From the sequence record OQ378934.1: a stretch of 64,000 bases of DNA, one strand, 5' to 3'. Below are positions 1 to 64,000 of this stretch, one piece after another. How positions within the stretch are numbered: the stretch's first letter is position 1; each line of letters starts with the position of its first letter. The translations under genes and the position numbers were made by a program. The notes beneath the pieces are model-generated. The model was not told where the DNA came from. It worked only from the letters and a program-made list of their open reading frames with translations, and searched no databases. The stretch comes from Escherichia phage LH2.

Positions 1-240
1 AAATCCAAATAGAATTCAATTGAATTGTCCATATTGTGATAAGAAAGATTTATCACCATCAACATATAAACGATGGCACGGCGACAATTGCAAAACAAGG
101 TTCAACGACTAGTCTTCGGACGTAGGGTCAAGCGACTCGAAATGGGGAGAATCCCTCCGGGATTGTGATATAGTCTGGACTGCATGGTAACATGCAGCAG
201 TTCATAAGAGAACGGGTTGAGAATTAGCGAGCTCAATCGA
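1..240 (+). mobile_element. 3' portion of a group I self-splicing intron interrupting nrdB (contains the end of an intron ORF followed by a structured, GC-richer segment)
   Basis: Zinc-finger ORF terminates at 112; 113-240 is non-coding and GC-richer; the downstream ORF aligns only to the C-terminal ~170 aa of class Ia RNR small subunit, implying an upstream exon; matches the known T4 nrdB intron arrangement. 3' splice site not pinned down. Confidence 0.45.
2..112 (+). CDS. C-terminal fragment (5'-truncated by window edge) of intron-encoded homing endonuclease, I-TevIII-like, with CxxC...HxxxC zinc-finger tail
   Basis: Frame 2 translation NPNRIQLNCPYCDKKDLSPSTYKRWHGDNCKTRFND-stop; location inside the nrdB intron. 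Confidence 0.4.
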   Translation, partial: NPNRIQLNCPYCDKKDLSPSTYKRWHGDNCKTRFND

Positions 241-750
241 ACATACGGTACCTTTAACTTCCACAAAAACATGGAAATCATGGAAGGTAATGCCAAGATT
301 ATGAAGTTCATTGCTCGTGATGAGCAGCTTCACCTTAAAGGCACTCAATATATTATTCGTCAACTTCAATCCGGTACTGATGGCGATGAATGGGTTAAAA
401 TTGCTCAAGAGTGTGAACAAGAAGCAGTTGATATTTTCATGGAAGTTAACCGCCAAGAAAAAGATTGGGCAGTTCATTTATTTAAAGATGGCGATGTTCC
501 TGGATTAAATACAAATAGCATGTGGAGCTTTATTGATTACTTAACTGTATCTCGTATGAAACAGTGTGGTCTTCCATGTCCAATTACCGATGCTCCGGTT
601 AAACATCCATATCCTTGGATTCGTGAATATCTTAATTCTGATAATGTTCAATCCGCGCCACAAGAAGTAGAACTTTCATCTTACCTTGTAGCACAGATTG
701 ATAATGATGTTGATGATAAAGTTATGATGAGTTTTAAAAAATATTTTTAA
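241..750 (+). CDS. nrdB: Ribonucleotide reductase small subunit NrdB, exon 2 (C-terminal part); 5' boundary approximate
   Basis: Translation ...NMEIMEGNAKIMKFIARDEQLHL...PWIREYLNSDNVQSAPQEVELSSYLVAQID... matches conserved class Ia R2 C-terminal region (compare E. coli [43 protein letters not shown]). Confidence 0.75.
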   Translation, partial: TYGTFNFHKNMEIMEGNAKIMKFIARDEQLHLKGTQYIIRQLQSGTDGDEWVKIAQECEQEAVDIFMEVNRQEKDWAVHLFKDGDVPGLNTNSMWSFIDYLTVSRMKQCGLPCPITDAPVKHPYPWIREYLNSDNVQSAPQEVELSSYLVAQIDNDVDDKVMMSFKKYF

Positions 751-754
751 GGAG

Positions 755-777
755 TGGGCCGCAAGGCCCATTTTATT
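755..777 (+). terminator. GC hairpin (gggccgcaaggccc) followed by atttt; putative nrdB terminator and/or RBS-structuring element for denA
   Basis: 5 bp G/C stem with GCAA loop directly after nrdB stop and between an SD-like ggag and the denA ATG. Confidence 0.3.
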
Positions 778-2365
<1,588 letters not shown>

Positions 2366-2368
2366 GCT

Positions 2369-2398
2369 GTTTACAAGTCCCTCGTGTTGTGTTATAGT
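2369..2398 (+). promoter_or_regulatory. T4 early-type promoter (GTTTAC -35, 18 nt spacer, TATAGT -10) upstream of alc, embedded in an inverted repeat
   Basis: gtttac at 2369-2374, tatagt at 2393-2398; near-identical element repeated at 14886-14915. Confidence 0.5.
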
Positions 2399-2426
2399 AG
2401 ACTTACTGACATAACATGAGGACTTT

Positions 2427-2933
2427 ATGATGGATTTACAGCTTATTACTACTGAAATGGTCGTTGAAGCATACGGTGATACTACAGATGGGATTTCTGT
2501 ATTTAAAGGAAATCGTCGAGTTGGATATATCACCGATCTTAAGAAAGATTTAGCTAAGCAAGTCAAGCGGAAAACGACCATTAAAGAATATCGAAATCGT
2601 CGTCTTGAGCAAGCCCGTGATATGCTTCCTGATGCAGTTGAGGAGATGAAAGTCTTTTTAGAAAATCAGCTTGCGAAATATGATTGTGATGTGTTCATTA
2701 ATCAGACTCAACCTAATGTTCATATCAATAATTGTAAATGCTACATCATCGTTAATCCTTTGACGGGAAAACATCGTCTTGGAATTAGTAATCCAAATCG
2801 TAGCGCATCGGATATGGCAGAAGATGTTGCGGCATGCTTTAAAATTTCTAAATCTCCGGCGGAACATCATATTTTAATTAACGGTCTTTCTCAAGACGAT
2901 ATTATAGAGGTTATTAAAACTTTATGCATGTAA
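2427..2933 (+). CDS. alc: Alc, inhibitor of host transcription (168 aa ORF)
   Basis: Size and position after rnlA as in T4; SD gagga 6 nt upstream; early promoter upstream. Confidence 0.75.
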   Translation: MMDLQLITTEMVVEAYGDTTDGISVFKGNRRVGYITDLKKDLAKQVKRKTTIKEYRNRRLEQARDMLPDAVEEMKVFLENQLAKYDCDVFINQTQPNVHINNCKCYIIVNPLTGKHRLGISNPNRSASDMAEDVAACFKISKSPAEHHILINGLSQDDIIEVIKTLCM

Positions 2934-3277
2934 GTAATTTTACAGCTGGATTGCTATTACTTGTAATAGCATTTGGCGGAACATCTATTATTTTAAAAAA
3001 TAAGGTAGAAAGATTAGAAACATCAGTTACTGAAATTACAAAAACAGCCAATGAAAACGCCTTAGCATTAAATAATTTGCGAATTCAGTATAATTATATT
3101 GATGCGATGAATAATAAAAATCGTGAGGCAATTGCTGCTATTGAGCGTGAAAATGAAAAACTGCGCAAAGATGCAAAGAAGGCGGACGTGGTGGCTCATA
3201 AGCCAGGATTGGTTGAAAAACAAATCAACAAATCCTTCAACAAGTTCGCAGAAGACATCCAGGACCTTTCTAAATGA
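2924..3277 (+). CDS. pseT.3: Small membrane-anchored coiled-coil protein (pseT.3-like), 117 aa
   Basis: N-terminal hydrophobic helix FTAGLLLLVIAFGGTSIIL then charged helical region; start overlaps alc stop. Confidence 0.5.
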   Translation: MHVSNFTAGLLLLVIAFGGTSIILKNKVERLETSVTEITKTANENALALNNLRIQYNYIDAMNNKNREAIAAIERENEKLRKDAKKADVVAHKPGLVEKQINKSFNKFAEDIQDLSK

Positions 3278-3573
3278 TTAAACTATCAGCAGTAATATTA
3301 TCTATTGGTCTTCTAGTTGGTTGTTCGACAAAGCCTCTAGAAGTAAAGAAAGAAACAGTTCATCCTAATTGGCCAGTACAAATAAAGTCATACGATGAAG
3401 CTAAACTATCTTGGCAGGTTAAAGTTATTGATGGTAAAGCTTGGGTCGGTATGCCATTCGAAGATTCTCAGGAATTTCGTATTTGGCTTAATGATGTAAA
3501 ACGATATGTACATGACCAGAAAACTATGATATGTTATTATCGTCAAGAGTTAAAAGAGGATAAATGTAAATGA
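3274..3573 (+). CDS. pseT.2: Predicted lipoprotein (pseT.2-like), 99 aa
   Basis: Signal peptide with lipobox MIKLSAVILSIGLLVGC; ATGA overlap with upstream gene. Confidence 0.5.
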   Translation: MIKLSAVILSIGLLVGCSTKPLEVKKETVHPNWPVQIKSYDEAKLSWQVKVIDGKAWVGMPFEDSQEFRIWLNDVKRYVHDQKTMICYYRQELKEDKCK

Positions 3574-3797
3574 TTTCATGGCATCAATTTGAACATCTCA
3601 AAGGATTGATTTATGAATCCGAGATGGCTGCAATGATTTATGGACGCCAGATTCAGCGGTTAGAATCTTTACCTCCAACTAATGATGTTTTATTAGCTCA
3701 ATCACGTGCTAATCTCAAAAATGAATATCAAAATAAGTGGGGTAAAGCATCTAAAAACCTACATGATTATATTCAATCATTAGTTGAGAAAAAATAA
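3570..3797 (+). CDS. pseT.1: Hypothetical small protein (pseT.1-like), 75 aa
   Basis: ORF translationally coupled between the lipoprotein ORF and pseT. Confidence 0.45.
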   Translation: MISWHQFEHLKGLIYESEMAAMIYGRQIQRLESLPPTNDVLLAQSRANLKNEYQNKWGKASKNLHDYIQSLVEKK

Positions 3798-4702
<905 letters not shown>

Positions 4703-4703
<1 letters not shown>

Positions 4704-4900
4704 TGGCGTGGCATCATGAAACTTGGTCTATTGTTATTGTAAATAGTGGTTTAGTTGGTACTAGTAATGGGCAATTTTGTGTATTCACTAGTGAAATCAG
4801 AGCTTGGGAGGAATGCCTTAAATTAAGAGAAAAGAATCCTGATGTTGAACTAACAGTAAAGAAAACTAAACTGCCTTTACCATGGAAAACTTATGAATAA
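4703..4900 (+). CDS. Hypothetical early protein, 65 aa
   Basis: ATG overlapping pseT stop (TAATG), SD gggag upstream; ORF-track start at 4673 is an in-frame upstream extension. Confidence 0.4.
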
Positions 4901-5093
4901 CATAGAAAAGATTTATCAACTTTGCGATAAAATTGAAAAAGAAAAGAAATATCTATTTTGTTTATGGCCTATTGTTGATGGAAGAATAGACTTAGATATT
5001 CTTGATTATGAAACAGAAGACATAGTAGATGGTTCAACTTTTGATAATGCGTTGGATGTTATTAATTGGCTTGAAGAAAATTATGTGGGGTGA
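4893..5093 (+). CDS. Hypothetical small acidic protein, 66 aa
   Basis: ORF overlapping neighbours by a few nt (coupled). Confidence 0.4.
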   Translation: MNNIEKIYQLCDKIEKEKKYLFCLWPIVDGRIDLDILDYETEDIVDGSTFDNALDVINWLEENYVG

Positions 5094-5095
5094 AT

Positions 5096-5371
5096 ATGTT
5101 TCCGACTTATTCTAAAATCGTAGAAGTAGTGTTTAGCCAAATTATCGCTAATAATATGTTTGAAAAGCTTGATAACGCAGCCGAGCTTCGAATTCATGCT
5201 CAAGTGACTCATGTATTGAACACTTTGCTTCCAGACCAGGTGGATTCTATTGCCATTACGCTGTATCCAGGTTCCGCGCATATCATTGTCGTATTTGGTC
5301 TTGATGCTGAGCTAGTCATCAAAGGCGATATTCGTTTTGAATCGCAGACATCAGAATTCAAAGCAATTTAA
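5096..5371 (+). CDS. Hypothetical protein, 91 aa
   Basis: ATG at 5096 preceded by gtgggg; ORF-track start at 5090 is a GTG. Confidence 0.4.
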   Translation: MFPTYSKIVEVVFSQIIANNMFEKLDNAAELRIHAQVTHVLNTLLPDQVDSIAITLYPGSAHIIVVFGLDAELVIKGDIRFESQTSEFKAI

Positions 5372-5373
5372 TA

Positions 5374-5403
5374 GTTTACTTTACGGTAGAGTTGTGATAT
5401 TAT
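5374..5403 (+). promoter_or_regulatory. T4 early-type promoter (GTTTAC, 18 nt spacer, TATTAT) with inverted repeat ggtagag/ctctacc
   Basis: gtttac 5374-5379, tattat 5398-5403; located in the 62 nt gap before the 5434 ORF. Confidence 0.45.
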
Positions 5404-5433
5404 AGCTCTACCAAAACAAACGAGGAAATTGAA

Positions 5434-5961
5434 ATGAGCGAATGGTTTGAAGAAGATAAGGTTTATCGCTTTAAAACTGGGTATAAAGATATTTTTAATG
5501 AAACTTGCGGGGCTAATAAACGAATTGCCCAGTTTATTGGGGAAAATTCATTTAAAGTAAAAATTGACCCTGCAAAGAATGTTATTAGCATTAAACGCGA
5601 AATTGATGACTGCTGGTATAAAGCTGTTGATGTAATGGGCGAATCTTATAAAGTTAGCCCGTTATTTTCAATTGCTTATATGTCAGAATATTCTTTTTTC
5701 GAAGAAGTTCAAAAAGATGATTCTGTCAGTAAATTTGAAATTAAAACTGATAAAGAAATTAAGTGGAAAGTAGTAGGTATTACTGGTTGTATGTTTTATA
5801 TCTATGCTCAAACTGATACGAAGGAAGAAGCTAAAAAGAAAGCTCTAGAATATCTTGAAGAGTATGAAGAAGGCCCGGTAATGATTACTCAAGATGCTGA
5901 ATTAGTTTCTGTCAAATTAGTTAAAAACGTTGAAAGTAAGGAGCTGGGATCAACATGCTAA
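5434..5961 (+). CDS. Hypothetical protein, 175 aa
   Basis: ORF with SD gagg upstream, preceded by early promoter. Confidence 0.5.
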   Translation: MSEWFEEDKVYRFKTGYKDIFNETCGANKRIAQFIGENSFKVKIDPAKNVISIKREIDDCWYKAVDVMGESYKVSPLFSIAYMSEYSFFEEVQKDDSVSKFEIKTDKEIKWKVVGITGCMFYIYAQTDTKEEAKKKALEYLEEYEEGPVMITQDAELVSVKLVKNVESKELGSTC

Positions 5962-6191
5962 GTGAAAAACCAATTACTGTTAAAGAATTCCAAGAAAAAG
6001 TTAAACTATTTGCACAGGAATTAGTAAATAAGGTTTCTGAACGATTTCCTGAAACATCGGTTCGTGTTATTACCGAAACTCCTCGTTCAGTATTAGTAAT
6101 TGTGAATCCAGGTGATGGCGATCAAATAACGCATCTTAAACTGGATTTTGATGGATTAGTTGAAGCACAAAGGGTGTATGGCGTACTATGA
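5955..6191 (+). CDS. Hypothetical protein, 78 aa
   Basis: Coupled ORF. Confidence 0.4.
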   Translation: MLSEKPITVKEFQEKVKLFAQELVNKVSERFPETSVRVITETPRSVLVIVNPGDGDQITHLKLDFDGLVEAQRVYGVL

Positions 6192-6526
6192 TGAATTTAA
6201 CTGATATAATTGATAATTGTCTTGAAAATGATACTGGTGATCATAGAGCGCTTGACTCTGAAACAGCAAAGTTCATTAGAATAACTTTAATGAATGACAC
6301 TCTAGTGAATAGTATTCATCCTTCTGTGTATGATGCTATTATTGTGACGAAGTATCCAGTTGAGCTTCACAAAAAGATGACTGGCGCAGTTTTTATTGAT
6401 AAGAAAAACCGCTTTAAAGATGGGCAGAATATAATTAGTTCTGTTATTAAAAGTATAACTAAACTTCGTCACGAAATTTATCGTGTTGAAACTGCTAAAT
6501 CTGCTTATCTGGTGATTATGAAATGA
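6188..6526 (+). CDS. Hypothetical protein, 112 aa
   Basis: Coupled ORF (ATGA overlaps on both sides). Confidence 0.4.
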   Translation: MMNLTDIIDNCLENDTGDHRALDSETAKFIRITLMNDTLVNSIHPSVYDAIIVTKYPVELHKKMTGAVFIDKKNRFKDGQNIISSVIKSITKLRHEIYRVETAKSAYLVIMK

Positions 6527-7104
6527 AAGCGAGTACAGTACTTCAAATTGCATATTTAGTATCGCAGGAATCAAAATGTTGCTCCTGGAAGGTAGGAGCA
6601 GTAATTGAAAAGAATGGACGTATTATTTCTACTGGGTATAATGGTTCCCCCGCAGGGGGTGTGAACTGTTGTGATTATGCTGCTGAGCAAGGTTGGTTGT
6701 TGAATAAGCCTAAACATACTATCATTCAAGGTCATAAGCCTGAATGCGTATCATTTGGTTTAACTGATCGTTTTGTCTTGGCGAAAGAACATCGTAGTGC
6801 TCACTCGGAATGGTCATCTAAAAATGAAATTCATGCTGAACTAAATGCAATTTTGTTTGCTGCACGAAATGGTTCTTCTATTGAAGGTGCTACTATGTAT
6901 GTAACACTTTCTCCTTGTCCGGATTGCGCAAAAGCGATAGCTCAATCTGGTATTAAAAAGCTAGTTTATTGTGAAACATATGATAAAAATAAACCTGGCT
7001 GGGATGATATTCTGCGAAATGCAGGTATTGAAGTGTTTAATGTTCCTAAGAAAAACTTGAATAAGTTAAACTGGGAAAATATCAACGAATTCTGTGGTGA
7101 ATAA
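6523..7104 (+). CDS. cd: dCMP deaminase, 193 aa
   Basis: Zinc-binding motifs HAELNAI and PCPDCAKA; length as T4 Cd. Confidence 0.9.
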   Translation: MKASTVLQIAYLVSQESKCCSWKVGAVIEKNGRIISTGYNGSPAGGVNCCDYAAEQGWLLNKPKHTIIQGHKPECVSFGLTDRFVLAKEHRSAHSEWSSKNEIHAELNAILFAARNGSSIEGATMYVTLSPCPDCAKAIAQSGIKKLVYCETYDKNKPGWDDILRNAGIEVFNVPKKNLNKLNWENINEFCGE

Positions 7105-7340
7105 TGAAATTTCGTTTGGTACAACTCACAGCAATTAGTTCTTATTCTAATGAGAACATTTCATTTGCTGTAGAGTATAAGAAATATTTTTTCTCTAAAT
7201 GGAAACAGTATTATAAGTCAGAATGGGTTTGTATTGATAGGCCGTATAGTTGGAAATCTGATTTAGAAAAATGCCAAAAGTTGCTTTCCACTCTTAAAGA
7301 ACGTGGAACAACTCATATTAAAACTGTAATAGGTAAATAA
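7104..7340 (+). CDS. 31.2: Hypothetical protein (31.2-like), 78 aa
   Basis: ORF between cd and gene 31. Confidence 0.4.
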   Translation: MKFRLVQLTAISSYSNENISFAVEYKKYFFSKWKQYYKSEWVCIDRPYSWKSDLEKCQKLLSTLKERGTTHIKTVIGK

Positions 7341-7649
7341 ATGAAACTGACGACTGAGCAAAAAGTAGCAATTCGTGAAATTTTGAAAACTAAATTGTCC
7401 ATGGGTATTTCAAACGTGGTTTTTGAAAAGTCTGATGGTACTATTCGTACTATGAAAGGCACCCGTGATGCTGACTTTATGCCAACTATGCAAACCGGTA
7501 AATTGACTGAATCTACTCGGAAAGAATCTACTGATATGATTCCGATATTTGATGTTGAACTCGGTGCATGGCGAGGTTTTTCTATTGACAAATTGATTTC
7601 CGTTAATGGCATGAAAGTTGAGCATTTGCTTCAATTTATTGGTAAATAA
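7341..7649 (+). CDS. 31.1: Hypothetical protein (31.1-like), 102 aa
   Basis: ORF between cd and gene 31. Confidence 0.4.
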   Translation: MKLTTEQKVAIREILKTKLSMGISNVVFEKSDGTIRTMKGTRDADFMPTMQTGKLTESTRKESTDMIPIFDVELGAWRGFSIDKLISVNGMKVEHLLQFIGK

Positions 7650-7650
7650 A

Positions 7651-7675
7651 TGCTTTAAGAATTATTTGTTATTAT
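7651..7675 (+). promoter_or_regulatory. MotA-dependent middle promoter for gene 31 (MotA box TGCTTTA + TATTAT -10); a second MotA-box-like tgcttca at 7628-7634
   Basis: tgcttta 7651-7657, 12 nt spacer, tattat 7670-7675. Confidence 0.45.
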
Positions 7676-7705
7676 TAATTCATCTGTTAACAAAAAGGAA
7701 AAACG

Positions 7706-8041
7706 ATGTCTGAAGTACAACAGCTACCAATTCGTGCTGTCGGTGAATATGTTATTTTAGTTTCTGAACCTGCGCAAGCCGGTGATGAAGAAGTTACAGA
7801 ATCAGGACTTATTATTGGTAAACGTGTCCAAGGTGAAGTTCCTGAACTGTGTGTAGTTCACTCTGTTGGTCCTGATGTTCCTGAAGGTTTCTGCGAAGTT
7901 GGTGATTTGACTTCTCTTCCAGTTGGTCAAATTCGAAACGTTCCTCATCCTTTTGTAGCTCTGGGTCTTAAGCAGCCAAAAGAAATTAAACAAAAATTCG
8001 TAACCTGTCACTATAAAGCTATTCCGTGTCTTTATAAGTGA
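7706..8041 (+). CDS. 31: Gp31 co-chaperonin (GroES-like), 111 aa
   Basis: [29 protein letters not shown]... matches T4 gp31; length 111 aa. Confidence 0.9.
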
Positions 8042-8049
8042 TATAAATA
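8042..8049 (+). promoter_or_regulatory. Late promoter motif TATAAATA upstream of rIII
   Basis: Exact tataaata immediately after gene 31 stop. Confidence 0.35.
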
Positions 8050-8188
8050 ATAATATGAATTGGGTGTCGGAATAATAAGTTAACCGAACAATTCTATGTG
8101 GTAGTCTACAACTGAGAGATCTGTCGAAAGAAGATGAAATTCAGAAGAACGTGACTACCGAGTTTTAATCTCTAACGAGAATTTTTAA

Positions 8189-8437
8189 ATGATTAAACAA
8201 TTACAACACGCTCTTGAACTGCAACGAAACGCATGGAATAATGGTCACGAAAACTATGGCGCATCTATTGATGTTGAAGCCGAAGCTCTTGAAATCCTGC
8301 GTTATTTCAAACATCTGAATCCTGCTCAAACTGCATTAGCCGCTGAGCTTCAGGAAAAAGATGAACTTAAATATGCTAAGCCTCTGGCTTCTGCCGCACG
8401 AAAAGCAGTTCGTCACTTTGTGGTAACACTGAAGTAA
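8189..8437 (+). CDS. rIII: rIII lysis-inhibition accessory protein, 82 aa
   Basis: MIKQLQHALELQRNAWNNGHENYGASIDVEAEALEILRYF... matches T4 rIII; 82 aa. Confidence 0.85.
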   Translation: MIKQLQHALELQRNAWNNGHENYGASIDVEAEALEILRYFKHLNPAQTALAAELQEKDELKYAKPLASAARKAVRHFVVTLK

Positions 8438-8835
8438 TTTATTGGAGAGTCACTGCCTTAGTGTGAAGTTAAAACGAGGAGCCGTCGAACTGTCTGATTA
8501 ATGATTTGCGAATCATTATAGTTTTAAGACCCCGGCAGTTTTACGGTGTACCTCTTGAATGTTATTCTTATAGCGGCAAGTGCATGCTACCCCGAGGTGA
8601 TGGCTAATCGGGAGTACGCCTCAAGGCCTATATATCCATCAGTATATATCTTATCCTCGAGAAATCGGACCCGGAACCTTTAAGCTAACGGTGTGCAACA
8701 GATAAGAGCTATAAGGTATGATGACGGGTTTATGGTTATCCTGGTCGTTAAATATTCAAAAACCTATGTTCCCCTTGAGGGCTTGCGCAGGCAATGCCAA
8801 TAAGTCCTGCATTTTCATTTAAAAGAGAATTTATA

Positions 8836-9012
8836 ATGGCAAAACAAGCTAAAGCAAAGAAAGCAGTTGAAAAGAAAGTTGGTGATTCTAAACGCGCTGG
8901 TTACAAGCGTGGGTCGAACTCTCGTATCAATCAAACTGTTGAGAAGATCATGCGCCGAGCACGTGCGGTTCTTCGAGATGATGCTTCTCGTTTTGGTAAG
9001 CAGAAAGCATAA
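8836..9012 (+). CDS. Small lysine/arginine-rich basic protein, 58 aa
   Basis: MAKQAKAKKAVEKKVGDSKRAGYKRGS...; followed directly by a strong intrinsic terminator. Confidence 0.5.
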   Translation: MAKQAKAKKAVEKKVGDSKRAGYKRGSNSRINQTVEKIMRRARAVLRDDASRFGKQKA

Positions 9013-9016
9013 GTTA

Positions 9017-9046
9017 AGGACTCCTTCGGGAGTCCTTTTTTATTTT
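9017..9046 (+). terminator. Rho-independent terminator (aggactcc-ttcg-ggagtcct + T-run)
   Basis: Perfect 8 bp stem with UUCG tetraloop followed by tttttatttt. Confidence 0.8.
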
Positions 9047-9065
9047 CCAAAGATTGCACAAAGTT

Positions 9066-9095
9066 GTTTACAGTATGGTTCCTTTGTGATAGTAT
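9066..9095 (+). promoter_or_regulatory. T4 early-type promoter (GTTTAC, 18 nt spacer, TAGTAT/TATTAT)
   Basis: gtttac 9066-9071; -10-like 9090-9098. Confidence 0.4.
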
Positions 9096-9122
9096 TATCT
9101 TACACAAACAAAGGAGAATAAA

Positions 9123-9173
9123 ATGAAAACGATTAATCGGGTTACGGTCATTGGGCTGATGTTGAAATTATAA
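9123..9173 (+). CDS. 16-codon mini-ORF with strong SD (aaggag), hydrophobic peptide MKTINRVTVIGLMLKL
   Basis: aaggagaataaaATG; stop 9 nt before the NADAR ATG. Confidence 0.3.
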   Translation: MKTINRVTVIGLMLKL

Positions 9174-9182
9174 GTATTAAAG

Positions 9183-9641
9183 ATGTCTGAATTAGAGATT
9201 AGAAGCAATTTTAGATGGCCATCATGTGCATTAAGCAATTTCGCCCAATGGCCTTTCGTTATGGATGGTATCCAATTTGGAGGTCTCGAAGGATTCCTCC
9301 AAGGATGTAAGGTGAAAAATGTTGAACACCAACGTCGTATATTTGGGTTATCTGGGCTTGCCGCCCAACAAGCTGGAAGGTCTTATGCTAGAGCTCAGGA
9401 CCGTGGCACGTTGTTCTGGCTTGGAACTCCGTTTTCAAGATACTCCTCAGCGTGGAAAGAATTATACACAAATGCATATTTTGAAGCAGCGTTCCAAAAC
9501 AAGGGCTTTCGTGATGCATTACAAGTCTCGAAAGGAAAAGTTTTGAAGCACAGCATGGCTAGTGGTCTAACAAAAGATGATACAATACTAACCGAAGCTG
9601 AATTTATTGATGTGTTAAACCTATTAAGAGACTCTCTATGA
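9183..9641 (+). CDS. NADAR-domain protein (YbiA-like), 152 aa
   Basis: SNFAQWPFVMDGIQFGGLEGFLQGCK resembles the YbiA/NADAR core (E. coli YbiA FSNFAAWPIKVDGKTWPTSEHYFQAQK); GC content visibly higher than flanking genes. Confidence 0.6.
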   Translation: MSELEIRSNFRWPSCALSNFAQWPFVMDGIQFGGLEGFLQGCKVKNVEHQRRIFGLSGLAAQQAGRSYARAQDRGTLFWLGTPFSRYSSAWKELYTNAYFEAAFQNKGFRDALQVSKGKVLKHSMASGLTKDDTILTEAEFIDVLNLLRDSL

Positions 9642-10501
9642 AGCCTACTATTTTAACTGATATTGATGGAGTATGTTTAAGCTGGCAATCAGGTCTTCCT
9701 TATTTTGCTCAGAAATATAATCTTCCATTAGAACATATTTTAAAAATGATCCAAGATGAGAAATTTATTTCTCCGGGTAAACTCTTTAATTGTGATGAAG
9801 AACTTGGCGTCAAGTTAATTGAAAAATACAATCGTTCAGATTTTATTCGTTACTTGTCTCCGTATAAAGATGCCCTGTGTGTAATTAACAAATTAAAAGA
9901 AGATTATAATTTTGTAGCTGTTACAGCATTGGGTGATTCTATTGACGCTCTGTTAAATCGTCAATTTAATTTGAATGCTCTTTTTCCTGGTGCCTTCTCA
10001 GAAGTAATGATGTGTGGTCATGATTCTTCAAAAGAAGAGTTATTCAAAAAGGCAAAAGAGAAATATAACGTAATTTGTTATATTGACGATCTCGCTCACC
10101 ACTGTGACCACGCGAGTGAAATATTGAATGTTCCTGTTTATTGGATGGCTCGAGGAGAGCGTGACAATATTCCAAAAACTGCGCAGCGAGTTTATACATG
10201 GAATGATGTAGAAAATAAGCTTTTTTCGCCGAAGGAAAATAAAGAAAGTTTTGATAGTGAAAAAGCTATAAAAGATGTAATTGAGAAGATGGTTAAAAAC
10301 GATTCTTTTCGTTGGAACACTACCTGGAGAACTCCTGGATTTAATCCGTATAATCCATATTATACACATCCATATAATCCATATTATACACACCCGTATC
10401 ATATGAATCCATTCCATACGTGGAGTTATACTAAGCCTGGTGATGCAGGGTATTTTAATAGATTTACTAGTGGTGATAATATTTTCCAAGGAGCATTCTA
10501 A
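9638..10501 (+). CDS. HAD-superfamily hydrolase (possible nucleotidase/phosphatase) with C-terminal Tyr/Pro-rich tandem repeat, 287 aa
   Basis: N-terminal HAD motif I LTDIDGVCL; C-terminal NPYNPYYTHPYNPYYTHPYHMNPFH. Confidence 0.55.
   Translation: MKPTILTDIDGVCLSWQSGLPYFAQKYNLPLEHILKMIQDEKFISPGKLFNCDEELGVKLIEKYNRSDFIRYLSPYKDALCVINKLKEDYNFVAVTALGDSIDALLNRQFNLNALFPGAFSEVMMCGHDSSKEELFKKAKEKYNVICYIDDLAHHCDHASEILNVPVYWMARGERDNIPKTAQRVYTWNDVENKLFSPKENKESFDSEKAIKDVIEKMVKNDSFRWNTTWRTPGFNPYNPYYTHPYNPYYTHPYHMNPFHTWSYTKPGDAGYFNRFTSGDNIFQGAF
10346..10410 (+). repeat. 24 bp direct tandem repeat (about 2.5 copies) inside the HAD gene 3' region
   Basis: ccgtataatccatattatacacat / ccatataatccatattatacacac / partial third copy. 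Confidence 0.8.
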
Positions 10502-10770
10502 TGTTTGTCGTTCACACTATTTATGAAAATGAAGGTAATACTACACGTGATTACGGTCACGTAAATCAATTTTTTAGATGCAATCCAGAATTCCGAGCTC
10601 AAAAAGACGAACGAATTTTTAAAAAATGTGTAGAGCAAGGTTTCATTTACGTCAAGCACTGGATGCAAGGAAATAAAGTTAGAACTACATATCATAAGTC
10701 TTTGCCTGAGCTTAATGATGAATTGATTTATAATAGAGCTGTAAATCAAACTCTGAAGGATGAACAATGA
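10501..10770 (+). CDS. Hypothetical protein, 89 aa
   Basis: Coupled ORF (ATGA overlap with gene 30 start). Confidence 0.45.
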   Translation: MFVVHTIYENEGNTTRDYGHVNQFFRCNPEFRAQKDERIFKKCVEQGFIYVKHWMQGNKVRTTYHKSLPELNDELIYNRAVNQTLKDEQ

Positions 10771-12227
10771 TTCTTAAAATTCTGAATGAAATAGCATCTA
10801 TTGGATCAACTAAGCAGAAGCAAGCAATTCTTGAAAAGAATAAAGATAATGAATTGCTTAAACGGGTATATCGTCTGACTTATTCTCGTGGGTTACAGTA
10901 TTATATCAAGAAATGGCCTAAACCTGGTATTGCTACCCAGAGTTTTGGAATGCTGACTATTACCGATATGCTTGACTTCATTGAATTCACGTTAGCTACT
11001 CGGAAATTGACCGGAAATGCTGCAATTGAGGAATTGACTGGATATATCACCGATGGTAAAAAGGATGATGTTGAAGTTTTGCGTCGAGTGATGATGCGAG
11101 ACCTTGAATGCGGTGCTTCAGTATCTATTGCAAACAAAGTTTGGCCAGGTTTAATTCCTGAACAACCTCAAATGCTGGCAAGTTCTTATGATGAAAAAGG
11201 CATTAGTAAGAATATCAAGTTTCCAGCTTTTGCACAGTTAAAAGCAGATGGAGCTCGGTGTTTTGCTGAAGTCCGAGGTGATGAATTAGATGATGTTCGT
11301 CTTTTATCACGAGCTGGTAATGAATATCTAGGATTAGATCTTCTTAAGGAAGAGTTAATCAAAATGACTGCTGAAGCCCGCCAGATTCATCCAGAAGGTG
11401 TGTTAATTGACGGCGAATTGGTATACCATGAGCAAGTTGAAAAGGAACCAGAAGGCCTAGATTTTCTTTTTGATGCTCCTGAAATCAGTAAAGCTAAAGA
11501 GTTTGCCGAAGTAGCTGAATCTCGTACTGCTTCTAATGGAATCGCCAATAAATCTTTAAAGGGAACTATTTCAGAAAAAGAAGCCAAATGCATGAAGTTT
11601 CAGGTCTGGGATTATGTTCCGTTGGTAGAAATATACGGTCTTCCGGCGTTTCGTTTAAAATATGATGTACGTTTTTCTAAACTAGAACAAATGACATCAG
11701 GATATAATAAAGTAATTTTAATTGAAAACCAAGTAGTAAATAACCTAGATGAAGCTAAGGTAATTTATAAAAAATATATTGACCAAGGTCTTGAAGGTAT
11801 TATTCTCAAAAATACCGATGGATTGTGGGAAAATGCTCGTTCAAAAAATCTCTATAAATTTAAAGAAGTAATTGATGTTGATTTAAAAATTGTAGGAATT
11901 TATCCTCACCGTAAAGACCCTACTAAAGCAGGTGGATTTATTCTTGAATCAGAGTGTGGAAAAATTAAAGTAAATGCAGGTTCAGGCTTAAAAGATAAAG
12001 CCGGTGTAAAATCACATGAACTTGACCGTACTCGCATTATGGAAAACCAAAATTATTATATTGGAAAAATTCTAGAGTGCGAATGCAACGGCTGGTTAAA
12101 ATCTGATGGCCGCACTGATTACGTTAAATTATTTCTTCCAATTGCGATTCGTTTACGTGAAGATAAAACTAAAGCTAATACATTTGAGGATGTATTTGGT
12201 GATTTTCATGAGGTAACTGGTCTATGA
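10767..12227 (+). CDS. 30: ATP-dependent DNA ligase (gene 30), 486 aa
   Basis: MILKILNEIASIGSTKQKQAILEKNKDNELLKRVYRLTY... with adenylation motif QLKADGARCF; matches T4 gp30. Confidence 0.9.
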   Translation: MILKILNEIASIGSTKQKQAILEKNKDNELLKRVYRLTYSRGLQYYIKKWPKPGIATQSFGMLTITDMLDFIEFTLATRKLTGNAAIEELTGYITDGKKDDVEVLRRVMMRDLECGASVSIANKVWPGLIPEQPQMLASSYDEKGISKNIKFPAFAQLKADGARCFAEVRGDELDDVRLLSRAGNEYLGLDLLKEELIKMTAEARQIHPEGVLIDGELVYHEQVEKEPEGLDFLFDAPEISKAKEFAEVAESRTASNGIANKSLKGTISEKEAKCMKFQVWDYVPLVEIYGLPAFRLKYDVRFSKLEQMTSGYNKVILIENQVVNNLDEAKVIYKKYIDQGLEGIILKNTDGLWENARSKNLYKFKEVIDVDLKIVGIYPHRKDPTKAGGFILESECGKIKVNAGSGLKDKAGVKSHELDRTRIMENQNYYIGKILECECNGWLKSDGRTDYVKLFLPIAIRLREDKTKANTFEDVFGDFHEVTGL

Positions 12228-12412
12228 AAGCTTACTTAGAAACAATTGTCATTGCTCAAAAAGAAGGTGGAGATGTTTCTACTTCTGTATCACAAATCGT
12301 TCTTGAATTTGTAGATGCATATGCTTATAATAAATTCACAGAAACATTTGATGCCTATGAAAAAGGTCCAAAGTTTGAAATATATCGTACTCTCTTACCA
12401 TTAGATTATTAA
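12224..12412 (+). CDS. Hypothetical small protein, 62 aa
   Basis: ATGA-coupled to gene 30; followed by terminator hairpin. Confidence 0.4.
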   Translation: MKAYLETIVIAQKEGGDVSTSVSQIVLEFVDAYAYNKFTETFDAYEKGPKFEIYRTLLPLDY

Positions 12413-12434
12413 AGGCCTTCGGGCCTTTAATTTT
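12411..12434 (+). terminator. Intrinsic terminator (aaaggcc-ttcg-ggccttt + T-rich)
   Basis: 7 bp stem with UUCG loop followed by aatttt. Confidence 0.65.
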
Positions 12435-12441
12435 ATAAATA
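12434..12441 (+). promoter_or_regulatory. Late promoter TATAAATA upstream of alt
   Basis: Exact tataaata about 30 nt before the alt ATG. Confidence 0.5.
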
Positions 12442-12470
12442 GAATAAGAATAAACACTAGAGAGGATATG

Positions 12471-14525
12471 ATGGAACTCATTACAGAATTATTTGACGAA
12501 GATACTACTCTTCCGATTACAAACTTAAATCCAAAGAAGAAAATACCGCAAATTTTTTCAGTTCATGTTGATGACGCAATTGAACAACCAGGCTTTCGTT
12601 TATGTACCTATACATCTGGAGGTGATACTAACCGTGATTTAAAGATGGGCGATAAAATGATGCATATTGTTCCTTTTACATTAACTGCTAAAGGTTCAAT
12701 TGCTAAATTAAAAGGTCTCGGTCCAAGCCCAATTAATTACATCAATTCAGTTTTTACTGTTGCGATGCAAACGATGCGTCAGTATAAAATTGATGCCTGC
12801 ATGCTTCGTATTCTTAAGTCTAAAACCGCTGGTCAAGCTCGACAAATTCAAGTTATTGCTGATAGACTTATCCGCAGTCGTTCAGGTGGCAGATACGTCC
12901 TTCTTAAGGAACTCTGGGATTACGATAAAAAGTATGCATATATTCTTATACATCGCAAAAATGTATCGCTAGAAGACATTCCAGGAGTTCCGGAAATTAG
13001 TACCGAGCTCTTTACTAAAGTTGAATCGAAGGTCGGCGATGTTTATATCAATAAAGATACTGGAGCTCAAGTAACTAAAAATGAGGCAATTGCAGCATCT
13101 ATTGCGCAAGAAAATGATAAACGTTCTGACCAAGCTGTAATCGTTAAAGTTAAAATTTCCCGTAGAGCAATTGCACAAAGTCAGTCATTAGAATCTTCTA
13201 GATTTGAAACACCAATGTTTCAAAAATTTGAGGCTTCAGCGGCAGAATTAAATAAACCCGCCGACGCACCTTTAATTTCTGATGCTAACGAATTAACTGT
13301 TATTTCTACTTCAGGATTTGCATTAGAGAATGCTCTTAGCAGTGTTACAGCTGGGATGGCATTCAGAGAAGCTTCTATAATTCCTGAAGATAAAGAATCC
13401 ATTATTAATGCAGAAATAAAAAATAAAGCTTTAGAAAAATTACGAAAAGAATCTATTACTTCAATAAAAACTTTAGAAACTATTGCTTCTATCGTCGATG
13501 ATACTTTAGAAAAATATAAAGGTGCTTGGTTTGAAAGAAATATTAACAGACATTCGCATTTAAACCAAGATGCTGCAAATGAGTTAGTACAAAATTCTTG
13601 GAATGCAATAAAAACAAAGATTATTCGAAGAGAATTACGTGGATATGCTCTTACCGCTGGATGGTCATTACATCCTATAGTCGAAAATAAAGATTCATCT
13701 AAATACACACCAGCGCAAAAACGCGGAATTCGTGAATATGTAGGTTCAGGATATGTAGACATAAATAATGCTCTTTTGGGATTATATAATCCAGATGAGC
13801 GTACAAGTATTTTAACAGCACCTGAAATAGAACAAGCCATTGATAATTTAGATTCAGCCTTTAAAAATGGTGAACGATTACCAAAAGGTATTACTTTGTA
13901 TCGTTCACAACGAATGTTACCTTCAATATATGAAGCAATGGTAAAAAATCGAGTTTTTTATTTTAGAAACTTTGTGTCAACATCATTATATCCAAATATT
14001 TTTGGTACTTGGATGACTGATTCATCTGTGGGTGTTTTACCAGACGAAAAGCGTTTAAGTGTTTCTATTGATAAAACTGATGAAGGGCTTGTTAATTCTA
14101 GCGATAATTTAGTCGGAATTGGATGGGTTATTACTGGGGCTGATAAAGTCAATGTTGTTTTACCCGGTGGAAGTTTAGCGCCTTCAAATGAAATGGAAGT
14201 CATTTTGCCACGTGGATTAATGGTCAAAGTTAATAAAATAACCGATGCATCTTACAACGATGGAACAGTTAGAACTAACAACAAGCTTATTCAAGCTGAA
14301 GTTATGACCACAGAAGAACTCACCGAATCGGTAATCTATGACGGAGACCATTTAATGGAAACTGGTGAATTGGTTGCAATGACAGGTGATATTGAAATAG
14401 AAGACAGAGTTGACTTTGCATCATTTGTTTCATCAAACGTTAAACAGAAAGTAGAATCATCTCTCGGAATTATTGCGTCTTGCATAGATATTGCAAACAT
14501 GCCTTACAAGTTCGTTCAAGGATAA
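12471..14525 (+). CDS. alt: Alt, head-packaged ADP-ribosyltransferase (about 684 aa)
   Basis: Length and position next to gene 30 and gene 54 as in T4; late promoter upstream. ORF-track start at 12468 is an adjacent ATG. Confidence 0.8.
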   Translation: MELITELFDEDTTLPITNLNPKKKIPQIFSVHVDDAIEQPGFRLCTYTSGGDTNRDLKMGDKMMHIVPFTLTAKGSIAKLKGLGPSPINYINSVFTVAMQTMRQYKIDACMLRILKSKTAGQARQIQVIADRLIRSRSGGRYVLLKELWDYDKKYAYILIHRKNVSLEDIPGVPEISTELFTKVESKVGDVYINKDTGAQVTKNEAIAASIAQENDKRSDQAVIVKVKISRRAIAQSQSLESSRFETPMFQKFEASAAELNKPADAPLISDANELTVISTSGFALENALSSVTAGMAFREASIIPEDKESIINAEIKNKALEKLRKESITSIKTLETIASIVDDTLEKYKGAWFERNINRHSHLNQDAANELVQNSWNAIKTKIIRRELRGYALTAGWSLHPIVENKDSSKYTPAQKRGIREYVGSGYVDINNALLGLYNPDERTSILTAPEIEQAIDNLDSAFKNGERLPKGITLYRSQRMLPSIYEAMVKNRVFYFRNFVSTSLYPNIFGTWMTDSSVGVLPDEKRLSVSIDKTDEGLVNSSDNLVGIGWVITGADKVNVVLPGGSLAPSNEMEVILPRGLMVKVNKITDASYNDGTVRTNNKLIQAEVMTTEELTESVIYDGDHLMETGELVAMTGDIEIEDRVDFASFVSSNVKQKVESSLGIIASCIDIANMPYKFVQG

Positions 14526-14528
14526 ATC

Positions 14529-14714
14529 GTGGAACTTATTACAGAATTATTTGACGGCGCTTCGGCGCCGGTTGTTAACTTAAATCCTAAGCATAAAATA
14601 CCACAAATTTTTGCTATTCAAGCCGGCGAAGAAAGCGTGCTTCCTGGATTTAGATTTTGTACATACACCTCTGGCGGTGATACAAATAAAACGTTAAACC
14701 AGGCGACAAAATGA
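14529..14714 (+). pseudogene. Truncated alt paralog, part 1 (alt.-1-like; homologous to Alt residues 2-62), GTG start
   Basis: MELITELFDGASAPVVNLNPKHKIPQIFAIQAGEESVLPGFRFCTYTSGGDTN vs Alt MELITELFDEDTTLPITNLNPKKKIPQIFSVHVDDAIEQPGFRLCTYTSGGDTN. Confidence 0.6.
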
Positions 14715-14914
14715 TGCATATCGTAATGATAGGTGTTAATGAGAAACTATCATTAGTTAAGCTTAAAAACTTGGGTGGAAATCCAATTGGTGTCATTAAT
14801 GCTGTTTTTGATACTGCTCTTCAAACAATGAAACAGTATAAAATCGACGCATGCCTATTACGCGTACTAAAAAGTTCAAAATGTAGTTTACAAGTCCCTC
14901 GTGTTGTGTTATAA
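14711..14914 (+). pseudogene. Truncated alt paralog, part 2 (alt.-2-like; homologous to Alt residues 64-120), frame-shifted relative to part 1 and ending inside an early promoter element
   Basis: MMHIV...GVINAVFDTALQTMKQYKIDACLLRVLKS vs Alt MMHIVPFTL...NYINSVFTVAMQTMRQYKIDACMLRILKS; reading frame then runs into the gtttac...tataat element. Confidence 0.6.
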
Positions 14915-14915
14915 T
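14886..14915 (+). promoter_or_regulatory. T4 early-type promoter (GTTTAC, 18 nt spacer, TATAAT) within a ~50 bp element repeated at 2369-2422
   Basis: gtttac 14886-14891, tataat 14910-14915; inverted repeat cctcgtgtt...ataacacgagg. Confidence 0.55.
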
Positions 14916-14946
14916 AATCTTACTGACATAACACGAGGAACACAAA

Positions 14947-15237
14947 ATGAAATCTTCTTTGCGCTTTTTAGGTCAAGAACTTGTAGTTGAAGGCGTTATT
15001 CCTGCTGATAATGCTTTTAATGAAGCAGTTTACGATGAATTTATCAAAATTTTTGGAACAGATAAAAAGTTCGGAATTTTTCCTTCTGAAAATTTTTCAA
15101 AGCCAGAGCAGACTGAAAGTATTTTCCAAGGTGTAGTAACAGGTAAATTTGAGTCAGAAGCTCCGGTAAAAATTGAAGTTTATATTGAAGACAGTTTAGT
15201 TGCTTCAGTTGCTGCTTTTATTTCATTCCGTAAATAA
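14947..15237 (+). CDS. Hypothetical early protein (alt.-3-like), 96 aa
   Basis: SD gagga 7 nt upstream; early promoter upstream; bidirectional terminator downstream. Confidence 0.45.
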   Translation: MKSSLRFLGQELVVEGVIPADNAFNEAVYDEFIKIFGTDKKFGIFPSENFSKPEQTESIFQGVVTGKFESEAPVKIEVYIEDSLVASVAAFISFRK

Positions 15238-15243
15238 AAATAT

Positions 15244-15261
15244 GGGGACCGAAAGGTCCCC
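15244..15261. terminator. Bidirectional terminator hairpin (ggggacc-gaaa-ggtcccc) between convergent genes
   Basis: Perfect 7 bp G/C stem with GAAA loop, flanked by A/T runs on both sides. Confidence 0.65.
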
Positions 15262-15265
15262 ATTG

Positions 15266-16231
15266 TTATATTGCTCCTAATATTTTACTTTGCGAGTTGA
15301 CAATTCCCGTCATAGTATTAATGTTTGAAATGCTTCCTGAGGTTCCTCCTAGTCTACTAAGTCGTGAAAGCGAATTAGATAGTCCAGTAACACCTCCACT
15401 ATTTCCGAGAACGCTTTGAATGCCATTTATAGCAGCAGATTCAAGCCACTCAAGCGCAGCTTGTCTATCAACCGACCCAGCCTGCATGACTCTATACGCA
15501 AAAGTAACATCAAATGTAGTTATTTGGTTATCTCCATCATATGATAACTCAGGAGCGCTCACTGACACTGGAATGCATCCGGTGAACATCACAGCAGTAT
15601 GAGGTAATCCATTACGAGCATGAAGATTAACCTGAATGTCTGCTTCAACATCTTGCGGCAAAGCACGTAATCCAGTTACTGGGTCTTGAACAGCGTTAAC
15701 CCAGTCTTGCATCGCACGATAATTACATGCTTCTGAATCCATCCTAAATGAAATAACCAAAGGGTCTAATTCTCTCCCAGTTATACGAATATTAGGAGAA
15801 TTATAGTTCCAGTCAGTTTCATAGGATAATCTATTCTCTGGCATTTTTACAGAATATATCATCAATCCAGATGAGTTATATGCCATGTTAAAGAAGTCAA
15901 TTAAATATGTACCAACCGTAAATGAGCCTAATAAACTTTGAACTGTGCGTTGACTCATGGCACCAATAAGATATTTACTGACTCCTGATTTTCTTATTAG
16001 TTTTTGTGTGCCAGCTGTAATTAGCGTGGTAATTCCCTGATTAATATCACCTTGAGTTAATCCTAACCAATTTGAATTTAGGCCCAAGTTATTATAAGAA
16101 AAGTTGCTAATTGAACTTATCAACGAAGAGCTTTTAGTTGATGGAGTTGTCGCAAAAACGCAGCTAAACATATTATTACGTTGGAAATCTGCGTTTATTG
16201 CTTGATTATTAAATTCCTCTAAAGAATACAT
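15266..16231 (-). CDS. 54: Baseplate tail-tube junction protein gp54, 321 aa
   Basis: Size and order 54-48-29-28-27-51 as in T4 baseplate hub cluster. Confidence 0.75.
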   Translation of the reverse strand: MYSLEEFNNQAINADFQRNNMFSCVFATTPSTKSSSLISSISNFSYNNLGLNSNWLGLTQGDINQGITTLITAGTQKLIRKSGVSKYLIGAMSQRTVQSLLGSFTVGTYLIDFFNMAYNSSGLMIYSVKMPENRLSYETDWNYNSPNIRITGRELDPLVISFRMDSEACNYRAMQDWVNAVQDPVTGLRALPQDVEADIQVNLHARNGLPHTAVMFTGCIPVSVSAPELSYDGDNQITTFDVTFAYRVMQAGSVDRQAALEWLESAAINGIQSVLGNSGGVTGLSNSLSRLSRLGGTSGSISNINTMTGIVNSQSKILGAI

Positions 16232-17325
16232 TAAAAAGTCCCCGCATATAAAGAAGCACGGTTTAACGTGATAATTTCTCTCATAGTAATCTCAAGAGTA
16301 AATGTACTAGAGAGGTTTGGAGCAATAGCTAATCCATTAAAGTTACCGTTAGGCGTTTTATCAAATCTAATGCTCTGTATTTGACATGGGCCAAATATTT
16401 CCGTTTTTCCATCAAACTTAGATGTTGCACCAAAGTTTTTCACCATCCAAACTGTCGGGTTTGAAACTACTAGAACGTTCGTTAAACTTGCTGTCATTTT
16501 CTCAAATAGTGTTTTATTTTTAGCCGCGTCTTCCGGAGATAAAGGTTCAATTAACGTAGAACGATACCAATCATCCAAATACCCCTTTATTTCAGCAGCG
16601 TATTGAGATTTACCTGTTTCGCCATAAGAAAAATAGTTAAAATATTGATAGATATTAATAATAGCCATTAAATCTTCTGTTGAACGTGGAGTCAAATCCC
16701 ATGTAAACACTTTAGTTCTATTCTCAGCACCACCATACATACTTCTGGCTGTTGTATAAATCTGTTCATTATTATCAGCCATTATACCTTGCGTTATACT
16801 TTCCAGTGCCCCAAACACTGCAGTTGAAGCAATATTACTTAGCACACCAGTAGCAGTACCTCCGCCTCTGCTGATAAGACTTTCTTGAACATCATTAAAT
16901 CTATGTGATGATGTATCAACGTCAGATTTAGATCTCGGCAAAAGAATATTTGCAACAGGTGCTTTACTTATTGTTCCTGAATTATTATCTGATATTAATC
17001 CATTTGATAGTTTTGATACTGTACTACTAATAGTGTTTCTGGCTGTACGTAAAATACTCGAAGATGAAGAAGAGTAGTTAGATCTCATCGATCTAAGACT
17101 TCCAGAATCCCTAGATGACATATTGTATGCAGTAAATAATAATCCATTCTTATATAGATCTGTTACCTGGAAGTCCCCTGTAGTGTCATTACCACTAGCA
17201 CGCCCAGTTGGAAACTGGGCAGTGTATGTTTTAGTTGCTACTTCTGATTTAGTACTCTGTCCGGCTGAAATTTTCTCACCGGACTTTTTAATTAAATCAG
17301 CAGTTATTTCTTTAACAATTGCCAT
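16231..17325 (-). CDS. 48: Baseplate tail-tube cap gp48, 364 aa
   Basis: Size and synteny. Confidence 0.75.
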   Translation of the reverse strand: MAIVKEITADLIKKSGEKISAGQSTKSEVATKTYTAQFPTGRASGNDTTGDFQVTDLYKNGLLFTAYNMSSRDSGSLRSMRSNYSSSSSSILRTARNTISSTVSKLSNGLISDNNSGTISKAPVANILLPRSKSDVDTSSHRFNDVQESLISRGGGTATGVLSNIASTAVFGALESITQGIMADNNEQIYTTARSMYGGAENRTKVFTWDLTPRSTEDLMAIINIYQYFNYFSYGETGKSQYAAEIKGYLDDWYRSTLIEPLSPEDAAKNKTLFEKMTASLTNVLVVSNPTVWMVKNFGATSKFDGKTEIFGPCQIQSIRFDKTPNGNFNGLAIAPNLSSTFTLEITMREIITLNRASLYAGTF

Positions 17326-17333
17326 ATTATTCC

Positions 17334-19106
17334 TTAATTAACTCCAGTCGCATCAAATACACCAGGAGCAGTCGTGCTCGTTACAGGTGTCATATTATGA
17401 ACGACAGTATTTTTCTTAATAACATTATTAGTATTATTGATCGAAGGAGATGCTTGTTGAACAGGAGCTTGCTGTGCTTTGTTCTTTTCTATTACCTGGA
17501 CTTGTTTTGCTTCTGGCGATTTAGCAGAAGTTTCAGGTTTGGCATTAGGTTGATTTTTCTTGAGCTCTTGATAAGTAGCATCAATTTTAGAAAATCTAGC
17601 AGCAAGTTCTTTTTTAACTGCCGGTGAATTATTTAAATCCGGGTCATCCATCCGTTTTTTAAGGTCTTCATAGGCAGCTTCAACTGATTTAACCGTTGAG
17701 TCTTTACTCATATCAGCTGAATTAGCGTATTCATCAAAACGATTCATAGCAGCACGAGCTTCATTAGCTTTCATTAAAGCAATTTTAGCTTCCTCCGGAG
17801 AAAGTTGCTTTAATTTTTCTTCTTCCTCTGCTCTCTCTTCATCAGTCGTTAGTGCTTCTTTATTATCAACGCCACGAATCCAGTTAGATGCACGAGTTTT
17901 CCAGTTCGCAATCTTGTCTAACCCTTTTGCTATCGGACCAAGTTCTCCATTCATTCTTTTATATTGATAGTTTGCAACTTTTTCTTGGTCTTCTTTGTTA
18001 AGAGAAGCATTTGTAGTATTTTGGAAATTTTCTAGTGCTCTTCCTTCTACTTCATCAGCAGTATCCTTCATGCCAGGAATAACTCGAAGAATTGCCGCAG
18101 ATAATTTAGCCATTCCAAGCTGAATAAGTTCTCCTAAATTATAAAGAACCTTTCCAAGCCCTTCTACAATAGCTACCGTCAAACCGCCCCAATCTCCCTC
18201 TTCCCAGAATTTTTTAATTTCATCAATAGAACTAAAGATGCTATGTAATAAAGGACCCCATGTTCCGGTTTCGCTAGAGAATTTAGTAAAGTCTGTACTG
18301 AACAAATCCCAAGCCTGTGAAAATTTATCTGACCAATATTTAAAGTGAACCATCAGCAGGTCTATTCCGACAACAACAGCCAATATCATTGCTGTCATTT
18401 TAGCAGCTTCAATAGCAGCACTGACGGTATACTTAAATAACATGCTTGATATTTTATCAGTAATTGAAATGGATTTCTTAAATCCAAAATCAACAGTCTT
18501 TGTTAATTTATCTAAAGCTTGAGATAATTTTAAGTTAAATGCGTCTTTTTTCTGTTTTTCTTCTGGCGATTCTTGTTTGGGCTCAACTGGCTGAGGGGTA
18601 GGGAAAAAATCAGCATCAGGATCATTATTAACTGCTTCAGGAGCCGGTAATAAAGGACCCACAGATTCAGCTGTATCATCCTCAACAACTTTAACAGGAA
18701 TAGCGCTTTCAACCGTGGCTAAACTGGTTCCTGTTTGTTGAATTCCAGCTGTCTGAATTTTTTGCTCTAGTAAACTTGTTAATTTATCTAATTTGCTCCC
18801 GAGTGATTCACCGATTTCTTTATTAATATTGTTGCCAATTTCAACAGTTTCAGCAATTAACTCAGAACCGGCAGTAGTATCACTCACTGCGTTTTCTACG
18901 TTGTCAATTGCTCCAATTATTTCATTCGATTTTTCTTCGACAGTTTGAGCAATTAATTCAGAAGCAGCTTGAGCATCATCCAATTTCGTAGATATATCGT
19001 TAAGTCCAGATAAAGTGTTAGAAGCGGATTTAGCCGCTTCCTGTGTTGGTTTATTATCTGAAATAACTTTTCTACGCATCGTTTGCATTTCTTGTGGCTT
19101 TTTCAT
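17334..19106 (-). CDS. 29: Tail tape-measure / baseplate hub protein gp29, 590 aa
   Basis: Size and synteny; long helical, Ala/Glu-rich sequence typical of tape measure. Confidence 0.75.
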   Translation of the reverse strand: MKKPQEMQTMRRKVISDNKPTQEAAKSASNTLSGLNDISTKLDDAQAASELIAQTVEEKSNEIIGAIDNVENAVSDTTAGSELIAETVEIGNNINKEIGESLGSKLDKLTSLLEQKIQTAGIQQTGTSLATVESAIPVKVVEDDTAESVGPLLPAPEAVNNDPDADFFPTPQPVEPKQESPEEKQKKDAFNLKLSQALDKLTKTVDFGFKKSISITDKISSMLFKYTVSAAIEAAKMTAMILAVVVGIDLLMVHFKYWSDKFSQAWDLFSTDFTKFSSETGTWGPLLHSIFSSIDEIKKFWEEGDWGGLTVAIVEGLGKVLYNLGELIQLGMAKLSAAILRVIPGMKDTADEVEGRALENFQNTTNASLNKEDQEKVANYQYKRMNGELGPIAKGLDKIANWKTRASNWIRGVDNKEALTTDEERAEEEEKLKQLSPEEAKIALMKANEARAAMNRFDEYANSADMSKDSTVKSVEAAYEDLKKRMDDPDLNNSPAVKKELAARFSKIDATYQELKKNQPNAKPETSAKSPEAKQVQVIEKNKAQQAPVQQASPSINNTNNVIKKNTVVHNMTPVTSTTAPGVFDATGVN

Positions 19107-19636
19107 TCAAATAATCCAATAATATTGCCAATTCCGGTTATTGGACCATTAGGGCCAGGAATTGCTAAAGTTGTAAAAATATCATTTGCCCATTTTAAAA
19201 CGAATGCTGGCATCTCAAGAAAATTAATTTCTTTAACTTCATCATTGACCTTAAGCAAGCACTTGGATAACATATCGCTCACCGTTAAAAATTGTTCAAA
19301 TTTTCCAGGAGGTCTAAAATAAAATGTATTTCCTTGGTATTGAAATTCCAATCTTTGGCATACATAAACATCATTAATGTCATAAGTATAACCATCTATT
19401 TCTTTACGAGATTTAATTTTTCCATTAAATTCCAATAAATGAATAGAAACGAAATCAACTTCTGCCGGTGATAAATTTGGACAAATAGAATCAATAAGAA
19501 GTTTTAAATTTTCATCGGGTCCTTTAACATCTTTTAAAATGTTATAATGTTTAAGACCCATTTTAGGAATAGAAACTTCTTTATTGCTTATTGGAAGAAC
19601 TACTTTCTTCAGTGGTAGTATCAGATTTAAATTCAT
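19103..19636 (-). CDS. 28: Baseplate hub distal subunit gp28, 177 aa
   Basis: Size and synteny. Confidence 0.7.
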
Positions 19637-20756
19637 TTTTAACCTTAACTGGGTCTATTGTTTCCAGTTTCGTTGCATTAGTGAACATATATAGATGAGT
19701 TACTGAATTATTATTGGATAATTCGTGGATAACTTCATCAACGTAAAATTCTGTTTTAAATTGGTTTTTACTATCATTAAAAATAATTTTAACGCCAGGG
19801 GTTAAGTTAAAATTACCGACAGTAGAACATTTAGCATAGCCATCGTATTGTGCCATAGTTTGAAGACGAATAGCTTCTTCATATCCATTCCTATAAGTCA
19901 TTTCAGAATAAGCACCTGACCTTGACACTACAATAGAGTTTTCGCCTTTTCCTGTAGTAATCATTGGCAATGAAGAATCTAAAAATGAATGCGCATAGAT
20001 AGTAGCGTTTTTCATTGGGTCGCGTTTGTGAGGATTCGATTTAGTCAACCAAACGAAATCATATGCTAATGGATATTTTAATTCTTGGATGAATTGACCT
20101 ATTAAAGATGGCTCACCGACAATCATTGGATACGGTTCTTGATTTATCATCATATCATAGTCCATCATGTTAACTCCCATGATGTCTTGCCATACAAATA
20201 CAAATTTGTCACTTCCTACAGCTAGAGCAACTTCTCTGACATACGACAAATAGTTTTCAAATGTACTAGTCCACGGAATATCAGGAACATAAGCATTTAT
20301 AGCATTTATCGCTGGAGTTAATAGCGTGCGGTCTTGATAAATGACACCAAGCATTTCCTTTATAGATTCACCTGCATCAGGGAAAAACGGTCTGCCAAAT
20401 TTAAGATTTTCTATAGAATGAATAGTTCCCAATTCAATAGCAATGATGTTATCACCTTTTGAATCTACTGACACTGAAAAATGCTTACATCCATAAATTC
20501 TTGTTTTAACATTATTAATATCGTTTGCATTAGCTACAGAAATCTGAATTATTTCATTTCCATCCATTTTTGTATGGATATTTTTAGAATCATAAAACTG
20601 CAGCATTCCTTCATTTCGGCCATAAAGAGAATCCCGCATAGTTAATGTTGTAATAGTAGCAGCTAATTCAACAAATCTATTATTACTCCAAGCGTCGTAG
20701 CTATCAAACAATTTAACGCTGAGATTTGGATATCCTGGGCGTTGCAACATACTCAT
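19581..20756 (-). CDS. 27: Baseplate hub subunit gp27, 391 aa
   Basis: Size and synteny. Confidence 0.75.
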
Positions 20757-21505
20757 TATTGTTTATCCTTCTCAATCAGTTTTAATACGAATCCGCGCTC
20801 GGCAGGAATCATTTTCATTATTGAATTTAAGCTATAATTACTTTTTACGAGTGTGTGATTAATTTGATAAAAAGTAAATATCTCATCTGGGTTAACTAAT
20901 AGCTTAAACACATCTACTATATCAGTGTATTTTTTTACATACTTATCACAGCAGGACATGTGTAGCGTTAAATTAATAGGATTCATTGCATCAAGAATTT
21001 TTTCTAATGTTTCTATCTCGATGGCATCAACAAGTTCTATTTGACTTGATTCACTAATTTCCTTCCAATCATACCATGTTTCATCTACTTGAACAGAATG
21101 AATATTTTCAGTAATCATCTTTGCTTTATTTTCATAAAACTCAGAAGGAAACTTTAATTTAATTTTAACATTAGCTACATCAAAAACAGGTTCCTTTAGT
21201 TCTTTTTGATATATTTCAAATGGAACTGTCTTTTCTTTTTTACATTTTGGACATACAAATGTGACCGGTACTTTAGTTTTACCTATTGACCCTACAAATA
21301 CCTGCAAAAATATAAATGGCTGCCAAGTCTTCGGATAGTCTCCAAAATAATCGGCAATTAAATCAGCAATTATTTCTTTTTGTTCTTGTGGTGACCGATG
21401 TTCTATATCGTTTCGAACTAACAAAAAATCTCGATAATCTTCTACCGTAAATGGTTTAAAACGATGAACACCATCTGGTAATTTACAACGAATAATGTTT
21501 GCCAT
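20756..21505 (-). CDS. 51: Baseplate hub assembly catalyst gp51, 249 aa
   Basis: Size and synteny; late promoter upstream. Confidence 0.7.
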
Positions 21506-21522
21506 AGATGCTCCTTTTATTC

Positions 21523-21536
21523 TATTTATAAATATG
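21523..21536. promoter_or_regulatory. Overlapping divergent late promoters (TATAAATA on both strands) for gene 26 (+) and gene 51 (-)
   Basis: tatttataaata: + strand tataaata at 21527-21534; reverse complement of 21523-21530 also reads tataaata. Confidence 0.5.
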
Positions 21537-21555
21537 ATAAATAAAGGAGCTAAAT

Positions 21556-22182
21556 ATGTATGAATACAAATTTGACGTGAGAGTTGGTTCTAAAATAATC
21601 AACTGTCGTGCATTTACTCTTAAAGAATATCTAGAACTTATTACTGCTAAAAAGAACGGTTCAGTCAAAGAGATTGTTAAAAAGCTAATCAAAGACTGCA
21701 CAAATGCAAAAGATTTAAACCGCCAAGAATCAGAACTACTGCTGATTCATTTATGGGCACATTCTCTTGGAGAAGTTAATCACGAAAACTCCTGGAAGTG
21801 CACCTGTGGAACTGAAATACCAACCCATATAAATCTATTACATACACAAATAGATGCACCAGAAGACCTCTGGTATACACTGGGTGACATTAAAATTAAG
21901 TTCCATTACCCTAAAATTTTTGATGATAAAAACATAGCCCACATGATAGTATCATGTATAGAAACAATTCATGCTAACGGTGAAAGCATTCCAATTGAAG
22001 ACTTGAATGAAAAAGAGTTGGAAGATTTATATTCTATCATCACAGAGTCAGATATTGTAGCTATAAAAGATATGCTTTTAAAGCCTACTGTTTATTTGGC
22101 TGTTCCAATTAAGTGTCCAGAGTGTGGAAAATCTCACGCTCATGTAATAAGAGGACTCAAAGAATTCTTTGAGCTATTGTAA
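21556..22182 (+). CDS. 26: Baseplate hub subunit gp26, 208 aa
   Basis: Size and synteny. Confidence 0.7.
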
Positions 22183-22580
22183 TGGCAAATATTAATAAGC
22201 TTTATTCTGACATTGACCCAGAAATGAAAATGGATTGGGACAAAGACGTTTCCAGATCTCTTGGATTAAGGTCAATTAAAAATAGTCTTTTAGGAATTAT
22301 TACAACCAGGAAAGGGTCAAGGCCATTTGACCCAGAATTTGGATGCGATTTATCTGATCAGCTTTTTGAGAATATGACTCCTCTTACGGCTGATACAGTT
22401 GAGCGTAACATTGAAAGCGCAGTAAGAAACTACGAGCCACGTATTGATAAATTAGCAGTTAATGTAATACCGGTTTATGATGATTATACTCTGATAGTAG
22501 AAATACGCTTTTCGGTCATCGATAATCCTGATGATATTGAGCAGATAAAACTGCAACTGGCTTCTAGTAACAGAGTATAA
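22182..22580 (+). CDS. 25: Baseplate wedge / sheath initiator gp25, 132 aa
   Basis: Size and synteny; ATGG overlap with gene 26. Confidence 0.75.
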   Translation: MANINKLYSDIDPEMKMDWDKDVSRSLGLRSIKNSLLGIITTRKGSRPFDPEFGCDLSDQLFENMTPLTADTVERNIESAVRNYEPRIDKLAVNVIPVYDDYTLIVEIRFSVIDNPDDIEQIKLQLASSNRV

Positions 22581-22606
22581 TGCTTCACGTGTAAACGTGG
22601 TATAAT
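22581..22606 (+). promoter_or_regulatory. MotA-dependent middle promoter of uvsY (MotA box TGCTTCA, 13 nt spacer, TATAAT); corresponds to the region known in T4 as replication origin oriF
   Basis: tgcttca 22581-22587; tataat 22601-22606. Confidence 0.6.
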
Positions 22607-22646
22607 GAATCTAAGTCCATCCAATAACAATTGAATAGAGAACAAT

Positions 22647-23060
22647 ATGAGATTAGAAGATCTTCAAGAAGAATTGAAGAAAGATGTGTTTATAGATTCG
22701 ACTAAATTACAGTATGAAGCAGCTAATAATGTGATGTTATATAGTAAATGGCTTAATAAGCATTCAAGTATTAAAAAGGAAATGCTTAGAATTGACGCAC
22801 AGAAAAAAGTTGCTCTTAAAGCTAAATTAGACTACTACTCGGGACGAGGAGATGGTGATGAATTTAGTATGGACCGTTATGAGAAATCAGAAATGAAGAC
22901 AGTTCTATCAGCTGATAAGGATGTTTTAAAAGTTGATACTTCATTACAATATTGGGGAATTTTATTAGATTTCTGTAGCGGAGCTCTTGATGCTATTAAA
23001 TCACGTGGATTTGCTATTAAGCATATTCAAGACATGCGAGCATTTGAGGCTGGAAAATAG
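22647..23060 (+). CDS. uvsY: UvsY recombination mediator, 137 aa
   Basis: MRLEDLQEELKKDVFIDSTKLQYEAANNVMLYSKWLNKH... matches T4 UvsY. Confidence 0.9.
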   Translation: MRLEDLQEELKKDVFIDSTKLQYEAANNVMLYSKWLNKHSSIKKEMLRIDAQKKVALKAKLDYYSGRGDGDEFSMDRYEKSEMKTVLSADKDVLKVDTSLQYWGILLDFCSGALDAIKSRGFAIKHIQDMRAFEAGK

Positions 23061-23071
23061 TGAGGTTAATT

Positions 23072-23185
23072 ATGAAAGAAAATATTAGTAAGATTCTTGA
23101 TGAGATGGTGATTTCTGCTAATCGTATTACGGAAATCGTTAATGAAATGAAAGCCAGAGCAGCTGTTATGAAGGCTAATAAATAG
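23072..23185 (+). CDS. uvsY.-1: Small ORF (uvsY.-1-like), 37 aa
   Basis: SD gagg 6 nt upstream; between uvsY and the next small ORF. Confidence 0.35.
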   Translation: MKENISKILDEMVISANRITEIVNEMKARAAVMKANK

Positions 23186-23209
23186 ATATATAATTCAGAG
23201 GAGACAATC

Positions 23210-23377
23210 ATGTCAGATAAGATTTGTGTTGTCTGTAAAACTCCAATCGATTCTGCATTGGTTGTTGAAACAGACAAAGGTCCTGTACATCCTGGGCCTT
23301 GCTATAATTACATTAAAGAACTACCAGTTTCAGAAAGTTCGGAAGAACAATTAAATGAAACACAACTTTTGCTATAG
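23210..23377 (+). CDS. uvsY.-2: Small zinc-ribbon-like ORF (uvsY.-2-like), 55 aa
   Basis: SD gaggag upstream; CVVC...HPGPC motif. Confidence 0.4.
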   Translation: MSDKICVVCKTPIDSALVVETDKGPVHPGPCYNYIKELPVSESSEEQLNETQLLL

Positions 23378-23400
23378 TGTGACCTTTAGTCTATAGTTTT

Positions 23401-23430
23401 GGCCCTTCCTTTTTGGTTGGGCCTTTTTTT
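23401..23430 (+). terminator. Intrinsic terminator (ggccc...gggcc hairpin + T7 run) ending the uvsY operon
   Basis: G/C stem followed by ttttttt. Confidence 0.55.
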
Positions 23431-23433
23431 AAT

Positions 23434-23676
23434 TTAAAAGCTTTCTTCTACTTCATCGTCTGAATCTTCTAATTCAGCTCTTTTTCCTGCCAAAGCATCT
23501 CTCACAGAGATGTCATCAGTATCTTTTAATTCAGTTTCTTTAACTCTTTTCTTATAATAAGCTTCAAGTTCTTCTAGACCTTCTAATGTTTGGCAAGAGG
23601 CAATTTTACCCATAAATTCATCAATAGAAGCTTCATAAAGAAATTGTTTAAATTCTAGTAACATCTTTTTCTCCAA
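23434..23676 (-). CDS. uvsW.1: UvsW.1 small helicase-associated protein, 80 aa
   Basis: Acidic small ORF directly downstream of uvsW on the same strand. Confidence 0.5.
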   Translation of the reverse strand: MEKKMLLEFKQFLYEASIDEFMGKIASCQTLEGLEELEAYYKKRVKETELKDTDDISVRDALAGKRAELEDSDDEVEESF

Positions 23677-23689
23677 AGGGCCGAAGCCC

Positions 23690-25198
23690 TTATAAATTAA
23701 CTGTTTTCATTACGTAATTAAATTTTTCATCTGCGTAGCGCTGAATACGATCAATGCCGTGTTTTAAAAGATAGTTCAAATGCGAGTATTTTTTAGAAGA
23801 TGTTTTTGATTTAGAAACTACGCCCGCGTCATCTATGAGGTCCCAGACCGTTGCGATTGTTTTAGAACCATGCTTACGTAATACGCGACCTATTGTTTGC
23901 AATACAATAATTTTAGATTTAACACCGTGCGCTAAAACAACGTGATGCAGATTTTTAACTGAAATACCAGTAGAAAATACACCATAACTCGCTACTATAA
24001 TTATTCCTTTACCATTTTCAGCTAAGGTTTTCATTATATTGCGGGTTTCGGTATCAACTTCCCCTGATACGTAATAAACTTTATCGTATTCATTTTTAAT
24101 TAAATCGAAAATAGCTTTACCGTGCGATACATGTTTAAACATGACAAAAGCGTTTTCATCTTTTTGTGCAAGCTTAATAGCTAATTTAGCGATCCATTTA
24201 TTTCTTTTACTGAGCCCAGTAATAATTTTTATTTCTTCTTGGTAAGTTTTTCCCTTTAATTTAGTAGTGAACTCATCGGGATAGCGAAGAAAAATACTAT
24301 TAATTTTTAGCTCAGTTACTTGTCCATCTTCCATTAATTTAGAAGTCGTTACTGGCTTAAATATTTCACCAAACATTCCAACATACTGCATGATATTGGC
24401 TTTGCCATCACGTAATGAACCGGACAAACCAAATTTAAACATGCAGTTATTTAAACCTGATATGATAGATGAAATACTTTTTCCTGTAGCAAGATGGCAT
24501 TCATCATTCATCATCATTCCAAACTGTGAGAACCATTCTTTCGGTTGTTTTACTACAGTTTGCCATGTACCAACAACGACTGGTGCATCATTTTTATATT
24601 TATCATCTTTTGATGCTCCACCACCAATTTTCTTTATCATTGCATGACTGAATAAACGATAGTCAACAAAGTCATCAGCCATCTGAGTTGTCAGAGCAGT
24701 TGTTGGAACAATGATAAGAATTTTACCTTCATAATTTTCCAAATAATATCGAGCAAGCAAAGCTTGAATTAAGGATTTACCTGCGGATGTTGGAAGATTA
24801 AGAATTCTACGACGATTAACTAATCCTTCGAACACTGCATCTTTTTGATACCAATGCGGTTCAATTCTTTTATTTCCTGAATAGATTTCTAATTTAGAAA
24901 GCCATTCATCAAAATCTTTTCTTGATAATTCTTCTTTTTCGTTAATCTGTGGGTCAATCCAGGCTTTATAGCCAAAGTTATCACAGAACTTTTTAATTTG
25001 CCCGACTAAGCCGAATGGAAGAAGACGATTATAATCTAAAAGACGGATTCGTCCATCCCAGTTGCCATATCTGAAGCGAGGATTAAACCTATATCCATCG
25101 GCCTCAAACGAAAAGAAATCTCTTAATTCGTGGAACGTGCTCTCTTCACAATCGATGCGTACATGACTGAAGTCGTGAAAATGTACTTTAATATCCAT
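23690..25198 (-). CDS. uvsW: UvsW RNA-DNA and DNA-DNA helicase, 502 aa
   Basis: Walker A NLPTSAGKS, DECH box, SF2 helicase motifs; matches T4 UvsW. Confidence 0.9.
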   Translation of the reverse strand: MDIKVHFHDFSHVRIDCEESTFHELRDFFSFEADGYRFNPRFRYGNWDGRIRLLDYNRLLPFGLVGQIKKFCDNFGYKAWIDPQINEKEELSRKDFDEWLSKLEIYSGNKRIEPHWYQKDAVFEGLVNRRRILNLPTSAGKSLIQALLARYYLENYEGKILIIVPTTALTTQMADDFVDYRLFSHAMIKKIGGGASKDDKYKNDAPVVVGTWQTVVKQPKEWFSQFGMMMNDECHLATGKSISSIISGLNNCMFKFGLSGSLRDGKANIMQYVGMFGEIFKPVTTSKLMEDGQVTELKINSIFLRYPDEFTTKLKGKTYQEEIKIITGLSKRNKWIAKLAIKLAQKDENAFVMFKHVSHGKAIFDLIKNEYDKVYYVSGEVDTETRNIMKTLAENGKGIIIVASYGVFSTGISVKNLHHVVLAHGVKSKIIVLQTIGRVLRKHGSKTIATVWDLIDDAGVVSKSKTSSKKYSHLNYLLKHGIDRIQRYADEKFNYVMKTVNL

Positions 25199-25200
25199 AA

Positions 25201-25818
25201 TTATGCCTTACTAAATTTGCCTTTAGAGTCTCTTTTCATGAGACGACCTTTAATAAATCCGTCGGGAATAATACCGTCTGGTTGTATTAATTTATTTATT
25301 GCTCCATTATTGACCCAAAAAGTTCCTGTGGTAGTCGGTTTGACTTTACATCCTTTTCTGGACTTTCTATTAAGATGAACCATCCCTTTTACAAATCCTT
25401 CTGGAACAAGTTCTCCAGGTTTAATAAAAATATTTTTAGTTCCATTAGTGTAACAAGTTGTACCTAATACCGTGCCCGGTGAGTTTTCAAATCTCTTAGC
25501 GGAAGATTCTTTCATCTTTGCTATAACCTCTGCAGTCATAACAATTCCACCAATTCCACCAGGTTTCATATTATAATAATTTTTGCTTTTTATTAGTTCA
25601 GGAGTTATAATTTCTTCTTCATACATGTACGCTTCTTCGGAAGTTTTAAACTCTTTTAGTATTGTTCTAGAGAAATTCTTTTCACCATATTTCTTTATAG
25701 CCTGCTGAATTGCCTTACCGGAACCAAGGTAGCCATCATTCAAGTCATCAGTAGAGTGTTTTCCTATATACTTTTTACCATTTATTAGATTTGTCGTTTC
25801 ATATACAAAGTGATACAT
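25201..25818 (-). CDS. segE: GIY-YIG homing endonuclease (SegE-like), 205 aa
   Basis: HFVYETTNLINGKKYIGKH...GYLGSG...EEE...NMKPGG: GIY-YIG catalytic motifs; position between uvsW and hoc region as reported for T4 segE. Confidence 0.6.
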   Translation of the reverse strand: MYHFVYETTNLINGKKYIGKHSTDDLNDGYLGSGKAIQQAIKKYGEKNFSRTILKEFKTSEEAYMYEEEIITPELIKSKNYYNMKPGGIGGIVMTAEVIAKMKESSAKRFENSPGTVLGTTCYTNGTKNIFIKPGELVPEGFVKGMVHLNRKSRKGCKVKPTTTGTFWVNNGAINKLIQPDGIIPDGFIKGRLMKRDSKGKFSKA

Positions 25819-25846
25819 ACTATTTTCCGAGTAATAAATATATCTA

Positions 25847-25854
25847 TATTTATA
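25847..25854 (-). promoter_or_regulatory. Late promoter TATAAATA (minus strand) upstream of the segE-like gene
   Basis: Reverse complement of tatttata at 25847-25854, about 29 nt from ATG. Confidence 0.4.
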
Positions 25855-25867
25855 CTGAGGAAATATT

Positions 25868-26548
25868 ATGATAGATAAAGATTATATTGCAGAGCTGAAG
25901 GCTCTTGATGATAATAAAGAAGCTAAGGCTAAATTAGCTGAATATGCTGAACAGTTTGGTATAAAGGTCAAAAAGAATAAATCTTTTGATAATATCGTTA
26001 TTGATATTGAAGAAGCCCTCCAGAAGCTCGCTAGTGAACCTATGCCAGAGACTGATGGGTTATCTATTAAAGACTTAATCAATGCTGCTGATGCCGCAGA
26101 GGGGTTAAAATATGACGATGAAGAAGTCAATCCAGAGGCAGCACTTCTGATTGATTCTCCGGTTAAATCTGATATTAAAATTGAAGTAGTCGAAACGGAT
26201 AAAATTCCCGAAAATACCGATGTTTTGATTGAAGATACTCCTTTTGTTGAAGAAAAATTCGAACAGGCTATAACTGAGATTATTGAATCTGAAAAGCCGT
26301 CTGTATTTACTCTTCCGGAAAACTTTAGTCCTAATCTTCAGCTGATTGGAAAAAATCCAGGATTCTGCACTGTTCCTTGGTGGATTTATCAATGGATTGC
26401 TGAAACTCCGGATTGGAAATCTCACCCAACTAGTTTTGAACACGCGTCGGCACATCAAACTTTATTTAGCTTAATTTACTACATTAACCGTGACGGATCA
26501 GTTCTAATTCGTGAAACACGCAATTCTTCTTTCGTAACATTAAAATAA
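25868..26548 (+). CDS. inh: Acidic protein, 226 aa; possibly Inh (inhibitor of prohead protease gp21)
   Basis: Position immediately upstream of hoc and size; no catalytic motifs recognised. Confidence 0.4.
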   Translation: MIDKDYIAELKALDDNKEAKAKLAEYAEQFGIKVKKNKSFDNIVIDIEEALQKLASEPMPETDGLSIKDLINAADAAEGLKYDDEEVNPEAALLIDSPVKSDIKIEVVETDKIPENTDVLIEDTPFVEEKFEQAITEIIESEKPSVFTLPENFSPNLQLIGKNPGFCTVPWWIYQWIAETPDWKSHPTSFEHASAHQTLFSLIYYINRDGSVLIRETRNSSFVTLK

Positions 26549-26557
26549 GGATAACTT

Positions 26558-27688
26558 ATGGCTTTTACAGTTGATATAACTCCTAAAACACCTACTGGAG
26601 TTATAGATCAGACCCAGCAGTTTACTGCTACACCCAGTGGTCAAACTGGAGATGGACCTATTACATATGCTTGGACTGTAGATGATGTTCCACAAGATGG
26701 AGCTGAAGCAACTTTTAATTATGTACTAAAAGGACCTGCCGGTCAAAAAACTATTAAAGTAGTTGCAACAAACCCAGTTCCAGATACTGATGCTGAAACA
26801 GCAGAAGCTACTACAACTATCACAGTTCAAAATAAGACACAGACAACTACCTTGGCAGTAACTCCTGCTAGTCCTGCTGCTGGAGTGATTGGAACTCCGG
26901 TTCAATTTACTGCTGCCTTAGCTTCTCAACCTGATGGAGCGTCTGCCACGTATCAGTGGTATGTAGATGATTCACAAGTTGGTGGAGAAACTAACTCTAC
27001 ATTTAACTATACTCCAACTACAAGTGGAGTAAAAAGAATTAAATGCGTAGCCCAAGTAACTGCAGAAAATTATAATGAAAAGGAAGTTACTTCTAATGAA
27101 GTATCACTGACTGTTAATAGGAAGACAATGAATCCACAGGTTACATTGACTCCTCCTTCTATTAATGTTCAGCAGGATGCTTCGGCTACATTTACTGCTA
27201 ATGTCACTGATGCCCCGGAAGAAGCGCAAATTACGTATTCATGGAAGAAAGATTCTTCTCCTGTAGAAGGATCAACTAATGTATACACCGTTGATACATC
27301 ATCTATTGGAAGTCAAACTATTGAAGTTACTGCAACTGTTACAGCAACTGACTATGATAGCAAAACTATTACAGCAGAAGGTCAAGTTCAGGTAACTGAT
27401 AAAGTTGCTCCGGAACCGGAAGGTGAATTGCCTTATGTTCATCCTCTTCCACATCGTACTTCAGCTTATATCTGGTGCGGTTGGTGGGTTATGGATGAAA
27501 TCCAAAAAATGACTGAAGAAGGTAAAGATTGGAAAACTGACGATCCAGACAGTAAATACTACCTGCATCGTTACACTCTCCAGAAGATGATGAAAGACTA
27601 TCCAGAAGTTGATGTTCAAGAATCGCGCAATGGATACATCATTCATAAAACTGCTTTAGAAACTGGTATCATCTATACCTATCCATAA
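26558..27688 (+). CDS. hoc: Hoc, highly immunogenic outer capsid protein with tandem Ig-like domains, 376 aa
   Basis: MAFTVDITPKTPTGVIDQTQQFTATPSGQ...; repeated approximately 90 aa Ig-like modules; length as T4 Hoc. Confidence 0.85.
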   Translation: MAFTVDITPKTPTGVIDQTQQFTATPSGQTGDGPITYAWTVDDVPQDGAEATFNYVLKGPAGQKTIKVVATNPVPDTDAETAEATTTITVQNKTQTTTLAVTPASPAAGVIGTPVQFTAALASQPDGASATYQWYVDDSQVGGETNSTFNYTPTTSGVKRIKCVAQVTAENYNEKEVTSNEVSLTVNRKTMNPQVTLTPPSINVQQDASATFTANVTDAPEEAQITYSWKKDSSPVEGSTNVYTVDTSSIGSQTIEVTATVTATDYDSKTITAEGQVQVTDKVAPEPEGELPYVHPLPHRTSAYIWCGWWVMDEIQKMTEEGKDWKTDDPDSKYYLHRYTLQKMMKDYPEVDVQESRNGYIIHKTALETGIIYTYP

Positions 27689-27692
27689 TCTT

Positions 27693-27712
27693 AGGGGCTT
27701 CGGCCCCTTTCT
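27693..27712 (+). terminator. Intrinsic terminator (aggggc-ttcg-gcccct + T-rich)
   Basis: 6 bp G/C stem with UUCG loop after hoc stop. Confidence 0.65.
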
Positions 27713-27776
27713 TCATTTTGAAAGCACACAAAACACAATCAGAAAATGATGTATATAATGGCACCAACTCGATAAC

Positions 27777-27992
27777 ATGAGATTGATTATGAGAACTGAG
27801 GTTGTGGTGTTTACTCTTCATGAGTCTGGAAAGTCATTCATTGAAATTGCTCGTGAATTGAACTTACAGGCGAAAGAAGTGGCTGTATTATGGGCTCGAG
27901 CTATGACTGCTAAAAATAAATTTGAGACTCGAGAAAAAGTTGTCTATAGAAAAAGACATATTAATAAAAAGGTGAAAAATGGAACAGTATGA
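27777..27992 (+). CDS. 24.3: Small helix-turn-helix-like protein (24.3-like), 71 aa
   Basis: SGKSFIEIARELNLQAKEVAVLWARA resembles an HTH DNA-binding motif. Confidence 0.4.
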   Translation: MRLIMRTEVVVFTLHESGKSFIEIARELNLQAKEVAVLWARAMTAKNKFETREKVVYRKRHINKKVKNGTV

Positions 27993-28257
27993 TCTTTATG
28001 AAAATGAATCTTTTGCTAATCAATTACGCGAAAAAGCACTTAAAAGTAAACAGTTTAAACTAGAGTGTTTTATTAAAGATTTTTCGGAACTTGCTAATAA
28101 AGCAGCTGAACAAGGTAAAACATATTTTAGTTATTATTGCACTACTCGCGATAAATTGATTACTGAAGAAATTGGTGATTGGCTGAGAAAAGAAGGATTT
28201 AGCTTTAAAGCCAATAGTGATCAGCGTGATGGTGATTGGTTAGAAATTACATTTTGA
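27979..28257 (+). CDS. 24.2: Hypothetical protein (24.2-like), 92 aa
   Basis: Coupled ORF upstream of rnlB. Confidence 0.4.
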   Translation: MEQYDLYENESFANQLREKALKSKQFKLECFIKDFSELANKAAEQGKTYFSYYCTTRDKLITEEIGDWLRKEGFSFKANSDQRDGDWLEITF

Positions 28258-28266
28258 GGATTAATT

Positions 28267-29271
28267 ATGTTTAAAAAATATAGCAGTCTTGAAAATCATT
28301 ACAATTCTAAGTTCATTGAAAAACTTTACAGTTTAGGATTGACTGGCGGCGAATGGGTAGCTCGTGAAAAGATTCATGGCACAAATTTCTCACTGATTAT
28401 TGAACGCGATAAAGCAACTTGTGCTAAACGTACTGGACCGATTCTTCCTGCTGAAGATTTCTTTGGGTATGAAATTATTCTAAAGAATTACGCTGATTCC
28501 ATTAAAGCAGTACAAGATATTATGGAAACTTCGGCAGTTGTATCTTATCAAGTCTTCGGCGAATTCGCTGGACCTGGCATTCAGAAGAATGTCGATTATG
28601 GTGATAAAGATTTTTATGTATTTGACATTATTGTTACTACAGAAAGTGGTGATGTGACTTATGTCGATGATTATATGATGGAATCATTCTGTAATACATT
28701 CAAATTTAAAATGGCTCCACTTTTGGGTCGTGGTAAATTTGAAGAACTTATTAAATTGCCAAATGATTTAGATTCTGTCGTCCAGGATTATAATTTTACA
28801 GTAGACCATGCTGGATTAGTTGATGCAAATAAATGCGTTTGGAATGCCGAAGCAAAAGGCGAAGTATTTACTGCTGAAGGATATGTATTGAAACCTTGTT
28901 ATCCTTCTTGGATGCCTAATGGCAATCGTGTCGCTATTAAATGCAAGAACTCTAAATTTAGCGAAAAGAAAAAGTCTGATAAGCCTATTAAAGCTAAAGT
29001 TGAGTTGTCAGAAGCTGATAATAAATTGCTGGGAATTTTAGCTTGCTACGTTACACTGAACCGAGTAAATAATGTTATTTCTAAAATTGGCGAAATTGGT
29101 CCAAAAGATTTTGGAAAGGTGATGGGACTAACTGTTCAAGATATTTTGGAAGAAACTTCTCGTGAAGGTATTACTTTAACTCAAGCGGATAATCCTTCTT
29201 TGATTAAAAAGGAATTAGTTAAAATGGTACAAGATGTACTTCGTCCGGCTTGGATTGAATTGGTAAGTTAA
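28267..29271 (+). CDS. rnlB: RNA ligase 2 (Rnl2, gp24.1), 334 aa
   Basis: Nucleotidyltransferase motif [11 protein letters not shown] (KxHG), length as T4 Rnl2. Confidence 0.9.
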
Positions 29272-29275
29272 ATAA

Positions 29276-29297
29276 AAAGGGACCTTTCGGTCCCTTT
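29276..29297. terminator. Bidirectional terminator hairpin (aaagggacc-tttc-ggtcccttt) between convergent rnlB and gene 24
   Basis: Perfect 9 bp stem flanked by A-run upstream and gttttatt downstream. Confidence 0.7.
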
Positions 29298-29300
29298 GTT

Positions 29301-30584
29301 TTATTCATCAACGATAATTTTTGGTAGTTTAACACCTAATAAAACAGACAAATCTGAACGACCCGCCATTTTATCCATGTCTCCACCATCAATTATTCTT
29401 GCTTCTTTTTCATCTTTTGCTACAGTGTAAGGATTTGCAGATAAAGCATATCTAACCAATAAACCGATAGATGGCTGCAAACTTTCTGGATCAACTACAA
29501 CTTTAAATGCACCTACATGTTCAGGGTCATCTAAGTCAAGACCTTCTGTATACGGAGCATAGAAAATTGATCCAACAATTTCTTTTTCGCCAATATTTTC
29601 TACCACACCAACGATTACATAATCTAATGGGCTGTTAGTATCGCAATAAAGCGGTAAACCATTAGCTAAGAACCCGTAGGCATTTTGTGAAAGATATTTA
29701 TCATCTTCTGGTTTATGTTTTAACCAACCTGATGCAGCAAGAATCGCAGCGGCACGAGCTGAAGCAACACAGAACGTTGCTGTATAAGTTGATTCTTTTT
29801 GGATATGCGAAACCATTTCACACACCATTCGATATAATGAACGACCAGCTTCAGGCGCAGATGCATAACTCAAATCAATGAATCCAGTATCAGTAATTCC
29901 TGTAACTTTATAGCGTTTTGACACTGTAATCAAAGACTGCAGAATATCTTTATTGATTTCATCCGCCATTTCAGTTGCAAGCAAATCTTCCAAGAAATTA
30001 GGAGCATCGAATCCATTTGCTTCTAAATCTTGTGCTAATTCAACTGTGATGCCAGTTTTAAGTTTACGAGATTTAACTGCGGTTTGCCATTTATTAATCT
30101 GGAATCTAGCATCCGCAATTTCGCTATCAGAGCTTTCAAATTTGCTTGTTGATGCTGCATCAGAAAATAGACGAACCTTTAAAAGAACAATTGCAATCTG
30201 AAGAGCTAATTCTAAATCGCTTTCTTCAATATCAGCAAATGGTGTATCTTCTAATACTTTATAAACGATATTATTATATTTGAATAAATCGCCTTTATTG
30301 AGAGTTAATTTAGACTCTTCTGTTAATTCTGTGATTTGTTCTCGGTCTACGTACCCAGCTTCGCCAGCGTAAGTAGCACCAGTTTTAAATGTAAATTCGT
30401 TATCTGGGTTAAGGTATTTGATACCATAAAAAGCAGCAACAGGTTGATTAGTTCTTTGCGTTGCTACAATGTCAGAATATATTAATTTAGTGGTAGCGCG
30501 AGTCAAAGCAACGAGATTTGGGCGACCGATTGAGTTGCTATTCGTTGTGGTTGATTCGCGCAGAAGTTCGTTGATTTTAGCCAT
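29301..30584 (-). CDS. 24: Capsid vertex protein gp24, 427 aa
   Basis: Paralog-like similarity to the major capsid protein; size and synteny. Confidence 0.85.
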   Translation of the reverse strand: MAKINELLRESTTTNSNSIGRPNLVALTRATTKLIYSDIVATQRTNQPVAAFYGIKYLNPDNEFTFKTGATYAGEAGYVDREQITELTEESKLTLNKGDLFKYNNIVYKVLEDTPFADIEESDLELALQIAIVLLKVRLFSDAASTSKFESSDSEIADARFQINKWQTAVKSRKLKTGITVELAQDLEANGFDAPNFLEDLLATEMADEINKDILQSLITVSKRYKVTGITDTGFIDLSYASAPEAGRSLYRMVCEMVSHIQKESTYTATFCVASARAAAILAASGWLKHKPEDDKYLSQNAYGFLANGLPLYCDTNSPLDYVIVGVVENIGEKEIVGSIFYAPYTEGLDLDDPEHVGAFKVVVDPESLQPSIGLLVRYALSANPYTVAKDEKEARIIDGGDMDKMAGRSDLSVLLGVKLPKIIVDE

Positions 30585-30611
30585 TGCGCTTTCCTTTTGG
30601 TTTATATGATT

Positions 30612-30619
30612 TATTTATA
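30612..30619 (-). promoter_or_regulatory. Late promoter TATAAATA (minus strand) for gene 24
   Basis: Reverse complement of tatttata. Confidence 0.45.
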
Positions 30620-30634
30620 CCATAAAAACAACTA

Positions 30635-30654
30635 AAGGGACCCGAAGGTCCCTT
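30635..30654 (-). terminator. Intrinsic terminator after gene 23 (aagggacc-cgaa-ggtccctt, U-run on minus strand)
   Basis: Perfect 8 bp stem; A-run on + strand at 30624-30629 gives U-run downstream in the minus-strand transcript. Confidence 0.7.
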
Positions 30655-30667
30655 AAATCGTCAAAGA

Positions 30668-32233
30668 TTAGATACCTTTAACATATACACGGCGGAAGTA
30701 AGCGTTTTTACCAAGGCTATTCAGAATAGAAGGCATACCGCTCTGGATGCGAGAAGCCGGAGCTTGAGCAGCGGATTCTGCAAATGGGTTGATACCGATA
30801 CCGTAACGAGTTTTGAATCCCATTACTGGTTGGAAGTTCTTCGGATCGGAACCACGCAGCGGAGTCAGAGCTACATATGGAGCATAGTAAATACCAGCAT
30901 CCATTTCGTTCGGACCTTTATAACCTACAGTGAAATAATCCTGTTTAGCATACTGGTCGATATATACACGGTATTTACCACCCAGAACACCAGCAAATAC
31001 TGACTTGGTAGTATCAGTGTTAAAGCCGGTAGCCAGACCCTGTGCAGCATAAGAAATGCCAGTATCAACTGAAGCCAGAACGTTAACTACGTTACGGGAA
31101 GCGATAATGAAGTTACCTTCACCACGACCGGTCTGACGAGCAATTTCAACTGCTTCTTTGTCAATCTGGAACAACAGAGCTTTAAAGGATTCACCCGCCC
31201 AGCGAGCACCACGAATATCAATCGGATCCTGGAAGTCAAATACACCAGCTTTAGAACCTGGAGTCAGGGTCATACCAGATTTACCAACCTGAGCCGAGTA
31301 GTTAATCCAATCAACAACTTCACGGTTGATTTCCAGCATGATTTCGGTAGCCAGAATACCAGACAGTTCGGCATCAGCATCCATACCGTGAACAGCGCGG
31401 AGGTCTTGTGCTAATTCGATAGAGTAAGCAGCTTTCAGCTGGCGAGATTTAGCTTCGATAACTTGTTTATCGATACGGAAGCCCATTTCATTCCATGGGT
31501 TATCGGTAGAACCGTTGAAACCTTCCTGGAGTTCAGCGATAGAAGTAGCCATACCTTCAGCGATTTCTACCAATGCACCAGCTTCCATTTGTTTCTTAAT
31601 TTCAGCATCTAATTTAGCTGCATCAGTTGCGCTTGCACTAATTGTTACTTGAGCAGAAGCCTGCAGATACACAGTACCAGTGTCCTGGAAGAAGTGAGTA
31701 TAGATATCACCTACTGTGGTTTCTGTGCTAGCAGCCAGAGCCGGGAATTTCTTAGCAGCACCCTGACCAGAGAACATTGCATCTGGGCCATACATTGGGT
31801 GGAATGCTTCTTTAGCACCGGAAGCGATTGGGTCTTTACCATATACTGCGCGCAGTGCGAATACCTGGCCAGTCGGGCTGTTCATCGGCTGAACACCGCA
31901 AATATCGAAAGCAATCAGGTTAGGAATAGCACGACGTACCATACCCATAACAGCTGGGCCAATCTGAGTTACTGCGCCAGAAGTCTGACCAGCAGCGATG
32001 TTAGTAGCATTGTAACCGTGGTCACCACCGATTTCAGCTTCTGTTAAGAAAGAACCGAACGCCTGAGCGATTTTTTCGTCTTTGTACTCTGGAGCTGTCT
32101 GGAAATCTTTTTCCTGGTTTTCAAAGATTTTAGCGATAATCGCTTGTTTGCTATTAGCAATTTCCGGTAAACCTTCACCTTCCAGTAATGGCTTCCATTT
32201 GTTCAAAAGTTCAGCTTTAGTTTTGATAGTCAT
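30668..32233 (-). CDS. 23: Major capsid protein gp23, 521 aa
   Basis: MTIKTKAELLNKWKPLLEGEGLPEIANSKQAIIAKIFENQEKDFQ... matches T4 gp23. Confidence 0.95.
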   Translation of the reverse strand: MTIKTKAELLNKWKPLLEGEGLPEIANSKQAIIAKIFENQEKDFQTAPEYKDEKIAQAFGSFLTEAEIGGDHGYNATNIAAGQTSGAVTQIGPAVMGMVRRAIPNLIAFDICGVQPMNSPTGQVFALRAVYGKDPIASGAKEAFHPMYGPDAMFSGQGAAKKFPALAASTETTVGDIYTHFFQDTGTVYLQASAQVTISASATDAAKLDAEIKKQMEAGALVEIAEGMATSIAELQEGFNGSTDNPWNEMGFRIDKQVIEAKSRQLKAAYSIELAQDLRAVHGMDADAELSGILATEIMLEINREVVDWINYSAQVGKSGMTLTPGSKAGVFDFQDPIDIRGARWAGESFKALLFQIDKEAVEIARQTGRGEGNFIIASRNVVNVLASVDTGISYAAQGLATGFNTDTTKSVFAGVLGGKYRVYIDQYAKQDYFTVGYKGPNEMDAGIYYAPYVALTPLRGSDPKNFQPVMGFKTRYGIGINPFAESAAQAPASRIQSGMPSILNSLGKNAYFRRVYVKGI

Positions 32234-32251
32234 TTGTGTTAACCTTTAAAA

Positions 32252-33061
32252 TTAGAAACGAGATGCGACTTTCGCATATACACTTACAATATCTTCTGCA
32301 CCAGGTGCAGCTTTATCTTCTACAGCTTCAGTGACGAAATTCAGTCCGGCTGCTTCAGTATCAGGAGTATTTATACCCTCAGTAATAGTGCTTTCATCTT
32401 TATTAGACTTCTTCACCATTTCTACGATGGCACTCAATTTACTTGAGAATTCATCTGAATAATCCATACCTTCGACCAGAGCAGAGACTTTTTCTTTTTG
32501 AGACTCAGTCAGATCTTTAGTACTTTCGCTCAATGCCACTTCACGCTGCACATAATTGATATATGCGTCACGCTTATTGAGTTCTTCGAACAGACGAGCT
32601 GATTCTTCTTTATGTTCTTGCAGCTCTTCTTCCATTTCAGCTACAACATCAACTGATTCTTCTGGAACAACAACGTTGTGTTCAACAAAGAGCTCTTTTA
32701 ATCCACCAAGCATGGATTCAAACAGTTCGGCTTTGATGCCTTTATCAACTGCTAATTTATTTTCAGCGAGCCATTCTTTTGCAAGATGGTCGATGAATTT
32801 AGAAGCTTGCTCAGCGATTTTCTTCTCAGCTTTTTCTTCGGCTTCTTCTTTATTTTTTTCTACTTCTTCTTCTGCTTTTTCAGCAATTTTAGCGATATGA
32901 GATTCAGCTAATTTAACGGCGTGCTGCTTGACGGTAGCTTCGAATACAGTGCCGAAAGTTTCTTTTGCTTCCGGAGAAATATTAACTGATTCGAAAATAC
33001 TATCAAGAGCAACGGAAGCATCAATTTTTTGCGCTTCAGCAATCAGTTGTTCTTTAAGCAT
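32252..33061 (-). CDS. 22: Prohead core scaffold protein gp22, 269 aa
   Basis: Highly charged helical Ala/Glu/Lys-rich sequence; size and synteny. Confidence 0.85.
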   Translation of the reverse strand: MLKEQLIAEAQKIDASVALDSIFESVNISPEAKETFGTVFEATVKQHAVKLAESHIAKIAEKAEEEVEKNKEEAEEKAEKKIAEQASKFIDHLAKEWLAENKLAVDKGIKAELFESMLGGLKELFVEHNVVVPEESVDVVAEMEEELQEHKEESARLFEELNKRDAYINYVQREVALSESTKDLTESQKEKVSALVEGMDYSDEFSSKLSAIVEMVKKSNKDESTITEGINTPDTEAAGLNFVTEAVEDKAAPGAEDIVSVYAKVASRF

Positions 33062-33091
33062 TTTGTAGTCCTGTTGTTTAGATAATAATAT

Positions 33092-33730
33092 TTATAACGC
33101 TTTTTTCATGGCCTCTGCGAGAGCCATATAGGCGTCATCGGCACTTGTATCGGCTTCCGCCGTCTGTGATTCGGTAATTTCCTTAGGAGTTACCCATGCA
33201 TCTGGAGCACTTGGACCCCATACTGCATCAACACCTACAGTTAATTTGAATCCTTCGTTTACGATACGATAACCTTTATTTGTGTCAGTCAATGAACCTA
33301 ATCCACGAGAAGAAACTCCTGGAATCCATCCGGCACGAATATTAGCTGCTAATTTATCTCCAGGACCATGGTCACCTTCAATAACACGAGCTCGTCCGTA
33401 TACGTCATTTCCTTTCCACCACATATCTTCTATAATGATAGCGGCTTGCATCGGGTCAACATTAGCGCGTGGAGGATGATTTAATTCTCCGAGAGCTTGT
33501 TTAGTTAAAACTTGCTCATTGATATAGTCTTTTACCGCTTTTTCTAATATGCGTTTTGGATAAAGACGTTTATTTCTATTGACGACTTCCGCTTGCATGA
33601 ATATTCCTTCGATGTATAAACCAGGTTTTAAACCTAAGTCTTTTCCATCATGGGATTCAAGCATTGGCACGCCATCAATAATTTCGCCAGGTTGACCCCA
33701 AGTTTCAATTAGTAATTGGGGTTCATTCAT
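33092..33730 (-). CDS. 21: Prohead core protease gp21, 212 aa
   Basis: Size and synteny between 22 and 68. Confidence 0.85.
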   Translation of the reverse strand: MNEPQLLIETWGQPGEIIDGVPMLESHDGKDLGLKPGLYIEGIFMQAEVVNRNKRLYPKRILEKAVKDYINEQVLTKQALGELNHPPRANVDPMQAAIIIEDMWWKGNDVYGRARVIEGDHGPGDKLAANIRAGWIPGVSSRGLGSLTDTNKGYRIVNEGFKLTVGVDAVWGPSAPDAWVTPKEITESQTAEADTSADDAYMALAEAMKKAL

Positions 33731-34155
33731 TAGCTTAATCCTAATGCTTTACGGCGTTTAAGAGCTTTTTTACGCTTACGCTGAGCACGAGATTGACCTG
33801 CTGGATTGGCAATCTTCGTTTTGGTAGCTTTGCGAGCAATTTGTCTACGTTTTGCTTTAGACAGCCCAGTGGTTTGAAATGCATTACGTTCGCGCGTTTT
33901 GCGGTCTTTAGTACGTGTAATTTCACCACGAGCTGAAACATGCTTAACAATGAATTCATTTAACGGCATATTTTCATTAATAGAAGCTAATGCAACTGCT
34001 AAATCAGTTTCATCATCAAGCATATTCTCGATAATTGTATTTATATCGTCTTTATTTAAAGCAGAAGACAATTCGTCAAAGCGACCCTGTGCTTCAGGAA
34101 TAAGTGCTTCGACATTCTCGAGAACTAATTCATGAGTTTCAGGGATCAGAAGCAT
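33730..34155 (-). CDS. 68: Prohead core protein gp68, 141 aa
   Basis: Size and synteny. Confidence 0.7.
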
Positions 34156-34396
34156 TATTCATCATCCTCGTCTTCGTCATCTTCGTCAGAGTCTTTGTCT
34201 TTTTTGTCGTCTTTATCATCACCGTCTTCGTCATCATCCTCGTCTTCAGGTTCTTCACCTTCGATTAAGAAATTACGAGCGATAGCGATTTTTTCTTCTT
34301 TAATTAAATCAATCGTTCTTGCAGCCATGGCTTCAGCAAATAATTTACGAGCGGCTACGAGGTCGTTTGATTTAATAGCTTCAATTAAACCTTCCA

Positions 34397-34397
<1 letters not shown>
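34155..34397 (-). CDS. 67: Prohead core protein gp67 with poly-acidic C-terminus, 80 aa
   Basis: C-terminal [30 protein letters not shown]; size and synteny. Confidence 0.7.
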
Positions 34398-36022
<1,625 letters not shown>

Positions 36023-36054
36023 TTAAGCAGGATGGGGATTTCTCCCCATTCATT

Positions 36055-36546
36055 TTATTCCCAATAATCGAGAGCAAGAGTTACTTCAAATGTTTGGATT
36101 TCATTGTTTGAATCCCAATCTAATTGAAGTTCACCCACGTTAGTAGGCCACAGGCCTTTAATTTCGACTTCTTTTGTTACAGTTTTAGCGTCACGAGCAT
36201 ATTGGCGAACAACAGCGCTCTTTTTATACTCTGCTGGTTTTCCACCAGTAATTTCGTTCCCTTGCCCAGCAGCAATGCTTTGCCAATCAACAAACTTCTG
36301 GCGAGCATCATGTGCCTCATCGTTCATTACTGTAACAGTCCAGTCATCGAATGTACGATCGCCTGCTACGTTAATTTTACGGTTCATAAATCCGACTGGA
36401 ATTTTTTCTACAATACCAGCTGGTAAAGCAGTGGCTTTACATTGAAACGTAAAATTTTGTCCAAGATAAGAAATTTCTACTTGGAATAAGTTAGGTCGAG
36501 CAAAATCACCAGATTCAAACGCTCGTGTTACATCATCTACAAACAT
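36055..36546 (-). CDS. 19: Tail tube protein gp19, 163 aa
   Basis: Size and synteny. Confidence 0.85.
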   Translation of the reverse strand: MFVDDVTRAFESGDFARPNLFQVEISYLGQNFTFQCKATALPAGIVEKIPVGFMNRKINVAGDRTFDDWTVTVMNDEAHDARQKFVDWQSIAAGQGNEITGGKPAEYKKSAVVRQYARDAKTVTKEVEIKGLWPTNVGELQLDWDSNNEIQTFEVTLALDYWE

Positions 36547-36619
36547 ATTAGCCTCTGTAGTATTTATATCCCTATGTTTAACCTAGGGCATATAGAATTA
36601 AAGAATTAAGGATATAGTG

Positions 36620-36627
36620 TATTTATA
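36620..36627 (-). promoter_or_regulatory. Late promoter TATAAATA (minus strand) upstream of gene 19
   Basis: Reverse complement of tatttata; a second copy at 36560-36567. Confidence 0.4.
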
Positions 36628-36662
36628 TGGCCTGCCGAAACAGGCCTTTAGAATGCACCGTA

Positions 36663-38642
36663 TTAACCTGCAAGACCAGTTAACTCATCGAAATCTGCAC
36701 CAGTAGCAGTTGCTACGAAGTTCAAGGTAATGTAGTTAATGCTTCTAGCCGGTTGGATGTAGAATGTTGCAACAAACTCATTTCTATCAATTACTGACGG
36801 AGTGTTATTTGTTGTATCGCAAACTACACGATATTCATAAATTCCACCGAGAGCTTTAATTCCCTGTAAGTATTGGGCAGTTTCTGTGCGGAATGATGAA
36901 CGAGTAAACGCGTTGTTTAATTCGAACAAACGATATTTTGAACTACGTCCGATATTCGTTTTCAACATATTAAACAGACGACGAACGTTAATACGATCAA
37001 ATGGAGAAGGAACAGAAGTAGCTGTTTTATCACCATACAATACGTAACCATCACCACCTGTACCAGTTACTGGGTTGATAGCTTCTTGATATAAACGGTC
37101 GCGCTGAGCTTGGCGAGTTTCAATAGCAAGTTTAATAACGTTAAGAATCTGGCCACGATTATAACCAGCTGGAGACATCCAAGTCTGAGAAACGTTATCG
37201 GTTCTCGCGCATAAACCAGCAATATCAGCTGCTAATGGAACCCAACGATTCACATCATTATATTTGTCATACTGATACTTGTAGTTACCATCGATTGCTG
37301 CATAGGTTGAACTGATATTAAAGTTGTTATCAGTGTATGAACCTGCTGCAGTTCTCCAATTGACTAAGTTATCAACAGCACGAGTTACAGGAATTCCAAC
37401 TACAGTTTCACGCGGTGGTGAGCATAATACTAAGCAATCTTGGCGAGCATCACCAATTGAAACGACGTGTTTTTGGACAGTAGATGCTGTTTCTAAAGAT
37501 TCGCCAGCGCAAGAACCCGCAATAAACAACTGAACGTCAACAGATTCACGGTCAGCAAAGAAGTCCCAGGCTTCCATCAAATCTCCTGCTGTTACTTCAG
37601 CATTTGACGATAATCCACCAGACAGAGTTAAAATTCCGGAGAAGCCTTCTGGCCAGTTTTGTGCAGTTGCAAAAATATATTCTGAACCACCTTTTGCGAA
37701 AAAGTCATCAATATAGATGTTACTATCGTAAATATCTTTTTCGCCACGCTTTGTTGAAAGAACAATACTTTGAACAATAGCATCATTACGGCGAACTATA
37801 ATAGCGTATTGTGAATCAGTTTGTGGTCCATATCCAAACACTGCTTTGGCAGTAGATGCGCGTGTGCCGCCACCTGGATAAATTGGAAGTAATGCAGAAG
37901 CACCTTTTGCGTAGTCAGCTTTAGATACGATTTCAATTTCGATTTTATCGCCCAACTCGCCTGGATAAAGAGCTACTACTCCTGGAATTCCATATTTTTC
38001 GAGATTTGCTTGAAAGCCAACCTCTGTCATAGCAGCTTCAGCATTTTCAATTTCAGCTAATAAAATACCAGAATCAGTAATAATTTTTCCAAGGGTTATT
38101 ACTGCAGCTAAACCAGAGGAAGATGAAGAAATTTCCGCAGTCCAGCTAGGACCTAATTCCGGATATTCACCGACTTCTTTAGCTTTAGCGATAATTTTTG
38201 CAGTAGGAATATTAATTTTCTTAATTTTTCCATCTGTGTCTACTTCAGTAATTTTACCTTCAGTTTCAATAGCATCTGAAACATATTTGACCGTGATTTT
38301 ATCTCCAACTGCGTAGTTACTACCTGGGGTAGAAATTGTGTATTCAATATTACCGGCAATCGGAGATGAGTTTTTAGCGGTATCTCTATCAACAGCACGA
38401 ACTACTCGTAAGTCATTTCCGTACTGCAAGAAATTCATCGCAGACATAAAATAGTCAGCAGTTTCAGCGGTTGGTTGACCAAAAGTATTAACTAAATCTA
38501 CTTCATTTGTAACCTGTTTAATCTGAAAAGCAGGACCCCACTGGAATTTACCGGCCAAAGCTGCTGTACCAGTAGAGTTATTAACCACGGTGCTTTGAAC
38601 CGTAGTTTCTTTGAGCTCAATGCCCGGAGATAATAAAGTCAT
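36663..38642 (-). CDS. 18: Contractile tail sheath protein gp18, 659 aa
   Basis: Size and synteny. Confidence 0.9.
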   Translation of the reverse strand: MTLLSPGIELKETTVQSTVVNNSTGTAALAGKFQWGPAFQIKQVTNEVDLVNTFGQPTAETADYFMSAMNFLQYGNDLRVVRAVDRDTAKNSSPIAGNIEYTISTPGSNYAVGDKITVKYVSDAIETEGKITEVDTDGKIKKINIPTAKIIAKAKEVGEYPELGPSWTAEISSSSSGLAAVITLGKIITDSGILLAEIENAEAAMTEVGFQANLEKYGIPGVVALYPGELGDKIEIEIVSKADYAKGASALLPIYPGGGTRASTAKAVFGYGPQTDSQYAIIVRRNDAIVQSIVLSTKRGEKDIYDSNIYIDDFFAKGGSEYIFATAQNWPEGFSGILTLSGGLSSNAEVTAGDLMEAWDFFADRESVDVQLFIAGSCAGESLETASTVQKHVVSIGDARQDCLVLCSPPRETVVGIPVTRAVDNLVNWRTAAGSYTDNNFNISSTYAAIDGNYKYQYDKYNDVNRWVPLAADIAGLCARTDNVSQTWMSPAGYNRGQILNVIKLAIETRQAQRDRLYQEAINPVTGTGGDGYVLYGDKTATSVPSPFDRINVRRLFNMLKTNIGRSSKYRLFELNNAFTRSSFRTETAQYLQGIKALGGIYEYRVVCDTTNNTPSVIDRNEFVATFYIQPARSINYITLNFVATATGADFDELTGLAG

Positions 38643-38673
38643 TTTTAATCCTCTTTAATATGCTTTAATATAT

Positions 38674-41811
<3,138 letters not shown>

Positions 41812-41852
41812 GATTTCTCCTAATCTGGGCTTTAATTAGTTTATAATATTTA

Positions 41853-43554
<1,702 letters not shown>

Positions 43555-43567
43555 TTAAAAATCCTTT

Positions 43568-43583
43568 GGGGCCTTGCGGCCCC
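43568..43583 (-). terminator. Intrinsic terminator after wac (ggggcc-ttgc-ggcccc; U-run on minus strand)
   Basis: G/C hairpin; minus-strand transcript continues ...aaaggattttta. Confidence 0.55.
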
Positions 43584-43586
43584 ATG

Positions 43587-45050
43587 TTATGCTGGTGATA
43601 AAAAGGTAGAAAGTAATACCCATTCGCCGTCTTTACGAACGTAAGCTTGACCATCTTTTGGAGCTTCAGGAATATAACCTGCTTCTTGTAGAGCTTGAAC
43701 ATCACCTTGCAGAGAAGATATACTACCTTTGGCTGTATTCACTTCTTGTGTAACTGATGCAATGTTGGTTTCGTTAGCTTTTATTGAATTGGTTAATCCA
43801 CGTTCTTCGACAGTTGAACCGTTTGGATTAGTTCCATTTACTAAAGTATTTAACGCTACAACTTGCCCTTTAATTCCTGTGCTGTTATTACCAATCTCTA
43901 CTTGTAGGTTCTGAACATCGTTGTTCAAGCTTGAAACAGAAGTTTCAATTGTAGAAACTCGGTTTAAAAGAGACCCAGGAGGAGAAGGTTGTCCACCGCT
44001 AGAATCAGTTCCAACAATTTGGTTTAACCACGAAACATTCGCTCTTAAACCGGATGAAGTGTTTTCACCGACGATTCCATTTAGAGCTTCGATTGAAGTT
44101 TTATTATCTTTGATTTGGCCTTTAATACTCGAAGGAATATCATCTGAACCAATAGAAGTTTCAATAACGGTTAAACGCTGTTTAATACCTCCACTTTGAT
44201 TTAGCTCTAAATTGATAGATGCAATATTATTAGTGTTTGTATTAACACTCGTAATAATCGAATTATTTCCTGGATATCCTATTGAGGTCTTAATAGCACT
44301 AATGTCAGATTCAACTGTTGTCTGTTTAGTGTCAATTTCATTTAAGCGGCTGTAAACGGTTTGTGAAAACGATGGTGGTTTTGGTCCAAGCTCTTCACGA
44401 AGATTACCAACTTCAATAGTTAAAGAACCTACATCAGATTCAATAAATTTTGTTTCTAATTCGCTTAAACGTATTCCCTGTGAAGTGATGACATCAGTAT
44501 TATTAATAATGCGATGCTTCATTCCTGTGCTAGGATTTCCTACAACAGGAAGACCATTAATATCTTGGCCTGTATATTGCCCAAGTTCACGCTTTATCCA
44601 CAGTAAATCATTTCTGATCGTTCTGTATACAGAGTTGGCCTCGGAGTTAAATGGACCAATATCAGCAAGAATGCTGTCAACCGTACTATTAGTTCCATTT
44701 AATATTTCTGTATGTTCACTGGTTAGCGTTTTAAGGTCAGAAATATCCTTTTTATTGATACTTATTTGGGCCAAAGCTTCAATATCACCAGATACATCTA
44801 AGATGCCCTGAATTGTTTTAATATCGCTATTCGCGGATTCTAAAGATGTTTTAAGTATTCCAATGTTTTTATCAAGAACTTCAACATTTCTTAGTATAGA
44901 AACTGTAGGTCTATTCATTGAGCCTTCACTTCCATACTGTGTGTCAGCTCCTAATATTTCTTCGCCGTTTTTAATCCAGGAAATGCGGCTCTGGCCCTCT
45001 GCAGGAGGGCCGTCAACGAATGGTAAGTCATTCAGTACAATATCTGTCAT
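43587..45050 (-). CDS. wac: Fibritin (whisker antigen control), 487 aa
   Basis: Long coiled-coil sequence with heptad character, size as T4 Wac. Confidence 0.85.
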
Positions 45051-46630
45051 TCTTTTACCTTAATTATGTAGTTTAAAGAAATGTTCCATGGACGTGTTTC
45101 ATTTCCAATTAATTCAGGACGATTTAGTGTATATTTGGAATTTCGTTGTGATGCTGGGTCGATTTCATATCCATCATTGGTGAAGTATGAACGGTTATCC
45201 CAGTCAAGTCCTTTACGAGTACCAACAAAGTTTGAACGACGAGTATTACCAAATGCACCGGAATCGTCACCTTCACCAAAACCGCCAGCATGCTTATGAT
45301 ATGACATCTGTTGTTTTTGCACTTCACCAACATATCCACCGGTACAACCTACCGCCAGACGAGGCTTACCGAATTGGTCATTACCATTAACATTAGGGTT
45401 AGTTAAATGGATACCACGACCTGAGCCGCGAACAAATAATCCACGCATATCAGGCAAGCCTGGGTTAGAAGAACTACCACCATATCGTGTCCCAATTCTG
45501 GAAGCATATAATGGGCAATCCGACGCAGAAACAGTTCCGCCATGACAGAAGCGCCAAGCATCACTAGGAAGACTATCTGCCGCCCACATCATAATAGCTC
45601 CGACAGGAATAGTTCTATCTATTTCATTCTGTGTTACAACACGCTTACCTTGAATATAACCACCGGTCATGTTAACTGTTCCGGTAATATTTGCTCCACC
45701 TGAAGCTATTGTAAGCGTATTATTAATGCGAAGTGTTCCATTAATCGTTTGACCACCTCTTTGGTGGATAACATCAGCATTCCAAGCTAATGCTGATGAA
45801 GAATCACCTCCACTCTGTGAGCCGGCGGTTGTAGTTAATTTAACTACGCCTCTCATTGACGTTGTAGAACCACGACCATTAAGAGTTGCGCCAGTAACCG
45901 CAACAGAAGCATTATTCGAGTTAACTTCTGATTGTGTTCCTAATTTAATTACGCCTTTATATTCTTCAGTAGCAGATGAATTCATAAACGTATAAGGAGA
46001 AATTGCATAGCCTTCTCTCAAAGTTCCCTGACGAACCTGCGCTACTGTTGCTAATTGAACAACACCTTGGTCCGATTCGGTAGCTGTGGTTTCAGAAGGA
46101 GCAATTTGCGCAATTAATTTAATAGCTAACTGCTGTGTTTTTAATGGAGTCATTGCAGTAGTATCATCTGCACCAGCTAATGCTTGCGGTAGAGATGAAA
46201 TTTTAATAACACCATTCGAGGATTCAGTTGAAACACGAGTTTCAAAAGCATTATTAAGAGCAACAGTAAATTTAGCTGGAGTTATAGAAGATTCATTATT
46301 AACTCCGGCAATGGCTTCATCATTGGTTGAATATCTTGTTAATCCGTAAACAGTTTCAGTTGCATTTGGATAAGATAATCTTGTTGCCAACGTTGCTGGT
46401 GTAACTGCTTTGGTATTATTAGTTCCATCTATAACTTCCTGTTCAGTGGCAAGAAATAAAATTCCCTTTGTTGTTGACGATGCATCAGGAACTCCATTTA
46501 CGCCAGCAGGAGAAATGGCTGCTATAGCAGCCTGAACATCAGTAATCTCTGGTGGAAAATTCGTATCAGTAGGATCAAATTTTACATAACGAGATTCATT
46601 AGAAACGTGTTGGTATGTATTATTACTCAT
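45047..46630 (-). CDS. 12: Short tail fibre protein gp12, 527 aa
   Basis: Size and synteny; Gly/Thr/Ser-rich beta-structure sequence. Confidence 0.85.
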
Positions 46631-47286
46631 GCTGTTCTCTCAAAATGATAAAGTACTATTGGAGTTTGCTGATTATCTAAAGTTACAGTTTGTGCACCAA
46701 GCAAATTCCATGTGCCATATCCAGGCTTAGATTCTGAAATAATTTCTTGGGAAATAGTTATTCCATATGTGGAATATGTGCTTAATACATGTTTTTGATT
46801 ATCTAAATAAGTAACTTCTAATTTACTACCATCGGTTGGATGGTCTTTATATGAATTGATAGCAGTAAATGACGCAATAGCTTCTTGCAAGGCAACACGA
46901 ACTTTGGCGACAAACTCAATAGCTGTCATTCCAGTTGTTGCTGAAACTGGAAGACCGAATACTAATACAGTAACAGGAGAACCAGGAGGAAGCGAATCAT
47001 CTGTCACAGTTCCTGAAAATGCCCAATAATCAGTTTGAGAAACACCCTCAGGAGAAACACCAGTTTTATTAGTAATAATTGTACCAACGTCTTTTATAGA
47101 AAAATTATGAACATCATTAATAGCTGATTCTACATTTGGTTCATAAAATCCTTTCGCTAATTGAGAAATTGTCACTGACCCAACTGATTGACGATTCATT
47201 ACATCGATGTCGCCAGTTTTAGGTCTAAAACCAAGAAAATCGGCTAAGCGGGAAATAACTCCCGCTTTATTATTAAGTAAACTCAT
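46627..47286 (-). CDS. 11: Baseplate wedge protein gp11, 219 aa
   Basis: Internal ATG (MSLLNNK...) giving 219 aa; 1 nt overlap with gene 10 stop. Confidence 0.8.
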
Positions 47287-49094
47287 TATGCAATCCTTAT
47301 CCAACGATAAACTGTAATATATGGTTGAATGTTAGTTATTGATGTTGGCGGAGTGTGAGTAGAGTTAGTAGATGCTTTAGCTTCACGGTATTTCGTGTAA
47401 ACTGGACCGGATTCATCTGGATCGTATTGACATCCACCAACAATGACTGATCCATTTTCATCAACTATTAGAACTTCTTCATCTGTTTCAGTTGCAGGAA
47501 GATTAGCATTTTCCAATGTAACAGAAGTAGAACCACCTGTTCCACCTGCAGTATGTGAAGGATTTCCACCCGAATCTAAATCGTTGTTATTTAGAGCAAA
47601 GTTAGGGTCCGAAATATCTTCATTCCATCCAACTAAAACTTTTCCTTGCCCAAATAATTTCCATGAGCCGAATCCCATATATGTAACAGGGTTATTTGGA
47701 TTAACAGCGTTTTCATATATAGTTCCGATAGGATAAATCGTATCAAAGATATTTGAAACAGCGTTAAATTCGCGTTGATAGGATTGAACTGCTTCTACAT
47801 TTGGCCAACCAATTTTATCGAAGTCTGTTAAATTTACATCGCCAGAAATATCTACTCCTGGTCCTTGCGATACATAGAGATTATCAGTTTCATCAATAAT
47901 CTCATCTTTTGTTAATAATGTGCCTAAATCATTATTAAACCAGGTGATATTGATAATGTCGCCATGCTCAAATACTCTATCGAAATGTAAAATTTCTGGT
48001 ATGCCGTTTTCATCAGTTTCAATTGAATAATCGGTATGAGATTGTTCCCAAGTTCCACCTAAAACAGAGCATTCTACTTCGTCGTCTGAATCAGCACCAA
48101 CACAATGAAATAATGGCATTCCAACTGTTCCAGCCAATTCTTGTAAAATTCCATTAAAACGGACCTCAAGAGAATTAGGATTAATAGGTTCACCTGGAAT
48201 TAATCCAAAAGCTGAAAATGGAATTGATTTCATTGTTGATAAATCAGTAACGTAAATGCTTCCTTCTAAAGAAGTTTTTGACGTTAATTTTGAATCTAAC
48301 AATCTAATTTGACGTCTTGTATATGAACTTCTCCATTGTGATACACCATCCATAAATGTTTCAATTTGAACAGTGTCACCAATATTACAAGGCTGTCTTA
48401 ATCGAATATTAAATCCATCAAGAGGAACTAGTTCTCCTTCATTTTCGCCCGGAGAGCCAAAATCGCTGTTTTCACTAAATACATCGCCATAATACAATTC
48501 GTTACCACGATGTTTTACTCTGATGTTATTTACATTATAGCTAGTTCCACGGAAAACATCTAAAAAGTCTGTTTGTCCTTGGACTTCAACTAAAAATTCT
48601 TTACGAGCTACATTACTAATGTCTGAACTGGTAATTTTGTCAATTTGCTTATTTTTGACATATTCCCAACGTCCTGGGGCGCAATACACTAATTCCAAAT
48701 CACTGAATTGAACATTAATTTCAACTGGTACTGCAGACCCTTTAATCGTATCACCAGAAGCAGCTACTAATGTAACTGGGTTGACGTTCCATGTAGCAAA
48801 TACGTCTCTAGCTCTAATTACCTTGTTGTAATCATTAACTGTTCCTTTTGGAAGATTTATAGTCACTCTTCCAGAAGAGGTATTAATAGCGTATGATTTT
48901 CCCCATTCAGCTTTTAGTGTTTGCCCAGATGAAGCATCATAAGTTTTCCAGGCACCAGCTGAATATGGAACGTCTCCATCACCGAGCTCGTAATAAAGCT
49001 CATCAAAGTTTTCATTTATTTTTATACCACCTTTACGCAGGTAGTCACCGGTACCATCATCTACAACATTACCGATATTAATATTTTGTTTCAT
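47286..49094 (-). CDS. 10: Baseplate wedge protein gp10, 602 aa
   Basis: Size and synteny. Confidence 0.85.
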
Positions 49095-49960
49095 TATTGA
49101 GCCACCCCGATTTTCTGCGTAGCGATAACTTTAACTGCTGCTCTCATACCGACAGTTGAAGAACTTATAGTCGCCGTTACATAGTTTTCTTTAATACTAA
49201 ATGCAATATTAGCGATTTCGTCTTCTTCGGTTTCATTCCCAACTCGCATGACAGCATATTCAGAAGAAATGACCTCTGAATTGACAGTATCCACAAGAAT
49301 ATTTATTTCTGCCGTTTTAATTTTTCTTCCATCTACTGATTGGCACGTAACTAGCAATTTAGCCATATTGTATTCAGTACGATGAAATAGTGGAATATCA
49401 ACTGATCCGGATGTAGAAATATTCCATGTACCTTCAGCTGGTGATTCCTTTTGTCCAAACATACTTTCAATAGAATAATTCCAAACCGATGTAGAATTAT
49501 CAGATGAAATACAGCGTAAAGTTACTTTACTATATGGGCTAGTTACTACCAAATTACCTGAAACGCCTTTAATTGAATCAATAGCTTGAATTGTCAAAGG
49601 ATTAGTAACTGATATTGATCCATTAGAGTTAATGAATTCAACACAGTCGCCAAGTTCGCCTCTTTCAATGATAACTTTAACACCTACAGTAGAGGTATCA
49701 ATATCATGCCTAGTGCCAACTTTTACTGGAGTTGCATACTCTGCGATAGTGTGTTTTTGATAATATCCAGTAGCATGGATAATTTGACCATCTGCTCCAG
49801 TGCCATTTGCTACTGCCATTTTACGCTGATCGCCAAACGCATTATAAATTGCGTTAAAATCACTATTAATTTTATTACCACCGTCGAATAAGATATCACC
49901 AGTAGAAGCGTTACCAATTTCGCCGGTATCAATCAATTTCTTTGGTTCTTGAATGAACAT
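49094..49960 (-). CDS. 9: Baseplate wedge protein gp9 (long tail fibre socket), 288 aa
   Basis: Size and synteny. Confidence 0.85.
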   Translation of the reverse strand: MFIQEPKKLIDTGEIGNASTGDILFDGGNKINSDFNAIYNAFGDQRKMAVANGTGADGQIIHATGYYQKHTIAEYATPVKVGTRHDIDTSTVGVKVIIERGELGDCVEFINSNGSISVTNPLTIQAIDSIKGVSGNLVVTSPYSKVTLRCISSDNSTSVWNYSIESMFGQKESPAEGTWNISTSGSVDIPLFHRTEYNMAKLLVTCQSVDGRKIKTAEINILVDTVNSEVISSEYAVMRVGNETEEDEIANIAFSIKENYVTATISSSTVGMRAAVKVIATQKIGVAQ

Positions 49961-49984
49961 AGCGGTTTCCTTATGAGTTTATAG

Positions 49985-50020
49985 TATTTATAAAGAAAAA
50001 GGGAGCCCATGGGCTCCCTT
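49985..50020 (-). terminator. Terminator hairpin after gene 8 (aagggagccc-atgggctccctt) followed on the minus strand by late promoter TATAAATA (49985-49992) for gene 9
   Basis: Perfect 10 bp palindromic stem; reverse complement of tatttata immediately downstream. Confidence 0.55.
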
Positions 50021-50023
50021 AAT

Positions 50024-51028
50024 TTAAAATGTAAACAGAATATTGATTTCTTCTGTTTGATCCATTGCCATGATAATAGGTGGCCTATTTTCCATATAAA
50101 TCATTTCGCCCGAATGCCTCATTAAATCTTCCGGATCATAATAATCCTTTTCAGCTTTAACGTTTGGGTCATTTGGATGAGCTTTAGCTTCAAGAGGATT
50201 CGTGATTATTGATATTTGTCTAAATCCTTTATTTCCTGGCAATGCAGCTTCAGGAAAATAAACTGAATCTAAATATGCTTTAAAACGGATAGTATTTGCC
50301 TTAACACGGTAAATTAATCCAAAATCATCTTGTTGCCAAGTGAGATTATCTTCATACCCCCATCTAGTCGGGTCTTCTTTTAATTCCTCAGGCCAAGGAA
50401 CCACGATATATTCATTTGTGCATCTATTTATAGATACATCAGGCGGAATCTCAAATAGATATTCCCACACATACCCGTCTCCTGGTTCAATTGTTCCTTC
50501 AGCATCTCCTCGGCCTTCAGGCGGAGTCATTGACCTAGCAGAAGGAGTCCATTTTCCACCTAACTTAAGGCATTCATCTTTATCAGTTAAAGATGCGATT
50601 GAACACATTCCGGTATCAGGAACATCTAAACAGCGATATACTAACCAGCCTGCGCCTGATTCAGTAGCGTTGTAAGGAGCTGAGTTACACACTACAATGT
50701 CATTAATTCTAAATGTGTATGGATCAGGATATCGAGTATCTCCCCAATCTCTACGAGGAATAACTGCATCAAGCATTGATGGAAGAACTTTTACTGTTCC
50801 CATCATATGCGTCCACATGTCAGTTACACCTAATACAGAATCAGTGGGATAAGGCGGGGCAAAGCCCGCCTCATTTTCATTTGATGACCACGGTTCTGAT
50901 CTTCCAAATGTGATAAAGATAGTGTTTTTATCCGGACCACTTCCAATTGAATTATAAAAATTCAACATTTTTTCTGTTCTAAATTTTGAAGTAACTATCG
51001 CACGATAGATAACACTTGAATCATTCAT
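50024..51028 (-). CDS. 8: Baseplate wedge protein gp8, 334 aa
   Basis: Size and synteny. Confidence 0.85.
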   Translation of the reverse strand: MNDSSVIYRAIVTSKFRTEKMLNFYNSIGSGPDKNTIFITFGRSEPWSSNENEAGFAPPYPTDSVLGVTDMWTHMMGTVKVLPSMLDAVIPRRDWGDTRYPDPYTFRINDIVVCNSAPYNATESGAGWLVYRCLDVPDTGMCSIASLTDKDECLKLGGKWTPSARSMTPPEGRGDAEGTIEPGDGYVWEYLFEIPPDVSINRCTNEYIVVPWPEELKEDPTRWGYEDNLTWQQDDFGLIYRVKANTIRFKAYLDSVYFPEAALPGNKGFRQISIITNPLEAKAHPNDPNVKAEKDYYDPEDLMRHSGEMIYMENRPPIIMAMDQTEEINILFTF

Positions 51029-54000
51029 CTATTTTAACCTGTGTTGGATTTTCAGGGTCTCTTGGATTTCCTATATTATCTTTTAGACGTTTATTAACTA
51101 AATCTCTAAATTGCGCAAATGTTGTTCCAGATGCATCAAATAAAGGACTCATTAATTTACGTCGTTCAGACGGCAATTGACCTTGAAATATTGAATTATT
51201 ATTTTCAGCATTATAGTCATCAGGAAGAGGATATTTTACGCCAGCCATTGGGCCAGGCTCATAAATTGCTTCGCCTGTTACTGAATCATGCTCAATTTCG
51301 CCAGTTGGAGTCAATTTAGCTACTCTATCAGCGTATTCAGTAGGCAATCCAGAATCCCATTTATAGTTTTTGTATTTATTAATTATAGTCTCTGTATGTT
51401 TAAGAGTTAAACCGACATTAATAAACATTGTTAAAAGGGTAATTGCTATAAATCCAAATCCTACTGGATGAACAAAACGAATAACGTCAGATTTCCAGCG
51501 GGAAGAAGGTAAATTGGATTTAATTTTCATTACATAGTATGATCTACTTCTATTAATATAGTCTATATTGTTTTGAAGCAAATCCTTTCCTTTAACGCCA
51601 CGAATAATTTCGCCTTCAAAACCAGGGAGTCTTTCTGCTTTAACTTCTTGACCAGCAATTAATCGTCCCAAAAGATTATGAATAGTTACGGTCCATTGCA
51701 ATTTACCATTAGAATAGCTTCTTTCTATATAAGTAACATTACATCTTCCTGTAGCTGTATAAATCGTTTGTCCTACTAAGTCTTCAGTCAAAGAATCAGA
51801 TTGAACGATTATATCATATTCAGTACCAGCCCCAGATTCAATTTCAATTTCAACCTCTTCATTATAAAGAACTTTAAAAAGAAATTTGTATGATGCTTCA
51901 ATTCCTTTAGTTGAATAAAAATCATAGCTACGTGATTCGAAAAATCTTGCAACAGCATCACGTTTGTCAGCATTTAAATAAATGTTTCTTTTATATATCT
52001 CTGACCACAAATATTCCCACGCATGCTCTTCTCGTGGATATTTGTTACGAATTAAATTTCGTAAATTATTATACTGAGTTCCATATCCATCAGAAAGATA
52101 TTGAATATATGCTTCGCAAAATGCCTCAAAATTCGAATCCTGTAACAAATAAGAATCAGGCATCATTGTGCCAATCAATGGTCTTAAATCAGGGTCAGCT
52201 AATCCACGCTCTTCTTCAGGCGACCAAGGGGTTTCATGCTCTTGGTTTTGTAAAAATGCTTTTAAAAATACTTCAGTTGGCTTCCAAATAATTTCTACTG
52301 TATCTCTCACACGATAGTTAAAATCATAGTAAGAAATTATTTCACCAGAAGCTTTATAGAAAAGCATCCCAGATGCATATTTTTTAAATCCAGTGAATTT
52401 AACATTTGGCATTACTATCGTGCAATCGCCATCGTCCCAATATTCATGAACTAATCTATCTGGTGATGTTTCCGGAATATTTTCTATAACTTTAGTGTAT
52501 TTTAAATCAGCATAAACTACTACAACCCTATCAGAGTTGTTTATCCAACAACGTGTGTTAGATTTTTTAGACCAGTTAAAGAATGGTTCAGCGTAGTATT
52601 TCATCGGCTGAGGAGTAAAAGTTTCCCAATCAGACTTTTCATCTGCTATAAATGCCATCATATGATAATGCTTATCAGCTAGCCATTCACGAGGAAATTC
52701 ATATTTAACAGCGCCAATTAACTGGTATTTTGCTGCAGTTTCAGGGTCATTAACAACATTATCACTTAAAAATTTAAAATTACTCGAAGACAGAGAAACT
52801 AATTTACCGTCAGTTGACATATTCGCATATCCGGGTTGAATACGTCTTCTTTCTTCTTCGGTATTACCAAAAACTCTTTTCCATGTTTTTTCGTCATGAT
52901 TTAAAACATATATTCCTTTATCAGCGGAATCAATTATTTTTGATGTTCTAGGATTAGCATTTAATGTTTCAACTTCACCAATAATAAGAGCAAAAACTTT
53001 ATCACCAACAGAATCCATTTTATAGCATACTGCTTTAGGATTTCCGGTTATAGTCATTGTGTCAGGTTCAAAAAGTCTTTCCGAATATGTTGGAGATAAT
53101 GGGTCAGAATCTATAGGTGCATTACTCGTTTTTATGTATCTAACTTTGTCTCTGGCTACAACGTAAATGTAATCATCGGTGCAAGTAATAGCTTCTGCAA
53201 TGCGGTATACATTCGCTGGCAAAGTCGCGTAAGTGGCAAAAATTTCTACATCAAATCCTAAATGTAACTGGTCGCCAAGTTTAGCAAATGTTATATCCTG
53301 TGAACTGAATCTGACATCATCTGCTGACCATCTAACGTCAGTCGATTTACGGCCATAGAAGACCTTGTCGTATCCTAGAACGTATGTTGTGTTCGCAGAT
53401 TGGTAATATACAGTCTTAGATAAAGGATATCCTACGCGGTCATTGAAGAGCTTTACGGCTTTCCAGGTTTGTCCTTTATCATTAGATACTTTAACTACGG
53501 GTTGATAGCGCTCAAAAAGATATAGAATCCCTTCTGATTCCATCAAATAAACTCGGTTAATATCCTTACATACTTGCTGAATAGAACCTTGTATTTCATG
53601 ATACTCATTTTCACCAATAATAAAATTACTTATTGATGAAACATCAACATACGATGGGCTGAATTGAAATGATTCATTCATCAATGCAGCCATTATAGTG
53701 TCATTATTAAAATTAACATAATCAGAATTATTAAGAGTAAATTTTTCCTGAATGAATTTATTAGCTAATTGCATTTCAATCATGTTTTGAAATGTATAAG
53801 CATTTGTAGCAAAAGTTTCAAACTCTTCTGTATAAACCCAATCAGATTGCTCAAAATCTTGTACAGCTGTAGCTACTCTAATGATGTATGATGTTAGTGG
53901 ATCAGCATCATCAAAAAAGAAACTATTATTTGCTGTATATCCTAAATTAATCCAACGATATTGATCGCTCGGGAGATTTTCCCCCGAGTCTGTTTTTGTC

Positions 54001-54119
54001 TCAGCGATTTCTACAAAATAGTAGAAATTAGCACCAACGTCATCCCAGCGTACTTGCACCTGATTTGCGGATAACTTGGAAATTCTGAGACTAGTGACTG
54101 AAGGTGCTTTTACTGCCAT
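51021..54119 (-). CDS. 7: Baseplate wedge protein gp7, 1032 aa
   Basis: Size and synteny. Confidence 0.9.
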   Translation of the reverse strand: MAVKAPSVTSLRISKLSANQVQVRWDDVGANFYYFVEIAETKTDSGENLPSDQYRWINLGYTANNSFFFDDADPLTSYIIRVATAVQDFEQSDWVYTEEFETFATNAYTFQNMIEMQLANKFIQEKFTLNNSDYVNFNNDTIMAALMNESFQFSPSYVDVSSISNFIIGENEYHEIQGSIQQVCKDINRVYLMESEGILYLFERYQPVVKVSNDKGQTWKAVKLFNDRVGYPLSKTVYYQSANTTYVLGYDKVFYGRKSTDVRWSADDVRFSSQDITFAKLGDQLHLGFDVEIFATYATLPANVYRIAEAITCTDDYIYVVARDKVRYIKTSNAPIDSDPLSPTYSERLFEPDTMTITGNPKAVCYKMDSVGDKVFALIIGEVETLNANPRTSKIIDSADKGIYVLNHDEKTWKRVFGNTEEERRRIQPGYANMSTDGKLVSLSSSNFKFLSDNVVNDPETAAKYQLIGAVKYEFPREWLADKHYHMMAFIADEKSDWETFTPQPMKYYAEPFFNWSKKSNTRCWINNSDRVVVVYADLKYTKVIENIPETSPDRLVHEYWDDGDCTIVMPNVKFTGFKKYASGMLFYKASGEIISYYDFNYRVRDTVEIIWKPTEVFLKAFLQNQEHETPWSPEEERGLADPDLRPLIGTMMPDSYLLQDSNFEAFCEAYIQYLSDGYGTQYNNLRNLIRNKYPREEHAWEYLWSEIYKRNIYLNADKRDAVARFFESRSYDFYSTKGIEASYKFLFKVLYNEEVEIEIESGAGTEYDIIVQSDSLTEDLVGQTIYTATGRCNVTYIERSYSNGKLQWTVTIHNLLGRLIAGQEVKAERLPGFEGEIIRGVKGKDLLQNNIDYINRSRSYYVMKIKSNLPSSRWKSDVIRFVHPVGFGFIAITLLTMFINVGLTLKHTETIINKYKNYKWDSGLPTEYADRVAKLTPTGEIEHDSVTGEAIYEPGPMAGVKYPLPDDYNAENNNSIFQGQLPSERRKLMSPLFDASGTTFAQFRDLVNKRLKDNIGNPRDPENPTQVKIDE

Positions 54120-56098
54120 TGTGATATAGGCTCCAAATCGATAGTTAAGTATTGTGGACGTAAGTCATTTTCAAATACAATCAGTGAACCATCGCGAGTA
54201 AAGATAACATCATCGGTTGGGTCAGAATATAATTCAATAGTCTGAACTTCAAATTTTTCAGATGTTAAATTAATTTTAGCGATATTCCAATAAATCACAT
54301 CAGCTGGATAATTTATTTCACCGATAACATAGTATTTGTCGCGTCCATCAGAATTTGCTAATTTGTTAAAATCATTGCCTGTATACGGCTGAATGTTTTC
54401 ATTTTCTGTAACATCGCCAGAAGCAAATGGACCAATAATAACTTTACCAATTCCTTTAGAATCTCGGTCTGTTGATACTATACGAACGTCATATAATACA
54501 TCTTCTTCTAAACCAGTATCAGGATTTACAACCTTTCGTCCAGAATTAAATGAAAACGTATTAGATTCCATAGAACGATCTTTTATTTGATTATTGTATT
54601 TAATACCTGCTTCAGGCGTTTTATAGAAGTTTTGTACTTCACGAACAATTTGAATTGTCGCTGATGAACCAATGATAGAATGATCTGCATCATCTACATA
54701 TGTCAACATCTTAGACTTAGCAAAAGACGAGTTAAAAATTTCTACATCTTCGGTATAATAACGATCAATTTTATCAATTATTTGACCTTCGAGCCACTGT
54801 TCGGATTCTTGCAGTTTATTTAAAGCATATGTGACTTTTAAATTAGTCTTAATAAAAAGATAATTAGGAGAAATAATTGATGGCGTAATAGGAGCTAAAT
54901 TATAGTCTTTGAGATAATTTTTAATATCTTCACGTTGCACAGTAGTTAAATACAATCCTGATTTAGGTTTAGCAGCAATAAATGCATACCCAGGTTTAGT
55001 AGAATCAGTGAAAGTCTGAACAGCTTGAATAATAGAACCAAATCTCTCTGAAACAAATGTATCGTAGTCAGTCGCAGTTACGCAGCGTTGCTGGGTTTCG
55101 CGTTTAATAGTACCCAATTCGCGAATACGCTCAATATCTTCTGGATCACCGCCGCCATCTGCTCCGACAAAATCTGGGTCGTCGTTTGGATTTTCATTAA
55201 TATTGATGACAGTTATATTTGTTAATGTATCTGCATATGAAAATCCGACTGCGCCATTCGCATCAGCGCCATTAGTACTGATGTATTCAATAACAATCGT
55301 AGAGTTCTGAGTAGGTTTAAGACCTCCGATATAATTAGCGGTCAAAGCTCCTTCAGAAGCATTAACAGAAATTTCACCTTCACCAAAATAGAATTCAGTG
55401 TTTCCATCAATAGTTTCACGCATATAGTAAATCGTTGATGTTGAACCAGCATGAACCATTGACTTTCTCGTCCAGTTAATCCATTCCGCTCCATCAACAT
55501 ATAATTTAACCTGGTTTCTATCAATATTTTTATCATAAATGATAATAGGTGTTAATTTATCATAAATGATTTCAGTTCTTACTATACGTCCCTGGGCCAA
55601 TTTTAAACGTGGAAAATATTGGTTATTTTTATCACGAATAGCAATAACGTCTTCGGTAGAAACGAAGTTATATGGATTAACAGAAGTATCTTTTGCATAT
55701 GCTAAAAAGCGAGTTCCGCGAGGAATAGTAATGTAATTCCTATTCAATGCGTCGGTGCATGTTAACATAATTTCGGTCTGCGCAGCGGATTTTGAAGTAG
55801 GTAAATATCCGTTATCTTGTGCAGCTTGAACAACTGAACTTCGTAAGTTAGCAGTACGCATAAAGCTTTCATACACAGCAGCATTACCAAACTGCTGAAT
55901 GTACAACGTATTATAAGCCAAAAGGTCACACAGAACGTTTAATCTTGAGCCTTCAAAATCATAATCCAAAAATTCATTTTGGCCATTAAGCCATTCAATG
56001 AGGTTTTGTTTTATTTCAGCAAACGTACCCCCGACGAATATCTCGGGAATAGCATTTGCTGTTCTTGTTAATTGATAATTTACAGGGGTATTTGCCAT
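54110..56098 (-). CDS. 6: Baseplate wedge protein gp6, about 660 aa
   Basis: Size and synteny. Confidence 0.9.
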   Translation of the reverse strand: MANTPVNYQLTRTANAIPEIFVGGTFAEIKQNLIEWLNGQNEFLDYDFEGSRLNVLCDLLAYNTLYIQQFGNAAVYESFMRTANLRSSVVQAAQDNGYLPTSKSAAQTEIMLTCTDALNRNYITIPRGTRFLAYAKDTSVNPYNFVSTEDVIAIRDKNNQYFPRLKLAQGRIVRTEIIYDKLTPIIIYDKNIDRNQVKLYVDGAEWINWTRKSMVHAGSTSTIYYMRETIDGNTEFYFGEGEISVNASEGALTANYIGGLKPTQNSTIVIEYISTNGADANGAVGFSYADTLTNITVININENPNDDPDFVGADGGGDPEDIERIRELGTIKRETQQRCVTATDYDTFVSERFGSIIQAVQTFTDSTKPGYAFIAAKPKSGLYLTTVQREDIKNYLKDYNLAPITPSIISPNYLFIKTNLKVTYALNKLQESEQWLEGQIIDKIDRYYTEDVEIFNSSFAKSKMLTYVDDADHSIIGSSATIQIVREVQNFYKTPEAGIKYNNQIKDRSMESNTFSFNSGRKVVNPDTGLEEDVLYDVRIVSTDRDSKGIGKVIIGPFASGDVTENENIQPYTGNDFNKLANSDGRDKYYVIGEINYPADVIYWNIAKINLTSEKFEVQTIELYSDPTDDVIFTRDGSLIVFENDLRPQYLTIDLEPISQWQ

Positions 56099-56106
56099 TT
56101 TAAATC

Positions 56107-56400
56107 CTATTTAATGAATACTTTAGATGATGCCTGAGCCACAGTATCACCGCATGATATTGGATCAGCCATTTGAACAGCTTTCTTTCCAGTGACATAT
56201 ACCTTAGAAGTTCTAGGTTGTGTCACTCCGCCATGTGTTTCATACGGCTTTTTAATTTCTGTATGTTCTGTAATTGGATCACCTGCTACGAGAACAGCAA
56301 TTCCTCCGGTGAATACTTTACTTTGTGTGGCATTCACAACTGTTGGAGGCCATGCTTCATGGCCAGCAGTAACACACTTATCGTAACTTAATCCTGACAT
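56107..56400 (-). CDS. 5.4: gp5.4, PAAR-repeat spike-tip protein, 97 aa
   Basis: 97 aa ORF immediately upstream of gene 6; Cys/His-containing beta-rich sequence consistent with PAAR fold. Confidence 0.6.
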
Positions 56401-56978
56401 TTATAATACCCCGCTTTAACTCGCCCCTTTAAGGTACTATAATTTATATTAAGAGCTTTAGCTGCGATTTTAATACTTTTATATAAAACGCCGTTGATAA
56501 TAATAGATTTAGCATTAGGGGCTATTTTGCCATACATTGGGTTATTGGCGCCGCACATCTTCGGAGTTTTACCTCTAGGCCCTCTAGGCCCTCTTTTTCT
56601 AGACGATTTAATGCTAATTTTCAATCTAGTTTCACGCGAATGAGATTTACCGTAAAATCCATTTTTAACACCCGCTGTGCTATGTTTTGGGAAGCCACCG
56701 ATACCACCTAGTTTCATATTATAAGTTTTCTCAGATTTAACAAATTCCTCTGTGACTATTTCTGCCTCTGCGTCATACATAGCTTTTTCAGATTCAAAGA
56801 ATTTTATAATATGCTTATAAAAATTATCTATGCCATATTTTTTAATGGCATTTTTAATGGCAACGCCAGAACCCATATACCCATCATCCAAATTTGAAGT
56901 TTTATGGACACCTACATAAATTTTTCCCGTTGTTTTATTAGTTATTGAATACAAATAAAAATATTTATGGCCTCTCAT
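56388..56978 (-). CDS. GIY-YIG homing endonuclease (Seg family, possibly SegC), 196 aa
   Basis: [22 protein letters not shown]...GYMGSG...E...NMKLGGIGG: GIY-YIG motifs plus basic C-terminal DNA-binding region. Confidence 0.7.
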
Positions 56979-57501
56979 ACACGTAGCTTCTCAATTTATT
57001 AGCCCAACGACTCCAATTTCCAACTATAGTTTTTGTGTAATTTTTAACAAGAGTTTTTCTTATTGGAGCTGGAGGATTCGTCGGTTCAGTAGTATCAGAA
57101 GATGACCTAGAATTACTGCCAGAACCTCCAGATTCGCTTTGTTCTTGGTAGTCATATATTAATGTTACTTCGTAAGTGAATGTCTTCTGGAGGTTTTGAG
57201 GAGCTTTCCATAGATATAACTGAGTATTAGAATCAGTTGGAAGGTCTTCCCATGAAGCAGCGGTTTTAAATTCATTATCTAAACGATATTTCAACGCATC
57301 ATTTCCAAATCCAAATACAGATTCATACGTTCCATATAAACGATTTTCTTCTACTAAAACCCCAGGAGTTTCTTCGTAACTAGTTATATTTATAGATACT
57401 AACGTTTCACCTGTTTCTAATTGAGCGGTAAAGGTGACGTCGATAGAAGAACCTTCCATGGATTCTCCTAAATCAGCGCTCATTGGAAGTATATTAGCCA
57501 A
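56965..57501 (-). CDS. 5.1: Hypothetical protein (gp5.1-like), 178 aa
   Basis: ORF between the two GIY-YIG genes; Ser/Gly-rich linker then basic C-terminus. Confidence 0.45.
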   Translation of the reverse strand: MANILPMSADLGESMEGSSIDVTFTAQLETGETLVSINITSYEETPGVLVEENRLYGTYESVFGFGNDALKYRLDNEFKTAASWEDLPTDSNTQLYLWKAPQNLQKTFTYEVTLIYDYQEQSESGGSGSNSRSSSDTTEPTNPPAPIRKTLVKNYTKTIVGNWSRWANKLRSYVYERP

Positions 57502-58360
57502 TTGTTGAATTCTCTAATGATGTAAATTTATAATCACATTTTTTCAACGCTTTTAAAATTGCGTTATAACTTACATCCGGGAGGTCGTGTTCAATTGCTT
57601 TTTCTCTAAACCATTTGTATTTCTGTGGATGTGGTTTTCCCAAATCCTCCCAAAGTTTTTTGACTTTTTCTATACTAATCCAAGGTTCAACTGATCTTAG
57701 TTTTTTATTTCTAGCATCTAATCTCGATTTTCTTATCAAAGGATCATTCCATGATTGTTTCGTTCCTTCTATTTTTCCTGGATGATTGATTAATTTGTTT
57801 CTATATTCATCGGATTTCCATAAAGATTTAACGGTATTAGAAATACGAATTTTTAATGTTGGATCATTTTCAAAAGCAGTTTTCATCGCATTACTCATTT
57901 TCTTTCTATATTCTGGCGATGCGCATCTTTCTTTGTTTATTTTAGATATTTTCTCTGAAAATTCTTTAGTTGACGTTGATTTAGCTAATGCCTTCAATTG
58001 AGCTTTCCTATATTCAGGATTAGACCACATTCTCTTCAAATCTTCGGATGAAAAACCATCACCGCCGGATTTTATATTGGTACATAGAATATCAGATGAT
58101 TTATATTTCGAAATCCAATATCTTTCTCTTGAATTGAGGATTTCATAAGTAGAAACAAATTCAATTATTTCAAAATCTATTTTATAACCAGGTTTATTAC
58201 GTATCTTTTTAATATAATCACCGGAACCTCTATACTTATCATTTTCTAAATCAAAATATCTAGATTCATGTTTACCAATATAAACCCGTACTAATCCTTT
58301 CGGATTAGTAACGGTTGTTTTATATATGTATCTAAATTGAACAGTGTTAGATTTTTTCAT
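57494..58360 (-). CDS. Second GIY-YIG endonuclease-like protein with repeated NUMOD-like C-terminal motifs, 288 aa
   Basis: FRYIYKTTVTNPKGLVRVYIGKHES...RGSGDY...E...NIKSGGDG; C-terminal repeats ...W(S/K)xPEYR(K/N).... Confidence 0.65.
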   Translation of the reverse strand: MKKSNTVQFRYIYKTTVTNPKGLVRVYIGKHESRYFDLENDKYRGSGDYIKKIRNKPGYKIDFEIIEFVSTYEILNSRERYWISKYKSSDILCTNIKSGGDGFSSEDLKRMWSNPEYRKAQLKALAKSTSTKEFSEKISKINKERCASPEYRKKMSNAMKTAFENDPTLKIRISNTVKSLWKSDEYRNKLINHPGKIEGTKQSWNDPLIRKSRLDARNKKLRSVEPWISIEKVKKLWEDLGKPHPQKYKWFREKAIEHDLPDVSYNAILKALKKCDYKFTSLENSTIG

Positions 58361-58378
58361 AATTCACCTCTGAATTAT

Positions 58379-60109
58379 TTATAAACCTACGTCTATACGG
58401 CTACCATCAATTGTGTATTGACCAGATGAAATAGAACTCATAGATGCCATTTTTTCTGTCCAATCACCACCAACGTCCCAATCAACTGTCCCAGCAACTT
58501 TCCAAGAAAGATTTCCATTTACTGTGTTAGTTTGATTTCCTTCAACTAAAGTGGTAGCATCTCCTTTAACTGTAATGTCAGCATTACCTTCAACTACAAT
58601 AGTAACATTACCTTTTACTAGGATAGTTCCATTACCTTCAACTGTCTTGGTTTCATCGCCACGCACAAATATTGTGTTGCTTCCATCTATTTGGTGAAGA
58701 CGATTATCCATGTTGTAATAAATTTCTGATCCACCGACGTTAGTCTTTTTATCGCCGGCTACCAAAAAATTACCATCAGCATTTGTTATATCATACAAAT
58801 TATCAACAGTTTTTCTTGTTCTTCTTCCTGATGGTGATACTTCCTCATACGTTCCAGTCGGATGAACTAATCTGTATCGCTCTTGCCCAGGGGTATCATC
58901 AAATTCCTGAATATGACCGCTTTCAGTTTCCATTGTGTGAACATACGGATACTCACCTTTATATGAAGAAACAGGTTCTTTGAATAAAATTCTCGAATCA
59001 TTCGGAATAGGAGGGTCAGCCGGGTCAGAAGACTTTGCTACAGTAGCAGCCATTGCAGACAAAGACCTAGCTGGTGTTTTCACTTCAATACCGTATGATT
59101 CCAAATTGCCTGTAAGAATAATCATGGTAACACGGGATGCACGGCCTTTTGTTTGTTGATACCACAATGAATCACGACCGGCTTTATATGCTTTTTCCCA
59201 ATCTCCGGCTAACATAGCAGTTAACATTGTGTTAAATTTAGCTACACCGCCAACACCCATCTGAAATGCCATATTTTCTAATGCCATTTGACGAGAACGA
59301 TTAACTGCTTTCCAAACTGGGCCAACTTTAGAATGTGATTTAATGTCACGTTGCATATCAGCTAAATCACGTTCAAATAAAGTTACCGCTTCTTCCATTG
59401 TAATAGAACCTGGATTTCCGGTAATTTCACGACCAACTTGTTTTGATAAAACTTTATTAATTTGGGCCATATCACGAACTGGCTGCTTCATGATAAGATG
59501 ACCAATACCAATTGTCGGATATCCTTCTGTATCCCAATAAACTTTTAGTCTTAATCCTTCATCACGGCGAAGCATTTCAGCCATTGACATATTTGGATTA
59601 TCATCAGTTGGAATTTCTGATAATGGTCTATCATCAGGATTTATCGCAGTGTCTAGATTGCTATCTTGGATAATATTAGAAGACGAATCATATCCTACTT
59701 CTCCGCCTTGGTTTAATACGTTAGTATCATTTCCTAGACGTCTAGGATACTGCCCAGTTGGGTCAGAAAATCCTTCAAGTCTATTAGGTTTTTCGCGAAC
59801 TATCCCACCATACGTGCCAAGGACAATTCCGTTAGTTTTCCATTTGTCTAAAAAATGACCATAAACTCTAGTTCCTTCTACCGGACCAGTAACGGAGCCT
59901 CCAATTCCAGACATTGCTGCAGAAGTTATAGGTTGAATAACTGACATCCATGGTAATTTATCAGTTGGAATACCCATTACGTCGCCTTGTGCTCTTTGAG
60001 GTGGATGCAGACCAACTACACGAACACGAACACGACCTAATTTTAATGGGTCCATTCTATCTTCAACAACACCAACAAACCAATTAAGATTATTACTTAT
60101 CATTTCCAT
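58379..60109 (-). CDS. 5: Baseplate central spike / tail lysozyme gp5, 576 aa
   Basis: Lysozyme-like core GLRLKVYWDTEGYPTIGIGHL and C-terminal beta-helix repeats VEGN...; matches T4 gp5. Confidence 0.9.
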   Translation of the reverse strand: MEMISNNLNWFVGVVEDRMDPLKLGRVRVRVVGLHPPQRAQGDVMGIPTDKLPWMSVIQPITSAAMSGIGGSVTGPVEGTRVYGHFLDKWKTNGIVLGTYGGIVREKPNRLEGFSDPTGQYPRRLGNDTNVLNQGGEVGYDSSSNIIQDSNLDTAINPDDRPLSEIPTDDNPNMSMAEMLRRDEGLRLKVYWDTEGYPTIGIGHLIMKQPVRDMAQINKVLSKQVGREITGNPGSITMEEAVTLFERDLADMQRDIKSHSKVGPVWKAVNRSRQMALENMAFQMGVGGVAKFNTMLTAMLAGDWEKAYKAGRDSLWYQQTKGRASRVTMIILTGNLESYGIEVKTPARSLSAMAATVAKSSDPADPPIPNDSRILFKEPVSSYKGEYPYVHTMETESGHIQEFDDTPGQERYRLVHPTGTYEEVSPSGRRTRKTVDNLYDITNADGNFLVAGDKKTNVGGSEIYYNMDNRLHQIDGSNTIFVRGDETKTVEGNGTILVKGNVTIVVEGNADITVKGDATTLVEGNQTNTVNGNLSWKVAGTVDWDVGGDWTEKMASMSSISSGQYTIDGSRIDVGL

Positions 60110-60683
60110 AAGATTTCTCCATTATACGTATAAGGTCGTTCATAAATGAATTGATGTCTGATTTTGCTATTATTTTTATTTGACGAAGTTTTTCATTTTC
60201 AAGAACAGCAGCTTCATACGTATCGACCGCAGCAAGTGCTCCTTCATATTGAGGATATTTTCTAGCTTTATCACCTTTGTCATACCAAACATATGGATTA
60301 TCATCGTATGATATTAAATTATAAAATTTTTCACCGTTCTCATTCACATGATATACTATTTGGTCTCCACCTACATTTTTGTATTTTTGTATAGATGCTT
60401 GATAAGCAGCTTCTTGTGAAGTAATCCATCCATAATACGGGTCATAATTATCATTACACATCAATAAAACCCAATACAGCTGTGGATTTCCATATATAGC
60501 ATTTGCTAATTCTTCCGGGCGTGGTGAACCTTTAATATAATAAGTACGTAAGCGGTATCCCGCAAGAGCGCGTTTAAAATAGTCTTTATAGTTTCTAAAA
60601 ATATCTGTCATAGGAATAGTCGGCGCGTTTTTATTCACTGTTTTGGCCGCATATTCAATCGGATCAAAAAATGTAAAGAGCAT
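60093..60683 (-). CDS. 53: Baseplate wedge protein gp53, 196 aa
   Basis: Size and synteny; 17 nt overlap with gene 5. Confidence 0.8.
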   Translation of the reverse strand: MLFTFFDPIEYAAKTVNKNAPTIPMTDIFRNYKDYFKRALAGYRLRTYYIKGSPRPEELANAIYGNPQLYWVLLMCNDNYDPYYGWITSQEAAYQASIQKYKNVGGDQIVYHVNENGEKFYNLISYDDNPYVWYDKGDKARKYPQYEGALAAVDTYEAAVLENEKLRQIKIIAKSDINSFMNDLIRIMEKSYGNDK

Positions 60684-60696
60684 GGGCCCTCCTGTT

Positions 60697-60720
60697 TATA
60701 AATATATTATCTATTTATAA
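60697..60720. promoter_or_regulatory. Divergent late promoters: TATAAATA on + strand (60697-60704, gene 4) and on - strand (60713-60720, gene 53)
   Basis: Both exact octamers seen in the 47 bp divergent intergenic region. Confidence 0.5.
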
Positions 60721-60730
60721 GGAGAATCCA

Positions 60731-61183
60731 ATGGCATATTCTGGAAAATGGGTTCCTAAAAATATATCAAAATATAGAGGTGACCCTAAAAAAATTACGT
60801 ATAGATCAAATTGGGAAAAATTCTTTTTTGAATGGTTAGATAAAAATCCAGAAATTATTGCATGGGGTAGTGAAACAGCAGTAATTCCTTATTTTTGTAA
60901 TGCAGAAGGGAAAAAACGTAGATACTTCATGGATATTTGGATGAAAGATTCTTCTGGACAAGAATTTTTTATTGAAATAAAACCTAAAAAAGAAACACAA
61001 CCACCAGTTAAACCAGCACATCTAACGACCGCAGCGAAGAAAAGATTTATGAATGAAATTTATACATATTCTGTTAATACTGACAAATGGAAAGCAGCGC
61101 AATCTTTAGCTGAAAAGCGTGGAATAAAATTTAGAATTCTAACAGAAGATGGATTACGAGCTCTTGGCTTTAAGGGGGCATAA
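60731..61183 (+). CDS. 4: Head completion protein gp4, 150 aa
   Basis: Size and synteny (4-2-3-1-57A). Confidence 0.8.
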
Positions 61184-62007
61184 TGGCTATTTTTCAAATA
61201 ATTAATGAAAGCACTCCCCAAGTTCCAAAGGTTAAGCAATCATTAAACGAAAAGAAATGGATTCAGATAGGTCTTGAATATAAAAAGGCCAAAGCAAAAG
61301 GAATGACAGGAAAGCAATTTGCTGAAGAAAGAGGAATTAAATACTCTACGTTTACTTCAGCAATGTCAAAATATGCTTCAGGAATTAAAACAGCTGAAAA
61401 GATTCAAAAGCTTGAATCAAAACCAATGAATAAACTCAATAAGCAAGAAAGACAACTGCTTATGATAAATTCATTCAGACAAACATTGCGCGATAAAATT
61501 CGTAATGAAGGTGCAGCAATTAATAATAAAACCAGAAAGTGGTTTGCTGAAACTATTAAGCAGGTAAAAGGACATAAAGTTGTTCGCCCGCAGCCGGGAC
61601 GAATATATGCTTTTGCTTATGATGCTAAACACAAAGAAACTCTTCCTTATTGGGATAAATTTCCTTTGATAATTTACCTCGGTTTAGGTAAACATAATTT
61701 AATGTACGGATTGAACTTGCACTATATTCCACCTAAAGCTCGTCAGCAATTTCTAGAAGAGCTTTTAAAGCAATATTCGAATACACCTACTATTACTAAT
61801 AAAACGAAATTAAAAATTGATTGGAGTCAAGTGAAAGGATTTAGGGGTGCAGACCAAATGATTAAGGCATATATACCCGGTAATATTATGGGTAACCTTG
61901 TTGAAATCGCCCCGAAAGACTGGGCGAACGTTGTATTAATGCCACTCCAAAGCTTTTACTCCAAAGGAAAACGTTTCTCTGCAAACAAAGTTTGGTCAAA
62001 TATCTAA
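61183..62007 (+). CDS. 2: DNA end protector protein gp2, 274 aa
   Basis: Size and synteny; basic protein. Confidence 0.8.
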
Positions 62008-62113
62008 TTCTATTATCTTCCATTCTTTTCTATTGTTTGTTCTAATTGGAATTGAATGGAAGGGACTTAGACCCATTATACCATCAACATTTATGAAGCA
62101 TTATGAGGAATAT

Positions 62114-62644
62114 ATGTCGCAAGCACTACAACAAATTTTTAACCAAGCAAATACAACTAACTTTGTAGTATCAATACCACATAGTAATACTACATCTGCT
62201 TTTACTTTAAATGCTCAGTCAGTTCCTATTCCGGGAATTAGGATACCTGTTACTGATACCGTGACTGGGCCGTTTGGACTAGGCCGAGCACAGCGTCCAG
62301 GAGTTACATTTGAGTACGACCCACTCATCGTGAGATTTATAGTTGATGAAGAGCTTAAGTCGTGGATAGGAATGTATGAATGGATGCTAGGAACTAGTAA
62401 CTATCTTACAGGCGAAAATACTGCCCAAAAAACAGGTCCTGAATACATTACGCTTTACATTTTAGACAACAGTAAAACTGAAATCGTGATGTCAATAAAT
62501 TTTTATAAGCCTTGGGTTTCTGACCTGTCTGAAGTAGAATTTAGCTACACGGAAGATTCAGACCCAGCTTTAGTATGTACAGCAACGATTCCTTATACGT
62601 ATTTTCAAGTAGAAAAAGATGGTAAAATTATAGCAGAAGTTTAA
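62114..62644 (+). CDS. 3: Tail tube terminator / tail completion protein gp3, 176 aa
   Basis: ATG at 62114 with SD gagga; ORF-track start at 62033 is an upstream extension. Confidence 0.75.
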   Translation: MSQALQQIFNQANTTNFVVSIPHSNTTSAFTLNAQSVPIPGIRIPVTDTVTGPFGLGRAQRPGVTFEYDPLIVRFIVDEELKSWIGMYEWMLGTSNYLTGENTAQKTGPEYITLYILDNSKTEIVMSINFYKPWVSDLSEVEFSYTEDSDPALVCTATIPYTYFQVEKDGKIIAEV

Positions 62645-62668
62645 TGCTTCAGTTTCATGTGTTATAAT
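62645..62668 (+). promoter_or_regulatory. MotA-dependent middle promoter for gene 1 (TGCTTCA + TATAAT)
   Basis: tgcttca 62645-62651, 11 nt spacer, tataat 62663-62668. Confidence 0.5.
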
Positions 62669-62693
62669 CTTAACTAAATTTGAGGAGAAACAT

Positions 62694-63406
62694 ATGAAAC
62701 TAATCTTTTTAAGTGGTGTAAAGCGTAGTGGAAAAGATACTACTGCAGATTTTATCATGAATAATTATTCTGCAGTTAAATATCAACTTGCTGGTCCTAT
62801 TAAAGATGCATTGGCTTATGCATGGGGCGTATTCGCAGCAAACACTGACTATCCTTGCTTAACTCGTAAGGAGTTTGAAGGAATTGACTATGATCGTGAG
62901 ACTGATTTAAATCTGACTAAATCAGAAGTAATCACGATTATGGAACAAGCATTTTGCTATCTTAACGGTAAAAGCCCAATTAAAGGTGTGTGTGTTTTTG
63001 ATGACGCAGTTAATTTCGTAGCATTTAATAAGATTATTGACGTTATAAATAATATTGAAGATCAATGGTCAGTCCGTCGTCTGATGCAAGCCCTAGGTAC
63101 GGATTTGATTGTTAATAACTTCGACCGCATGTATTGGGTAAAATTATTTGCTTTAGATTATCTTGATAAATTTAACTCAGGTTATGATTATTATATCGTT
63201 CCTGATACTCGTCAAGATCATGAAATGGATGCGGCTAGGGCGATGGGTGCTACAGTAATTCATGTAGTTCGTCCTGGTCAAAAATCCAATGATACACATA
63301 TTACAGAAGCTGGATTGCCAATTCGTGATGGCGATTTAGTAATTACAAACGATGGTTCTCTTGAAGAACTTTTTTCTAAAATTAAAAATACACTAAAGGT
63401 ACTATA

Positions 63407-63407
<1 letters not shown>
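62694..63407 (+). CDS. 1: Deoxynucleoside monophosphate kinase gp1, 237 aa
   Basis: P-loop SGVKRSGKDT; position and size as T4 gene 1. Confidence 0.85.

Positions 63408-64000
<593 letters not shown>

Follow-up and report, generated by a model that had tools for sequence, protein, structure and literature searches.

Does the left end of the window, by which we mean the whole 64,000-nt stretch of Escherichia phage LH2 analysed here (record OQ378934.1), hold the end of a self-splicing intron, where exactly does that intron stop, and in what state is the homing endonuclease that it carries? A sequence-only reading of the window had proposed the nrdB intron of T-even phages, with an I-TevIII-like endonuclease, at positions 1-240. 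From sequence comparison, bases 1-247 are almost certainly the 3′ portion of the self-splicing group I (IA2-type) intron of the T-even phage nrdB gene. This intron interrupts the gene in a subset of T4-like (Tequatrovirus) phages, and an earlier primary description of it, with I-TevIII, is reportedly that of Eddy and Gold in 1991 (Genes Dev 5:1032). The T4 td, nrdB and nrdD introns are self-splicing (PMC2988022), the T-even nrdB intron and I-TevIII have already been described (PMC1865063, PMC2790892, PMC2988022), and later work on them includes that of Robbins et al. 2007, Wilson and Edgell 2009 and Edgell et al. 2010.

Over window positions 1-1200, megablast retrieves 828 phage records, with HY03 (98.8%), RB3 (98.2%) and T4 (98.0%) as the best matches. 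The annotations of these three records agree with the proposed intron and its endonuclease: the genes follow in the order I-TevIII, nrdB, denA, rnlA and alc, and nrdB is entered as a two-piece join in the RB3 and T4 records. T4 and HY03 both match bases 1-247 at every position (100% identity). Outside the intron, the window is only ~97% identical to T4 and is therefore not T4 itself; the host genome is another Tequatrovirus. The closest match over 25 kb is 235Ecol030PP, and no locus exceeds 98.1% identity to the window among 10 of the 19 contigs that share an identical exon 2 product and among the phage-record loci. A 38-mer with SNPs specific to the window has no exact match in viral_contigs, and exact matching of the DenA protein likewise gave no record for either the 136-aa or the 144-aa form.

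The boundary between the intron and the remainder of nrdB is defined by two features:

247, + strand: terminal (omega) G of the intron, with the 3′ splice site between 247 and 248
248-750, + strand: nrdB exon 2, made up of the last two bases of a Cys codon, 166 codons and the TAA stop at 748-750 (PF00268 and record annotation)

The T4 nrdB gene spans 1765 nt, and removal of 598 nt leaves a single ORF of 1167 nt, i.e. 388 codons plus the stop. Only one placement of the intron fits the group I rules, which require a U as the last base of exon 1 and a G as that of the intron, and this junction restores the conserved Cys codon, T/GT, in FYVSFAC of T4. The U of the 5′ site and the P1 pairing (GCGU/GCGC) are seen in T4 and RB3 and lie upstream of the window. 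Among the phages listed in the 25-kb megablast, intronless ones such as IME537 and pSs-1 mostly start to match at 248, with two records (fPS-90) starting at 250. In IME537, the intronless nrdB runs continuously across the junction (...TCTTTCGCAT/GTACCTTTAAC..., also read as ...GCAT/GTACCTTT). The Cys codon and the intronless homologues agree on G247 as the last base of the intron, and the end previously placed at 240 falls 7 nt short.

Exon 2 aligns with positions 174-271 of the 281 positions of PF00268, the RNR small chain (E=1e-11, 45.2 bits against a cut-off of 33.6), in line with the earlier observation that this frame corresponds only to the C-terminal part of the small subunit. Its 156-aa product is identical in 19 contigs, namely HY03 and 18 others. 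Several records, including HY03 and 235Ecol030PP, annotate nrdB as two CDSs, with exon 2 beginning at an internal ATG (window 280); locus L001 (976-1653 and 2780-3250) is one example and L007 another. A spurious in-frame ORF starting with TTG, at 217-750, begins 31 nt ahead of the true splice site. We recommend that nrdB be annotated here as a two-piece join at 247/248 rather than as two genes, and that the ORF tail be named I-TevIII. The significance of the locus goes little beyond its correct annotation.

The intron tail itself contains the following helices of the 3′ core:

90-96, + strand: P6 3′ strand, GCAAAAC, which forms 7/7 pairs with GUUUUGC of the T4 5′ half (outside the window); inside the ORF
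107-111, + strand: P7 5′ strand, GACUA, within conserved element R, from the Rfam alignment; 5/5 pairs with 171-175; overlaps the stop codon
112-121, + strand: P7.1 hairpin, GUC-UUCG-GAC (112-114/119-121); 2/3 pairs changed on both sides
125-138, + strand: P7.2 hairpin, GGGUC-AAGC-GACUC (125-129/134-138); 3/5 pairs changed on both sides
144-149, + strand: P3 3′ strand, GGGGAG, which pairs with CUCCUU of the T4 5′ half (outside the window)
150-164, + strand: P8 hairpin, AAUCCC-UCC-GGGAUU (150-155/159-164); 4/6 pairs changed on both sides
171-175, + strand: P7 3′ strand, UAGUC, within conserved element S (GAUAUAGUC), from the Rfam alignment and the pairing test
180-197, + strand: P9 hairpin, CUGCAUG-GUAA-CAUGCAG (180-186/191-197); 3/7 pairs changed on both sides
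200-213, + strand: P9.1 hairpin, GUUC-AUAAGA-GAAC (200-203/210-213); invariant in 6 sequences
215-238, + strand: P9.2 hairpin, GGUUGAG...CUCAAUC (215-221/232-238); 4/7 pairs changed on both sides

A distant blastn search with bases 92-247 found homologous cores in 871 phage records. Seven sequences were aligned: the window, RB3, the phiTE DNA polymerase intron, a Staphylococcus Twort-like phage, PcaP1EGY, KIL1 and Lak-B4, the five distant cores being ~72-76% identical. Across seven helices with 37 pairs, standard pairs occupy 100% of the 246 cells, and 16 of the 37 pairs are changed on both sides. When the registers are slid by 1-3 columns, pairing falls to 31-41% of cells, a comparison in which the tested structure is favoured because it was derived from the window sequence; the compensatory changes in the distant sequences are the informative part, and the observed covariation score was attained by 0 of 500 shuffles. 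The R and S elements of P7, the guanosine-binding helix, are paired in all seven sequences and are invariant; since P7 and P9.1 never vary in the alignment, covariation is silent on both. The sequence-only reading had named the P7 and P9 pairing elements, together with the terminal G, among the means of checking it, and both elements were located, P9 covarying and P7 invariant.

P1, P2, P4, P5, the internal guide sequence and most of the ORF lie upstream of base 1. For two further helices, the window supplies the 3′ strand. P6 is fully compensated in phiTE (CAAAGGC/GCCUUUG) and in PcaP1EGY (GAUAAGCA/UGCUUAUC), and P3 forms 6/6 pairs in T4 and, through compensatory changes, in phiTE and PcaP1EGY as well. 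Both helices presumably form in LH2's own genome as well, their 5′ strands lying outside the window. The minimum-free-energy fold of 98-247 gives P7.1, P7.2, P9, P9.1 and P9.2 (z=-2.4). Extra helices P7.1 and P7.2 between P7 and P3′ are a hallmark of the IA group I introns, and the hairpins at 112-121 and 125-138 occupy this position and covary.

Rfam model RF00028 matches positions 7-197 with E=1.6e-5 when 1500 nt are searched, at 30.6 bits against a gathering score of 50; the well-aligned part, with high posterior probability, comprises elements R (GGUUCAACGACUA) and S (GAUAUAGUCU), P8 and P9. At the gathering threshold, Rfam returned no matches on the whole window, on the complete RB3 locus or on the complete T4 locus, and the complete T4 intron likewise scores below gathering for RF00028, at 35.7 bits. 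Since a known intron fails the same model, which does not tolerate an inserted ORF or a truncated intron, the threshold test is uninformative rather than negative. The curated model alone does not certify group I membership, and the structural call rests on the alignment obtained in E-value mode together with the direct covariation test. Taken with the complete identity to T4 and the covarying helices, the E-value of the RF00028 match leads us to judge that these observations are not due to chance. A second intron or other structured RNA was found nowhere else in the window at the Rfam threshold.

Upstream of most of these helices, and partly on top of them, lies the end of a reading frame:

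2-112, + strand: final 36 codons of the I-TevIII ORF (aa 234-269 of 269) with the TAG stop at 110-112, from identity to T4 and HY03 I-TevIII and record annotation
26-91, + strand: second zinc finger of I-TevIII, CX2CX13HX3C (C242, C245, H259, C263), read from the sequence

The frame that is open from base 2 translates as NPNRIQLNCPYCDKKDLSPSTYKRWHGDNCKTRFND and ends at the TAG. It is identical to I-TevIII at 36/36 residues in T4, 36/36 in HY03 and 35/36 in RB3. The codons of the finger lie at 26-37 (CPYC), 77-79 (H) and 89-91 (the last C). I-TevIII has two zinc fingers of the type CX2CX12-13HX3C, with C242 and C245 in the second; they bind zinc and are required for DNA binding (Robbins et al. 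2007, PMC1865063). An ORF ending in CPYC...HGDNC had been reported at the start of the window, and frame and motif are indeed present; the description needs the correction that only the second of the two fingers falls within the window, the first (C211/C214) lying upstream, as does the H-N-H domain. The full-length HY03 protein matches HNH_3 (PF13392, E=5e-13), and in T4 the H-N-H domain is deleted.

The reading frame and the ribozyme overlap. The last 23 nt of the I-TevIII ORF (90-112), stop codon included, lie inside the P6′-P7 part of the ribozyme core: P6′ (90-96), J6/7 and the 5′ strand of P7 (107-111) are all contained within the ORF, and the TAG at 110-112 reaches from the end of that strand into the first base of P7.1. 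Because P6′ and the P7 5′ strand lie in the ORF, the RNA element starts at base 90 or earlier and not at the stop codon. This qualifies the earlier description of ~130 nt of GC-richer non-coding sequence. Positions 113-247 are indeed 135 nt without endonuclease or nrdB coding, at a G+C fraction of 0.489; the corresponding values are 0.339 in 1-112, 0.358 in exon 2 and 0.361 in the window overall. The RNA element is nevertheless larger than this stretch, by virtue of the 23-nt overlap with the ORF. A ribosome completing the ORF would presumably have to unwind the catalytic core, which fits the literature on delayed translation of the T4 intron endonucleases, where late promoters and hairpins that sequester the ribosome-binding site impose the delay (PMC2988022).

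For LH2, we infer rather than show that the intron splices, and likewise the condition of its 5′ half and of the endonuclease; several readings have to be weighed. That there is no functional intron here, nrdB being split or decayed and the intervening region either unrelated or no longer able to splice, strikes us as exceedingly improbable. Such a reading could draw on the many records that enter nrdB as two separate CDSs and on an Rfam score under threshold. It has to contend with complete identity to the 3′ part of a T4 intron that is self-splicing in the literature (PMC2988022), with core helices that are intact in every case tested and that covary, with a junction that rebuilds the conserved Cys codon and the reading frame, and with a perfectly conserved exon 2 protein. 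Granting a functional intron, the endonuclease remains to be placed. The sequence-only reading had cautioned that its intactness could not be judged from a truncated ORF, a caution that holds well: T4, with a deleted ORF, and HY03, with an intact one, are both identical to the window over 1-247, so SNPs in the tail cannot tell the state of I-TevIII, and our attempt to infer intactness from them failed for this reason. We consider it probable that the sequence upstream is the long RB3/HY03 intron of ~1091 nt, with an intact 269-aa H-N-H I-TevIII, and autonomously mobile. Of the 19 contigs whose exon 2 product is identical, 10 were examined, and 8 of these have a 269-aa ORF with HNH_3. Among phage records, 118 have the complete 247-nt tail and 85 have the segment that T4 has lost, both counts including duplicates, and copies of laboratory T4 account for many of the short forms. 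The 810-nt ORF is present both in HY03, the best match over 1-1200 (98.8%), and in 235Ecol030PP, the best over 25 kb. Population evidence thus leans to an intact I-TevIII ORF, even if the T4 deletion form is just as identical over 1-247 and degraded close relatives exist.

Those relatives, together with T4, leave some room for a T4-type deletion or an otherwise eroded intron, which we regard as possible but rather unlikely; the ORF tail would then be a remnant, zinc fingers without H-N-H, and the intron would be maintained through splicing, together with trans-homing that the neighbouring mobE drives. In T4, I-TevIII is annotated as defective (97 aa), inheritance of a defunct nrdB intron is known to depend on mobE (PMC2790892), and the ORF is degraded in 2 of the 10 close relatives, contig L008 having no ORF called and L010 one of 87 aa. 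Against such erosion stand the retention of the HNH segment in most intron-bearing records other than T4 and the ~97% identity of the window to T4 outside the intron. A further observation concerns the boundary with exon 2. Compared with HY03, exon 2 has 11 differences in 503 nt, all synonymous, and the intron tail has 0 in 247 nt; the first two of these, at 264 and 267, fall 17 and 20 nt downstream of the splice site, and among the five sequences compared only the window has them. A recombination or co-conversion boundary could explain this sharp change, from 0/247 to ~2% synonymous divergence, as could constraint acting on the ribozyme, and it may simply be the product of structural constraint on the intron combined with ordinary mosaicism. 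That it records very recent homing in which the co-conversion tract was unusually short, or that the unseen upstream part holds a new I-TevIII allele or a swapped catalytic domain joined to a T4-type 3′ half, seems to us very improbable.

If the LH2 intron follows the established group I mechanism, its transcript would fold so that P3-P8 and P4-P6 pack around P7, with the I-TevIII ORF in a loop closed by P6. A free guanosine would cleave the 5′ splice site, G247 would then dock in the guanosine-binding site of P7, and the 3′-OH of exon 1 would attack the 247/248 bond, joining ...GCGU to GUACC..., which would recreate the TGT Cys codon and an intact NrdB of 388 aa. The RB3 enzyme is active, a dimeric H-N-H endonuclease, and I-TevIII makes a double-strand break in intronless nrdB that leaves 2-nt 3′ extensions and leads to homing (PMC1865063). 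With an intact upstream half, the full-length LH2 protein would, like that of RB3, be a dimeric H-N-H enzyme that binds DNA through its two C-terminal zinc fingers; it would cut the intronless nrdB of co-infecting phages, and repair would copy the intron in. With a T4-like deletion, mobE-dependent trans-homing could still give the intron a high frequency of inheritance (PMC2790892).

Two features follow nrdB directly:

751-774, + strand: stable hairpin between nrdB and denA, GGAGUGGGCC-GCAA-GGCCCAUUUU, 10 bp, -16.4 kcal/mol (context)
778-1188, + strand: denA (endonuclease II, GIY-YIG), the downstream neighbour (record annotation and Pfam)

The hairpin comes immediately after the nrdB stop and is followed by a U-rich run; it was not flagged by the terminator scan. 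A match of Rfam L20_leader at 659-785 (E=0.049, 24 bits against 58.7) rests on this hairpin and was rejected as chance. The denA start is given as GTG 754, within the hairpin, in RefSeq T4 (144 aa) and as ATG 778 in X04140 and most records (136 aa). Further along, HY03 and several relatives have an extra ORF of 100-106 aa between pseT.1 and pseT (L013, 7518-7820; L008, 7519-7839) that is absent from the window (~3798-3804) and from AV120 (L014). Its presence or absence is a small indel typical of T-even genome mosaicism.

Introns with homologous cores split the DNA polymerase and other genes in unrelated phages, the 871 records including Staphylococcus and Pseudomonas phages and Lak megaphages. 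Those of phiTE DNA polymerase, PcaP1EGY and the Staphylococcus Twort-like phages share with the window the same 3′ core of P6′, P7, P7.1, P7.2, P3′, P8, P9, P9.1 and P9.2. In phiTE, the end of the annotated HNH ORF falls inside the P6′/P7 region or just ahead of it, and PcaP1EGY has an unannotated ORF ('hypothetical protein', ORF15) in the equivalent place. The loci compared were phiTE (L018) 940-1654 and 1989-2620 and PcaP1EGY (L020) 996-1764; phiTE polA, entered as three DNA polymerase CDSs, appears to hold two insertions of this kind, each with an HNH ORF. Unlike the T-even introns, these elements show only 72-76% nucleotide identity to the window and have different host genes and endonucleases.

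The nrdB introns of T4, HY03 and RB3 are the close counterparts. The T4 intron (598 nt, with defective I-TevIII) has the same insertion site, 3′ splice site and ORF tail; its exon 2 and downstream genes are ~2-3% different from the window, and it carries a 493-nt deletion in the I-TevIII region, upstream of the tail present here, which the LH2 intron may or may not share. The RB3 intron (~1091 nt, active 269-aa I-TevIII) is the same element at the same position, with 6 substitutions and a 1-nt insertion relative to window 1-247. RB3 and 235Ecol030PP differ from the window at 95, 158, 179, 186, 191 and 195, and the window has none of the RB3-type substitutions. In the RB3 type, 186 G>A together with 191 C>U makes a compensated P9 pair, 195 C>U gives a G-U pair, and 95 A>G gives a U-G wobble in P6 and T265A in I-TevIII. 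The HY03 intron (~1091 nt, 269-aa I-TevIII) is again the same element in the same position, and it is identical over 1-247. The element in LH2 is not just similar to the T-even nrdB intron with its I-TevIII; it is that already known, textbook element, and no feature of the window departs from it.

Follow-up and report, generated by a model that had tools for sequence, protein, structure and literature searches.

Two near-identical cassettes precede alc and alt.-3

The window analysed here is a 64,000-nucleotide stretch of Escherichia phage LH2 (OQ378934.1), a Tequatrovirus (T4-type phage). Its + strand is the direction of early transcription and carries, in order, rnlA, alc, pseT ... 30 (DNA ligase), alt, alt.-1, alt.-2 and alt.-3, after which the late baseplate genes 54, 48 and 29 lie on the opposite strand. 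A unit of 54 bp occurs twice, at 2369-2422 upstream of alc (copy 1) and at 14886-14939 upstream of alt.-3 (copy 2). Copy 1 is placed between the rnlA stop codon and the alc ATG, with the end of rnlA 3 nt upstream of it, and copy 2 covers the final 29 nt of the alt.-2 ORF and is followed by alt.-3. Numbered within the unit, GTTTAC occupies positions 1-6, the spacer 7-24 (ending in TGT), the -10 hexamer 25-30, the expected start A37 and the SD 50-54; the start codon follows 4-7 nt past the SD in both cassettes. The features are as follows.

2369..2422, + strand: copy 1 of the 54-bp cassette, from -35 to SD; predicted as an early promoter in the annotations of fPS-90 and Lutter
2369..2374, + strand: -35 hexamer GTTTAC of copy 1
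2390..2398, + strand: extended -10 of copy 1, TGT + TATAGT
2405, + strand: predicted transcription start of copy 1, the A of CTTACT, 7 nt past the -10 (from promoter geometry)
2380..2393, + strand: 5' arm of the copy 1 hairpin, anti-SD CCTC + GTGTTGTGTT, within the promoter spacer
2408..2421, + strand: 3' arm of the copy 1 hairpin, including the alc SD
2375-2380 with 2420-2425, + strand: outward extension of the pairing in copy 1
2418..2422, + strand: alc SD, GAGGA, with ATG at 2427 and 2430
2427..2933, + strand: alc, the gene served by copy 1
12434..12441, + strand: late promoter TATAAATA upstream of alt, the putative source of late read-through RNA across copy 2
14529..14914, + strand: alt.-1 and alt.-2 ORFs, together a frameshifted 5' remnant of a second alt paralog
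14867..14885, + strand: A-rich 19-nt flank, possibly an UP element, retained in every Tequatrovirus form of the alt.-3 promoter
14867-14875, + strand: deletion-junction microhomology CTAAAAAGT, the first 9 nt of the A-rich flank
14886..14939, + strand: copy 2 of the cassette, marked as a promoter in the Lutter annotation
14886..14891, + strand: -35 hexamer GTTTAC of copy 2
14907..14915, + strand: extended -10 of copy 2, TGT + TATAAT
14922, + strand: predicted transcription start of copy 2 (from promoter geometry)
14897..14910, + strand: 5' arm of the copy 2 hairpin
14925..14938, + strand: 3' arm of the copy 2 hairpin, including the alt.-3 SD (GAGGA 14935-14939, ATG 14947)
14947..15237, + strand: alt.-3, the gene served by copy 2
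15242-15263: bidirectional terminator, the first one after copy 2

The two copies are identical at 50 of 54 positions. The edges of the unit are the G of GTTTAC and the final A of GAGGA, and identity breaks off sharply on both sides, the flanks of the two copies being unrelated to each other. The first 28 bases of the unit occurred exactly twice in the window against 0.00 expected from shuffles, and a repeat scan of the window returned the pair as the longest family and the sole long near-identical pair. Other early promoters, in the window and in a complete relative, matched the cassette in the consensus parts only, and the closest of those checked reached 31/54, indicating that the similarity of the pair extends far beyond the promoter consensus. 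An earlier note, made from the sequence alone, had described two near-identical copies of about 50 bp, one upstream of alc and one at the end of the truncated alt paralog. The repeat and both locations were confirmed; only the end given there for copy 2 (14938) fell one base short.

The pair is conserved throughout the genus. T4 has the same two copies with one base different, and of ~50,000 phage records searched, 499 contained the unit, with 997 occurrences in total. All but one of the 499 Tequatrovirus records contained exactly two copies at the same loci, the exception being a partial record of 32 kb, so the genome-wide hunt for further copies proposed in the earlier note turned up none and a third copy elsewhere was ruled out. 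At the sensitivity of this search the unit was absent from genera other than Tequatrovirus. The flanks of copy 1 were kept on both sides in 496 of 498 records. Separately, an 18-mer scan of viral contigs yielded 9 loci and a degenerate 24-mer scan of metagenome contigs yielded 10; one scan locus (L009) was rejected as a chance match within coding sequence.

Both cassettes contain a T4 early promoter

T4 early promoters have the layout UP/-35/TGn/-10 (Hinton 2010, PMC2988021), and both copies contain the -35 GTTTAC, the TGn and the -10 at the right spacing. Among sigma-70 matches in the first 16 kb of the window they take the top two places, with agreement at 11/12 and 10/12 hexamer positions and a TG before the -10. 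They also conform to the PST/T4 consensus of the promoter-early stem-loop (PeSL) cassettes, TTTACW-N17-TAYWAT, reading TTTACA-N17-TATAGT and TTTACA-N17-TATAAT. Copy 2 is preceded by the kept flank ctaaaaagttcaaaatgta and copy 1 by the 3' end of rnlA, which is only partly A/T-rich. The cassettes share with the canonical T4 early promoters the GTTTAC -35, the TGn, a near-consensus -10 and, at copy 2, the A-rich upstream region, but they differ in that the pair has all 18 spacer bases and the whole 5' leader in common, which no consensus requires.

Early expression of both downstream genes is established in the literature. In the published time-resolved transcriptome and proteome of T4, alc and alt.-3 are both classed as "early RNA, early protein", alt, which lies just upstream of copy 2, is late, and alt.-1/alt.-2 give "middle" RNA with the protein undetected. 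Since the early alt.-3 lies directly downstream of the late alt, it needs an early promoter of its own. A literature search for cappable-seq work on T4 returned nothing, and the start sites given here are those predicted from promoter geometry. The proposal that each copy combines a T4 early promoter with an inverted repeat is borne out by the consensus elements, by the early class of the downstream genes and by the stable folding of the repeat.

The promoter is nested in an RNA hairpin that includes the SD

Each promoter (GTTTAC, TGn and TATAGT or TATAAT) is nested in a hairpin of 14-18 bp. In the sense RNA, unit positions 12-25 pair with 40-53, forming 14 pairs, three of which are G.U in the common sequence; extra pairs form towards the hairpin loop, and in copy 1 the helix also reaches outward into flanking sequence. 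The anti-SD CCTC belongs to the 5' arm, which falls within the promoter spacer; the loop holds the -10 and the predicted start, and the leader with its SD forms the 3' arm. The sense RNA folded at -24.4 kcal/mol for copy 1 and -23.2 kcal/mol for copy 2 (z -5.3 and -5.9), and none of 200 shuffles was as good. The antisense RNA folded more weakly (-15.4 and -21.6 kcal/mol for copies 1 and 2), and the single-stranded DNA folded at ~-11 kcal/mol (z -4.6 and -3.4). The imperfect inverted repeat of the earlier note is real and longer than was stated, and a signal acting in RNA is the best reading of it.

RNA beginning at the predicted start, which lacks the 5' arm, folded weakly (-4 to -7 kcal/mol, z above 0) and left the SD open. 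The computed cost of opening the region from SD to AUG was 10.6-12.5 kcal/mol in read-through RNA versus 2.8-3.0 kcal/mol in RNA from the predicted start. Because the predicted start lies in the hairpin loop, the SD would be free in the cassette's own mRNA and paired in read-through RNA. A search of Rfam returned no family at the gathering threshold, the top score being a generic hairpin match of 18.7 bits against a threshold of 95. An intrinsic terminator was rejected: neither copy has a G+C-rich stem followed by a U-run, and the terminator scan flagged neither of them.

Pairing with the SD is conserved within and beyond Tequatrovirus

We examined the pairing in 22 distinct Tequatrovirus variants and found 98.4% of cells paired. 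Several changes kept the pair intact, C15-G50 passing via U.G to U-A and G16.U49 changing to G-C or A-U. Five singleton variants break one pair, and four of these are in the alt.-3 copy. Covariation within Tequatrovirus was not significant, 77-130 of 500 shuffles reaching the observed values, because there is too little variation.

The alc loci of other lineages were taken from viral contigs and annotated genomes. In Dhakavirus, Karamvirus and further lineages, an anti-SD segment lies two bases past GTTTAC and is a perfect or near-perfect complement of the alc SD region. These cassettes contain 8-13 bp of spacer/SD pairing and fold at -15.6 to -24.2 kcal/mol, and their stem sequences differ by lineage, the arm pairs (5'/3') being CTCCTCAT/ATGAGGAG, CTCCTCATG/CATGAGGAG, CTCCTCAG/CTGAGGAG, CTCCATTTGGTT/AACCAAATGGAG, CTCCGTTT../..AAACGGAG and CCTCATTTTGTTG/CAACAAAATGAGG. 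The divergent arms of the alc cassettes of different genera were misaligned by MAFFT, so that RNAalifold gave no structure, and a test of cognate versus non-cognate arm duplexes was used instead. The cognate pairing of left and right arms from eight lineages was better than all but 3 of 40,320 re-pairings. This cross-lineage arm pairing is the decisive evidence that the hairpin is under selection.

The arrangement is nevertheless dispensable, since it is missing at some of the corresponding loci. The alc promoters of Mosigvirus showed no anti-SD pairing and contain just a small hairpin inside the spacer. No anti-SD pairing was found at the alt.-3 promoters of Dhakavirus and Gaprivervirus either, where alt.-3 has a different promoter with a spacer-internal hairpin.

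The two copies seem to have exchanged sequence

Comparison of 18 genomes containing both copies revealed zero fixed differences between the alc and alt.-3 cassettes, and the commonest cassette sequence was common to both loci. Seven of the eight variable sites of the alc copy vary in the alt.-3 copy too, and at six of these the alleles match, one case being a T/A transversion; the probability of this shared polymorphism was 7e-4, a value valid only if all 54 sites are equally mutable. Homogenisation within genomes was not significant (2.61 differences versus 2.85 between genomes, p = 0.10). Together, the lack of fixed differences and this value suggest occasional exchange and common constraint rather than continuous homogenisation. 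In contig 2706795356, from a lineage related to Dhakavirus, the alc and alt.-3 cassettes share an identical 3' half of 32 nt, which its relatives lack, suggesting that exchange between the alc and alt.-3 loci has happened more than once.

On these sequence patterns the two cassettes seem to exchange sequence, and we infer that they are alike because one was copied over the other in the Tequatrovirus ancestor, with shared constraint and occasional exchange thereafter. The alc anti-SD hairpin is present in most genera examined and Dhakavirus and Gaprivervirus have a different alt.-3 promoter, so it was probably a cassette of the alc type that overwrote an older alt.-3 promoter. The suggestion that the cassettes are substrates for recombination thus finds partial support in the signs of mutual exchange, but not as an account of how the partial alt duplication arose.

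The truncated alt copy is a deletion remnant

We compared the alt region with those of related phages. RB51, T6, T2, RB3 and most other Tequatroviruses contain two complete alt genes in tandem (697 and 685 codons), and the stop codon of the second paralog overlaps the G of GTTTAC. The T4-type arrangement was found in just ~90 of the matching records. Window positions 14400-14875 matched the RB51 paralog junction and the first 348 nt of the second paralog at 96.6%, versus 78% for the window's own alt, and positions 14867-15000 matched the last 20 nt of the RB51 second paralog and onward. The two alignments overlap in CTAAAAAGT, a 9-bp direct repeat that is found at both deletion ends in RB51, and alt.-1/alt.-2 thus arose from the second paralog by a frameshift and a microhomology-mediated loss of 1.69 kb. 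This deletion stopped 11 bp short of the -35, outside the 54-bp unit, and spared the A-rich flank and the whole promoter.

Judged by these alignments, alt.-1/alt.-2 is what remains of a second, once complete alt paralog and not a product of recombination between cassettes. Were the two cassettes to cross over with each other, 12.5 kb would be lost, with the DNA ligase gene and gene 31 in it, and no partial alt copy would result; a 12.5-kb deletion of this kind was found in no complete genome of the 499-record set. The earlier note had suggested that the cassettes may explain the partial duplication and had proposed comparing the breakpoints of related phages at these sites; the comparison did not support the suggestion, the deletion having run between 9-bp repeats outside the unit with its junction 11 bp upstream of the copy 2 -35. 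In annotation, the partial alt genes should be treated with caution, as deletion remnants.

A model of translational gating by transcript origin

The explanation that we prefer, and to which we give somewhat better than an even chance, is that the cassettes gate translation according to where a transcript began. Each cassette would be a self-contained early expression unit, in which a strong sigma-70-type promoter is nested in an RNA hairpin whose 5' arm (the anti-SD CCTC and ~10 further bases) lies in the -35/-10 spacer and whose 3' arm contains the SD of the downstream gene. RNA from the cassette's own promoter would start in the loop without the 5' arm, leaving the SD free, and alc or alt.-3 would be translated right after infection. 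RNA arriving from upstream would contain both arms, fold and hide the SD, and the gene on it would be translationally silent. For alc, such RNA would be the prereplicative transcripts through rnlA, and for alt.-3 it would be late RNA started at the alt late promoter. The cassette would in this way couple the translation of an early gene to that gene's own early promoter.

Read-through at both cassettes is plausible. The terminator scan found no + strand terminator before either copy, and this, together with the late promoter TATAAATA at 12434-12441, makes read-through across copy 2 plausible.

Similar hairpins are known in T4. The genes e, soc, 49 and I-TevI have an SD-hiding hairpin with a late promoter in its 5' arm (Uzan and Miller 2010, PMC3014915). 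There, as predicted for the cassettes, long upstream transcripts hide the SD or AUG and transcripts from the nested promoter, which lack the 5' arm, are translated. In silico, the longer transcripts across the cassettes likewise have the SD or AUG in a helix, and the cassette's own transcript lacks the 5' arm, given a start at unit position 37 as predicted. The late nested promoter that defines the known set was not found in the cassettes. Theirs is the late promoter TATAAATA, by which translation is delayed, whereas ours is an early sigma-70 promoter, and because it is early instead of late, translation would be confined to the early period and not delayed. In its predicted working, the cassette is like the e and I-TevI hairpins and lies outside the described set.

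In IS10 and IS50, the promoter of the element is enclosed by a hairpin in which the ribosome-binding site is paired with a segment further upstream, and only self-initiated mRNA is translated. This fold-back inhibition in IS10/Tn10 and IS50, reportedly the work of Davis, Simons and Kleckner in 1985, is said to protect against read-through transcripts from outside. The likeness is an analogy only, as these are unrelated mobile elements with no sequence relationship to the cassettes, and their hairpin serves to avoid fortuitous activation of the transposase.

If translational gating is correct, T4 would use the lysozyme/I-TevI trick with its timing reversed, and would do so at many early genes. 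Such gating would help to explain why Alc and Alt.-3 are made only early though later transcripts cross their genes, and it would allow promoter-plus-gene cassettes to move within T4-type genomes without upsetting their neighbours. In practice, the cassette could serve as a compact, portable "translate only from own promoter" module.

Alternative explanations

The cassette pair fits two known classes, that of the T4 early promoters and that of the PeSL cassettes of T4-like phages, which are recombining promoter/stem-loop/SD units (Arbiol et al. 2010, PMC2839356; Comeau et al. 2014, PMC4122927). Common to the PeSL cassettes and the pair are a length of ~50 bp, an early promoter of the PST/T4 consensus, a stem-loop that can overlap the -10, an SD and start codon at the 3' end, repetition in the genome and an implicated role in recombination. 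Both copies have the stem-loop within the promoter, as in the "overlapping -10 box" subclass, and both have GAGGA and ATG at the 3' end. The pair differs in that the 3' stem arm is the SD itself, that the stems are AU/GU-rich without a U-tail, that only the two copies share sequence and that copy 1 stands in a conserved, not hyperplastic, context; the PST stem-loops, moreover, are drawn just upstream of the promoter. PeSL stem-loops have been read as attenuating transcription, not as blocking translation, and the two papers contain no mention of SD sequestration and no use of "translation" or "ribosome" (PMC2839356; PMC4122927).

Read in that published sense, the pair would be promoter/terminator cassettes whose stem-loops attenuate or terminate upstream transcription, leaving each early gene to be transcribed from its own promoter only, and which also act as linkers for gene-shuffling homologous recombination. 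The published definition, with its early promoter, stem-loop overlapping the -10, and SD and start codon at the 3' end, fits, and as a terminator one RB49 stem-loop was roughly equal to rrnB T1. However, the RB49 stem-loops are G/C-rich whereas the stems here are AU/GU-rich, no U-run follows the hairpins (copy 2 continues AACACAAAAUG and copy 1 continues CUUUAUGAUG), and the terminator scan passed over both. Across genera it is the pairing with the SD that is conserved, and a terminator has no need of it. The role of linker agrees with the signs of sequence exchange between the cassettes and with the position of copy 2, which is in a variable locus and has a deletion junction 11 bp away, but the flanks of copy 1, conserved in 496/498 records, indicate that its site is not a hyperplastic region. 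We consider this explanation rather unlikely.

An RNA processing or stability signal is improbable. The duplex would then either be cleaved, for instance by RNase III, or protect a 3' end as a hairpin, and would separate the rnlA or alt message from the early gene downstream. T4 mRNA is extensively processed (Uzan and Miller 2010, PMC3014915), and the imperfect duplex of 18-22 bp is long, stable and formed only in read-through RNA. Yet the stems go down to 8 bp in other genera and are there too short for RNase III, the sequence points to no specific nuclease, the Tequatrovirus unit contains no GGAG RegB site, and no Rfam family matched.

More improbable still is an element acting at the level of DNA, either an operator for a dimeric protein or a cruciform modulating the promoter, for instance in early-promoter shut-off, the mechanism of which is still unexplained in T4 (Hinton 2010, PMC2988021; Uzan and Miller 2010, PMC3014915). 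The arms do bracket the -10 and the start site, and the element folds as single-stranded DNA with the z scores of -4.6 and -3.4 given above, but the DNA hairpin reaches just ~-11 kcal/mol. Furthermore, the arm sequences vary by promoter and genus, leaving no common recognition sequence, and the G.U pairs on which the Tequatrovirus stems depend are mismatched in DNA and in the opposite strand.

Chance similarity, or the promoter consensus alone with an inverted repeat of no significance, can be dismissed, because T4 early promoters do share a long consensus but the 28-mer occurs twice against 0.00 expected, the closest other early promoter checked reaches 31/54 against 50-54/54 for the pair, two copies are kept in 498/499 records and the fold z scores lie below -5.

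Spacer-leader complementarity at other early promoters

For 23 early promoters of the complete Tequatrovirus genome DCP2, we computed the duplex of every spacer with every downstream leader. Cognate duplexes had a mean of -13.2 kcal/mol versus -7.2 kcal/mol for non-cognate ones (permutation p < 5e-5), and the cognate duplex ranked first for 13 of the 23 promoters. The 3' arm takes in the SD at about seven of the 23. Complementarity between an early promoter and the leader it produces is thus general in this genome.

These results raise the possibility, which we rate as less likely than not, that translational gating operates genome-wide and that the alc and alt.-3 pair is merely its most conspicuous case, with most T4 early promoters lying in their own spacer/leader hairpins and an early cistron translatable only from RNA of its own promoter. 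If so, early cassettes would be self-insulating and hence freely shufflable, and early protein synthesis would end with early-promoter shut-off despite the presence of middle and late read-through RNA.

In alc cassettes outside Tequatrovirus, the antisense strand folded as well as or better than the sense strand, so the argument from strand is limited to Tequatrovirus. Among the hairpin-nested early promoters of Tequatrovirus, the sense strand folded better than the antisense strand in 14/14, a bias that fits selection on read-through RNA and may partly reflect a G+T-rich composition. All four strong early promoters in the window are hairpin-nested, namely those of alc, cd.3 (5374), alt.-3 and gene 1 (62639).

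Spacer-leader complementarity at early promoters

The pairing of the -35/-10 spacer with the promoter's own leader was surveyed at 23 early promoters from the whole genome of Escherichia phage DCP2 (compared loci L079-L082). Cognate spacer-leader pairs gave -13.2 kcal/mol and non-cognate pairs -7.2 (permutation p < 5e-5), and the SD was included in about 7 of the 23 pairings. Spacer-leader complementarity is a general design of early promoters and is not special to the alc/alt.-3 pair.

In the window, hairpins were found at two further early promoters:
62639-62705, early promoter of gene 1 (dNMP kinase)
5374-5412, early promoter upstream of cd.3

The computed fold of the hairpin containing the gene 1 promoter has an energy of -17.1 kcal/mol (z -4.2), and its 3' arm covers the start codon of gene 1. 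At the cd.3 promoter, the -10 is bracketed by 7-bp arms, GGTAGAG (5385-5391) and CTCTACC (5406-5412). According to the T4 reference record, precisely this 14-bp loop had been "previously reported as the inverted complement"; the inversion is either a sequencing artefact at the hairpin or a real flip between the inverted repeats.

alc and alt.-3 promoters in other genera

In IMG/VR contig 2706795356 (L056, L070), from a Dhakavirus relative, a 32-nt stretch, running from just past the -10 through the ATG, is identical in the alc and alt.-3 cassettes. Close relatives of this contig are without the identity, and the stretch resembles a tract of conversion between these two loci. The alt.-3 promoters of Gaprivervirus VR20 (L029 1157-1215) and Dhakavirus (L027, L028) contain short spacer-internal hairpins (GCAC..GTGC, CCACA..TGTGG) where the Tequatrovirus cassette instead has the anti-SD hairpin. 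The same CCACAaggaTGTGG spacer is also present at two other early promoters of the Tequatrovirus DCP2 (positions 76146 and 120537). In Mosigvirus PhAPEC2 (L039 538-601), the annotated alc start at 538 overlaps the rnlA stop and falls within the predicted promoter; the true start is likely the ATG at 601, downstream of the SD.

The alt paralog remnant and alt.-3

Two features lie around the second cassette copy:
14529-14914, alt.-1/alt.-2
14947-15263, alt.-3 and its terminator

Comparison with L013 3944-6001 identified alt.-1/alt.-2 as what remains of a full second alt paralog, which lost 1.69 kb between two 9-bp repeats (CTAAAAAGT) and also acquired a frameshift. Most Tequatroviruses retain both full paralogs. 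A bidirectional terminator (15242-15263), which alt.-3 shares with gene 54, directly follows the alt.-3 stop codon; a C-terminal extension of alt.-3 allows T4 to escape the CmdTAC defence system (PMC11618068).

The T4 element was also matched at 96% identity in MG010123.1 (31824-31877; match H106 of the phage-record search). This record is 32 kb long, bears the name "Staphylococcus phage SAJK-IND" and is probably mislabelled or contaminated.

Follow-up and report, generated by a model that had tools for sequence, protein, structure and literature searches.

What are the six small ORFs that lie between pseT and cd in Escherichia phage LH2, are they real genes, and do any of them act against the host? 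We considered these questions within a 64,000-nucleotide window of the phage sequence (OQ378934.1); the genome that carries the block is that of a Tequatrovirus (T4-type phage). The initial annotation of this DNA viewed such clusters in T-even phages as reservoirs of host-takeover and anti-defence proteins, which is a reasonable prior and not a result. The block itself is an ordinary one. It consists of already-known genes, five of them named since the T4 genome was annotated, and the analysis adds one modest new family assignment. It also supplies three things that the initial annotation missed, namely the T4 names of the five genes, the lack of the sixth from T4, and a relative of the sixth in the T4 protein GoF.

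Organisation of the interval

The interval at 4703–6526 is filled by six plus-strand ORFs of 65 to 175 aa, all found where the initial annotation had placed them (Table 1; gene names follow T4). That annotation had also called the ORFs translationally coupled, which holds within each of two blocks but not for the six as one chain. There are two coupled runs, pseT–cd.5–cd.4–cd.3 and then 175-aa ORF–cd.2–cd.1–cd. Read from the sequence, pseT and cd.5 overlap by 1 nt at TAATG, cd.5 and cd.4 overlap by 8 nt, and cd.4 is followed after a 2-nt gap by cd.3. A spacer of 62 nt separates cd.3 from the 175-aa ORF, which has its own Shine-Dalgarno sequence (GAGGA, 7 nt upstream). In the second run, the 175-aa ORF overlaps cd.2 by 7 nt, and ATGA is found at each of the cd.2/cd.1 and cd.1/cd junctions.

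The 62-nt spacer carries a T4-type early promoter, with GTTTAC at 5374–5379, a spacer of 17–18 nt, and a TG-extended TATTAT at 5398–5403. This internal promoter had been noted before and is present. Its support comes from complete identity to the annotated promoter of T4; a promoter scan of the region was by itself not above chance (13 sites against 18.9 expected). The second run, from the 175-aa ORF to cd, is additionally driven from here. A 12-bp hairpin is found at the same place, with a predicted RNA folding energy of −16.3 kcal/mol (z = −3.6) and an identical copy in T4, and it occurs only in RNA reading through from upstream. Rfam gave no match anywhere in 4500–6700, hairpin included.

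Table 1. Features of the pseT–cd interval of phage LH2 and its flanking genes
Feature	Position (nt)	Strand	Product	Remarks
pseT	3798–4703	+	polynucleotide kinase/phosphatase	upstream flank; 98% aa identity to T4 PseT
cd.5 homologue	4703–4900	+	65 aa, pI 6.7	Pfam T4_Y13H, E=2e-32 (111 bits); phrog_2430
cd.4 homologue	4893–5093	+	66 aa, acidic, pI 4.05	phrog_2360, E=6e-39
cd.3 homologue	5096–5371	+	91 aa from ATG (93 aa from GTG at 5090), pI 4.9	Pfam DUF7355, E=1e-32 (112 bits); phrog_1695
T4-type early (sigma-70) promoter	5374–5403	+		sequence shared at 100% identity with the early promoter annotated in the cd.3–cd.2 interval of T4
12-bp hairpin	5385–5412	+		overlaps the promoter spacer and −10 element; no U-tract
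175-aa ORF (O4, RB32ORF214c type)	5434–5961	+	175 aa	absent from T4; probable GoF-like N-terminal domain and a distinct C-terminal domain
cd.2 homologue	5955–6191	+	78 aa	Pfam DUF7320 (117 bits); phrog_1504
cd.1 homologue	6188–6526	+	112 aa, pI 8.7	phrog_2063, E=1e-49
cd	6523–7104	+	dCMP deaminase	downstream flank; start overlaps the cd.1 stop (ATGA)

Five known T4 genes

Five of the six ORFs are almost certainly the T4 genes cd.5, cd.4, cd.3, cd.2, and cd.1 (T4p222–T4p218), and real genes. Their products are 88–99% identical to the T4 proteins, and gene order, strand, the pseT and cd flanks, and the internal early promoter after cd.3 are all alike; the window differs from T4 in having an additional gene between this promoter and cd.2. 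Family matches of the ORFs in Pfam or PHROG lie at E about 1e-32 to 1e-55 (the Pfam cut-off used for T4_Y13H, DUF7355, and DUF7320 was 27 bits), with no Pfam match for cd.4 or cd.1. No paralogy was detected among the families of cd.1–cd.5, 31.1, 31.2, and RB69ORF227c in an all-against-all hhalign comparison. Two gene starts deserve comment. T4 cd.5 is annotated as 75 aa from an ATG at 4673, within pseT, whereas in the relatives MN01 and Merlin the gene begins at the pseT stop. In LH2, GGGAG lies 8 nt upstream of 4703, and the preferred reading of cd.5 is a 65-aa product starting at the ATG that overlaps the pseT stop, not the longer T4 form. The conserved cd.2 N-terminus, MLSEKPITV, is kept here; an additional G is present in the T4 reference, where the gene is annotated from a GTG. 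In cd.1, it is the C-terminal half that is conserved, with YDA...G.vF.DKK.RF.DG...YLVI in the alignment.

All six ORFs are genuine protein-coding early genes, and together they form an accessory block of this T4-type phage, expressed early and dispensable. In T4, early RNAs of cd.1–cd.5 have been reported and the proteins have been detected (PMC9697503 supplements). Since relatives conserve the ORFs and T4 translates five of them, the description of the run as small early genes stands. For LH2 itself, the 95–100% sequence identity of promoter and genes suggests that early transcription and translation take place as well. When cd.1–cd.5 were knocked down by CRISPRi in T4, fitness in the laboratory host was unchanged (PMC11879866 supplement).

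This dispensability could be taken to mean that chance frames, or frames in decay, are among the ORFs. In keeping with such decay, constraint on cd.4 is relaxed among close relatives (dN/dS 0.43–0.96), and many genomes have the gene for the 175-aa protein deleted or cut short. However, dN/dS is low (0.00–0.16) in the other five ORFs, similar to pseT and cd; the values are 0.09–0.11 for cd.5, 0.01–0.09 for cd.3, 0.05–0.08 for the 175-aa ORF, and 0.06–0.16 for cd.1 (against T4 and MN01). The families are conserved across genera, with cd.4 homologues in Gaprivervirus, Mosigvirus, Dhakavirus, and Gelderlandvirus, and the coupling signals are intact. That any of the six is not a gene is scarcely credible on these data. 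For cd.1–cd.5, T4 proteomics rules it out.

Individual database records attach more specific functions to some of these genes. RefSeq NC_054907 names the T6 orthologue of Cd.3 a "toxin", which would perhaps be paired with a neighbouring gene. The label comes with no stated evidence, however, and the underlying T6 GenBank record has "DNA methylase" for the same gene, a conflict that suggests automated transfer. The gene is "conserved hypothetical" in T4 and hundreds of other records, and searches of Pfam, NCBIfam, and PADLOC matched it to no toxin family. Searching the literature by the gene names cd.3, cd.4, and cd.5 or by Pfam and UniProt identifiers found no relevant paper. We regard a toxin as highly unlikely. 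The labels "toxin", "olfactory receptor-like", "homing endonuclease", and "DNA methylase" in single GenBank or RefSeq records are unsupported in all the libraries searched. There is even less chance that cd.2 is a DinI-like modulator of RecA/UvsX filaments. The DinI family (PF06183) is similar in size, and a sub-threshold Pfam match covers cd.2 residues 16–48, a helix–strand segment (E=0.048), and recurs in half of the family (13 of 26 members, best E=0.0025). However, cd.2 scores 14.4 bits against a gathering cut-off of 24.2, and neither its predicted topology nor fold searches match DinI. The idea is largely refuted by the fold and can be dropped. Structure prediction with a fold search, which the initial annotation had suggested, was informative to this extent: the confident predicted model of cd.2 has one helix (9–30) packed on a four-stranded antiparallel sheet, a generic alpha+beta fold. 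The single-sequence AlphaFold2 model of the 175-aa ORF was unusable (pLDDT 37.6).

The 175-aa ORF and its probable relation to GoF

The sixth ORF consists of two domains, an N-terminal one at about residues 1–100 (nt 5434–5745) and a distinct C-terminal alpha/beta one at about residues 104–175. We consider it very probable from profile comparisons that this N-terminal domain and the one of T4 GoF are homologous, and that the protein is a member of the GoF/Frd.2/MotB.1 family. This Tevenvirinae family has a predicted LSm-like (SH3-like) beta-barrel, a bent antiparallel sheet of five strands, as its N-terminal fold (Kim et al. 2025, PMC12152347). When the clade of the 175-aa ORF was aligned with the GoF clade in hhalign, the match scored 95.8% (E=8e-9); the syntenic sub-clade alone scored 95.4% (E=2e-8), pairing its residues 1–105 with GoF 1–93, while all other family pairs scored at most 6.7%. 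A local iterative profile search from the 175-aa ORF also recovers T4 GoF. In the alignment, N-terminal motifs are common to both families, and a conserved N-terminal block, a linker of variable length, and a separate C-terminal block give the two-domain architecture of the GoF family.

PHROG matches of the 175-aa protein (phrog_3710, 5804, and 622) also include the goF family, phrog_2980, a weak match at E=1.2e-3 that supports the link. Comparing the protein directly with GoF by BLASTP gave no significant result. The single T4 MotB.1 and partial Frd.2 sequences gave nothing significant in hmmsearch and hhalign, a null that weighs little, since the trio GoF/Frd.2/MotB.1 shows no conventional sequence similarity among its members (PMC12152347). 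With phmmer against 1.84 billion representatives, we found only near-identical fragments and one match to P0006 (Ig-like repeats), a repeat-protein artefact. A word-indexed homologue search with a family alignment gave only 10 proteins, which do not suffice to build a deep alignment. Weak Pfam matches to Imm40 and DUF4288 (E about 0.1) were taken as chance.

The likeness to GoF (ComC-alpha) extends to the kind of gene: both are early accessory genes of a non-essential type whose products have an N-terminal domain, a linker, and a differing C-terminal domain. The C-terminal domain of the 175-aa ORF is longer than that of GoF and different from it, and the loci differ, with goF adjoining cef and 39.2. 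In work on GoF, RNA was stabilised only by the D25Y mutant, with little effect of wild-type GoF and MotB.1 (PMC12152347). Residue D25 aligns with an Asn in the 175-aa ORF, in a loop that aligns weakly. Placing the ORF in the GoF family leads to a concrete assay, either of RNA stability or of growth on rho mutant hosts.

The 175-aa ORF sits directly behind the early promoter, in the neighbourhood of pseT (RNA repair). About 60% of Tequatroviruses carry a gene in this slot. T4 has it cleanly empty, and LH2 differs from T4 here by an exact indel. Copies at least 95% identical to the ORF occur in 302 phage records, under the name RB32ORF214c in RB14 and RB32, and the proteins of RB14, RB32, T6, and ime09 are 96–100% identical to it. 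In Gaprivervirus and Dhakavirus, the slot holds distant homologues of only about 25% identity; the Gaprivervirus (VR7ORF232c-type) proteins and JS98 orf212 have the N-terminal domain and overall architecture in common with the 175-aa ORF. In Winklervirus, Moonvirus, Jiaodavirus, and Mosigvirus, the related copies are located elsewhere, close to genes 30.7/30.8. We argue that the ORF was probably lost in T4, because syntenic homologues occur in MN01 and JS98 and because T4 keeps its Shine-Dalgarno sequence and ATG, fused to cd.2. A partial loss is seen in Bas45, where a natural in-frame deletion removes residues 15–103 and leaves the C-terminal domain in frame. Nearly the whole GoF-like domain is missing there, so it is dispensable at least in Bas45.

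Possible roles in infection

Hundreds of T4-like phage sequences contain the block with little change; T4, ime09, and T6 are among the phages that share its identity and synteny, and synteny with pseT and cd is kept in several genera. This conserved position could mean that the genes encode accessory subunits of the phage's nucleotide-metabolism machinery, or regulators of it. However, the content of the interval is freely swapped: RB69 lacks cd.5, cd.1, and the 175-aa ORF, T6 lacks cd.5 and cd.4, and in many Mosigviruses a DAHP synthase occupies the cd.1 slot. Relatives of the 175-aa ORF also stand at another locus in Winklervirus. Such swapping and relocation fit an insertion-tolerant early transcription unit over a functional module, and we find a role in nucleotide metabolism quite unlikely.

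The initial annotation saw no recognisable enzymatic motifs in the run, and we agree, having found no significant enzymatic, defence, or solved-structure match in Pfam, NCBIfam, PADLOC, or PDB sequences. Nothing meaningful emerged when PDB sequences were searched with profiles of the cd.1, cd.2, cd.3, and O4/GoF alignments, and the PHROG categories of all six ORFs are "unknown function" bar the weak goF match. At E values up to 1, none of the six had a match in PADLOC, whose models describe defence, not counter-defence. One or more of the six could still be anti-defence or host-takeover inhibitors that are relevant only when the matching defence system or target is present. Early expression, small acidic non-enzymatic proteins, and dispensability in the laboratory host all suit this idea, as does strong variation in presence between genera and, within Tequatrovirus, of the 175-aa ORF and cd.5/cd.4. 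The neighbouring pseT itself counters a host anticodon nuclease. On the other side, none of the six resembles a characterised inhibitor in Pfam, PHROGs, or PDB, and where the main text of the HIDEN-SEQ study names T4 genes that are conditionally essential, it mentions no cd.x gene. A Mosigvirus AV110 screen of 45 early genes yielded six growth-inhibitory proteins, and the cd homologues, judged by gene position, apparently fall outside the six. We regard inhibitors in the block as possible but doubtful, and as compatible with the explanation preferred here.

That explanation, a pseT–cd accessory-gene block of Tequatrovirus, is the best for the locus as a whole and somewhat probable in the form proposed. 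The products have no transmembrane segments and acidic pI; small, soluble, mostly acidic, and apparently devoid of a catalytic signature, they would most likely work not as enzymes but by binding macromolecules of the host or the phage early in infection, and they may matter only in certain hosts or under certain conditions. For the 175-aa protein, an RNA-level mechanism was chosen in view of its GoF-homologous N-terminal domain. Tentatively, it might modulate RNA stability or processing post-transcriptionally, or modulate a host factor that handles RNA, and its own C-terminal domain would confer the specificity. More speculatively, and with rather little likelihood, it could serve on particular hosts to protect phage transcripts or tRNA from an RNase-type host defence or to retune the decay of mRNA, and one among cd.4, cd.3, and cd.2 could conditionally inhibit a host factor. 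If the 175-aa protein were an RNA-directed accessory factor, its presence or absence among Tequatroviruses would reflect host-range selection. Near-identical phages carry natural full-length, domain-deleted, and empty alleles of the gene, which are material for a comparison of host range and fitness.

Two runs of conserved early genes between pseT and cd

This T4-type phage is presented in an orientation opposite to the T4 map. The six plus-strand ORFs placed by the initial annotation in 4703–6526 fill that interval with the coordinates claimed for them. Only short overlapping ORFs of at most 90 aa lie on the minus strand, and GC skew is positive throughout the region, consistent with coding on the plus strand only. 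The 2-kb stretch around the block is 97–98% identical to many Tequatrovirus genomes, the closest being Yersinia phage phiD1 (98.1%). Annotated ime09 and T4 records carry five of the ORFs, cd.5, cd.4, cd.3, cd.2 and cd.1, and their matched families are all annotated "unknown function". The block is therefore already annotated, and near-unchanged copies are found in hundreds of genomes. Translational coupling, proposed for all six ORFs, holds within two runs; the 62 nt between cd.3 and the 175-aa ORF separate these, so the six do not form a single chain.

Features of the pseT–cd interval and of related loci (plain positions refer to the window, L-numbers to fetched comparison loci)
Feature	Position	Details
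pseT	3798–4703	upstream flank of block
pseT/cd.5 junction		TAATG, 1-nt overlap
cd.5		Pfam T4_Y13H
cd.5/cd.4 junction		8-nt overlap
cd.4	4893–5093	PHROG 2360
cd.4/cd.3 junction		2-nt gap
cd.3		Pfam DUF7355
Early promoter	5374–5403	GTTTAC, 17–18 nt spacer, TG-extended TATTAT; in cd.3/175-aa ORF spacer
Hairpin	5385–5412	12 bp, dG -16.3 kcal/mol, z -3.6; overlaps promoter spacer and -10 element
Shine-Dalgarno, 175-aa ORF		GAGGA, 7 nt upstream of ATG 5434
175-aa ORF	5434–5961 (+)	
175-aa ORF/cd.2 junction		7-nt overlap
cd.2		Pfam DUF7320
cd.2/cd.1 and cd.1/cd junctions		ATGA each
cd.1		PHROG 2063
cd	6523–7104	downstream flank of block
gene 31	7706–8041	
DAHP synthase (phospho-2-dehydro-3-deoxyheptonate aldolase)	L011:3509–4501, L012:3509–4501, L022:4498–5490	
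30.8–30.7 relatives of 175-aa protein	L014:2023–3025, L015:2023–3034, L009:7395–8388, L008:7673–8161, L012:7562–8176	

The opposite outcome, ORFs neither conserved nor translated, did not hold: the genes are conserved, and the T4 versions of cd.1–cd.5 have been detected both as early transcripts and as proteins (PMC9697503). All six are genuine, and the original observation is correct. Pairwise dN/dS against T4, ime09, T6, MN01 (Gaprivervirus) and Mosigvirus homologues was 0.00–0.16 for cd.5, cd.3, cd.2 and the 175-aa ORF. The same range held for cd.1 against T4, T6 and MN01, its outlier of 1.3 being a noisy value from one very close pair that differs by hardly any substitutions. For pseT and cd, the enzymes on either side, values were 0.04–0.15. 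Among close relatives, the least constrained of the six is cd.4 (0.43 against T4, 0.96 against ime09); its C-terminus has diverged from that in ime09 (L001:1792–1986), and the alignment covers only 50 of the 66 residues (86% identity). The T4 annotation gives cd.5 75 aa, with a start at an ATG within pseT (window equivalent 4673–4703). The ATG at 4703, which has GGGAG ahead of it and shares bases with the pseT stop, is also the start in the homologues from Gaprivervirus and Moonvirus, and it is where the Pfam model for cd.5 starts.

The internal early promoter was also borne out, being base for base the T4 sequence annotated as an early promoter between cd.3 and cd.2; a consensus promoter scan alone yielded no more in this region than chance. 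The overlapping hairpin is identical in T4, where the record notes that its 14-nt loop was formerly reported in inverted orientation. Having no U-tract, it was rejected as an intrinsic terminator and would form only in read-through RNA, where it could serve in processing or stabilisation. Rfam gave no family match in the region.

The 175-aa ORF as a probable GoF relative

What this analysis adds to existing knowledge is solely the assignment of a non-T4 gene, the 175-aa ORF, to the GoF/LSm-like family. A phmmer search against 1.84 billion representatives returned near-identical fragments and one repeat artefact only, direct BLASTP against GoF was not significant, and neither were comparisons with single MotB.1 or Frd.2 sequences. 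A PHROG scan returned three further families, including goF at E=1.2e-3, and an iterative profile search across all fetched loci recruited T4 GoF. When a 10-sequence clade of the 175-aa ORF, with GoF excluded, was compared by hhalign with five GoF sequences from four genera, residues 1–63 aligned with 95.8% probability (E=8e-9). With the three syntenic proteins alone, residues 1–105 matched GoF 1–93 at 95.4%, and every other pair among ten neighbourhood families reached at most 6.7%. The two groups share the N-terminal pattern MSxxFxExKxYxF...N..IA.yIG..PFEV...E..yFxEv, followed by a variable linker and an unrelated C-terminal alpha/beta block. [quoted passage not shown] 2025, PMC12152347), a layout that the 175-aa ORF fits. 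A single-sequence structure model was unusable. Most simply, the 175-aa ORF is a further member of this family, with a putative LSm-like fold, and may already lie within unnamed sub-branches of the PSI-BLAST tree of Kim et al. (PMC12152347).

Gain, loss and exchange in the interval

The 175-aa ORF is found in 302 phage records, each with at least 95% protein identity, including T6, RB14 (labelled RB32ORF214c), RB32, RB27, RB33 and ime09. The T4 junction sequence occurs in 498 records, contiguous where the site is empty and split where it is occupied; approximately 60% of Tequatroviruses thus carry the gene. T4 has nothing at this position: the promoter, Shine-Dalgarno sequence and ATG are fused to the start of cd.2 (ATG TTG CTA AGT), and in empty-site phages cd.2 is translated from the ribosome-binding site and ATG of the 175-aa ORF as a 79-aa MLLSEKP... 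form (protein P0007, 119 member sequences). Since distant homologues occupy the same slot by synteny in two sister genera (Gaprivervirus MN01, 180 aa; Dhakavirus JS98, orf212) and cd.2 uses these borrowed signals, loss in the T4 lineage is more likely than gain in the window. Further relatives lie near 30.7/30.8 in Moonvirus and Mosigvirus and, as adjacent pairs, in Winklervirus and Jiaodavirus; relocation or duplication has carried the GoF-like family between two hyperplastic regions of T4-like genomes. In Bas45 (PaulHMueller, L003:2501–2758), an in-frame deletion of residues 15–103 leaves an 85-aa protein of 14 N-terminal residues joined to the C-terminal domain, so the GoF-like domain can be lost with the reading frame intact. 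Its annotation as a "putative homing endonuclease" was rejected, as no search backs the label.

As a whole, the interval behaves like an early transcription unit that tolerates insertions. T6 lacks cd.5 and cd.4, with pseT running straight into cd.3 (L006:3009–3074), and keeps the 175-aa gene, the reverse of T4. In RB69, cd.5, cd.1 and the 175-aa ORF are all missing and another small ORF (ORF227c) is present, and Gaprivervirus has seven ORFs between pseT and cd. In many Mosigviruses (NHEP36, KAW3E185, AV110 and others), the cd.1 position directly upstream of cd is taken by a 330-aa DAHP synthase, an auxiliary aromatic-amino-acid pathway gene within an early transcription unit.

What the products might do

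In agreement with the claim that enzymatic motifs are lacking, none of the six ORFs matched defence-system models, NCBIfam models or, by sequence, solved structures, and cross-genus alignment profiles of cd.1, cd.2 and cd.3 found no matches in the PDB. All six proteins are predicted to be soluble; cd.1 is basic (pI 8.7), and the other five range from acidic to near neutral (pI 4.05–6.7). CRISPRi-ART knock-downs of T4 cd.1–cd.5, which are listed as unknown genes, were all "Not Fit", that is, fitness in the laboratory host was unaffected (PMC11879866 supplements). The two coupled early runs encode real, laboratory-dispensable proteins with no catalytic signature, which probably act as small binding or regulatory proteins of conditional value.

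For the 175-aa ORF, analogy with GoF raises the possibility of a post-transcriptional, RNA-linked role, which we regard as tentative. [quoted passage not shown] The initial annotation saw such clusters in T-even phages as reservoirs of anti-defence or host-takeover factors. That one or more of the genes may act in this way is speculative, compatible with an RNA-linked role and about equally likely. When 45 early proteins of Mosigvirus AV110 were screened, six inhibited growth: gp94, 135, 204, 208, 214 and 263. The AV110 pseT–cd block lies at 35–38 kb of its record, at approximately gene 50–60, so by gene position, and assuming that they were included in the screen, its cd.2, cd.3 and cd.4 homologues are apparently not among the inhibitors. 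The T6 Cd.3 orthologue is labelled "toxin" in RefSeq (NC_054907, L021:1236–1511) and "DNA methylase" in GenBank (L006:3074–3349); Pfam, NCBIfam, PADLOC and literature searches supported neither label.

A sub-threshold Pfam DinI match appeared in 13 of 26 cd.2 family members. The confident AlphaFold2 model from the 26-sequence alignment (pLDDT 87.6, pTM 0.75) predicts a single helix and then a four-strand meander; its best Foldseek match in the PDB had E=0.2, and BFVD returned DUF7320 relatives only, as far as Aeromonas phages. A DinI-like identity was rejected on these grounds, and the predicted fold is too generic to point to a function. Near the cd.2 5' end, the T4 reference (L002 ~4225–4272) has an extra G relative to window 5955–5990 (AAAGGAATTCC vs AAAGAATTCC). 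It disrupts the N-terminus MLSEKPITV/MLLSEKPITV, conserved in every relative, and T4 cd.2 is consequently annotated from an internal GTG, with 76 aa. The extra G is either a laboratory-strain mutation or an old sequencing error.

Follow-up and report, generated by a model that had tools for sequence, protein, structure and literature searches.

The aptamers of lysine (L-box) and purine riboswitches are closed by a P1 helix that opens into a multi-helix junction, with two neighbouring arms joined by covarying kissing loops and with invariant nucleotides in the junctions. In phi29 pRNA, a phage RNA in the range of approximately 120-170 nt, two complementary loops covary between related phages while the stems change; these loops pair between molecules to give a ring on the portal, and the RNA, which has a three-way junction, is encoded beside the packaging genes of small Bacillus podoviruses. 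T4 rnaC and rnaD (species 1 and 2) are T-even non-coding RNAs of 119-139 nt with no known function, located in the tRNA cluster. A perfect four-way junction, docking of arms and invariant unpaired blocks are typical of small ribozymes (e.g. the natural hairpin ribozyme and twister-sister), and small ribozymes are common in phage intergenic regions. ROOL and GOLLD are elaborate phage RNAs, several hundred nucleotides in length, which are supported by covariation, are not tied to a neighbouring gene and have no assigned function. The PeSL cassettes of T4-type phages are conserved non-coding modules of variable regions that are gained, lost and shuffled as cassettes, and reportedly consist of an early promoter and a terminator stem-loop acting at the level of DNA or transcription.

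The locus described here lies between rIII and the 30.9 homologue of Escherichia phage LH2 (OQ378934.1), in a 64,000-nt stretch referred to below as the window. Comparative analysis suggests that positions 8568-8715 of its + strand (the core) are probably a previously undescribed structured non-coding RNA of approximately 148 nt found in T4-like phages of Enterobacterales. The core shares the lysine and purine aptamer features listed above and has, in one arm, a conserved internal loop that could make a turn, but its junction order and sequence differ, it had no covariance-model match, it lacks a conserved expression platform and in one lineage it lacks a downstream gene. Its two covarying loops recall phi29 pRNA; however, the covariation fits pairing in cis or in trans and the junction is four-way, and assignment as a phi29-type pRNA is not supported, since Rfam gave no match and the neighbours are rIII and 30.9 or open reading frames (ORFs) of the uvsY region, not packaging genes. 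The unlinked four-way junction, interacting arms and conserved internal loops are shared with the hairpin and twister-sister ribozymes, whose signature loops are absent from the core and whose Rfam models gave no match. T4 rnaC and rnaD were discarded as paralogues because no sequence resemblance was apparent by eye and the core model had no match in their locus or in T4. A PeSL assignment was likewise dropped, since the core lacks promoter and terminator sites, has three times the size and is under constraint as a folded RNA; a PeSL-like pair is found instead at 9016-9095. ROOL and GOLLD, which are far larger than the core, belong to different groups of phages and bacteria and are listed in Rfam, in which the core has no match.

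The interval between rIII and 30.9

The first-pass annotation had singled out 8438-8835 as an ORF-free, GC-elevated segment. The absence of ORFs of at least 60 codons was confirmed, the longest ORF inside being 45 aa, and 8438-8793 (356 nt) was the largest gap without ORFs of at least 60 aa in a scan of the 64-kb window, followed by gaps of 156 and 147 nt. The GC elevation is present but only modest: the interval contains 42.0% GC compared with a window mean of 36.1% (94th percentile of 398-nt windows), the core contains 46.6% (97th percentile of 148-nt windows), and rIII contains approximately 43%.

The start codon of 30.9 is most likely the ATG at 8837, and neither Pfam nor PHROG had a family matching its product. 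Scans of 8438-8835 detected neither promoter-like nor terminator-like sites, no sigma-70-like promoter was detected between rIII and the core, and no intrinsic terminator 3' of the core. Because no promoter of its own was found, the core RNA is most likely co-transcribed with rIII and carried on the rIII-30.9 message. The core begins approximately 10 nt past the rIII stop codon in Moonvirus and Roskildevirus. Look-alikes of extended -10 elements, MotA boxes and late promoters noted by eye were weak and restricted to single lineages, and a few of them would interrupt P1. The interval is particularly prone to indels and to the exchange of one cassette for another, and several GenBank records annotate small hypothetical ORFs over the core.

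Fold and covariation of the core

Table 1. Features in and around the rIII-30.9 interval of phage LH2 (window coordinates).
Feature	Position	Strand	Description and basis
rIII	8189-8437	+	Upstream gene, same strand; ORF list and homologue annotation
5' flank module	8476-8554	+	Y-shaped stem around a hairpin; also in T4; minimum-free-energy (MFE) fold
5' flank stems	8481-8485 / 8543-8547; 8487-8494 / 8534-8541	+	Enclose a perfect 8-bp hairpin, 8499-8506 / 8511-8518
Core, predicted structured RNA (148 nt)	8568-8715	+	Covariance model, RNAalifold, covariation
P1	8570-8574 (AUAGC) / 8708-8712 (GCUAU)	+	Closes the whole element
Arm P2-P3	8575-8628	+	Covariation (P3), invariance (P2)
P2	8575-8577 (GGC) / 8626-8628 (GCC)	+	Invariant across homologues
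P2/P3 internal loop	8578-8585 (AAGUGCAU) / 8620-8625 (CUCAAG)	+	Almost invariant
P3	8586-8595 / 8608-8619	+	Conserved bulged A at 8613; terminal loop 8596-8607
Kissing hexamer, P3 loop	8598-8603 (UGAUGG)	+	Complement is CCAUCA, 8636-8641, in the P4 loop
P4 hairpin (7 bp)	8629-8648 (8629-8635 / 8642-8648)	+	Loop with CCAUCA, 8636-8641
Arm P5	8649-8707 (8649-8655 / 8701-8707)	+	Encloses P6, P7 and junction GCAACA, 8695-8700
P6	8657-8660 / 8665-8668	+	GNRA tetraloop GAAA, 8661-8664
P7	8669-8673 / 8689-8694	+	15-nt loop 8674-8688, largely conserved
Module B	8716-8768	+	Candidate H-type pseudoknot; one copy in the window; also in T4
Module C hairpin	8768-8785	+	GUUCCCC-UUGA-GGG, then CUUG; includes ccttgagg
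Stem and putative Shine-Dalgarno-occluding hairpin	8787-8829	+	Read from the sequence
30.9 homologue	8837-9012	+	Downstream gene, 58-aa basic protein; ORF list and T4 annotation
UUCG-tetraloop terminator	9016-9047		3' of 30.9; terminator scan

The core is predicted to form a perfect four-way junction of P1, P2-P3, P4 and P5 in which no unpaired nucleotides link the helices; a further three-way junction joins P5 to P6 and P7 (Table 1). All five P1 pairs covary (UA/AU/CG, AU/UA/GC and others), and changes on both sides were found for 9 of the 10 pairs of P3, 4/7 of P4, 5/7 of P5, 4/4 of P6 and 2/5 of P7, where CCCG/CGG becomes CCUG/CAG in Slopekvirus. The P6 loop GAAA is replaced by GUAA or UAAA in relatives, so that the GNRA loops GAAA and GUAA are both represented in the family. 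Approximately 45 unpaired nucleotides are invariant (AAGKGCAU/CUYAWG, CCCGGAMCC and GCUAACRGUGUGCAAC), and invariant nucleotides are found at the junction.

Comparison with other T4-like genomes, proposed in the first-pass annotation as a check, revealed both conservation and compensatory substitutions. The RNAalifold consensus contained 44 pairs, 20 of them with compensatory changes. Across 34 distinct sequences 98.8% of cells were paired and 31 of the 44 pairs had changed on both sides, in an alignment that was itself fitted to the model. None of 500 shuffles equalled the observed pairing and covariation, a statistic that overstates independence as the sequence diversity comprises only approximately eight lineages; slid controls gave 25-44% paired cells and 3-8 double-change pairs. 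The core matched its covariance model at 175.7 bits, with no other match in the 64-kb window; the diverged copy from Slopekvirus scored 88.5 bits and kept every helix through compensatory changes. Furthermore, G-U pairs are numerous and confined to the + strand; a U-G pair closes P4 in 30 of the 34 sequences, indicating an RNA on the + strand, and a P6 U-G pair occurs in 9 of the 34.

Folding energies did not distinguish the element. For the 398-nt interval and the core alone, on both strands, the MFE was no better than in shuffled sequences (z = -0.38, -0.11, -0.63 and -0.53), so that thermodynamics alone would miss the element, and thermodynamic folding was dropped as a criterion because no fold was significant against shuffles. 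The first-pass annotation had named such an outcome as one that would speak against a structured RNA; formally that outcome was obtained, but the test is a weak one and is overridden by the compensatory substitutions. On the comparative sequence data, the core has been selected as an RNA on the + strand and is non-coding.

The opposing reading is that the core is no functional RNA but decayed coding sequence, recent junk DNA or a DNA-level site (protein binding, recombination hotspot or origin). The indel and cassette hotspot, the small ORFs annotated in GenBank and the unremarkable folding energies would all suit this reading, to which we nevertheless assign a negligible probability: the core is more conserved than its neighbouring genes, its loop-loop pairing covaries, its G-U pairs are strand-specific, and the double substitutions described above effectively refute it. 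A decayed gene remnant, one of the origins first suggested for the segment, was rejected since each of the 34 distinct homologues has stops in all six frames, single-nucleotide and 7-nt indels break the frame, substitutions are paired across stems and are not coding-like, and no Pfam or PHROG family matched the core; the 'hypothetical proteins' called over the core in many GenBank records are spurious. A second suggestion, host-derived or horizontally acquired DNA, found no source: blastn searches of 5,426 E. coli genomes returned no copy of the core, and conserved-motif scans of 185,579 bacterial and archaeal species, one genome each, gave only one chance match. A third, a protein-binding element acting as DNA, is at odds with the G-U wobble pairs and with the covariation between the loops.

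The predicted kissing interaction between P3 and P4 comprises 6 bp and occurs in six complementary hexamer versions across lineages, including CGAUGG/CCAUCG, UGAUGG/CCAUCA, CUAUGG/CCAUAG, CAAUGA/UCAUUG in Cronus (lengthened to 8 bp in EcS1) and UGCAUU/AAUGCA in Slopekvirus. An all-against-all column scan for further tertiary pairs was too noisy, given the few lineages, and only the kissing loop stood out; pairing between the P7 and CUCAAG loops was rejected, as it showed no covariation. The hexamer covariation fits trans as well as cis pairing, and the loops might instead join separate molecules into dimers, rings or a multimeric scaffold, as in the rings of phi29 pRNA and the multimers of ROOL, GOLLD and OLE. 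The arms are unequal, with approximately 13 bp and a large internal loop in P2+P3 and 7 bp in P4, so intramolecular kissing needs a sharp turn, and both Slopekvirus loops are 6 nt long and could pair entirely. However, a stack of P2 and P4 (3 and 7 bp) would be just as long as the 10 bp of P3, so a fold-back at the conserved internal loop could bring the loops together in one molecule, and we know of no T4-type packaging motor that needs RNA. Multimerization is considered improbable.

The proposal of a structured non-coding RNA was thus right in kind, with strong covariation behind it, but not in extent: the interval is not one 400-nt fold but the 148-nt core together with smaller independent modules. 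The long-range complementary segments noted at the outset (8619-8626 with 8773-8780, and 8475-8480 with 8654-8659) are literal reverse complements; matches of 6-8 nt are expected by chance, the pairings are unsupported, and the comparative data place each of the four segments in a different local element. Positions 8619-8626 form the 3' side of the internal loop and a P2 strand within the core, 8654-8659 are part of P5/P6, 8773-8780 belong to a self-contained hairpin kept by T4 despite the absence of the core, and 8475-8480 are part of the 5' flank stem.

No known RNA family had been recognised by eye at the outset, and database scans gave none above chance level. The 4,227 covariance models of Rfam 15 gave no match at gathering thresholds in the whole window, a scan of 8000-9200 gave nothing within 8438-8835 at E<=10, and a scan of 8555-8735 alone gave two chance-level matches of 11.8 and 10.4 bits (sobemo_FSE and a snoRNA). 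ARAGORN detected no tRNA or tmRNA in the window, and the core contains no T-loop sequence. Short by-eye matches to the RNase P S-domain (GUGCAACAGA, UAAGAGC and CAAGGCC-AUA) were non-collinear and the RNase P models had no match; K-turn, loop E, sarcin-ricin and 11-nt tetraloop-receptor assignments of the P2/P3 internal loop failed at varying positions or lacked the required G-A pairs; and a fluoride riboswitch (GGCGAUGG) and Shine-Dalgarno mimicry (GAGGUGAU) were dismissed because neither sequence is conserved across lineages. Full-text literature searches, including exact sequence strings, returned no description of the core, which a 2023 catalogue of viral structured RNAs (PMC10690425) could include.

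Distribution of the core and its flanking modules

The core was present in 407 phage records representing at least 11 T4-like genera. It was 82-97% identical in Dhakavirus, Jiaodavirus, Karamvirus, Kanagawavirus, Marfavirus and Muldoonvirus, compared with 60-89% for gp31, rIII and 30.9, and was the best conserved of the four in seven of eight comparisons. T4 precisely lacks approximately 8565-8717, just outside the ends of P1, while its flanks are approximately 97% identical, and the complete T4 genome contained no match to the core at E<=10. T2 also lacks the core, and in some other phages this site is occupied by a small cassette of a different kind. The core is an optional cassette. Metagenomes yielded 13 matches, all of them full-length copies and mostly on contigs of T4-like size, and motif scans for more distant homologues in IMG/VR, metagenomes and bacterial genomes recovered T4-like phages only, plus two chance matches (L023 and L097). 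The core RNA is probably specific to T4-like phages of Enterobacterales.

The remaining approximately 250 nt of the interval probably consist of smaller independent RNA modules common to T4. The 5' flank module shows few substitutions in T4 and in homologue L047, with pairing kept or improved; the homologues are too alike for this to give more than weak support. Module B runs in the order GUAUGAUG, stem A, the 5' half of stem B, AUC, stem A', CGUUAAA... and stem B', with double changes in 9 of 13 pairs and 76.5% of cells paired compared with 33-52% in slid controls. It precedes the core in JD18 and Muldoon and follows it in this window, a difference in position that suggests an independent module. 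Module C occurs once in the window and once in the complete T4 genome; its motif lies directly 3' of the Slopekvirus core copy (1263-1280 of locus L009) and 5' of the core in COW86c and EcS1. The order of core, module B and module C varies between genera. Closest to 30.9, GCAGG (8787-8791) may pair with CCUGC (8806-8810), followed by a hairpin of UUUUC (8813-8817) and GAGAA (8825-8829) that would occlude the 30.9 Shine-Dalgarno region. Other genera have equivalent closing stems and occluding hairpins of differing sequence.

Candidate roles of the core RNA

In 10 of the 11 genera the core precedes 30.9 on the same strand. This placement raises the possibility of a cis-acting leader, i.e. a riboswitch or protein-binding operator that would sense a ligand or the basic 30.9 protein and control 30.9 translation or stability. 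The complexity of the core and its invariant junction nucleotides resemble riboswitch aptamers, including a conserved aptamer-like domain with covariation; the 30.9 Shine-Dalgarno region falls inside a hairpin in most genera, and 30.9 is a small, very basic protein with no assigned function. Slopekvirus is the exception. There, a diverged copy occupies a second locus past the uvsY operon, at the operon 3' end, facing a convergent helicase gene; the copy itself is approximately 92% conserved while its own flanks diverge, and no conserved ORF lies between it and a bidirectional terminator. The absence of a downstream gene argues against the core as a 30.9 leader. Furthermore, 30.9 is expressed in T4, whose leader is the same apart from lacking the core, and elsewhere 45-150 nt of modules of variable content and order separate the 3' strand of P1 from the start codon, suggesting that no conserved expression platform is coupled to P1; no conserved alternative pairing with the P1 3' strand was found. 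The core is not followed by an intrinsic terminator and matches no Rfam riboswitch. On balance a leader function appears unlikely.

The location, intercistronic or operon-terminal, would also suit a catalytic RNA of a new kind, self-cleaving or otherwise, by which the rIII-30.9 transcript is processed or which cuts itself out of it. In its size, its invariant unpaired blocks and the docking of adjacent arms around a perfect four-way junction the core resembles small ribozymes. Searched alone at E<=10, however, the core matched no Rfam ribozyme, and it contains no recognisable cleavage-site motif; by analogy alone, catalysis is a doubtful prospect.

The preferred explanation is a folded RNA that acts on its own. 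The core would be transcribed within the rIII-30.9 message and would work as a self-contained unit rather than as a leader controlling 30.9, with its invariant internal-loop and junction nucleotides presented to a partner, either a protein or a small molecule. Our best guess, that the core binds a protein or ligand through its own fold, is based on which of its unpaired nucleotides are invariant. As the core is dispensable in the laboratory, patchily distributed and confined to phages, the likeliest kind of function would be an accessory one, in host takeover or in counter-defence. More tentatively, the core could be the founding member of a new class of phage RNA, carried as an exchangeable cassette by approximately 400 T4-like phages and serving as a decoy or sponge against some host factor of Enterobacterales or one of their defence systems, or representing a ribozyme or ligand-sensing fold of a new type.

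Few viruses have been studied as thoroughly as T4 and its relatives, and this RNA is without a database entry. The T4-like phages concerned include therapeutic and environmental ones that infect E. coli, Klebsiella, Enterobacter, Yersinia, Salmonella, Serratia and Erwinia. The rIII-30.9 interval appears as an array of exchangeable RNA modules, not junk or a simple spacer. T4 is a natural deletion of the core, so isogenic phages with and without it are easy to build and its function is directly testable. If the core does represent a new class of phage RNA, its absence from the laboratory strains T4 and T2 would explain how sixty years of T4 genetics missed it.

Extent and conservation of the core

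The window derives from a T4-like, Tequatrovirus-type phage. Consistent with the first-pass annotation, which had reported no ORF of at least 60 codons between rIII and 30.9, the longest ORF on either strand encodes 45 aa. At 356 nt, this is the largest stretch in the 64 kb without ORFs of at least 60 aa, followed by stretches of 156 nt (23278-23433) and 147 nt. The elevated G+C content described by that annotation was also observed to a moderate degree: the interval (8438-8835) had 42.0% G+C against a window mean of 36.1% (94th percentile), which is raised, short of extreme.

Searches with blastn matched the interval in 1,009 of 50,697 phage records, with coverage of at least 80% in only 179, and T4 and T2 matched it as two separate pieces. 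According to the alignment, T4 cleanly lacks window ~8565-8717 between flanks that are ~97% identical on both sides, and the segment absent from T4 is the part that stays conserved in distant genera. The conserved unit is a discrete core and does not extend over 400 nt. Core identity was 82-97% in Dhakavirus (JS98), Jiaodavirus (JD18), Karamvirus, Kanagawavirus, Marfavirus, and Muldoonvirus, and 70-78% in Roskildevirus (Cronus) and Kagamiyamavirus (EcS1); Moonvirus (KM16) also carries the core. The non-coding sequence around it was unalignable among these genera. Furthermore, nucleotide identity was higher for the core than for gp31, rIII, and 30.9 in seven of eight comparisons (e.g. 90.6% versus 68%, 76%, and 80%, respectively, for JD18).

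A total of 407 phage records carry the core. IMG/VR scans yielded about 20 contigs, nearly all T4-like in size, and one chance coding match (L023), while a metagenome scan yielded 13 matches, every one full-length and most on large T4-like contigs. A covariance model including Slopekvirus sequences had no match at E<=10 in the complete T4 genome. Motif scans of 185,579 bacterial and archaeal species (one genome each) returned nothing beyond one chance match, which scored 10.8 bits and fell within a coding region of Saprospiraceae. No core-like DNA was detected in 5,426 complete E. coli genomes, which speaks against the host-derived DNA considered in the first-pass annotation. Decayed coding sequence, also considered there, is contradicted by at least one stop in each of the six frames of every homologue, leaving no open frame across them, and by the absence of Pfam or PHROG families matching the small ORFs. 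Indels among homologues are single-base and 7-base. Several GenBank records annotate hypothetical proteins across the core (PP445228.1, PP597396.1, PV864764.1, and many Klebsiella phage records), and in one record a CDS under the 398-nt interval carries the name '1,4-alpha-glucan branching enzyme'. All of these are probably mis-annotations.

Fold and covariation

RNAalifold analysis of 19 distinct sequences predicted 44 pairs, of which 20 show compensatory double changes, and the covariance model for searches was built from this alignment. The model matched the window once (8568-8715, + strand, 175.7 bits) and recovered full-length, far more diverged copies in Slopekvirus (88.5 bits in L009, Klebsiella phage K41P2; 80.7 bits in L076 and L077). 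Across 34 distinct sequences, fitted to the model and representing only about eight lineages, 98.8% of cells held standard pairs and 31 of the 44 pairs showed changes on both sides. These values were matched by none of 500 shuffles, and when the partners were slid by 1-3 columns, pairing fell to 25-44% and only 3-8 pairs had double changes. Folding energies of the interval and core, proposed earlier as a check, were no better than those of dinucleotide shuffles on either strand; the proposed alignment to T4-like genomes revealed both conservation and compensatory substitutions in the core. The core is almost certainly a genuine structured RNA, and a non-functional or DNA-level element is extremely improbable. 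The first-pass annotation was correct in suggesting a structured non-coding RNA, but not in its extent (148 nt, not ~400 nt) or its pairing: the complementary oligomers it listed are present, yet are unsupported as pairings because the partners fall in separate modules and T4 has one without the other.

The core folds as a perfect four-way junction. Its G-U pairs on the + strand would be A-C mismatches on the opposite strand and, together with the GNRA loops, indicate that the functional RNA lies on the same (+) strand as the genes. In all lineages the P3-loop hexamer is complementary to the P4 loop, with six different sequence pairs, and this complementarity is a predicted kissing-loop interaction. 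The covariation may reflect kissing within one molecule or between molecules. Intermolecular kissing is a feature of phi29 pRNA, and a comparable multimeric scaffold appears quite unlikely here; the arm lengths, with P2 (3 bp) and P4 (7 bp) together equal to P3 (10 bp), would fit an intramolecular fold-back placing the P3 and P4 loops together. Invariant unpaired nucleotides cluster in one internal loop and the P5-P6-P7 junction, as in RNAs that have a specific binding partner or catalytic activity. A new ribozyme processing the transcript is considered improbable.

Features of the window and of the core RNA
Feature	Position	Strand	Description
cd	6523-7104	+	
31	7706-8041	+	
Module D	8100-8159	+	31/rIII intergenic; second small structured-RNA candidate
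rIII	8189-8437	+	upstream of interval
5' flank	8476-8554	+	Y-shaped stem with perfect 8-bp hairpin; weakly supported
P1	8570-8574/8708-8712	+	closes core
P2		+	GGC/GCC, invariant
P2-P3 internal loop		+	AAGKGCAU/CUYAWG, nearly invariant
P3		+	10 bp; bulged A conserved
P4		+	7-bp hairpin
P5		+	opens into three-way junction with P6 and P7 (GCAACA)
P6		+	GNRA loop (GAAA, GUAA)
P7		+	15-nt loop, largely conserved
P3/P4 loop pair, this window			UGAUGG/CCAUCA
P3/P4 loop pairs, further			CGAUGG/CCAUCG; CUAUGG/CCAUAG
P3/P4 loop pair, Cronus			CAAUGA/UCAUUG; lengthened to 8 bp in EcS1
P3/P4 loop pair, Slopekvirus			UGCAUU/AAUGCA
Module B	8716-8768	+	candidate H-type pseudoknot
Module C	8768-8785	+	hairpin GUUCCCC-UUGA-GGG, then CUUG
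3' end stem	8787-8810	+	
3' end hairpin	8813-8829	+	occludes 30.9 Shine-Dalgarno region
30.9 homologue	8837 (ATG)-9012	+	downstream of interval
Terminator and promoter	9016-9095	+	UUCG-tetraloop intrinsic terminator, then T4 early-type promoter TTTACA-17-TAGTAT
30.3 homologue	9183-9641	+	Pfam Phage_30_3
DNA ligase 30		+	

Genomic context and neighbouring modules

No sigma-70-type promoter or terminator was detected between rIII and the core, and the core starts ~10 nt past the rIII stop codon in Moonvirus and Roskildevirus, suggesting that rIII, the core, and 30.9 most likely share one transcript, which would end at the UUCG-tetraloop terminator (9016-9047). The terminator followed by an early promoter has the layout of a PeSL-type cassette. 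Compared with T4, genes 30.8 to 30.4 are absent from 9013-9641, and the 30.3 homologue directly follows 30.9.

The core precedes 30.9 in ten genera, as a cis leader or riboswitch controlling 30.9 would. In Slopekvirus, however, it follows uvsY-region ORFs with a convergent helicase gene opposite, and no conserved ORF lies between it and a bidirectional terminator; the core there is ~92% conserved between two genomes with diverged flanks. Moreover, the T4 30.9 leader is the same as here, minus the core. In other Tequatrovirus- and Dhakavirus-like genomes, the core's exact position is occupied by an unrelated ~52-nt cassette (TACTATCACGCGTCAGAAAAAGGTTATCTGTCTAAGTCGTGGTTG); T4 lacks both. These contexts favour a self-contained RNA module, and a leader dedicated to 30.9 is rather doubtful. 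The cassette (L036 ~2870-2925; also L041, L042, and L047) has its own covarying hairpin (CAGA/UCUG versus CAGC/GCUG). In L009, the ~230 nt from the core copy to the bidirectional terminator (1248-1480) are unannotated, ORF-poor, and poorly conserved in L077.

The flanks of the core within the interval, shared with T4, are likewise modular. Module B has double changes in 9 of 13 pairs, with 76.5% of cells paired versus 33-52% in slid controls; it is conserved in T4 and at least seven genera. Its place relative to the core varies among genera: it precedes the core in JD18 and Muldoon but follows it in the window. The module C hairpin, GU(A/U)CCC-NNNN-GGGGCUUG, has a single copy in the window and likewise a single copy in the complete T4 genome. 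This hairpin adjoins the core in most genera, including the separate Slopekvirus locus (L009 1263-1280), as if the two travel together. Module D, present once in the window and without an Rfam match, comprises a closing stem (GGUAGUC/GACUACC), an inner stem (CUGA/UCAG) enclosing a C-GAAA-G hairpin, and invariant UACAAC and GAAGAACGUG. Its motif lies upstream of 30.9 in JD18, myPSH1140, F48, KM16, and Cronus, where the closing stems differ (GGGAGC/GCUCCC, GGCGA/UCGCC).

Relation to known RNAs

In agreement with the first-pass annotation, which had recognised no known family, Rfam 15 gave no match at gathering thresholds across the window and nothing meaningful at E<=10 for the interval region and core alone. 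A sub-threshold Atu_C8 match (32.5 bits, gathering score 50) was simply the 9016-9047 terminator. ARAGORN detected no tRNA or tmRNA in the window, and T4 rnaC and rnaD, compared by eye, do not resemble the core. Among the testable defining features of known families, only the generic 'conserved aptamer-like fold' was found. Full-text literature searches, including exact sequence strings, returned no description of the core; the 2023 viral structured-RNA candidate catalogue was not compared at sequence level. According to a T4 review, no riboswitch or trans-acting regulatory RNA had been characterised in T4 (PMC3014915). The core represents a new RNA family that is absent from Rfam and undescribed in the searchable literature. 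It is probably an accessory structured RNA that T4-like phages carry as an autonomous unit. It would act through its own fold upon a partner, either a protein or a small molecule, and a role in host takeover or counter-defence is plausible. The core adds an RNA family to a virus group that ranks among the most studied, and T4 provides a ready-made natural deletion of the core for experiments.

Follow-up and report, generated by a model that had tools for sequence, protein, structure and literature searches.

An intact ortholog of T4 adfN (gene 30.3) in Escherichia phage LH2 encodes a phage-type NADAR with a predicted anti-DarTG1 role

The 64,000-nucleotide stretch of DNA analysed here (the window) carries a gene that, judged from its sequence, is an intact ortholog of adfN, gene 30.3 of phage T4. 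We put at roughly 93% the probability that this gene is adfN, a minimal single-domain NADAR "orphan antitoxin" that acts as an anti-DarTG1 DNA guanine-ADP-ribose hydrolase. The function of the gene family is not new, having been published between 2023 and 2025 through genetics, mutagenesis and biochemistry on a protein 96% identical to the one encoded here, and the result carries little weight as a discovery, since this is an undamaged copy of an anti-defence gene that has already been characterised. It does support the functional annotation of a gene that is called "hypothetical protein" in almost all of the GenBank records listed, and it leads to the prediction that the window phage should plate on E. 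coli carrying DarTG1.

The open reading frame of 152 residues that was first described at 9183-9641 on the plus strand is present, with an ATG start. Its product aligns without gaps to T4 gp30.3, which is of equal length (152 residues), with 146 of 152 residues identical (96%), and it matches the Pfam family Phage_30_3 (PF08010) over the full length of the model, residues 11-150 covering all 138 of its positions (E = 1.1e-67; bit score 226.6, cut-off 36). An exact-sequence look-up in a collection of 15 billion proteins did not find this particular protein sequence. The features of the gene are given below.

9183-9641, plus strand: adfN (T4 gene 30.3 ortholog), encoding a 152-residue phage-type NADAR, a predicted DNA guanine-ADP-ribosyl glycohydrolase; from the open reading frame, T4 identity, PF08010, the AF2 model and PDB fold matches.
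9234-9242, plus strand: codons of the SNF motif (S18-N19-F20) that opens the NADAR core; invariant in 67 homologs and aligned to FSNF of YbiA.
9288-9290, plus strand: GAA codon of E36, the catalytic glutamate; invariant, aligned to the Glu of SEHYFQ in YbiA, and inactive as E36A in T4 (PMC11825919).
9309-9311, plus strand: AAG codon of K43, the phosphate-coordinating lysine; at least 90% conserved, and impaired as K43A in T4 (PMC11825919).
9549-9551, plus strand: CAC codon of H123, the last-strand histidine that marks phage-type NADARs; invariant, in predicted strand 120-123.
9594-9635, plus strand: C-terminal helix (residues 138-151), required for full activity in T4 and RB69 data; from the AF2 model and T4 identity over residues 126-152.

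The placement of this protein in the NADAR superfamily, which the sequence-only reading had proposed from a YbiA-like core, is supported by its fold, by its catalytic residues and by sequence links at the level of the family. All parts of the quoted motif are found, as S18-N19-F20-A-Q-W-P24, D28-G29 and E36-G-F-L-Q40, together with K43. In an alignment of 67 full-length homologs (34-87% identity to the window protein), the invariant positions are S18, N19, F20, E36, G37, F38, Q40, H123, T134, L136 and T137. Conservation at D28, G29 and K43 is 90% or more, and as judged from this alignment the conservation of the motif exceeds chance. The Pfam search that had been proposed as a check gave a divided answer. 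The window protein has no match to the Pfam NADAR family (PF08719) at E<=1, its match being to its own family, yet 8 of the 67 PF08010 members match PF08719 individually, the best of them with an E-value of 1.5e-7. A single-sequence phmmer search of the PDB returned only E. coli YbiA, at a non-significant E = 0.99, and a profile built from the 67 members has YbiA (2b3w) as its sole PDB match, at E = 0.005, with SNF, E36, Q40 and K43 falling on SNF...SEHYFQAQK of YbiA. To dismiss the protein for want of a NADAR HMM match would be too strict, because Pfam gives these proteins a family of their own and the NADAR link is seen in family members, in the profile and in the structure.

The structure prediction, a second check that had been proposed, found the NADAR fold. 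The AF2 model of the window protein (pLDDT 93.1, pTM 0.89) has the fold of YbiA, a helical core between small sheets; its PDB fold matches are NADARs only, and its best Foldseek match is YbiA. The last predicted strand, residues 120-123, contains H123, and it is the residue in this strand that splits the NADAR subfamilies: YbiA types have Glu, DarG1 types Asp and phage types His (PMC11125620; PMC11543638). In the same model, residues 138-151 form the predicted C-terminal helix. Lysines equivalent to K43 are K50 in PnNADAR and K95 in the C7 NADAR from E. coli (PMC11543638), and mutational data on the catalytic Glu and Lys exist for the T4, PnNADAR and EcC7 NADARs (PMC11825919; PMC11543638).

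What this fold does has been worked out on close relatives. NADARs hydrolyse guanine-linked ADP-ribose and serve as DarTG1 antitoxins, and the histidine variant of phages has been noted among them (Schuller et al., 2023, PMC11543638). In vitro, T4 NADAR (gp30.3) removes G-ADPr and does not remove T-ADPr (Toxins 2024, PMC11125620), it leaves cytidine-ADPr in place (2026 paper, PMC12945103), and it is unable to rescue uninfected cells from DarT1 (PMC11125620). The resistance of T-even phages to DarTG1 has been mapped to 30.3, which was renamed adfN (Johannesman et al., Nat Commun 2025, PMC11825919). There, adfN is sufficient for rescue of RB69 on DarTG1, RB69's own allele having a frameshift by which the C-terminal helix is lost; E36A, K43A and C-terminal truncation each impair T4 AdfN; and the purified T4 protein strips ADP-ribose from DarT1-modified DNA, with no AdfN-DarT1 interaction detected (PMC11825919). 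AdfN-T4 is fully active in T-even infections only and performs poorly in non-T-even phages, a T-even factor reportedly being needed (PMC11825919). In a T4 transposon screen, 30.3 is non-essential on K-12 and is lost on DarTG1, with a log2FC of -7.25 (bioRxiv 10.1101/2025.11.20.689424). The role against host ADP-ribosylation that had been suggested for the window gene as an anti-defence factor is supported, its 96%-identical T4 ortholog being an experimentally shown anti-DarTG1 enzyme (PMC11825919; PMC11125620).

In the mechanism we propose, infection would activate the host toxin DarT1 of the DarTG1 toxin-antitoxin defence, which would put ADP-ribose on guanine bases of phage DNA and so block replication. 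AdfN, probably expressed early from a promoter-like site at 9067-9095, would bind the ADP-ribose with its diphosphate at K43 and its distal ribose at E36 and H123, and would hydrolyse the N-glycosidic guanine-ribose link, leaving unmodified DNA on which replication could resume. It would do so without binding DarT1. The chemistry and the phenotype are established for the T4 protein, and from the 96% identity and the intact catalytic residues we infer that both carry over to the window allele, which would then have the same activity as T4 AdfN. Six substitutions separate T4 from the window protein (Q49H, V82T, P89S, I104F, A115V and I125M), all of them at variable alignment columns. The reading frame is full-length, the RB69-type frameshift at nt 411 is absent, and residues 126-152 are the same as in T4 gp30.3. 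With the C-terminal helix complete, E36, K43 and H123 retained and the differences from T4 confined to variable columns, a functional adfN is the best explanation of the allele. Within the gene, the +1 frame annotated in T4 as 30.3' is open in the window as a putative ORF of 76 codons (9319-9546, plus strand); in three distant adfN homologs it runs open for 126, 100 and 54 codons.

By its collinearity with T4 (95-99% identity) and the T4 annotation, the window is a T4-like (Tequatrovirus) segment. The plus strand carries, in order, cd, 31, rIII, 30.9, 30.3, 30.2, 30.1, DNA ligase, alt.1, alt and alt.-1/-2/-3, followed by gene 54 on the opposite strand. Window positions 9143-15984 are collinear with T4 128805-122000 at 95.4% identity, and adfN lies in the orthologous T4 position, upstream of 30.2, 30.1, ligase, alt.1 and alt. 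Its immediate downstream neighbour, the gene for gp30.2 (9638-10501, plus strand), is coupled to it by an ATGA overlap and has no Pfam match. The invariant motifs of gp30.2 are D8/D10/G11 (DxDG) and D150/D151 (DD), and its N-terminal ~200 residues give a confident model of the HAD-superfamily fold, nearest to HAD hydrolases and to 5'(3')-deoxyribonucleotidases. As a single sequence gp30.2 has no match in the PDB, and its profile has only a weak one, to a 5'(3')-deoxyribonucleotidase (E = 0.031). The protein ends in a His/Tyr/Pro-rich repeat tail, NPYNPYYTHPYNPYYTHPY, that is predicted to be disordered and is unlike the tail in T4. We considered gp30.2 as the T-even partner of AdfN and rejected it: in the distant loci compared, 30.2 does not lie beside 30.3 homologs outside Tevenvirinae, and on DarTG1 the T4 screen shows insertions in 30.2 as neutral (log2FC -0.12, p=0.61; 10.1101/2025.11.20.689424).

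Several other segments around the gene were also noted. Between rIII and 30.9 lies a GC-rich non-coding segment of 155 bp (8563-8717) that T4 is without and that is 90-99% conserved in 381 phage records, Klebsiella and Enterobacter phages among them. It was rejected as a structured RNA, as there is no Rfam match anywhere in the window and its fold z-scores (-0.23 and +0.28) are no better than shuffled. The short ORFs alt.-1 and alt.-2, in 14529-14914 on the plus strand, are copies of the N-terminal region of Alt at ~68% DNA identity, and the same old partial Alt duplication is noted in T4's annotation. A 54-bp segment, GTTTACAAGTCCCTCGTGTTGTGTTATAGTAGACTTACTGACATAACATGAGGA, occurs twice on the plus strand with 4 mismatches (2369-2422 and 14886-14939); it resembles an early-type promoter with leader and ribosome-binding site, and its copies stand just upstream of an ORF at 2427 and upstream of alt.-3 at 14947. 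Between cd.2 and cd.3, some 520 bp (5437-5955) are absent from T4, and the plus-strand ORF there (5434-5961, 175 residues) matches phrog_3710 (function not assigned), weakly matches goF-like mRNA metabolism modulators and has no Pfam match.

Immediately upstream of adfN, the window has undergone a deletion. T4 130237-128806 (1,432 bp) is missing, with the junction at 9138/9143, and this takes most of 30.8, the whole of 30.7, 30.6 and 30.5, and all of 30.4 but its last 15 codons. No 30.5-30.8 was found elsewhere in the window, and of gp30.4 just residues 54-68 remain. The junction is shared by one of the 563 phage records that match the region, Escherichia phage CJY920. What stands before adfN is as follows.

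9016-9037, plus strand: terminator-like hairpin and T-run after 30.9, just before the promoter-like site, with a 9-bp stem of which 5 are GC pairs; from a consensus scan.
9067-9095, plus strand: promoter-like site TTTACA-17-TAGTAT with an extended -10 TG, putatively of early type; from a consensus scan, its promoter function being presumed.
9124-9174, plus strand: 16-codon remnant ORF made of the first 6 codons of 30.8 and the out-of-frame tail of 30.4, its stop 8 nt before the adfN ATG; from the junction against T4.

The promoter-like site precedes 30.8 in T4 and lies in a region 99% identical to T4 130658-130238.

These surroundings, and the likeness to YbiA, suggest other readings of the gene. 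The sequence-only reading had correctly placed an Alt ADP-ribosyltransferase nearby: the gene at 12468/12471-14525 (plus strand) matches Pfam ADPrib_exo_Tox (PF03496, E=1.4e-34) and lies 2.8 kb downstream of adfN on the same strand, with 30.2, 30.1, ligase and alt.1 between, and the proximity recurs in L008, a more distant Tevenvirinae-like contig. It had offered, as an alternative, that the protein regulates the phage's own ADP-ribosylation. On such a reading it would erase or tune the marks of Alt (and of ModA/ModB) on host proteins or RNA. We hold this to be exceedingly improbable. The closeness of Alt is merely conserved Tevenvirinae gene order, and in two other lineages (L002-L004 and L005-L007) the precomputed Pfam hits contain no ADP-ribosyltransferase domain within 4 kb of the Phage_30_3 genes. 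Alt targets arginine in proteins, in contrast to the guanine-ADPr that is the target of NADAR. The published activity of NADARs is all on nucleic-acid guanine-ADPr (PMC11125620; PMC11543638; PMC12945103), and in the T4 screen insertions are neutral in 30.3 when DarTG1 is absent and in alt when it is present (log2FC -0.01 for alt; 10.1101/2025.11.20.689424). With no ADP-ribosyltransferase near the distant homologs and alt neutral on DarTG1, a functional link to Alt was rejected. [quoted passage not shown] We give this reading next to no credence, since the last-strand Glu of the YbiA type is replaced by the invariant H123 and the DarTG1 phenotype of the T4 ortholog is strong and specific. A further role, compatible with anti-DarTG1 activity, would be to clear guanine-ADPr from RNA or to counter other guanine-specific ART toxins (ScARP/pierisin-like). 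T4 NADAR also removes G-ADPr made by ScARP (PMC11125620; PMC12945103), but in the T4 screens consulted no phenotype was seen under any condition other than DarTG1 (10.1101/2025.11.20.689424), and we regard the added role as unlikely.

The deletion raises a different question, namely whether adfN, though intact, is under-expressed or weakened here through the removal of its native upstream context or of a helper gene. The T4 annotation has 30.4 ending in a stop codon that overlaps the start of adfN, and in the T4 screen no gene besides 30.3 and 30.4 is significantly depleted on DarTG1 (30.4: log2FC -1.79, padj 0.014; 10.1101/2025.11.20.689424, Data S6); the window keeps 15 codons of 30.4, out of frame. 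As the upstream T4 context including 30.4 is lost, and as T4 30.4 insertions are less fit on DarTG1, the expression or full function of adfN could differ here. We nevertheless think a weakened adfN quite improbable. The deletion has brought adfN to 88 nt downstream of the promoter-like site, and any effect of this on expression should be favourable. In addition, no gp30.4 homolog was found upstream of the adfN homologs in three lineages (L008, L002 and L005). Its absence there led us to reject gp30.4 as a conserved partner of AdfN, and the T4 30.4 signal is then most simply explained by polarity on adfN. That gp30.4 is a genuine helper of AdfN in T4 could be argued from its being the only other T4 gene to lower fitness on DarTG1 and from the reported need of AdfN for a T-even factor, but we judge it very improbable. 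Were it true, the window phage would be partly DarTG1-sensitive, or would be compensated by having adfN directly behind an early promoter. The rare 30.4-30.8 deletion is a natural, low-cost means of learning whether the weak T4 30.4 signal is polar.

The base composition of adfN had been taken as a sign of separate acquisition. Its GC content is 41.6%, where the window averages 36.1% (sd 3.4), and this excess of ~1.7 sd ranks it third among 68 ORFs and within the top 6% of 459-bp windows, with z-scores by codon position of 0.06 (GC1), 1.35 (GC2) and 2.3 (GC3). The gene is therefore mildly richer in GC than the window as a whole, as had been remarked, but it does not stand out from its neighbours, with rIII (41.8%) and 31 (40.5%) comparably rich. 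In three more distant homologs the gene and its own locus have GC contents of 43.5/39.6, 58.1/54.9 and 45.3/45.1, so that two of the three are also raised, by ~3-4 points. Given the size of the excess, the GC-rich neighbours and the raised homologs, we rejected GC content as evidence of horizontal acquisition. The gene is present in 1,510 phage records, which implies that any capture of adfN is old, and a published phylogeny places the capture of AdfN near DarG1 (PMC11825919). Among the GenBank matches listed, adfN homologs are almost all labelled "hypothetical protein"; other labels are "anti-CBASS protein acb1" under the match in one Klebsiella phage record and "swarming motility YbiA-like protein" in one Rhizobium phage.

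Set beside known systems, the window gene is closest to T4 adfN, with which it has in common the catalytic E36 and K43, H123, the C-terminal helix and the downstream order 30.2-30.1-ligase-alt.1-alt. The difference lies upstream, where the T4 gene overlaps 30.4, whereas the window gene directly follows a promoter-like site, 30.4-30.8 having been deleted. In contrast, the DarG1 antitoxins (BC4488-type NADARs, for example the Geobacter lovleyi NADAR, 8bat, and the E. coli C7 NADAR) have Asp in the last strand where the window protein has His123, and DarG1 has extra N-terminal elements (PMC12945103), while the window protein is the core only. DarG1 also adjoins DarT1, whereas adfN in the window is flanked by the 30.8'/30.4' remnant on one side and the gene for the HAD-like gp30.2 on the other, neither giving a Pfam ART match, and in uninfected cells DarG1 cannot be replaced by the T4 protein (PMC11125620). 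With E. coli YbiA (2b3w), the only detectable sequence relative in the PDB and a top fold match, the window protein shares the SNF...E..FQ..K core, but overall identity is ~18-20% and YbiA has Glu at the place of H123. YbiA types also remove cytidine-ADPr, which T4 NADAR does not (PMC12945103). AdfN-Bas32 and AdfN-Bas60, from T5-like and Vequintavirinae phages, are likewise phage NADARs and use this chemistry against DarTG1 (PMC11825919). They derive from other NADAR branches through independent acquisition and, unlike AdfN-T4, are active without the T-even context (PMC11825919).
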